DNA from: Paludibacteraceae bacterium
Lineage (GTDB): Bacteria > Bacteroidota > Bacteroidia > Bacteroidales > Paludibacteraceae
NCBI GenBank assembly: GCA_017648235.1
Contig: JAGCIZ010000255.1
Span: 1 to 27,723 of the forward strand
Direction: 5' to 3'
Length of the DNA stretch: 27,723 bases
A program made the position numbers and the translations under genes. The notes under the pieces are model-generated. The model was not told where the DNA came from, did no database searches, and was given only the letters and a program-made list of their open reading frames with translations. This document shows, piece by piece, positions 1 to 27,723 of the stretch (within the stretch, counting starts at the first letter, position 1; each line of letters starts with the position of its first letter).

Positions 1-1
1 A

Positions 2-823
2 GTTGCAGGTGTTACTTCTCTCCATGCAGAAAATGGAATGTTCTCTGGATTTCTTCCAGAAAATTGGACGGCCGATGTAGTTGCTTCTATGAAGTATACT
101 CGTCATTATTACAATAACTGGAGTGAAGATGGAACAAATACATCTGTTTGGCTTTTCCGCTATGATGCAGACGTTCAAGGAAATTGGAAATATGCAAATT
201 GGCGTAACCTTATCAATTTAGCTTGGGGCCAAAATTACACAAAAGGGAACGGTACTCGCAAATCAGAAGACAAAATTTTCTGGGAAAGTACTGTAGATTT
301 TAATTTGTTCAAATATGTTAAGCCTTATCTTGGCGGCCGTTTTGAATCCCAATTCATGAAAGGTTATACTTACGATGATGAAGGGAACAGAACACCAATA
401 TCTTCATTTATGGACCCAGCTTATGTCACACAATTTGCTGGTCTTGCTTATGTGCCAAACGATATGTTCTCACAACGTCTTGCTTTTGCTAATCGTATGA
501 CTATTTCTGATTGGTATGGTTTTGCTGATGACCCTGACACAAAGAAACGTGAAGGTTTCCGCGATGAACCAGGTCTTGAAAGTATTACTGAATTTAAATA
601 CGGCTTTATGGACATTGCTTCATTTAAGAGCCGTTTGTGGGCTTTCGTGAACTTTGAAGGCGTTGAAGAAATTGATGGCCGTTGGGAAAATACTCTTGCT
701 GTAATGTTGACACCATTTATTGAAATTTCAATTGGTGTTGAACTCTTCTATGACAAAGATTTAGACGAAGATATGCAATACAAAGATTCAATGTTGTTTG
801 GCTTGACCTGGCGTTGGTTCTAA
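2..823 (+). CDS. Outer-membrane beta-barrel protein, DUF3078-like; 5'-partial
   Basis: Frame is open from the window edge (VAGVTSLHA-ENG-MFSG, looks like a signal-peptide end), so the ATG at 38 is probably internal. Alternating aromatic beta-strand pattern and C-terminal aromatic residue (GLTWRWF). Confidence 0.6.
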   Translation, partial: VAGVTSLHAENGMFSGFLPENWTADVVASMKYTRHYYNNWSEDGTNTSVWLFRYDADVQGNWKYANWRNLINLAWGQNYTKGNGTRKSEDKIFWESTVDFNLFKYVKPYLGGRFESQFMKGYTYDDEGNRTPISSFMDPAYVTQFAGLAYVPNDMFSQRLAFANRMTISDWYGFADDPDTKKREGFRDEPGLESITEFKYGFMDIASFKSRLWAFVNFEGVEEIDGRWENTLAVMLTPFIEISIGVELFYDKDLDEDMQYKDSMLFGLTWRWF

Positions 824-1450
824 TTGAGTTAAATACTGGATTGAATCTTCTACACTCCGTTCCCAAGCGTTTCGTTTGGAACGGAGTTTTTTTAATGACT
901 CTTCATCACTCAGACTTTCTTCTCGATATTGTTTTAATTCTTGATAGCCTTTTAAAAAATCTTGTGCTTTTTGAAAATCAGGAATGAGAGCTTGGAGTGA
1001 ATTTTCAATTTTTTCATCTGAATAAAAGCGAAGAATGCCTGTAAGAGTTTTTGCAATAAATTCATTTTTATTTTCAGATAAAAATTCTTTTGCTTCTTCA
1101 AATTCAATAGGCGTTATAGAATCTAACCAGGAGGCTTCTTTTTCAAATAAAGCATTGTCTAAAGCAAGAGCATCGGGAGTACGAGAAATACGAACTTGTT
1201 CTTCTATAAAAGGGCTGTAATCTTCTTTTGGCAAAGTTAAATTTTCGAGTCGGCAAAATTCAGTCAGTTTAATCAAGTTTCCTTTAGTAGGCTCGTTAAG
1301 CAAAGACTCTTTTAAAATGGCAAGTTTTACTGCTTTGGGCAAATTTTTGAAAGCAGGGTCTTTGTCGCTATTTAGCCGTAAATGGAGTTTGAAAATTCGG
1401 AAAATTAACAAAAGAATTAAGACTGAAAAAATAACAGTAAAAAGAGACAT
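788..1450 (-). CDS. Hypothetical protein with N-terminal membrane anchor
   Basis: 220-aa ORF, hydrophobic N-terminus (LFTVIFSVLILLLIF), helical charged remainder. Its 3' end overlaps the convergent gene by 36 nt. Confidence 0.65.
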   Translation of the reverse strand: MSLFTVIFSVLILLLIFRIFKLHLRLNSDKDPAFKNLPKAVKLAILKESLLNEPTKGNLIKLTEFCRLENLTLPKEDYSPFIEEQVRISRTPDALALDNALFEKEASWLDSITPIEFEEAKEFLSENKNEFIAKTLTGILRFYSDEKIENSLQALIPDFQKAQDFLKGYQELKQYREESLSDEESLKKLRSKRNAWERSVEDSIQYLTQLEPTPGQAKQH

Positions 1451-1642
1451 AAAAACTCCAAAAGAAAACTTAAAAGAATATAGTAATGTATTGATTGAAG
1501 TTTTTTCTGAATAAATTAAAAGAGAAAATTAAATTTGTTTTTTTGAAATCTTTTTTGTAAGTTCTTGTGTAATATTTTTGGCTATATCCCGGGCAGGGGC
1601 TGTTTTTAAACAGGCATGCGAATTTTTAACCGGGTGGCCAGA

Positions 1643-3397
1643 ATGTTTTTTGAAAAATATTCTTTTAAAGTATTATTATTTGTTTTTGTTTTAGAAATGG
1701 TGTTCCCTGTTTTTGTTAATGGAACTCCTTTAAAACAGGAATTTTCATCTAAAGTTTCGTTGGACTTTTCAGAAGCAGATATTAGAGATGTGGTGCGAGC
1801 TGTTTCGAGTGCTTACCATATTCCAATAATTGTGGATCAAATCGTAAATGCTAAAGTAACAGTTCATTTAGAAAATGTTGAAGTGTGGGACGCATTACAT
1901 GCAATATGTGGGGCCAATGGGCTTTCATTTAGGCGGGAGAATGGCGTTTTTAGAATTCAAAAAGAAACTACAGGGAATAAAGATTTTTTTGCTTTACGCA
2001 ATGGTAAAATAGATTTAAATGTGAATGGAAAAGAGTTAAAAGATTTTCTTCAAGAATTTTCCAAAAATACCGGGCTAAGTGTTGTTTTTCCGGCAGAAAT
2101 AAAAGGGAATGTCTACGCAAACATACAAGGCGTTTCTCCTAAAGCGGCATTGAGCACAATTCTTTCTGCCAATAAATATTCTCTTTTGGAAAGAGATTCT
2201 CTTTTTTTTGTTTCTCAAGGAACTATAATTTCTAAAGAAAATGAATTAGAAATTCTTAGAACAGGAAATAGGTTTTGCCTAAAAGCAGATGGTGTTTCTA
2301 TTGGAACAATTGTTCGAGAATTAGCGAAAAAGGCTTCAAAAAATATTGTACTTTATGCTGAAGCCGAAGAGAATATTACGTTATCACTTGATAGTGTTAC
2401 ATTAAATACAGCATTAGAAACCATTTTTAACGGAAGCCGTTATACTTATATTCTAAGTGAAAAAGGTGAAATTTTTGTAGGCGAAAAAGAGAAACAAGCG
2501 AATTTTCGAAAGACAAAATTATTCCCTTTAAGATATTTGCCAGCACTTAAAGCAGTAGAACTTTTAGAAAAAAGTTTTGGCGATAAAGGTGGAAAATATT
2601 TTGAAATAAAAGAACAAAATGCCGTTTTACTTATTGGGAACGAAAGCGATATTACATTACAAGAAAATTTTCTAACGACACTTGATTTGCCTATTCCGCA
2701 AATTTTATTGGAATGTTTAATTGTTGAATTTAAAAAAGGAAATGCTTTTGAAATAGGGTTTCATAGTGGAAATTCTCGAAAAACAGGTGAAGCTGATTTA
2801 GGGTTCCGGGGTTATTTTTCCTTCCCTGGCAAAGACATGCGTTTATTTGATGGGTATGGAAAGATAGGAGTGCTATCTGATCAATTTATTTTAGAATTAG
2901 CTTCATTAGAAGAAAAAAATTTAGCTGAAGTTTTGGCTCGCCCGAGTATCAGTACAATGAATGGGACAAAAGCTGGAATTTTTGTAACGAACACAAGTTA
3001 TTATCAAGTCAACCAAGTTTCCCCAGATGGTTATCCGATAGTTGATTATCGTTCTTTTAATGATGGAATTAGTTTAGAAATAACACCAACCGTTACACAA
3101 ACAGGAGAAATTACCATAAATGTTTTGCCAGAAATAAAAACTTCTTCAAGAAGTTCTGGCGATGGCCCAAGAGACATAAGTACAAGAAATTTACAGACAA
3201 CTATTTCTTTAAAAGATGGAGAAACTTTGTGTTTAGGAGGACTTTTACGAAAAACAACTTCGGAAGTGTCTTCGTCAGTTCCTTTTGTGGGGAGCATTCC
3301 TTTGATTGGGAAATTCTTTAGTTACGTATCCAAAGAAGAAGAAACGTCGGAATTAGTGGTTTTTATAACGCCCAAAGTGTTGAAAAAGGAGCCGTAA
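1643..3397 (+). CDS. Secretin (PilQ/GspD family) with repeated N0/STN-like domains
   Basis: VSLDFSEADIRDVV N0 motif, PQILLECLIVE, EVLARPSISTMNGTKA, GISLEITPTV, LKDGETLCLGGLL, VPFVGSIPLIGKFF, ELVVFITPKV. ATG 1643 gives a signal-peptide-like N-terminus; the ORF-track start 1616 is also possible. Confidence 0.9.
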   Translation: MFFEKYSFKVLLFVFVLEMVFPVFVNGTPLKQEFSSKVSLDFSEADIRDVVRAVSSAYHIPIIVDQIVNAKVTVHLENVEVWDALHAICGANGLSFRRENGVFRIQKETTGNKDFFALRNGKIDLNVNGKELKDFLQEFSKNTGLSVVFPAEIKGNVYANIQGVSPKAALSTILSANKYSLLERDSLFFVSQGTIISKENELEILRTGNRFCLKADGVSIGTIVRELAKKASKNIVLYAEAEENITLSLDSVTLNTALETIFNGSRYTYILSEKGEIFVGEKEKQANFRKTKLFPLRYLPALKAVELLEKSFGDKGGKYFEIKEQNAVLLIGNESDITLQENFLTTLDLPIPQILLECLIVEFKKGNAFEIGFHSGNSRKTGEADLGFRGYFSFPGKDMRLFDGYGKIGVLSDQFILELASLEEKNLAEVLARPSISTMNGTKAGIFVTNTSYYQVNQVSPDGYPIVDYRSFNDGISLEITPTVTQTGEITINVLPEIKTSSRSSGDGPRDISTRNLQTTISLKDGETLCLGGLLRKTTSEVSSSVPFVGSIPLIGKFFSYVSKEEETSELVVFITPKVLKKEP

Positions 3398-3398
3398 A

Positions 3399-4472
3399 AT
3401 GAGAATAGAAAAATGCGGCTTTGAAAAAGTGGCTTTTGTAGATGTAGAATTGGCAATGATAGAAATTTGCTTGCCTTTTGATAAAATTCTTTCTTATCAA
3501 GAGATGAAAATTGAATTGCAAAATAATTTTCCAACAAGAATTCTTGGAAAAGATAAATTAGTGCCAATACCTTTATTTTCTTTTAATACTGCCGAAGGCC
3601 GTGTCCACCGCATAGTTGTATTTTTTATTTCAAAAGAAAATTCTTTAGAAAAGAAAGTCGATAGAGTTTTGCCATTAATAGCGGCATTAACAAAAACTGC
3701 AGAAAATGTAATGCAAAAAAAAGACGGTGGCGAAAATCTTTTGTTTTGGAAGTTTCATAAAGGAGTTTTTTTCGCCTTGCTTTTTTGGGAAGGTCGTTTA
3801 GTTTATTTGTGGCGAGAATATTGTGAAAACTTGAAAGTAGCGTCAGCTCGGGTTGAAAAAATCCAATTTTTTTTAAAAGACAAATCGGTTCTTTTTAAAG
3901 GTGTTCCTTTTGTTGTTTTTGAAGCTAATCAAAAGGAAAAAACTTTTTTATTTAAAGAATCTGCAAAAGATTTTTTTTGGAGAAATGTTGATTTAGAAAG
4001 TTCAAAATTTTGGAAACCACTTTTTAAAGCAAGAATGATAAAAATAGTTTCTTTATTGTTTTTTTTAGGGACTTTGTTTTTTGCTCTTGGTTTTTTAAAG
4101 CAAGCAAAAGAAAAAACTTTTTTAAGTATAAAAGAAAATTTGGCTAAAGAATTAGAAATTAAACAGAATGCTTTTCAAAACGAATTTCAGCAATGGAAAG
4201 AAATCCCTTGGGTAAAAGATTTTCCATTTTTCCCGCAAGAGCTTTTTTCATTAGTGGGTTTTAAAGGTGAAAACTTTCAACGATTTCGGGGAGAACGCTT
4301 ACAAGGGAAATGGAAACTTTTGTTAGAATACTCTTCAGAAAATTCTTTTTCGGAAAAATTTCTAAAAAGCACTTTAGAACAAGCTCATTTAAAAAAATTT
4401 CGTATCCAAGAGAGGAAATGGAAAGGGGAGAACTTTGAAACAGGAATTCTAGAAGGTTTTTATGTCCCATAA
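3399..4472 (+). CDS. Putative PilM/PilN- or GspL-like alignment protein, highly diverged
   Basis: AAGGAG RBS, 1 nt after the secretin stop. Cytoplasmic N-domain, single TM (IVSLLFFLGTLFFALGFL), then coiled coil. Family assignment is inferred from topology and context only. Confidence 0.45.
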   Translation: MRIEKCGFEKVAFVDVELAMIEICLPFDKILSYQEMKIELQNNFPTRILGKDKLVPIPLFSFNTAEGRVHRIVVFFISKENSLEKKVDRVLPLIAALTKTAENVMQKKDGGENLLFWKFHKGVFFALLFWEGRLVYLWREYCENLKVASARVEKIQFFLKDKSVLFKGVPFVVFEANQKEKTFLFKESAKDFFWRNVDLESSKFWKPLFKARMIKIVSLLFFLGTLFFALGFLKQAKEKTFLSIKENLAKELEIKQNAFQNEFQQWKEIPWVKDFPFFPQELFSLVGFKGENFQRFRGERLQGKWKLLLEYSSENSFSEKFLKSTLEQAHLKKFRIQERKWKGENFETGILEGFYVP

Positions 4473-5232
4473 AAGAATTAAAATTATAATATGGCTTTTC
4501 TTTCCAACCATTATCTTTCTTGCGGGTTTTAGTTTTTGGCTTTATACTTGTGTAAAAGAAAATGCTAACAGAGATCTAAGTATTTATAAAAAAGAAATTT
4601 GGAAAATTGAAAAACAAATAGATTCGTTGCAAAATTTGCGTTTGAATTTACCGATATTTTCTATTGTAGATTTTGAGCCAGAAACGGTTAGGAAATCTCT
4701 TTTAAAACATTCAAAAGAAATTTTATTTTTTCAAATGGATTCCGTTTCTTTGAATGGGCGCATTCAAGGTGAGTTTAACGAGTTAATTTTTTTACTTAGC
4801 GAATTATCAAATTTTGCACCTCAGATTATTTTGTATTCATTTCAAATGCAGAAATTAAGTAGCATTTGGCAATTGGATTTTTCTTTAGGCCCTCTTTTAG
4901 CCAAAATGGAAATCACTCAGGCCAGTTTAATTTCTCTTGATTCTTTAGAAAAACGATGGCAAATTCCAAAAGTTCAAAAATTTATTCTAAACAGAGAAAG
5001 GCAAAAAGAAAAGGTTTTGCATACAAATAAACTCCAAGAAAAATGTCTGAAACAAAGTTTTAAAATTCTTGGAGTAGTGGCTGGTTATTCTTGTTTAATA
5101 GAAACACCTACCGGAAAAGAAATGATTTTACAAGGAGAGTCTTTGAATGGGTATAGGGTAGATTCTGTTTTTAATCATTCTGTACTTTTTCGTTGTGGAA
5201 ATGAAACATGGTTAAAGGAAGTTGGGAAATGA
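4462..5232 (+). CDS. Putative PilO/GspM-like plus PilP/GspC(HR)-like fusion protein
   Basis: N-terminal TM, coiled coil, GRIQGEFNELIFLLSEL (PilO/GspM-type pattern), C-terminal FKILGVV...CLIE...GESLNGYRVDSV...SVLF (PilP/GspC-HR-type pattern). Confidence 0.5.
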   Translation: MSHKRIKIIIWLFFPTIIFLAGFSFWLYTCVKENANRDLSIYKKEIWKIEKQIDSLQNLRLNLPIFSIVDFEPETVRKSLLKHSKEILFFQMDSVSLNGRIQGEFNELIFLLSELSNFAPQIILYSFQMQKLSSIWQLDFSLGPLLAKMEITQASLISLDSLEKRWQIPKVQKFILNRERQKEKVLHTNKLQEKCLKQSFKILGVVAGYSCLIETPTGKEMILQGESLNGYRVDSVFNHSVLFRCGNETWLKEVGK

Positions 5233-6173
5233 ATCGTGGAGCTTCTTTACCAATAGTTTTAGCGATTCTTTTTTCTTTACTCCCATTGAGTATGGTTTTG
5301 ATTTCTTTGTCGGATAATGGAATGCAAGGGGTTCTTGTAGAATATAAACGATTTCAAGAATTGTATAAAGCCGAAGCGTCAATTTATGCAAAATTATATG
5401 CTTTGCCAATAAAAAATTTATTTAATGTTCGTATTGAAGAAAATGGTTTTTGGGATAAAGCGTGTGTTAATCTTTTTCAAGGAGAATTATGCGCGGTTTA
5501 TGGTTATGGATTTGAAAATTATCATTTTTTTAAGAATAATTTAGAACTGCAAGAGGTTTTTAAATCCAGACTTTTATCGTTAAAAAATGCTTTATATATA
5601 CAAGATACATTGTATGGGAATCGTTATTTTGAAAGATTGCCTTCGGAATGTTTTGCAGTAGAAAATGGAGATGTTCGTGTTCAGTTAGATTCTTCGTTAA
5701 ATAAAGCTTGTATTTTTTGTTCTGGTGATATTTTATTTCGAGGAAGAGGAAGTGTTGACACTCTTATGCTTTTTGGAGGTGGTGCCATTCGCCTAGAAGG
5801 CGAATGGCGTGTGCGCCATTTAGAAGCGCACACGAGTGAAAAAATTTCACTCACCACCATAAAATTTCAAGGAGTCGTAAGCGCAAGAGAAGTAGCGCTT
5901 GAAAACAGAACTATTGGCGAGTATCCCTCTGTTATAGCTTTAATGCCTGCAAGTTGGAATGGAAAAACTTCGCTTGAATTTCAATACGGTTCACATTTCA
6001 TAGGCACATTATGGAATGCAGAAATCAATTCAGAAATGGATATTTTGCCAGATAAAAATATCAAAGCAAATCTTTTAGGATTTTCAAAAGATTGGGAGTT
6101 GAAAAAAGATATTCCTATGCCGGCATTTTTTGGAGTGCATTCCGGTACACCAATTATATTGGAGTGGCTATGA
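5229..6173 (+). CDS. PilX/GspK-like minor pilin
   Basis: ATGA overlap with the upstream stop; MNRG/ASLPIVLAILFSLL class III signal-like N-terminus lacking Glu+5, as is typical of GspK/PilX. Confidence 0.55.
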   Translation: MNRGASLPIVLAILFSLLPLSMVLISLSDNGMQGVLVEYKRFQELYKAEASIYAKLYALPIKNLFNVRIEENGFWDKACVNLFQGELCAVYGYGFENYHFFKNNLELQEVFKSRLLSLKNALYIQDTLYGNRYFERLPSECFAVENGDVRVQLDSSLNKACIFCSGDILFRGRGSVDTLMLFGGGAIRLEGEWRVRHLEAHTSEKISLTTIKFQGVVSAREVALENRTIGEYPSVIALMPASWNGKTSLEFQYGSHFIGTLWNAEINSEMDILPDKNIKANLLGFSKDWELKKDIPMPAFFGVHSGTPIILEWL

Positions 6174-6481
6174 AAAAGGGGTTTTCTTTATTAGAAATTC
6201 TTGTGTCAGCATTACTTTTAAACTTAGGGATTTATTTGTCTATGCAAGTGCATCAACATTTCTTGCTAATTGAAAAACGGAATAAGCAAGCAAAAGAAAA
6301 GTTCCTTTTGCAAATAGCAACATTAGACTCTCTTGTAAAAGTTCAACCATTGTGTAAGTCAGAAACAATAGAAAAGGACTCTATTGACTTTCATATAGAA
6401 CCTGTATCTATAAATCCACCTTTCGTTCGAGTTGAAGTCAAAGGAAAAAATCTGTGGAGAATTATCCCGTGCAAAATTTAA
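6170..6481 (+). CDS. Prepilin-type N-terminal cleavage/methylation protein
   Basis: ATGA overlap; MKKG/FSLLEILV motif. The ORF-track start at 6092 is too far upstream. Confidence 0.8.
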   Translation: MKKGFSLLEILVSALLLNLGIYLSMQVHQHFLLIEKRNKQAKEKFLLQIATLDSLVKVQPLCKSETIEKDSIDFHIEPVSINPPFVRVEVKGKNLWRIIPCKI

Positions 6482-6696
6482 AAAGCGGTTTTACACTAAT
6501 TGAAATAGCAAGTGCTGCTTTAGCGTCTGCCATTTTAATCTTTTCGGCATTATATTTTTTTACAAGTGAACTCTATGTTATCAATCAAAAGCATAAAGCA
6601 CGGGAAACTTCTCTTGAACAAAGTTTAGATTCATTAAGGCTTTTACGAAAATCAACAATCCGTAAAAAGATTGTCCCCAAAAAATTTCAGCAATAA
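6469..6696 (+). CDS. Small prepilin-type protein
   Basis: GGAGA at 6456-6460, GTG at 6469; MQNLKSG/FTLIEIA motif. Confidence 0.75.
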   Translation: MQNLKSGFTLIEIASAALASAILIFSALYFFTSELYVINQKHKARETSLEQSLDSLRLLRKSTIRKKIVPKKFQQ

Positions 6697-6720
6697 AAAA
6701 GCGCCTTAAAAGGCGCTTTT
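6697..6720. terminator. Bidirectional intrinsic terminator
   Basis: AAAAGCGCCTT-AA-AAGGCGCTTTT inverted repeat between convergent genes. Confidence 0.8.
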
Positions 6721-6724
6721 GAAA

Positions 6725-8257
6725 TTAAGCTTGTTGAGTTTTTAATTGCTGTTTTATGCGGTGCATTTCAATCAAGTTAGATATGTAATGCATAAAGCTC
6801 AACACGCCAACCATCAAGAAACCAATAGCATACAAACCAATAAATGGTCCGATAATAAACTTTTGGGCGCCAATATATTCAAGAAGCCCAAAGATACAAT
6901 AAACACCAATTAAAATTTCAATGAGAGCTAGCAATGGGAACTTCTGCGCATAATGGCTAAGAGATTTAGCACCCTTCTTAGGAGTTCTAACAAAAGCACC
7001 TTTAAAGCCAAGAACTGCAGAAAGTACGGCACGTGTATTACTTACAGCGATACCAACACCAAGAGCCATAAGAATTGGGAAAGAAAGAATTCTCATTTTC
7101 CAACCGACATAGCCAGAGCAACGTTGAGCAACAAGGTAAAGAACAGAAGGAGCAATAGCAGCAAGAAGAATAAATGAGAAACCAACTAAATACATCCAAT
7201 CTGGTAAACCTTTAATAGGTTCATACCAAGCAAGTAGTGGTAAAGAGAAAAGAGCGGTAAACAACATGCAAGGGTGGATAGAGTAGTGTGTGGTGTGCAT
7301 AATAGCGCCAAGTTTAATTTTAAATGGAACCTTTGCACGCAAAACTTTTGGAAGAATTTTCTTAGCAGTCTGGATAGAACCTTTTGCCCAGCGGAATTGT
7401 TGGGCTTTAAATGCGTTGATGTCGTTTGGAAGTTCTGCAGGAACAATCACATCAAATACGAACTTCATTTTCCAACCAGCCAACTGACTTCTGTAAGACA
7501 AATCCATATCTTCAGTCAAAGTATCGCCTTCCCAACCACCGGCATCATCAATAGCTTGTCTACGCCAAACACCAGCAGTTCCATTGAAGTTCATAAAGAG
7601 GTTACCCCAGCTGCGAGCAGACTGTTCGACAACAAAGTGACCATCAATACCAATTGATTGAGCAAGTGTTAAACCGGATTCCATGCGGTTCAAGTGTCCC
7701 CAACGACCTTGAACTAGCCCTACTTGTTCGTCCATAACCATATAAGGAATAGTTTTTAACAAGAAGTCTTTTTCAGGAACAAAATCAGCATCAAATATGG
7801 CCAAGAAATTACCACGAGCAACGACCATACCTTCTTTCAATGCACCGGCTTTATAATCTTTACGGATAGTTCTGTGAATGAGTTTAATATCATAACCGCG
7901 GGCTTGCATTTCTGCAACTTTGCGTTTGGTAACTTCGTAACATTCGTCAGTGGAATCATCAAGGACTTGGATTTCGTGTTTGTCTTTTGGATAATCCATA
8001 GCACAAACAGCTTCAATTAAACGTTCTACGCAATTAGCTTCATTGAAAACTGGGAGTTGGGTTGTAACAACAGGAAGTTCATCTAAAGAATGTTCTCTGT
8101 AAAATTTGAGAATATTTTTTCTGTCGGTAAGGCGAACACGACGACTGTTTTTTAAGAAAAGGTAAATGCTTGCGTAACAATTGAAACCGTAAGCGACAAG
8201 GCCAACACCGGCTATCACATAAATAACAAAAATTACATTTAGTAGAAACTGACTCAT
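6725..8257 (-). CDS. Processive glycosyltransferase family 2 (CesA/CslA-like)
   Basis: TTQLPVFNE, QVLDDSTD, YKAGAL, FDADF, TED and QQFRW (D,D,D,QxxRW) motifs; N- and C-terminal TM helices. Confidence 0.9.
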   Translation of the reverse strand: MSQFLLNVIFVIYVIAGVGLVAYGFNCYASIYLFLKNSRRVRLTDRKNILKFYREHSLDELPVVTTQLPVFNEANCVERLIEAVCAMDYPKDKHEIQVLDDSTDECYEVTKRKVAEMQARGYDIKLIHRTIRKDYKAGALKEGMVVARGNFLAIFDADFVPEKDFLLKTIPYMVMDEQVGLVQGRWGHLNRMESGLTLAQSIGIDGHFVVEQSARSWGNLFMNFNGTAGVWRRQAIDDAGGWEGDTLTEDMDLSYRSQLAGWKMKFVFDVIVPAELPNDINAFKAQQFRWAKGSIQTAKKILPKVLRAKVPFKIKLGAIMHTTHYSIHPCMLFTALFSLPLLAWYEPIKGLPDWMYLVGFSFILLAAIAPSVLYLVAQRCSGYVGWKMRILSFPILMALGVGIAVSNTRAVLSAVLGFKGAFVRTPKKGAKSLSHYAQKFPLLALIEILIGVYCIFGLLEYIGAQKFIIGPFIGLYAIGFLMVGVLSFMHYISNLIEMHRIKQQLKTQQA

Positions 8258-8373
8258 TTGTTATGTCTACCTTGTTGTAAAACTTAAGCGCAAATATAGA
8301 AAGGATTCTCTGACTTTTCTACATTTTTCCTAAAAAGAGATAGCTTTTTAAATTATTTGTTGGTGATAAAAGG

Positions 8374-8889
8374 TTGAAAAAGCGAGAAATATTGCAAAAA
8401 TGGGCGAAAAATGGTAAAAATCGCGAAGGATTCTCGGAAAGTCTTCGCTCGTTACTTTTTTTTGCTGTAAAAGAGGCTTTAAAAGGGAAATTCCCCGAAA
8501 AAACGCTAATTTCGCCAGAAAAAGCTTTTTCTGAAGTTTTACCTGAAAATCCGCACTTAGTGAGTTGGTTTTCTTTTCCAGAACGTTATGAATCAGAAAT
8601 TCTTGATTTTGCCGTAGAACCTCATTTAGAATTTTTAGCGAAAAACGATAAAAAAGTGATTTTTGAAGAAGATTTGAGGAGTTTTTCTTGCCCAGAAGCT
8701 TCTATTCGGGCTCGTATTTTACTTTCTGCATTGCCAGCTAATTCAAAAGTTTGTTTATTGGTTTCTTCTGGGAATCCTATAGAAAATGTTCCTAGTGCAT
8801 TAATTGCTGATGGCCATTTGATTCTAGAAAGAGAAAAAAAAGGCGATTTTTGGAAGATTTTTATACTTAAACAGAATGAAGTTAAGTAG
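8374..8889 (+). CDS. Protein with C-terminal TusA/SirA-like domain
   Basis: DLRSFSCPEASIRARILL...GNPIENVPSALIADGH...WKIFILK resembles the TusA pattern DLRGxxCP...GEPIxNVPxSLxxxGH. TTG start is uncertain. Confidence 0.55.
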   Translation: MKKREILQKWAKNGKNREGFSESLRSLLFFAVKEALKGKFPEKTLISPEKAFSEVLPENPHLVSWFSFPERYESEILDFAVEPHLEFLAKNDKKVIFEEDLRSFSCPEASIRARILLSALPANSKVCLLVSSGNPIENVPSALIADGHLILEREKKGDFWKIFILKQNEVK

Positions 8890-8900
8890 ATTCCATAAGA

Positions 8901-9479
8901 ATGGAAAACAGAACTTTAGTTATTGCCGATGAAATGTTCGGGCCCCGCGGCGAAGCCGCGGAGCTCTTTTCGCAATTGCTTTTATGCCTTGAACCAGAGC
9001 GCCCTAGGCAATTTGTTTTTAACACTCCATTATATGGTTCTATAGAAAGTCTGTATTCTAAACAAGAGTTAGATATTATTGGTAAACAAGCAGGGCGAAT
9101 TATTTTTGGTGTAGGCTTAAGAGAATTACGTCGGGGAGTACCTCCTGAAGAATTGTTTAATCTATTTAGAAAACTTATTTTAGATGTGTCCGTAAGGACA
9201 ACTGGTGAAATTTATTTAGTGACTATCCCAGAAGCAGCGTCACCAAACATGCCTTCCTCTATCAACCATTGGAATGATTTAATCGGAACGCTTCAGTCTT
9301 CAAATATTATTTTGCTTGATTTTGCAAAAGAAGAAACTTTATTTCAACAGCGTCAATTAGCACGAGGTAAATTTGTTCGTAACCTCTGGAATGAAGAGGG
9401 TGAACCGACACCTATGTGTTTGACTTTGTTAGCATTGTTTCTTCAAAAGTCTTTCATGAAAAACACATACCTGAAATAG
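8901..9479 (+). CDS. SGNH/GDSL-fold-like protein, catalytic residues apparently substituted
   Basis: Blocks in the expected order: TLVIADEM (GDS block), FVFNTPLYG, IIFGVGLRELRRG (GxND block), EEGEPTPMCLTLLA (DxxHP block). Confidence 0.4.
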   Translation: MENRTLVIADEMFGPRGEAAELFSQLLLCLEPERPRQFVFNTPLYGSIESLYSKQELDIIGKQAGRIIFGVGLRELRRGVPPEELFNLFRKLILDVSVRTTGEIYLVTIPEAASPNMPSSINHWNDLIGTLQSSNIILLDFAKEETLFQQRQLARGKFVRNLWNEEGEPTPMCLTLLALFLQKSFMKNTYLK

Positions 9480-9498
9480 GTACATCCAAGGAGGCATA

Positions 9499-9756
9499 AT
9501 GGCTACTTTTGATAATATCGCTCAGGAAAAAAGCAAAGTAAAAGTCTGTGATCGCTGCCATCAGGAAGCGCCTTTAAAGACTATTCGAGTGAGGCGAATT
9601 GAACGAACTGATGGAGCTGCTTCTTGTGGTATGGTAACACTTCATTATTGCGAAGCATGCCTTTTAAAAAACAAGCAAAATGATAAAACAGCGGTTTTAC
9701 CTTCGAGTAAACAACTCAAAAATATGCTCCGTAGCGCCAAAAAAGGGCTTTTGTAA
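9499..9756 (+). CDS. Small putative zinc-binding protein
   Basis: AAGGAGG RBS; CDRC...CEAC double CxxC; basic C-terminus. Confidence 0.6.
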   Translation: MATFDNIAQEKSKVKVCDRCHQEAPLKTIRVRRIERTDGAASCGMVTLHYCEACLLKNKQNDKTAVLPSSKQLKNMLRSAKKGLL

Positions 9757-9819
9757 TTTTTTTTTAAATAAAAATCATTTTACTCCCTTTTCGTTAGAAA
9801 CGATTCATACTAAATTTGG

Positions 9820-9837
9820 GCGGTCTTTGTAGACCGC
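9820..9837 (+). promoter_or_regulatory. Hairpin upstream of sulP (weak terminator or 5' UTR stem)
   Basis: GCGGTCT-TTGT-AGACCGC followed by ATTTTCT, 23 nt before the sulP ATG. Confidence 0.4.
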
Positions 9838-9860
9838 ATTTTCTAAAGAAAAGGAATATT

Positions 9861-11777
9861 ATGTCAGAAAATAGTTTTCTTCATTCTTTCAAGAATTGGA
9901 TGAAGGATGTTTCCACTCAATGCACGCCAGAATCATTTCGTTGCCTTAAAAAAGGCTATTCGAAAGAAAATTTTATAAATGACTTAATGTCAGGGTTGAT
10001 TGTTGGTATTTTGGCGTTGCCTTTAGCGATTGCGTTTGCTATAGCGTCAGGTGTTGGGCCAGAAAAGGGGCTTTATACAGCTATTGTCGCTGGTTTTTTG
10101 ATTGCCGTTTTTGGTGGTTCTAGGTTCCAGATAGGCGGACCTACAGGTGCGTTTATTGTTATTGTATATGGCATAGTAGCAGAATATGGTTATGATGGTT
10201 TAGCGACAGCCACGCTTATGGCTGGCATTATGCTCATTATTTTTGGCTTAGCTAAATTCGGTGCAATTATTAAGTTTATCCCATTCCCGGTTACAGTTGG
10301 TTTTACTGCAGGTATCGCTATTATTATCGCATTAGGGCAAGTCCCGAATTTTTTTGGATTCACTTTTCCTGATGGCATTAAAGAACCTGCTGATGCAATA
10401 GGAAAAATCAAACTTTATTTCCAATCATTTGATACCATAAATTTTTACTCTGTTTTGATTGGTATTTTAGCTTTGGTAATTTGCATATTCTGGCCTAAAA
10501 TAACAAGTAAAGTTCCTGGTTCTTTGGTGGCGATTATTGTTTCAACTATTCTTGTTAAAGTTTTAGGCTGGGATGAATTGCATGGTGTAATGACCATTGG
10601 TTCAAAAAACGAAATTCCAACGGGTATTCCTATGCCGGCATTACCTAATATCAGTATTGATATGATGCAAAAGGTGTTCCAGCCAGCATTAACCATAGCC
10701 ATTCTTGGTGCTATTGAATCTTTACTTTCTGCAGTTGTTGCCGATGGTATGACTGGTACCAAACACCGTTCTAATACAGAATTAATTGGACAAGGTATTG
10801 CAAACGTATTCTCGCCAATTTTTGGTGGTATTCCAGCAACAGGAGCTATTGCACGTACTGCAACAAACATTCGTAATGGTGCTTTTAGTCCGGTTTCTGG
10901 CGTTGTACATGCGGTAATTCTCCTTTTGATTATGCTTATTTTTGGAAAATATGCAGAAATGATACCAATGGCTGCTTTGGCTGCAGTTCTTTTCCAAGTA
11001 GCTTTTAATATGTGTGGTTACAGAAATTTCATCAAGCTATTTAAATCGCCTAAAAGTGATGTTGCTGTTTTACTTGTGACCTTTATTTTAACAGTTGTTA
11101 TTGATTTGACAGTTGCTATTGAAGTTGGCGTTTTATTAGCAGCAATTTTATTTATCCGTCGTATGGCAGAAGTCGCTGAAGTAGACCAAATTTCTGCTGA
11201 ATTGCGTGAAGGCGACGAAGAAGTTTCTGACCCGAATAATATCGGAGCCCGCCAGGTTCCAGAAGGCGTTTTGGTTTATGAAATTGTGGGTTCTATGTTC
11301 TTTGGCGCAATAGAAAAGTTTAAAACCGCTTTAGATATGATGAACAGTCACCCTAAAATTCTGATTCTTAGAATGCGACAGGTCCCTTCTATTGATGCCG
11401 CTGGAATCCAGATGATAGAAAACCTTTTATCTCGTTGTAGAGCACAGAATACACAACTCTTGCTTTCGGGTGTACACGCTCAACCGATTGTAGCCCTTAC
11501 TCGAGCTGGCGTTTTAAAAGATTTAGGTGAAGAAAACGCACTTGCAGGAATTGATGCTGCTTTGAACAGAGCACGTGAATTGCTTGGCTTGCCTATTGTA
11601 GAAAGTGTGCGTGAAACGGTGCCAAGCGTTTCTTGGGAAAAGAATTTGCAACGCCCATGGTTACCGCAAAATGCAAATGTGAATGTTGCTGAAGAAACGC
11701 CAGAAGTTATTGTTGAAAAAATTTCTGATCCTGAATTTGTGAAAGAATTTGAAGCTTCTCGACAGAAAGAATCTTAA
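9861..11777 (+). CDS. sulP: SulP/SLC26 family anion permease with STAS domain
   Basis: DLMSGLIVGILALPLAIAFAIASG, GLYTAIVAG, QIGGPTGAF, ESLLSAVVADG, PATGAIART, STAS (MFFGA, ILRMRQVPSIDAAG). AAGGA RBS precedes ATG 9861. Confidence 0.92.
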   Translation: MSENSFLHSFKNWMKDVSTQCTPESFRCLKKGYSKENFINDLMSGLIVGILALPLAIAFAIASGVGPEKGLYTAIVAGFLIAVFGGSRFQIGGPTGAFIVIVYGIVAEYGYDGLATATLMAGIMLIIFGLAKFGAIIKFIPFPVTVGFTAGIAIIIALGQVPNFFGFTFPDGIKEPADAIGKIKLYFQSFDTINFYSVLIGILALVICIFWPKITSKVPGSLVAIIVSTILVKVLGWDELHGVMTIGSKNEIPTGIPMPALPNISIDMMQKVFQPALTIAILGAIESLLSAVVADGMTGTKHRSNTELIGQGIANVFSPIFGGIPATGAIARTATNIRNGAFSPVSGVVHAVILLLIMLIFGKYAEMIPMAALAAVLFQVAFNMCGYRNFIKLFKSPKSDVAVLLVTFILTVVIDLTVAIEVGVLLAAILFIRRMAEVAEVDQISAELREGDEEVSDPNNIGARQVPEGVLVYEIVGSMFFGAIEKFKTALDMMNSHPKILILRMRQVPSIDAAGIQMIENLLSRCRAQNTQLLLSGVHAQPIVALTRAGVLKDLGEENALAGIDAALNRARELLGLPIVESVRETVPSVSWEKNLQRPWLPQNANVNVAEETPEVIVEKISDPEFVKEFEASRQKES

Positions 11778-11794
11778 ACGATTTCTGTATTAAT

Positions 11795-11821
11795 GAAAAG
11801 TCCGCCTTCGGCGGACTTTTC
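11795..11821. terminator. Intrinsic terminator
   Basis: GAAAAGTCCGC-CTTCG-GCGGACTTTTC (cUUCGg loop) just after the sulP stop. Confidence 0.85.
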
Positions 11822-11875
11822 TTGTAGAAATAGCTTTTGTCGTTTCACTCCAACGCAAGTGACAAGAATTGTGAA

Positions 11876-12083
11876 CAAGAACCATTCGCAACAAGAATTG
11901 CTGGGCAAGTGCAAAAAAAAGATTGTTATCGCGAACATAGTGCGGCTTGTCATGGCGAGAGACTTTTAAGACGATGTGGCCATCTTGGTTTTTGTCATTA
12001 CGAGCGTAGCGAAGTAATCAAAAATAAGTGTTGCTTGCAAAGAGATTGCCACGCCGTGCTTTCTGCACGGCTCGCAATGACAA
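11876..12083. repeat. REP/BIME-like palindromic mosaic, copy 1
   Basis: Units TGTC-ATGGC..GCCAT (11948-11985), TGTC-ATTAC..GTAAT (11993-12018) and GAG-ATTGC..GCAAT-GACA (12042-12082). 11948-12049 is a close inverted copy of 18098-18203; 11876-11891 is the exact reverse complement of 17934-17949. Confidence 0.8.
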
Positions 12084-12174
12084 GAAGTGCAGGCAAGTTC
12101 TTTTGCGAGTGATAATGCAAAATAATATTTTCAAAAATTAAAGTACACTTAAAATTAAGTTGCAATAGCAAACA

Positions 12175-13620
12175 TTACTTTTTCAGGTAAGCCTCTTTTT
12201 TCAATTTGCGGAAATATTCAAATTGAGCTTTGGTTGAACTTTCCATTGTGTACTTTAAACTGCGCTCGTGCGCTGTTTTGCGCATATTCTCATAAGCATA
12301 AGAATCTTCTAAAAAGAGAGTTCTGCATTTTTCAAGAGCGTTTAACCAAGCTGTTTCATCAATAGGCAAAATAAAACCAGCTTGTTCATCCATCACAATA
12401 TCATGTGGGCCACCATAGTCACTAACAATAGCTGGAGTCCCAGTAGACATAGCTTCAACTACAACATTTCCAAATGTATCTGTCGTACTTGGGAAAAGGA
12501 AAAAATCAGAATCGGCATAAAGCCCAGCCAGAGTTTCGCCACCTTGTTCGCCAGCAAAATGGACACTAGGGTTTTCTTTGTGAAATTTTTGAATTTCTTC
12601 AAGATACCAGCCAAAACCGACATACATAAGTTCTACATCATCATATTTTTCAGAGAATTTTTTCCAGACACGGTTTAAAAATTCCAAGTTTTTTTCTTTA
12701 GAAATGCGGCCAATAAAAGAAAAGCGGACTTTGCGATTATTTTGCTCTACATTTTTTGAACCATTGAATTTTTCCCATGTTCCTTTGCCGCGGAGTTCTG
12801 GAGAAAATTTTTCAAGTGGCAAACCACGAGGTAAAATTTGTACTTGATTTTCAGGAACTTTTAATTGTGAAGTCAATATTTTGGCATAGTCATTACAAGG
12901 GCTAATTACTGGGCGCGCCATTCTATAAAAAACTTGCATAAGCCAAAGAACATAGCGATGCATCCATTTTGCTTTAACGAGTGTTTGCGTGTATGTTGGG
13001 ACATCTGTTCTGTAATGGCTGAAAACTTTTATGCCTGCCACTTTTGCACAAAGGCAAACAAGCCATGCACCAGGGCTAGGGGTTTCAAATTCAATCAAAT
13101 CAACCGGGTAGCGCCTAAGTAATCTTAAAACAGGTCCAATGCGAGGAATCGCAAGTTCACTATTGGCATACCCAAGTTGTTCCATGCTAAACATACGAGG
13201 TAGCAGTAAACAATAACCATTTTCAACTACACCGCAAGGGCGTGTATTAAAAGCATTCCCAGCAAGAAAGGCTTTCATACCATGAGCTCGCATATAAGGA
13301 ATAACATTTCTTAGGTTATTTGCAATGCCATTGGTTTCATCAAGATTATCAGAATAAAATAAAATGCGAACATCATCAATAGGGTGTTTTTTCCGTTCTT
13401 TTTTTAAGAAAAAGCGCAATTTTAAAAGTCTTGGCAAATTAAATAAAAGAGAACCAAAAACAACAGGTGGAATCATGCAAGTTCGCATATTACCAGGTGG
13501 CTGGTGTTTAAAACTTGGCATTTGTTTAAAAGTACTAGTCACTTCACGACCAAAGATTTCTGGTCGTGTGTCTAATGCGTCGCTTGGTTTAAGCTTTGTT
13601 GAATTTGACGCAATCGGCAT
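12175..13620 (-). CDS. Glycosyltransferase family 4 (GT-B)
   Basis: FIGRISKEKNL, FLFPSTTDTFGNVVVEAMSTGTPAIVSD; AAGGAG RBS. Confidence 0.9.
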   Translation of the reverse strand: MPIASNSTKLKPSDALDTRPEIFGREVTSTFKQMPSFKHQPPGNMRTCMIPPVVFGSLLFNLPRLLKLRFFLKKERKKHPIDDVRILFYSDNLDETNGIANNLRNVIPYMRAHGMKAFLAGNAFNTRPCGVVENGYCLLLPRMFSMEQLGYANSELAIPRIGPVLRLLRRYPVDLIEFETPSPGAWLVCLCAKVAGIKVFSHYRTDVPTYTQTLVKAKWMHRYVLWLMQVFYRMARPVISPCNDYAKILTSQLKVPENQVQILPRGLPLEKFSPELRGKGTWEKFNGSKNVEQNNRKVRFSFIGRISKEKNLEFLNRVWKKFSEKYDDVELMYVGFGWYLEEIQKFHKENPSVHFAGEQGGETLAGLYADSDFFLFPSTTDTFGNVVVEAMSTGTPAIVSDYGGPHDIVMDEQAGFILPIDETAWLNALEKCRTLFLEDSYAYENMRKTAHERSLKYTMESSTKAQFEYFRKLKKEAYLKK

Positions 13621-14377
13621 ATTTCACTCCTTTTCCACCGAATAAATCTAAAGCAGATCCGATGGTGAGGTCGATAGTTCCGTTAGAAATTTTTTTGCAA
13701 TGTTCTAAATCTGCAAGAGAAGAAGCGCCGCCTGCATAAGTGCAAGGGATCTTTGAATGAGCAGCAAGGAACATAATAAGTTCGTCATCCATGCCTTGTT
13801 GTTTGCCTTCGACATCAGCAGCATGAATTAAAAACTCATCGCAATATTCTGAAAGGTTGTTAAGCGTTTCTTTTGAAATTTCAATATCAATAAGAGTTTG
13901 CCAACGATTGGTTGCTATTTTCCAACGAGGTGTTGTATTTAAAGACAAATCCGAAGGCATAAAGCGTTTACAACTTAAATCTAAAACTAAATGTTCTTTA
14001 CCAACAGTCTTTGCTAAAAGTTCTAAACGATTAAAGTCGAGGTTCCCATCAGGAAAAATCCAACTTGTGACAATGACATGAGAAGCGCCTGCTTCTAAAT
14101 ACTCTAAAGCATTATAGGCAGTAATGCCACCGCCAATTTGAAGCCCATTAGGGTATGCCAAAAGAGCTTCTTTAGCAGCCTTTTCGTTCCCTTTCCCAAG
14201 CATAATCACATGGCCACCACGCAAGCCATCTTTTTTATACAACTCTGCAAACCAAGCCGGCGAGCGATCGGTTTCAAAATTGGTTTTAAGCCCTTCACCA
14301 TTATCAGAAAGAGAACTACCGACAATTTGTTTCACACGGCCATCATGTAAATCAATGCAAGGTCTAAATAAAGTCAT
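13589..14377 (-). CDS. hisA: ProFAR isomerase HisA, eukaryotic (His6-like) type
   Basis: FRPCIDLHDGRVKQIVG, GGHVIMLG, LQIGGGI, LVLDLSC, LIHAADVEGKQQGMD, TYAGG, DLTIGSALDLFGG. Start at MTLF (14377) gives an ATGA overlap with the upstream gene. Confidence 0.9.
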   Translation of the reverse strand: MTLFRPCIDLHDGRVKQIVGSSLSDNGEGLKTNFETDRSPAWFAELYKKDGLRGGHVIMLGKGNEKAAKEALLAYPNGLQIGGGITAYNALEYLEAGASHVIVTSWIFPDGNLDFNRLELLAKTVGKEHLVLDLSCKRFMPSDLSLNTTPRWKIATNRWQTLIDIEISKETLNNLSEYCDEFLIHAADVEGKQQGMDDELIMFLAAHSKIPCTYAGGASSLADLEHCKKISNGTIDLTIGSALDLFGGKGVKYADCVKFNKA

Positions 14378-15399
14378 AATCCAGAAACACTCCAATCAAT
14401 GATTTTATTTTCGGCATTTTTATTTTGACCGCGATAGAAAAAAGGTTCGCCACCCATTAAAACCTTAACCGCTTTTTTAGCAAGCCAACCATCAAAATTA
14501 TTCAATAGCGAAAATTTCTGTTGAGGTTTATTAGCATTAATAGTAGTAACAGAAGAATCACTCCATAAAATGTCTAAAGCATTTTTAGGAAATTTTTCTC
14601 CATCATAATCTTTTTTATCGACAGAAATTTTTAATGGCTTTAAAATTTCAACATTGTCATTTTTATAAGAAACAGCATAACCAAACAATTTTCCATTTTC
14701 AGCAATGCCAATTTTTCCACTAAATGGTTTAGACGAATTGCGCGTAGCAAAAGAAATCACTCTTTTAGCGATATCAGTTGCTTGAGCCGTTTGGAAAGAA
14801 TGCTCCATCATTGCATAACCTTTAACTTCTAAAGTATCAGAATTATAGGCGATTTTTCCAGAAACTCTTCCATAAGGAATGTGAATAAATTGGGTAAATT
14901 TATCATTTCCTAAAGATTCAGAATTATTAGCTGGCACAAACCCTTTTTTAGCCGATTCAAAAGTTAAATCTAACAAGAAATCACCATTTTTAGAAGTAGA
15001 AAAGAAAACTCTATGGCCTTTGCCAGGCAAGTTCTCTAAAATGTATTCTTCTTTAATTGTAATGCGGTCTTTTTCTTTTTGGGCAATAAGGCGTTCTTTT
15101 GGGTATTGTCTCCCGACAGAATACGATTTCCCGTTAAAATTCCAGAATGCAAGATCGCAGCCAATTTTTCTGCCAGAAGCCGGAATATGCAAAGAAGCAA
15201 TATTCATAAAAGCTTTAGTACCGTTGTCAAAAACAAATTGATAAGACCAAGTTTCATTAAACTTTTCGGTAGTTGGATTATGAGGGAAAAAATCTGTTTT
15301 TGCAATGCTTTTTCCAGATTCGGCAAAAACTTGCGCTGCACTAAACATTAGCATGACAAGCGTTAGCAAAATTTTTGTTTGGAAAAAGATTTTATTCAT
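14374..15399 (-). CDS. Secreted hypothetical protein, possibly lipocalin-like (AttH/CrtC-like) beta fold
   Basis: Signal peptide (MNKIFF...AQVFA); ETWSYQFVFDNG, GKIAY...EVKGYAMMEH. Fold call is weak. Confidence 0.55.
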   Translation of the reverse strand: MNKIFFQTKILLTLVMLMFSAAQVFAESGKSIAKTDFFPHNPTTEKFNETWSYQFVFDNGTKAFMNIASLHIPASGRKIGCDLAFWNFNGKSYSVGRQYPKERLIAQKEKDRITIKEEYILENLPGKGHRVFFSTSKNGDFLLDLTFESAKKGFVPANNSESLGNDKFTQFIHIPYGRVSGKIAYNSDTLEVKGYAMMEHSFQTAQATDIAKRVISFATRNSSKPFSGKIGIAENGKLFGYAVSYKNDNVEILKPLKISVDKKDYDGEKFPKNALDILWSDSSVTTINANKPQQKFSLLNNFDGWLAKKAVKVLMGGEPFFYRGQNKNAENKIIDWSVSGL

Positions 15400-15439
15400 A
15401 CAAAAAAAATAGAAAAAATCATTTTCCAAAAAATAGAAA

Positions 15440-15820
15440 TCACATTAGAAGTTTGATTTTTTGTTCTATTTCTTGAATGATTTCACAAAAGAATTTATCT
15501 GATTTTCCAGTAGGGTCTTCTAGGCCCCAATTTTCATCAAATTCTTTCCCTACATAAGGACATTGGACTTCACACCCCATAGAAATAATAATATCGGGTT
15601 CAGGAATTTTATCCATAGTCTTACTATACTGAGACTCTTCCATATCTATGCCATAGATAGCTTTTACAAGTCTTACAGCATCTTGGTTTATTTTCTCTTT
15701 AGTCTCTGAACCCGCCGAATAAACATCAAATTTGTCTTTTAAGAAAAGCTTCCCAAGAGCTTCAGCAATCTGGCTCCGGCAAGAATTATGGACACAAACA
15801 AAAGCAATTTTTTTCTTCAT
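15440..15820 (-). CDS. arsC: Arsenate reductase / LMW-PTP family
   Basis: FVCVHNSCRSQIAEA P-loop, SAGS, MGCEVQCP, WGLEDP. Confidence 0.85.
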   Translation of the reverse strand: MKKKIAFVCVHNSCRSQIAEALGKLFLKDKFDVYSAGSETKEKINQDAVRLVKAIYGIDMEESQYSKTMDKIPEPDIIISMGCEVQCPYVGKEFDENWGLEDPTGKSDKFFCEIIQEIEQKIKLLM

Positions 15821-15822
15821 AT

Positions 15823-17763
15823 TTATTTAATAAAAACCTTGTGAAAGTCTAAAGAATTTTTTGTTTTAAAACGAATGATATAATAGCTTTTTTCTAAATC
15901 CTTAATGTTTATAATTTCTGTTTTATTTAAAGAATTTATTTTACTATAAAGTTCTTGTCCTAAACAATTAAAAATTTCAAAACTTAAAGATTCTTGAGTT
16001 GGATTTTGAATCACCAAATTTCCATTTTCAATAGAAACAAGTGGGCGATTTTGTTTCATTTCATTTATTTTGGTGCTATTTTTTTGCGAAAGAAGAATCG
16101 CAGTAATTGATTTTGCAGGAAGTTCTAAACTCAACTTATTATCAGTTAAAGTCGCGCTCCCTTTTTTCAGAGCATTATCTGCTTTAGAAACAAAAGTCTC
16201 TTTAGTAAGGCCTGAAAGTAAAAGAGTGGGGTAATCTTGCGAGGTAAAATCAACATTATCAAAATTCAAATTCACTTTTTGCGCATCATTTTCAGAACGA
16301 TTCACCAAAATAACAGTTAAAGAATCAGAATTCTTGTTAATAGTAGTATAAGCAGAAACCAAAGAATCATTAGAAGAAACATCATTAACGCTGAATTCTT
16401 TAGAATAATTACTAAACAAATGAATCACTTCGTACATTCCTTCTCTCCACGTCCAAGGCGTAAAAATTTCAACCTCATTTTCCATAAACGTTCCCATATA
16501 AGAAGCATAAACAATAGCACGAGTCATCACATCCATTTTATCAATAAAATCAGTTTCAGTAAACGCTAAAGTAACTCCATGGTCTTTCCCAAAATATTTT
16601 TCAAGCCAGTCATTAATACGTTTAAAAATGTATTCTTTTGTAATAGAATTATCCCATTTTGCATTTTCGTTAGCTCTTTTAATACCATTAGCCCCAGGAT
16701 AATTGTAAGTCGTATCAAAGAAAACTCTATGCCAGTTAATCCAATGTTCATAAGTTGTTTCTGTCGGATACCAATGAATATCCAAAACATCAAGAAGTTT
16801 CATGCCGGCTTTTTTTTCTTCTTCAGCCATACGTTTAATAAAATATTCAAGCCAACAATAACGAATCGTTCCATCTGTAGCCACATCTTCTTTTAGTTCG
16901 CCTGCGTCATTATAATAACGCAAATTACACCATTGCCATTCATTTGCTGCCACTGGCCCAGTAAGTTTAATATCAGGGAAAATCGCTTTTGCTTTTTTGG
17001 CGACAGCCACATAGTTTTGGATAATTCGTTCAGGCGTTTCTAAAGACCCATAAGTATAACTCAAAGGTAAATCACTATGTGTCGTAGGCCAAATTTCAGG
17101 TTCATTATCCATGCTCCAATATTGCAAACGACTCATATCGTATTTCAGATTACTCTTCCAATGTTCCACAATCCCCACAGTAGAATCAGCTGGCCATTCT
17201 TCTAAATAAAGTCTATAATCTCCCTCCTTAATCAAGTTCCCGCTACCATCAACTTCGCCACCGCCAGCCAAATCCAGATTCTGCGGAGCATTTTGTCCGT
17301 ATTGTTGCTTATAATCCCAATCTGCAAAATTATAATCCAAAGATTTCGCCACAAACCCAGTCAATTGAAACCCATACATAGCGCTAGTATTAGGCATATA
17401 ATCAAGAATCTTTTTTGCAGACAAATCCCAATTATGATAATAAACGTTATTATAATAATCCGGGTGACTTGACATATTCTTTCGCCAATTATGTTTAGTC
17501 GAATTATTCCCTTGATTCATGCGCAAAAACCGAATCCCGGCCTCGCGATAACGTTCCATATTCACAAGTTCTTCAGCAGAAACAGAATCATTATTATCCA
17601 AAAGTTCGCCACCATAGCCCGCGTACACATTCCTACCATAAATAAAAGGCGAAACCGGTTTACGCAAAGAATTAGCATCTATAGAAATATCAACATCTGC
17701 AAATGACAAACCAAAACCAGCCAAAAGCAAAATTGCAGAAAGCGAAAAATCAAACGATTTCAT
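15823..17763 (-). CDS. Glycoside hydrolase family 44 with Por/T9SS-like C-terminal sorting domain
   Basis: Signal peptide; ISIDAN..RKPVSPFIYGRN, GNNSTKHNW, MDNEP (acid/base), LDVLDIHWYP, AFTE (nucleophile); tail FEIFNCLGQEL...YYIIR...KVFIK. Confidence 0.85.
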   Translation of the reverse strand: MKSFDFSLSAILLLAGFGLSFADVDISIDANSLRKPVSPFIYGRNVYAGYGGELLDNNDSVSAEELVNMERYREAGIRFLRMNQGNNSTKHNWRKNMSSHPDYYNNVYYHNWDLSAKKILDYMPNTSAMYGFQLTGFVAKSLDYNFADWDYKQQYGQNAPQNLDLAGGGEVDGSGNLIKEGDYRLYLEEWPADSTVGIVEHWKSNLKYDMSRLQYWSMDNEPEIWPTTHSDLPLSYTYGSLETPERIIQNYVAVAKKAKAIFPDIKLTGPVAANEWQWCNLRYYNDAGELKEDVATDGTIRYCWLEYFIKRMAEEEKKAGMKLLDVLDIHWYPTETTYEHWINWHRVFFDTTYNYPGANGIKRANENAKWDNSITKEYIFKRINDWLEKYFGKDHGVTLAFTETDFIDKMDVMTRAIVYASYMGTFMENEVEIFTPWTWREGMYEVIHLFSNYSKEFSVNDVSSNDSLVSAYTTINKNSDSLTVILVNRSENDAQKVNLNFDNVDFTSQDYPTLLLSGLTKETFVSKADNALKKGSATLTDNKLSLELPAKSITAILLSQKNSTKINEMKQNRPLVSIENGNLVIQNPTQESLSFEIFNCLGQELYSKINSLNKTEIINIKDLEKSYYIIRFKTKNSLDFHKVFIK

Positions 17764-17904
17764 AAAACACCCTATTTTAAAACCCTACAAACACAAAATA
17801 TACACTAAAAAAAATGCAAAAAAACTTACAAAAAGATGTCTCATAAGGAAAGGTGATTTTTGCGTTGCAAAAATCGTCGACAAACCTTTTTATTACAAAC
17901 AAAT

Positions 17905-18270
17905 ACTTGCCCACGAATCTTGCTCATAGCTTCTTGCGAATGGTTCTTGCTCGCGGCTTCTTGCCACTTGCACACAAGTTGTCATTGCGCGCCGTGTAGA
18001 ATACACGGCGCGGCAATCTCCTTACCAGTAGATCGCCACACTGCGTTCGCGATGAGAATCCTTAACTTGTCACTCGCGATGGAACGTAGTGACAGAAGCA
18101 ATCTCATTGCAAGCAACACTTGTTTTTGGATTACTTCGCTACGCTCGTAATGACAAAAAAAACAAGATGGCCGCGTCGTCTTAAAAGACTCCTCGCCATG
18201 ACAACCCTACACTTGCCACAAGCTTCTTGTCATTGCGATGGAACGTAGTGACAGAAGCAATCTCATCGCA
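17905..18270. repeat. REP/BIME-like palindromic mosaic, copy 2 (six units)
   Basis: Units at ~17980-18020, 18030-18058, 18067-18108, 18129-18155, 18165-18203 and 18227-18266. Exact 32-bp direct repeat at 18076-18107 and 18235-18266. Confidence 0.8.
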
Positions 18271-18425
18271 ATTTCCGGCACAAGTTCTGTAAACATTCTT
18301 TTGCAAAATTTTATGATCATAATTCCTTTGCTTAAGCGTTTATACAAATAGAAACCTTGCTTTGTCTTTAAAGCAAAGTTCCGCCTTTTTTTATATGAAA
18401 CTTTAACCTTAAACAAAAAACGCTT

Positions 18426-19358
18426 ATGACGAAAAAACAAAAAAGACATCATGATAACTTTTTTAGAACCGTTTTCTCTGAACCGAAAAACGCCGCAAGC
18501 CTCCTTACGCTAGCAAGCAAAAGTAACCCGCATCTTGCGGAATTGCTAACACTTGTAAACCTTGATACGCTCCAGGAAATTCCAGGAACGGCTCCACGAG
18601 AAGGTTTCTCCGGACAAAGCGACATTACATTTCAAGTAGAGTTAAACAATTCTAATCAAAAAGCGCATTTAATTGTTGGATTGATTCTTGAGCACAAATC
18701 TTACCGCGATTCAAATGTCCGTAAACAGTTGCTAAAGTATTTCTTCGAAGTAATGCAACAAAAAGCTGGCGATATTCCTGTGGTTGCCATAATCGTTTAC
18801 AATGGTCGCGAAAAATGGAATCCATTAAACGCCAAACCGTACCCAAAATACCCTGAATTTTTCCAAAATGTGGGTTTGCCATTCCATTTGGAATTTATTG
18901 ACGTAGGCCATTCTGAACTTGATTTAAGTTCTTTAGACCCACAATTAGCACTTGTTTTGGTTGCTATGCGTTATGCTTTTGATTCATTTGGGCAACAAGC
19001 CGCTTTTAAAGAAGCACTTGCATCGCTTTTAAAACAAGGAAACAGCTATTCTTCTGTTTTAGAAGAAATTTTGGTATATTTGAGAGAAACGCTTCCACAA
19101 CAAGAAAAGGAAACCATTATGGACTCTTTAGAAGTTTTAGAAAACAAAGGCTACACTTCTATCGCTGAAGCCGATTACGAAGAAGGTTTCCTTGAAGGTG
19201 AGGCTAAAGGCAAAGCGGAAGGCTTTTTGGATGGAGAAATCAAAGGCATTAATGATGCTAAACGTGAAATGGCAAAAGTGATGCTTATGGAAGGAATTCC
19301 TATTGATAAAATCAGAATCATTTCTGGTCTTTCTGAGCAAGAAATTAAAGAACTATAA
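18426..19358 (+). CDS. Rpn family recombination-promoting nuclease / putative transposase (PD-(D/E)XK, YhgA-like)
   Basis: HHDNFFRTVFS, SDITF, ILEHKSY, QLLKY, IIVYNG, TSIAE followed by EG-repeat tail and SGLSEQEI. Confidence 0.88.
   Translation: MTKKQKRHHDNFFRTVFSEPKNAASLLTLASKSNPHLAELLTLVNLDTLQEIPGTAPREGFSGQSDITFQVELNNSNQKAHLIVGLILEHKSYRDSNVRKQLLKYFFEVMQQKAGDIPVVAIIVYNGREKWNPLNAKPYPKYPEFFQNVGLPFHLEFIDVGHSELDLSSLDPQLALVLVAMRYAFDSFGQQAAFKEALASLLKQGNSYSSVLEEILVYLRETLPQQEKETIMDSLEVLENKGYTSIAEADYEEGFLEGEAKGKAEGFLDGEIKGINDAKREMAKVMLMEGIPIDKIRIISGLSEQEIKEL
19119..19358 (+). CDS. Candidate intragenic small Rpn protein (RpnS-like antitoxin, 79 aa), in frame with rpn
   Basis: AAGGA at 19107-19111, 7 nt, then in-frame ATG at 19119, shortly upstream of TSIAE. 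Confidence 0.5.
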   Translation: MDSLEVLENKGYTSIAEADYEEGFLEGEAKGKAEGFLDGEIKGINDAKREMAKVMLMEGIPIDKIRIISGLSEQEIKEL

Positions 19359-19380
19359 TTTTTGAATTGATTTAATCTAA

Positions 19381-19407
19381 CCTCCTGCTTTTCAGCAGGA
19401 GGCTTTT
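19381..19407 (+). terminator. Intrinsic terminator after rpn
   Basis: CCTCCTGCT-TTTC-AGCAGGAGG-CTTTT. Confidence 0.85.
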
Positions 19408-19445
19408 GATTTTTTTACTTGTAAGGACTTCTTGATAAGTTTTAC

Positions 19446-19482
19446 AGATGGCCACGAGGCACAAGACCTCTCTCCATAACAA
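19446..19482 (+). repeat. Degenerate single REP-like unit
   Basis: AGATGGCCACG..CTCTCCATAACAA versus AGATGGCCGCG..CTCGCCATGACAA at 18165-18204. Confidence 0.5.
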
Positions 19483-19487
19483 ATTAT

Positions 19488-20351
19488 TTAAAAATGTTTT
19501 TTTGCCCGAGAATTCTTATTAGAAGCCAATGCAATCCCATTATCCTGAATCACAATTTTCCCTTCGCGGAAAAGCCCACCAATCAACTTTTTAAAAGCCT
19601 TTTTAGAAAGTCCAAAATGTTCTTGAATCTCTTCTGGTGGCGTTTTATCGCCATAAGGCAAAAAACCACCAGCTTCTTTCAATTCGCGAAGCAAACCAGC
19701 ATCATGGGAACGCACCGTATTATAGCCAACAGGAAATCTTGAAAGCGTAATTTTCCCATCAGGACGAATATCTTCAATGTAGCCATCAATCTGATCGCCG
19801 ATATAAAGACGCTCTTCGTTTTTGTGCAAATAAAGCCTGCCATAACTACGAAGGTTAATAAGACATTCTGCAAACGAATCTTCCATTTCGTAAATTGCAA
19901 GAGAAACCTTTTGCCCCACTCGTAACTCGCTAATATCGGTTTCAAAAAAGCGGCGCAACTTTTCGGTAGCCACAAGACGCCCACTTTTCTGGTCGACAAG
20001 TGCATAAATAACGCACTTATCGCCCTTGCGTAATTCGCCACCAAGTTGCTGCTTGTAGGGTAGTAAAAGGTCTTTATCAAGCCCCCAATCTAAAAAAGCC
20101 CCGATAGAATTCACATCTTTCACTTCAAGAACTGCAAAATGGTTTGCTTCAACAAGAGGCGTTTCTGTAGTAGCAATCGGCCTATCTTCGCTATCTAGGT
20201 AGATAAACGCATCAATAAAATCGCCCACTTTTAACCCAACTGGCGCTTTAGAACCAGGCAATAAAACGCGTTCTCCTTGTTCGGTTTCCAAGTAAAAACC
20301 TTGAGGAAGTTCATCTTTCACAACAGTATGGTAAAATCGACCTATTTGCAT
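19488..20351 (-). CDS. cvfB: CvfB/YitL family S1 RNA-binding protein
   Basis: FIYLDSEDRPIATT, GAFLDWGLDKDLLLP, C-terminal winged helix GGFLPYGDKTPPEEIQEHFGLSKKAFKKLIGGL. Confidence 0.88.
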   Translation of the reverse strand: MQIGRFYHTVVKDELPQGFYLETEQGERVLLPGSKAPVGLKVGDFIDAFIYLDSEDRPIATTETPLVEANHFAVLEVKDVNSIGAFLDWGLDKDLLLPYKQQLGGELRKGDKCVIYALVDQKSGRLVATEKLRRFFETDISELRVGQKVSLAIYEMEDSFAECLINLRSYGRLYLHKNEERLYIGDQIDGYIEDIRPDGKITLSRFPVGYNTVRSHDAGLLRELKEAGGFLPYGDKTPPEEIQEHFGLSKKAFKKLIGGLFREGKIVIQDNGIALASNKNSRAKKHF

Positions 20352-20411
20352 GGCATAAAGTTAGTTTATTTTTTCTATTCCGACTTGGAAGACTTCTTTT
20401 TCACAAACCTA

Positions 20412-20440
20412 TTGATTTTTTTTGAAATAGATACTAATTT
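20412..20440 (+). promoter_or_regulatory. Putative sigma70 promoter for sRNA-A
   Basis: TTGATT-17 nt-TAATTT; predicted +1 near 20447 coincides with the 5' end of the structured RNA. Confidence 0.4.
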
Positions 20441-20446
20441 TTCACA

Positions 20447-20522
20447 CATCTGGATGAGTCGTGCAATGCCTGATTCCCGTTGTACGCCAGATACAAAGAA
20501 GCCTTCATCTGGGGGCTTTTTT
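20447..20522 (+). ncRNA. Candidate structured small RNA A
   Basis: AUCUGG/CCAGAU stem, CGUGCAAUG/CGUUGUACG stem, then G-U-rich terminator AAGCCUUCA-UC-UGGGGGCUU-UUUU. No known family recognised. Confidence 0.5.
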
Positions 20523-20554
20523 GTTTTTTTAAGAAAAAATTAAACTCGCACTGC

Positions 20555-20639
20555 AAAAAAAAAGAGAACGACGCCGTTAAGCGCCGCTCTAAATGTTTTC
20601 ACAACGGAATAATCCTTATTGTGAATTGCTTCAGATTTT
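20555..20639 (-). ncRNA. Candidate structured small RNA B
   Basis: UCUGAA/UUUAGA stem, UUCACAAU/GUUGUGAA stem, terminator AGAGCGGCGC-UUAACG-GCGUCGUUCU followed by C and U9. Confidence 0.55.
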
Positions 20640-20645
20640 GAAATA

Positions 20646-20673
20646 AATATACAAAGAAAAATCTGAAAGTCAA
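20646..20673 (-). promoter_or_regulatory. Putative sigma70 promoter for sRNA-B
   Basis: Minus strand TTGACT-16 nt-TATATT; +1 near 20639. Confidence 0.55.
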
Positions 20674-20884
20674 CACTTTTTTTGAAAAATTTTAAAAATA
20701 AAAAAAAGATATGCAATATTTTATTGTGTCAAAAATTGATATAGATTTGTGTTTATTTTTATAAGTTTTGACTTGATGAAAAACAGATAAAAATTGCGGA
20801 AATTCGCACAAAAAAGCAAATTTTTTGAAACTACGTAAGAAAAAAGAGAGTATTTTAGGAGAAAAATGATTTAAGGAGTATAAT

Positions 20885-23800
20885 ATGACAACTATTAACA
20901 AATTTTGTGGACAGGGGAATGGGTATTCAGTTTCAAAAACATTATGTTTTGAATTAAAACCATAGGAAAAACTTTAGAAAATATTTCCACAGGGAAATTT
21001 TTGGAATCAGATAAGAAAAAATCTGAAGATTATAAAGATGCAAAAAAAATAATAGATAATTATCATTGTTATTTTATTGATGATGTATTAAAAACACTGT
21101 CTTTAAATTGGGAAAATTTAGCAAAAGAGATAAATGAATATCGTAAGTCAAAAAGCGACGATGTAAACTTGCTTTCTGCTCAGCAAAAACAACGTGATGA
21201 AATATTAAAAGTATTTAATTCAGATAAACGTTTTAAAGCTTTAATAGCATCAACGCCAAAGGATTTATTTAATAAACTTTTACCAGAATGGTTTAAAAAA
21301 GATAATTCTGTAGAGTTAAATAAAGAAGCAACAGAAACATTTAAAAGATTTTATTCATATTTTAAAGGGTTTCAAGAAAATAGAGAAAATGTATATTCTT
21401 CAAAAGAAATTCCAACAGCCGTTCCATATAGAATAGTAAATGATAATTTTCCAAAATTCTTATCAAACATTTCAGTATTTGAAACAATTCAAAAAAAATG
21501 TCCTGATGTTATTACTGATGTTGAAAATGAACTAAAAGAATATTTAGGAAATGAAAAACTTTCTGATATTTTTTCAATTCAATCTTTTAACAAATATCTC
21601 TGTCAAAGTGGTGCAGAAAATCAAAGAGGAATTGATTTTTATAATCAAATAATTGGCGGCATTGTTGAAAAAGATAAAGAGCAAAATTTACGAGGAATAA
21701 ATCAATTCCTAAATCTTTATTGGCAACAACATCCAGAATTTGCAAAGAACAATAAAAGAATAAAAATGGTTCCTCTTTTTAAGCAGATTTTAAGTGATAG
21801 AACAAGTCTTTCATTCAAAATAGAAGCTATTGATTCTGATGATGAATTAATACAAGCAATTGAAGATTGTGCTAATAAGTTAGAAGAAAAATCAAAAGAT
21901 GATGGAAAATCCATTTTTGAAAAATGTTGTGAATTATTTGATTCTATAAATGAACAAGATTTGAATGAAATTTATATTAACAGAAAAGACATTAATAATT
22001 TTTCGCGTATTCTTACTGGAGATTGGGCTTGGCTACAAGCAAGAATGAATTATTACGCGGAAGAAAAATTTACAACAAAGGCAGAGAAATCTCGCTGGGT
22101 AAAATCTTTAGAAGATGAAGGAGAAAATAAATCAAAGGGATTTTATACACTTGCAGAGTTAAATGATGTTTTAAAATACTCAAGCGATAATATACCTGAA
22201 ACAAATATTAGAATTGCAGATTATTTTGGACGTAGGTATAGATATTTTTACGAAAAAGAAACAGGTAATTATATTCCAAGTGAAGAACTTGTTGCTCTTT
22301 CAATAGAAGAAATGTGTGATGATATTCTAGTAAAAAGAAAAAATATGGATAAGGCATTTGAAACTTCAGAAAAAGAAAAATTACAAGAAGATTCTGAAAC
22401 AGTTTCTAAAATAAAAGATTATCTTGATTCATTGCAAGAATTACTTCATCGCGTAAAACCTTTAAAAGTAAACGGTGTAGGAGAGTCTTCTTTTTATGCA
22501 AATTTTGACACAGTTTATAACGCATTAAAAGAAGTAATTTCTGTTTACAATAAAACCAGAAATTATCTAACAAAAAAAGTAGCATCACCAGAGAAATATA
22601 AATTAAACTTTGATAATCCAACTTTAGCTGATGGATGGGATTTAAACAAAGAACAAGCAAATACATCTGTTTTGTTTCGCAAAAATGGAATGTTTTATAT
22701 TGGAATAATGAATCCAAAAGATAAACCAAAATTTGCTGAAAAATACGAAGTGAAAGATGAAGATTTTTATGAAAAAATGGTTTATAAATTATTACCAGGG
22801 CCAAACAAAATGTTACCTAAAGTTTTCTTTTCTACAAAAGGAAAAGAAACATTTAATCCTCCAAAAGAAATCTTAAACGATTATGAAAAAGGTAAACATA
22901 AAAAAGGAGATTCATTTGACATTGATTTTTGTCATAAATTAATTGATTGGTTTAAAAATGCTATAAATCAACATGAAGATTGGAAAAAATTTGATTTCAA
23001 ATTCTCTGATACAAAAAATTATAAAGATATAAGTGATTTTTATCGTGAAGTAACAGAACAAGGCTACAAACTTTCTTTTACAAATATTCCTGTGTCAGAA
23101 ATTGAAAAAATGGTTGAAGATGGAAAACTTTATTTGTTCCAAATTTACAACAAAGATTTTTCATCAGAATCAAAAGGAACACCAAATATGCATACTCTTT
23201 ATTGGAAAAATCTTTTTAGTGAAGAAAATCTAAAAGATGTGTGTTTAAAATTAAATGGAGAAGCAGAACTTTTTTATCGTCCTGTTGGAATCAAAAATCC
23301 TATCGTGCATAAAAAAGATTCGTATCTTGTAAACAAACTTACAAAAGATGGTAAATCTATTCCAGAAAATATTTATGAAGAAATTTATAAAAACGCTAAT
23401 GGAAAATTGGATAAACTTTCAAAAGATGCTGAAGAATATAAAAGAACTCATGATGTTGTCATAAAAGTTGCAAAACATGACATTATAAAAGACAAACATT
23501 ATACGGTGCCAAAATTCTTGTTCCATGTTCCAATTACAATTAATTTCAAAGCTTCTGGAAATTCTTATTCATTAAATGAAAATGTAAGAAAATTTCTAAA
23601 AAATAATCCAGATGTTAATATTATTGGACTTGATAGAGGGGAACGTCATTTGATTTATCTTTCATTAATAAATCAAAAAGGAGAAATTCTAGAACAGTTT
23701 AGTTTTAATACAGTTGAACAAAGTCGAAATGATGCTGAACCAAGAATCATTGATTATCATGAAAAATTAAATCAACGGGAAAAGGAACGAGATGAAGCTA

Positions 23801-24864
23801 GAAAAAGTTGGCAAACAATAGGAAAAATTGCTGAATTAAAAGAAGGCTATCTTTCTGCTGTAATTCATAAACTTGCACAGTTAATGATTAAACATAACGC
23901 AATAGTTGTAATGGAAGATTTAAACTTTGGATTTAAACGAGGTCGTTTCCATGTAGAAAAACAAGTTTATCAAAAATTTGAGCATATGCTTATTGATAAA
24001 TTAAATTATCTTGTTTTTAAGGATAAAGGACTTACTGAAGCTGGTGGAGTTCTGAATGGGTATCAACTTGCAAGTCAGTTTGAGAGTTTCCAAAAATTAG
24101 GAAAACAATCTGGGATGTTGTTTTACGTGCCTGCAGGTTATACTTCAAAAATTGATCCTAAAACTGGCTTTGTAAATATGTTCAATTTTAAGGATTTAAC
24201 AAATGTTCATAAAAAGCGTGATTTCTTCAGTAACTTTAAAAGTATATCCTTTGATAACGATACAGATTCTTTTGTGTTTACTTTTGATTACAAAGACTTT
24301 AACGGAAAAGCAAAAGAAGAAATGTTTATTAGTAAATGGTCTGTTTATTCAAGAGAAAAAAGAATTGTGTATTATTCAAAAACAAAATCTTATGAAGATG
24401 TTTTGATTACAGAAAAACTAAAATCAGCTTTCCAAAAAGTGAATATCGATTATACAAACGGAAATGATTTATTAGATTCTATTATGGGAATTGGTGCTGA
24501 TTTGAAAAATGGAGAAAAACCATCTAAAGAAGTTGCAGATTTCTGGGATACATTGCTTTATAACTTCAAACTTATTCTTCAAATGCGTAACTCCAATGCA
24601 CGAACCGAAGAGGATTATATTATTTCACCAGTAAAAGCTCCTGATGGAACTTTCTTCGATTCTCGTGAAGAAGGTAAAAAAGAACACAATGCAACCTTAC
24701 CAAAAGACGCAGACGCAAACGGTGCATATCATATTGCATTAAAAGGCTTGAGTTTATTAAAGCGATTTGATGTAGCAGATGAAAAGTCTTTGAAGAAATT
24801 TGATATGAAAATTTCCAACGCCGATTGGTTTAAGTTTGTTCAGGAGAAAGAATATAAGGATTAA
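20885..24864 (+). pseudogene. cas12a: cas12a (type V-A effector) with a 1-nt frameshift at ~20962; real lesion or sequence error
   Basis: AAGGAG plus ATG 20885 gives MTTINKFCGQGNGYSVSKTLCFELKP then TAG (20963-20965); the -1 frame continues IGKTLENI into the 21001-24864 ORF. RuvC IIGLDRGERHL, VVMEDLN and DADANGAY, Nuc LQMRNS and PI KLLPGPNKMLPKVF are all intact. Confidence 0.9.
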
Positions 24865-24872
24865 ATTCTAAA

Positions 24873-24903
24873 ACCAACTGTCGACATTTTGTCGATAGTT
24901 GGT
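24873..24903 (+). promoter_or_regulatory. Long intergenic stem-loop between cas12a and cas4
   Basis: ACCAACTGTCGACA-TTT-TGTCGATAGTTGGT (14 bp, one G-U pair), no U-tract, directly followed by the cas4 RBS GGAG. Confidence 0.6.
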
Positions 24904-24914
24904 GGAGTTTAAAG

Positions 24915-25496
24915 ATGGAACTTTACCTAAAAATTAGTTATCTAAACGATTTTATATTTTGTCCGCTTTCAATTTATTATCATCAGCTTTATGGAAGCCT
25001 TTCTGAACGTCTTTATTATGGAGCACCGCAATTAGACGGAAAGGCTGCACATGAAGCAATTGATGAAAAACGATATTCAACCCATAAAAATATTTTGCAA
25101 AGTTTAGATATTTATTCTGATGAGTATAAATTGTGTGGCAAAATAGACATTTTTGATACTGAAAAAGGTTTGCTAACTGAACGTAAAAAGCATATTGAAA
25201 CAATTTATGACGGATATGTTTTTCAGTTGTATGCACAATGTATGTGTTTGCGAGAAATGGGGTATACAGTAAAACAACTTAGATTTTATTCTAGTGATGA
25301 TAATAAATTATATCCTATTCCTTTGCCAGAAGATGATGTTCAAATGTTTGAAAAGTTCAAGACAACAAACAAAGCAATGCAAAATTTTAATATGGAATCT
25401 TTTGTGCCACAAAATGAAGATAAATGTAAAAACTGTATTTACAACGATTTTTGCGACAGACCATTAGCACCAAAATCCTATAACGGAGGATTTTAA
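24915..25496 (+). CDS. cas4: Type V-A Cas4
   Basis: LNDFIFCPLSIY, GKIDIFD, LTERKK, QLYAQ, CKNCIYNDFC Fe-S cysteines. Confidence 0.93.
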   Translation: MELYLKISYLNDFIFCPLSIYYHQLYGSLSERLYYGAPQLDGKAAHEAIDEKRYSTHKNILQSLDIYSDEYKLCGKIDIFDTEKGLLTERKKHIETIYDGYVFQLYAQCMCLREMGYTVKQLRFYSSDDNKLYPIPLPEDDVQMFEKFKTTNKAMQNFNMESFVPQNEDKCKNCIYNDFCDRPLAPKSYNGGF

Positions 25497-25497
25497 A

Positions 25498-26469
25498 ATG
25501 ATGAGTACAAGAGATTTTGAACATAAACAAATTGCTTTTGTTTTTACAGATGAAGAAGAAAAAATCAGTTTCAAAAATGATAATTTAATTGTGGCCGATA
25601 GAGATGGAAAAATAAAACATCAATCAACTTGTTATAGACTTTTTGCGTTATTTATTTGTGGTAATTATTCTTTAACAACGGGTGTTTTAGAAAAATCAAA
25701 AAAATTTGGATTTACTATTGTTTTTATGACTCCAAATTTACGAGTAACTTCAATTATGCCTGCCAAAGCCGAAGGGAATGTTTTGCTTAGACAAAAGCAA
25801 TATTTTTATAATCAGACGGATATTGGTGCATATATTATTTCAAATAAATTACATAATCAGAATTTTTTGTTAAAACGGAAACGCTCAAAAACAGAACATG
25901 AAAAAATGATTATTGAAAAATTAGATGAATATGAAAAAATAGTTTTAGCACCTGGCTTGAGTTTACAAGAAATTATGGGAATAGAAGGAATAGGCGCGAA
26001 AATTTATTTTAATTCTCTTTTTTCTGCTTATGATTGGAAATCTAGACAACCAAGAGTGAAAAATGATATTACAAATACTTTGATGGATATTGGTTATACG
26101 ATTTTATTTAATATTATAAACGCTCTTTTAGAAATGTATGGTTTTGATGTTTATGTCGGTGTGTTGCATACACAATTTTTTCATAGAAAATCATTAGTTT
26201 GTGATTTAGAAGAACCTTTTAGACCTATTGTTGATTCTGCTATTTTAAAAGCTCTTAATTTAGGACAAGTAAAAGAAAAAGATTTTTGGAAAAAGCAAAA
26301 TCAATATATACTTCCATGGAAAAATTCTAAAAAGTATGTAGGGATTATTTTAGAGGCAATTTTAGAATACAGAAATGAAATATTTATATACCTTCAGAAT
26401 TATTATAGAGCGTTTATGCAAGAAAAACCTATTCAAGAATTTCCTGTATTTTATATGGAGGAAGCTTAA
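25498..26469 (+). CDS. cas1: Type V-A Cas1
   Basis: MGIEGIGAKIYF, NTLMDIGYTILF, GVLHTQF, SLVCDLEEPFRPIVD; GGAGG RBS. Confidence 0.95.
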   Translation: MMSTRDFEHKQIAFVFTDEEEKISFKNDNLIVADRDGKIKHQSTCYRLFALFICGNYSLTTGVLEKSKKFGFTIVFMTPNLRVTSIMPAKAEGNVLLRQKQYFYNQTDIGAYIISNKLHNQNFLLKRKRSKTEHEKMIIEKLDEYEKIVLAPGLSLQEIMGIEGIGAKIYFNSLFSAYDWKSRQPRVKNDITNTLMDIGYTILFNIINALLEMYGFDVYVGVLHTQFFHRKSLVCDLEEPFRPIVDSAILKALNLGQVKEKDFWKKQNQYILPWKNSKKYVGIILEAILEYRNEIFIYLQNYYRAFMQEKPIQEFPVFYMEEA

Positions 26470-26744
26470 TGTTGTTAGTAAGTTATGATATTTGCAATGA
26501 TAAAGTTAGAACGAAATTCTCAAAATTTTTATCAAAATTTGGTTTTCGATTACAGTATTCTGTTTTTGAAATTCATAATAGCGAAGCTGTTTTACGAAAT
26601 ATTATGACTGAAATTGAAAATAATTATGTTAAGTCCTTTACGGAGGAAGATAGCATTATTATATTTAACTTGTCTGCAACTTGTAAAAAAACTTGTTACG
26701 GATATGCCAAAAATGAAGAAAAAGATTTCTTTCTGATTGGTTAG
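26469..26744 (+). CDS. cas2: Cas2
   Basis: LLVSYDI, GFRLQYSVFE; TAATG overlap with cas1. Confidence 0.95.
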   Translation: MLLVSYDICNDKVRTKFSKFLSKFGFRLQYSVFEIHNSEAVLRNIMTEIENNYVKSFTEEDSIIIFNLSATCKKTCYGYAKNEEKDFFLIG

Positions 26745-26860
26745 TTGCAAACCCTGAGTCTTACTGGAAATTTGTTATGAAAATAAGGTGTTTTTTATTA
26801 AAAAATAGCTTTAAAATAGCGAAATCTAGTGAAATTCAGTACTGTTGTACATATGCAAGG
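26745..26860 (+). promoter_or_regulatory. CRISPR leader
   Basis: 116-bp AT-rich non-coding stretch between cas2 and the first repeat. Confidence 0.75.
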
Positions 26861-27723
26861 GTTTAAACGAACTATTAAATTTCTACTGTTGTAGATAATC
26901 AATGCACGATTTATCATTTTGAGTTTAAACGAACTATTAAATTTCTACTGTTGTAGATCGGTGTGTTCGCAGACCGTGCCTATGTTTAAACGAACTATTA
27001 AATTTCTACTGTTGTAGATAACACCAAGAACACTTTGGATACATGTTTAAACGAACTATTAAATTTCTACTGTTGTAGATGTGCGAACCTCTTGCTCTGT
27101 TGTGTGTTTAAACGAACTATTAAATTTCTACTGTTGTAGATTGGGGGGGGGCTTTGGGTGCTTGTGGTTTAAACGAACTATTAAATTTCTACTGTTGTAG
27201 ATGCGGAGTCTATTTCTGCATTAACAGAAGTTTAAACGAACTATTAAATTTCTACTGTTGTAGATAGTTCAATTTCTAACCAAATTTTTAAAGTTTAAAC
27301 GAACTATTAAATTTCTACTGTTGTAGATCTTGGTACTTGAGTAATGAGAACGAAGTTTAAACGAACTATTAAATTTCTACTGTTGTAGATTTGACTTGGT
27401 TTTTTGAGTTTTTGTGTTTAAACGAACTATTAAATTTCTACTGTTGTAGATAAACATTTTGGCAAGTTCCCGAACTGTTTAAACGAACTATTAAATTTCT
27501 ACTGTTGTAGATACTATTTGGGAATGACTGAAGAAGAGTTTAAACGAACTATTAAATTTCTACTGTTGTAGATCTGGTATTTATGAATTTAAACAAGATG
27601 TTTAAACGAACTATTAAATTTCTACTGTTGTAGATATACCGCTGCTTATTGTGCGGTAACGTTTAAACGAACTATTAAATTTCTACTGTTGTAGATAACA
27701 GTTTGATTGTACTTATCTTGCAC
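26861..27723 (+). CRISPR. Type V-A CRISPR array, 14 identical 36-bp repeats, probably continuing past the window
   Basis: Repeat GTTTAAACGAACTATTAAATTTCTACTGTTGTAGAT (Cas12a handle AATTTCTAC-TGTT-GTAGAT) starts at 26861, 26923, 26984, 27045, 27106, 27167, 27230, 27293, 27355, 27416, 27477, 27538, 27600 and 27661. Thirteen unique 25-27 nt spacers plus a 27-nt terminal segment. Confidence 0.98.

Follow-up and report, generated by a model that had tools for sequence, protein, structure and literature searches.

The window analysed here, a stretch of DNA of 27,723 nucleotides, carries a type V-A CRISPR-Cas locus in which the cas12a gene is interrupted near its N-terminus and the remainder of the system looks undamaged. 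This raises the question of how the interruption came about. The original prediction, which was made from the sequence alone, offered three readings: a recent switch-off of interference with adaptation retained, a reversible switch, or an error of assembly. We examined the reading frames, the relatives of the locus, its CRISPR array and the provenance of the contig in order to weigh these readings against each other.

The cas12a reading frame is broken after codon 26

The frame opened by ATG 20885 ends at TAG 20963-20965 after 26 residues, and the -1 frame, which is open from position 20953, takes up the homologous part of the gene at ATA 20962 and runs to a stop codon at 24862-24864 (Table 1). 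When the 26 N-terminal residues are joined to the 1300 downstream codons, the result corresponds with no gap to the 1326 aa of the intact relatives P0004 and L010, the junction falling between KP and IGKTLENI. The sequence frames bear out what had been claimed for this part of the gene, namely the AAGGAG followed by ATG 20885, the TAG at 20963, the frameshift near the N-terminus and the canonical KPIGKTLENI fused to an intact remainder. The window does not contain an uninterrupted Cas12a reading frame, as a one-base deletion leads to a TAG after codon 26. Reading the TAG as a sense codon does not repair cas12a, since the downstream part sits in another frame.

The first canonical start codon of the downstream frame is TTG 21001, from which the original list of open reading frames began the gene, and the ORF of 1287 aa that starts there is the one reported by gene callers. 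A weak AGGGA lies 5 nt 5′ of this TTG.

At codon 21 (20945-20947), the Arg of the N-terminal SKTLRFEL motif, which is conserved in known Cas12a proteins, is replaced by Cys in the window as well as in L038 and L010, and it is Arg in the next relatives (P0009, P0028 and P0030). Since the intact genes of this clade carry the same change, the Cys is not a sign of decay.

Table 1. Position, strand and supporting observations of the features of the cas12a locus in the window.
Feature	Position	Strand	Details and evidence
Shine-Dalgarno sequence AAGGAG of the true cas12a start	20873..20878	+	6 nt 5′ of ATG 20885; kept in L010 and L038
cas12a N-terminal remnant, 26 codons then TAG	20885..20965	+	26/26 residues shared with the intact P0004 and L010
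Deletion site: T missing between C20961 and A20962; Pro26 CCT to CC	20961..20962	+	Alignments; five relatives with CCTAT
cas12a remainder, -1 frame, 1300 codons and stop, no further lesion	20962..24864	+	Frame, Pfam, alignment
TTG, first canonical start of the downstream frame	21001..21003	+	Product without residues 1-39; equals protein P0003
cas4	24915..25496	+	Pfam Cas_Cas4
cas1	25498..26469	+	Pfam Cas_Cas1, E 1.9e-49
cas2	26469..26744	+	Pfam CRISPR_Cas2
CRISPR array, 14 identical 36-nt repeats ending TCTACTGTTGTAGAT	26861..27723	+	Repeat reading
Spacer 2, second from the cas2 side	26959..26983	+	Exact 25/25 match to viral contig L059

The missing base is the T of the Pro26 codon

A comparison with sister genomes, which the original prediction had proposed, was made at the lesion with four genome loci (L010, L011, L022 and L023) and one metagenome contig (L038). 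All five are in frame at the deletion site. In the DNA alignment they have AAACCTAT.GG and the window has AAACCATAGG; CCT ATA in the relatives has become CC ATA in the window. Because all five relatives carry CCTAT, the lost base is the T of Pro26 and not an A; the repair first put forward, from CCATA to CCAATA by the restoration of one A, therefore names the wrong base. The deleted T stands alone in CCTATA, outside any homopolymer or short repeat, the nearest runs being A4 and C2.

Integrity of Cas12a and of the type V-A system

In the downstream frame, Pfam detects REC1, REC2 (cas_Cpf1_2nd), PI (Cpf1_PI-like), RuvC_1 (E-value 2.6e-103) and NUC (E-value 2.2e-42) at full length. An alignment to FnCas12a (5mga) places the RuvC D/E/D residues and the Nuc Arg on D917, E1006, the DADANG motif and R1218, and the Lys of the RNase site (K869 equivalent) is also in place. 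The effector is thus of the type V-A kind, a single large protein that has a split RuvC (D, E, D) and a Nuc domain but lacks HNH; REC1, REC2 and PI are accompanied by the N-terminal WED motif, which lies in the upstream frame. The domain order (WED, REC1, REC2, PI, RuvC, Nuc) is the same as in the Cas12a proteins with solved structures (FnCas12a 5mga/5nfv, AsCas12a 5b43, LbCas12a 5id6 and ReChb 8qwd), in which the RuvC D/E/D, Nuc Arg and RNase Lys are likewise present. Unlike in these proteins, the frame in the window is broken after codon 26.

The surrounding system has the features of known type V-A loci, with which it shares the end of the repeat, which carries a 3′ stem-loop handle, the cas4-cas1-cas2 operon and a T-rich 5′ PAM, TTTG. 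Pfam, the FnCas12a alignment and the reading of the repeats all agree with the earlier statement that the RuvC D/E/D, cas4, cas1, cas2 and the 14 identical repeats show no decay. The locus is of the standard type V-A kind, and the frameshift in its effector is single, very recent and probably real.

The gene shows no sign of relaxed selection

The metagenome contig L038 represents the same chromosomal site as the window, with the cvfB gene and the intergenic region upstream in common, and is 98.4% identical to the window over 3.8 kb (window 19023-22787). Its cas12a is intact (1370 aa) and is followed by cas4, cas1 and cas2. Over the first 327 codons, the two genes are separated by one substitution, derived in L038, and by the deletion, and the lost T is the only indel between them within coding sequence, every other indel being intergenic. 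The dN/dS of the window cas12a against L038, L010 and L011 is 0.09-0.15, equal to the value among the intact genes, and the 1300 downstream codons are free of any stop.

Nothing points to relaxed selection, and the break, if it is real, is very young. A very young age follows from the absence of a second lesion together with a dN/dS like that among intact genes, and the same two observations speak against an old, decaying pseudogene. The frameshift and the soundness of the remaining gene and system are borne out, and a recent switch-off of interference, which was among the readings first proposed, is the best one.

Binning of the window contig

The window contig (C271 of G000) is the longest contig of its bin. 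The RpoB of the metagenome-assembled genome (MAG) has 99% identity to the sister genome G002, 80% to G006 and about 50% to the Fibrobacteraceae genome G167. The window itself is collinear with two Fibrobacteraceae genomes, G181 (93-96% identity) and G167 (about 70%), and no counterpart of it was found in five genomes of the same genus as the MAG. The SulP protein encoded in the window reaches at most 54% identity in 150 genomes of the family of the MAG, and 72-91% to Fibrobacter/Fibrobacteraceae. Judged by these comparisons, the contig is mis-binned and of Fibrobacteraceae origin, and genome-wide CRISPR inferences from this MAG would mislead because of the mis-binning.

The CRISPR array and a possible selection for the loss

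The array contains 13 whole spacers of 25-27 nt and one that is cut by the contig end. The protospacer of spacer 2 lies on the minus strand of L059, an IMG/VR viral contig, at positions 8375-8399, with TTTG directly 5′. This is the correct Cas12a PAM, and the array holds genuine, properly selected viral memory. Five other spacers had no exact viral match, and the L059 virus, when searched for in the MAG, was not present. A degenerate partial repeat ending TACTGTTGTACAT (26827-26853) is present after cas2 and ahead of the first full repeat, on the expected leader side.

Since the mutation of a cas gene is a known escape route from self-targeting (PMC6990116), the deletion could have been selected, interference having been turned off on account of a self-targeting spacer or of a prophage or plasmid, and the adaptation genes having been retained. 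The lesion is indeed single, young and confined to the effector. However, neither the 13 whole spacers nor the partial one matched the MAG or the two nearest Fibrobacteraceae genomes, G181 and G167, which is a weak test, as the array is cut by the contig end and a spacer search of a MAG into which the contig was mis-binned says little about the real host. Moreover, a young neutral or mildly deleterious mutation fits the data equally well, and we consider it rather unlikely that the loss was selected.

In comparison with the loss-of-function mutations of cas genes that have been described, whether through escape from self-targeting or through plain decay (PMC6990116), the window has one effector lesion beside an intact array and intact adaptation genes, and its array yielded no self-targeting spacer in the search above. 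Unlike those losses, moreover, the lesion postdates every other change that can be detected in the gene. Searches of the literature for Cas12a pseudogenes of natural origin gave genome-editing papers only. The window offers a fresh example of a well-known event, the inactivation of a cas effector, and no new mechanism.

The deletion is very probably a real mutation

In Logan and ENA, the truncated 1287-aa ORF occurs on four contigs that differ in length, the longest of them having 80,964 nt, and the exact Cas4, Cas1 and Cas2 of the window are each found on four contigs with the same longest one. These contigs, which may all derive from one sample, imply that at least one assembly beyond the 27.7-kb contig carries the broken gene. 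Among 5.8 billion proteins, there was no intact cas12a allele of more than 95% identity. In the protein records, Cas4, Cas1 and Cas2 are listed from NCBI and the Cas12a ORF is not, from which it appears that the NCBI annotation treats this ORF as a pseudogene.

The contig is collinear with the sister genome G181 over 18 kb (92.6-94.3% identity), and all gene bodies in this part are uninterrupted. Of the single-base differences, three lie within listed ORFs, in A runs and at most about 35 nt from an ORF end. Three consecutive overlapping ORFs at 5208-6696 were considered as a second frameshifted gene and rejected, since Pfam suggests separate small pilin-like genes and there is no indel relative to G181.

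A consensus or sequencing error, with an intact cas12a in the living strain, would be in keeping with the state of the source MAG, which is fragmented and contaminated (353 contigs, 6% contamination), and with the lack of decay in the rest of cas12a, which is how an artefact would look. It would also accord with the eight single-base indels relative to G181: in seven of them it is the window that lacks the base, mostly within A or T runs (window sites 1545, 9459, 9849, 11960, 12020 and 15413). This skew may be natural, or one of the two assemblies may be slightly prone to deletions. Nevertheless, CCTATA is not a homopolymer, the truncated ORF is found on four contigs that are not of one length, the protein collection holds no intact allele of the strain, and the contig has no other broken gene body. 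Hence, we regard an artefact as unlikely and the deletion as very probably a real mutation. The assembly error that the original prediction had left open keeps a small probability, lower than was then allowed, given the four contigs with the truncated ORF.

On other contigs of the MAG, the reading frame switches relative to the sister species G002 in 3 of 188 genes (C106 at about 2760, C161 at about 4514 and C227 at about 1440), all of them genes of the main organism. Two of these three sites lie in T runs and one near a contig end. It is therefore not unusual in this assembly to meet a broken reading frame, whatever its origin, and this counts against a real mutation.

Recoding, phase variation and re-initiation

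It is very improbable that interference was silenced on purpose with the memory module kept on, either in such a way that spacers would be acquired and stored without cutting, or with a trickle of Cas12a, arising from a -1 slip on A-AAA or from re-initiation, that would provide a low, non-toxic immunity.

Full-length Cas12a might still be made if the site allowed programmed or leaky -1 frameshifting, or if it were a hypermutable site of phase variation. A -1 shift is in the direction needed and would restore the protein, as it does at the programmed sites of dnaX and the transposases of IS elements, and the tRNA-Lys on AAA 20957-20959 could re-pair on AAA 20956-20958, which would give a full-length product with Thr in place of Pro26. 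In contrast to the dnaX and IS element sites, however, UUA AAA CCA UAG contains no X XXY YYZ heptamer, so that only a single-tRNA slip on A AAA is possible, and there is no convincing structure, the 100 nt downstream of the site not folding clearly better than shuffled sequence (MFE -11.7 kcal/mol, z = -1.44, with 15 of 200 shuffles equally stable). Conservation is also missing, as L010, L011, L022, L023 and L038 are in frame at the same sequence and use one frame, and nothing is conserved as a recoding site.

As for phase variation, the deletion in CC-T-ATA does not lie in a long homopolymer or a short tandem repeat, and the site has no repeat tract to make reversion easier. The reversible switch suggested at the outset finds no support, because CCTATA is no homopolymer or simple repeat and all relatives are in frame. 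Programmed frameshifting and phase variation are rejected as designed mechanisms, a trace of read-through being conceivable, and the continued production of full-length Cas12a is extremely unlikely.

It is scarcely credible that a short Cas12a starting at TTG 21001 works, perhaps with the 26-residue peptide in trans: re-initiation is conceivable there, with the AGGGA in place and the upstream stop just 36 nt off, and the break lies at the boundary of the first WED segment and REC1, but residues 1-39, which this protein would lack, contain SKTL.FEL.P.GKT, the N-terminal motif that is best conserved across the family; the motif aligns with the solved structures and is kept in 120 of 120 homologues not cut by contig ends, among the matches listed, and residues 27-39 are absent from both pieces.

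Proposed course and consequences of the deletion

A real and recent loss-of-function deletion in cas12a is the likely explanation of the locus. On this explanation, a single T would have been lost from codon 26 (CCT, Pro) of cas12a in a Fibrobacteraceae strain, and ribosomes starting at ATG 20885 would since then produce a 26-residue peptide and stop at TAG 20963. This peptide we take to be roughly the first WED segment, that is, residues 1-23 of AsCas12a in the numbering of Yamano et al. 2016. Translation of the remaining 1300 codons would depend, at best, on weak re-initiation at TTG 21001, and the loss of residues 1-39 would deprive the resulting product of the first WED strands and of the beginning of REC1. 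Without a working Cas12a in the cell, as far as can be judged from what is known of its domains, the pre-crRNA would not be cut by Cas12a and there would be no DNA interference. Cas12a itself reportedly matures its crRNAs (Fonfara et al. 2016), and hence crRNA processing and interference are both expected to be lost. Cas4, Cas1 and Cas2 are intact, although polarity might lower their expression should they share a transcript with cas12a.

CRISPR effector genes are often lost by single mutations, and the frameshift alone matters little. For practical purposes, this orthologue of Cas12a should be obtained from one of the intact sister alleles, L038 or L010, instead of the present record. If reads from several animals had the broken allele fixed in a strain with a fresh, PAM-correct viral spacer in its array, it would provide a clean natural snapshot of the loss of immunity just after the event.

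Surroundings and mosaicism of the locus

CRISPR cassettes have been swapped at one site (window 20558-20885 compared with L071 1955-9791). Where the window and L038 hold cas12a-cas4-cas1-cas2, G181 holds a complete type I-C operon (cas3, cas5d, csd1, cas7, cas4, cas1 and cas2). The homology between the window and G181 breaks off some 24 nt short of the start codon of the first cas gene, and the upstream 300 nt are common to both CRISPR types.

A 40-nt stretch 5′ of cas12a (20592-20631) has 97.5-98% identity to the anti-repeat part of a Cas9 tracrRNA, with matches at 5123-5162 of contig C4 of G000 and at 86911-86950 of contig C4 of G002. The matched tracrRNA adjoins an intact cas9-cas1-cas2 module and an array with long repeats, which belong to the main organism of the MAG, a member of another family. 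We considered the intact Cas9 system on contig C4 as a back-up immunity of the same cell and rejected it, because the window is mis-binned and G002 has the same tracrRNA stretch, which assigns the Cas9 of C4 to the main organism.

The PAM-interacting region of cas12a (22787-23065) is mosaic: L038, L023 and P0030 have a longer, dissimilar block between flanks that are 88-99% identical. This pattern suggests that PAM modules are exchanged as blocks by recombination among near-identical cas12a genes. Cas12a genes of 88-95% identity occur in MAGs labelled Fibrobacteraceae, Treponemataceae and Spirochaetota (L010, L011 and L023 included), which come from ruminant and other animal guts. Their distribution reflects either a recent transfer between phyla or further binning errors.

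Elsewhere in the window, REP-like intergenic repeats at 11876-12170 and 17905-18270 are multi-copy in G167 and G181, with dozens of matches, and a YhgA/Rpn-type transposase-like gene (18426-19358) is likewise present in several copies in these two related Fibrobacteraceae genomes.
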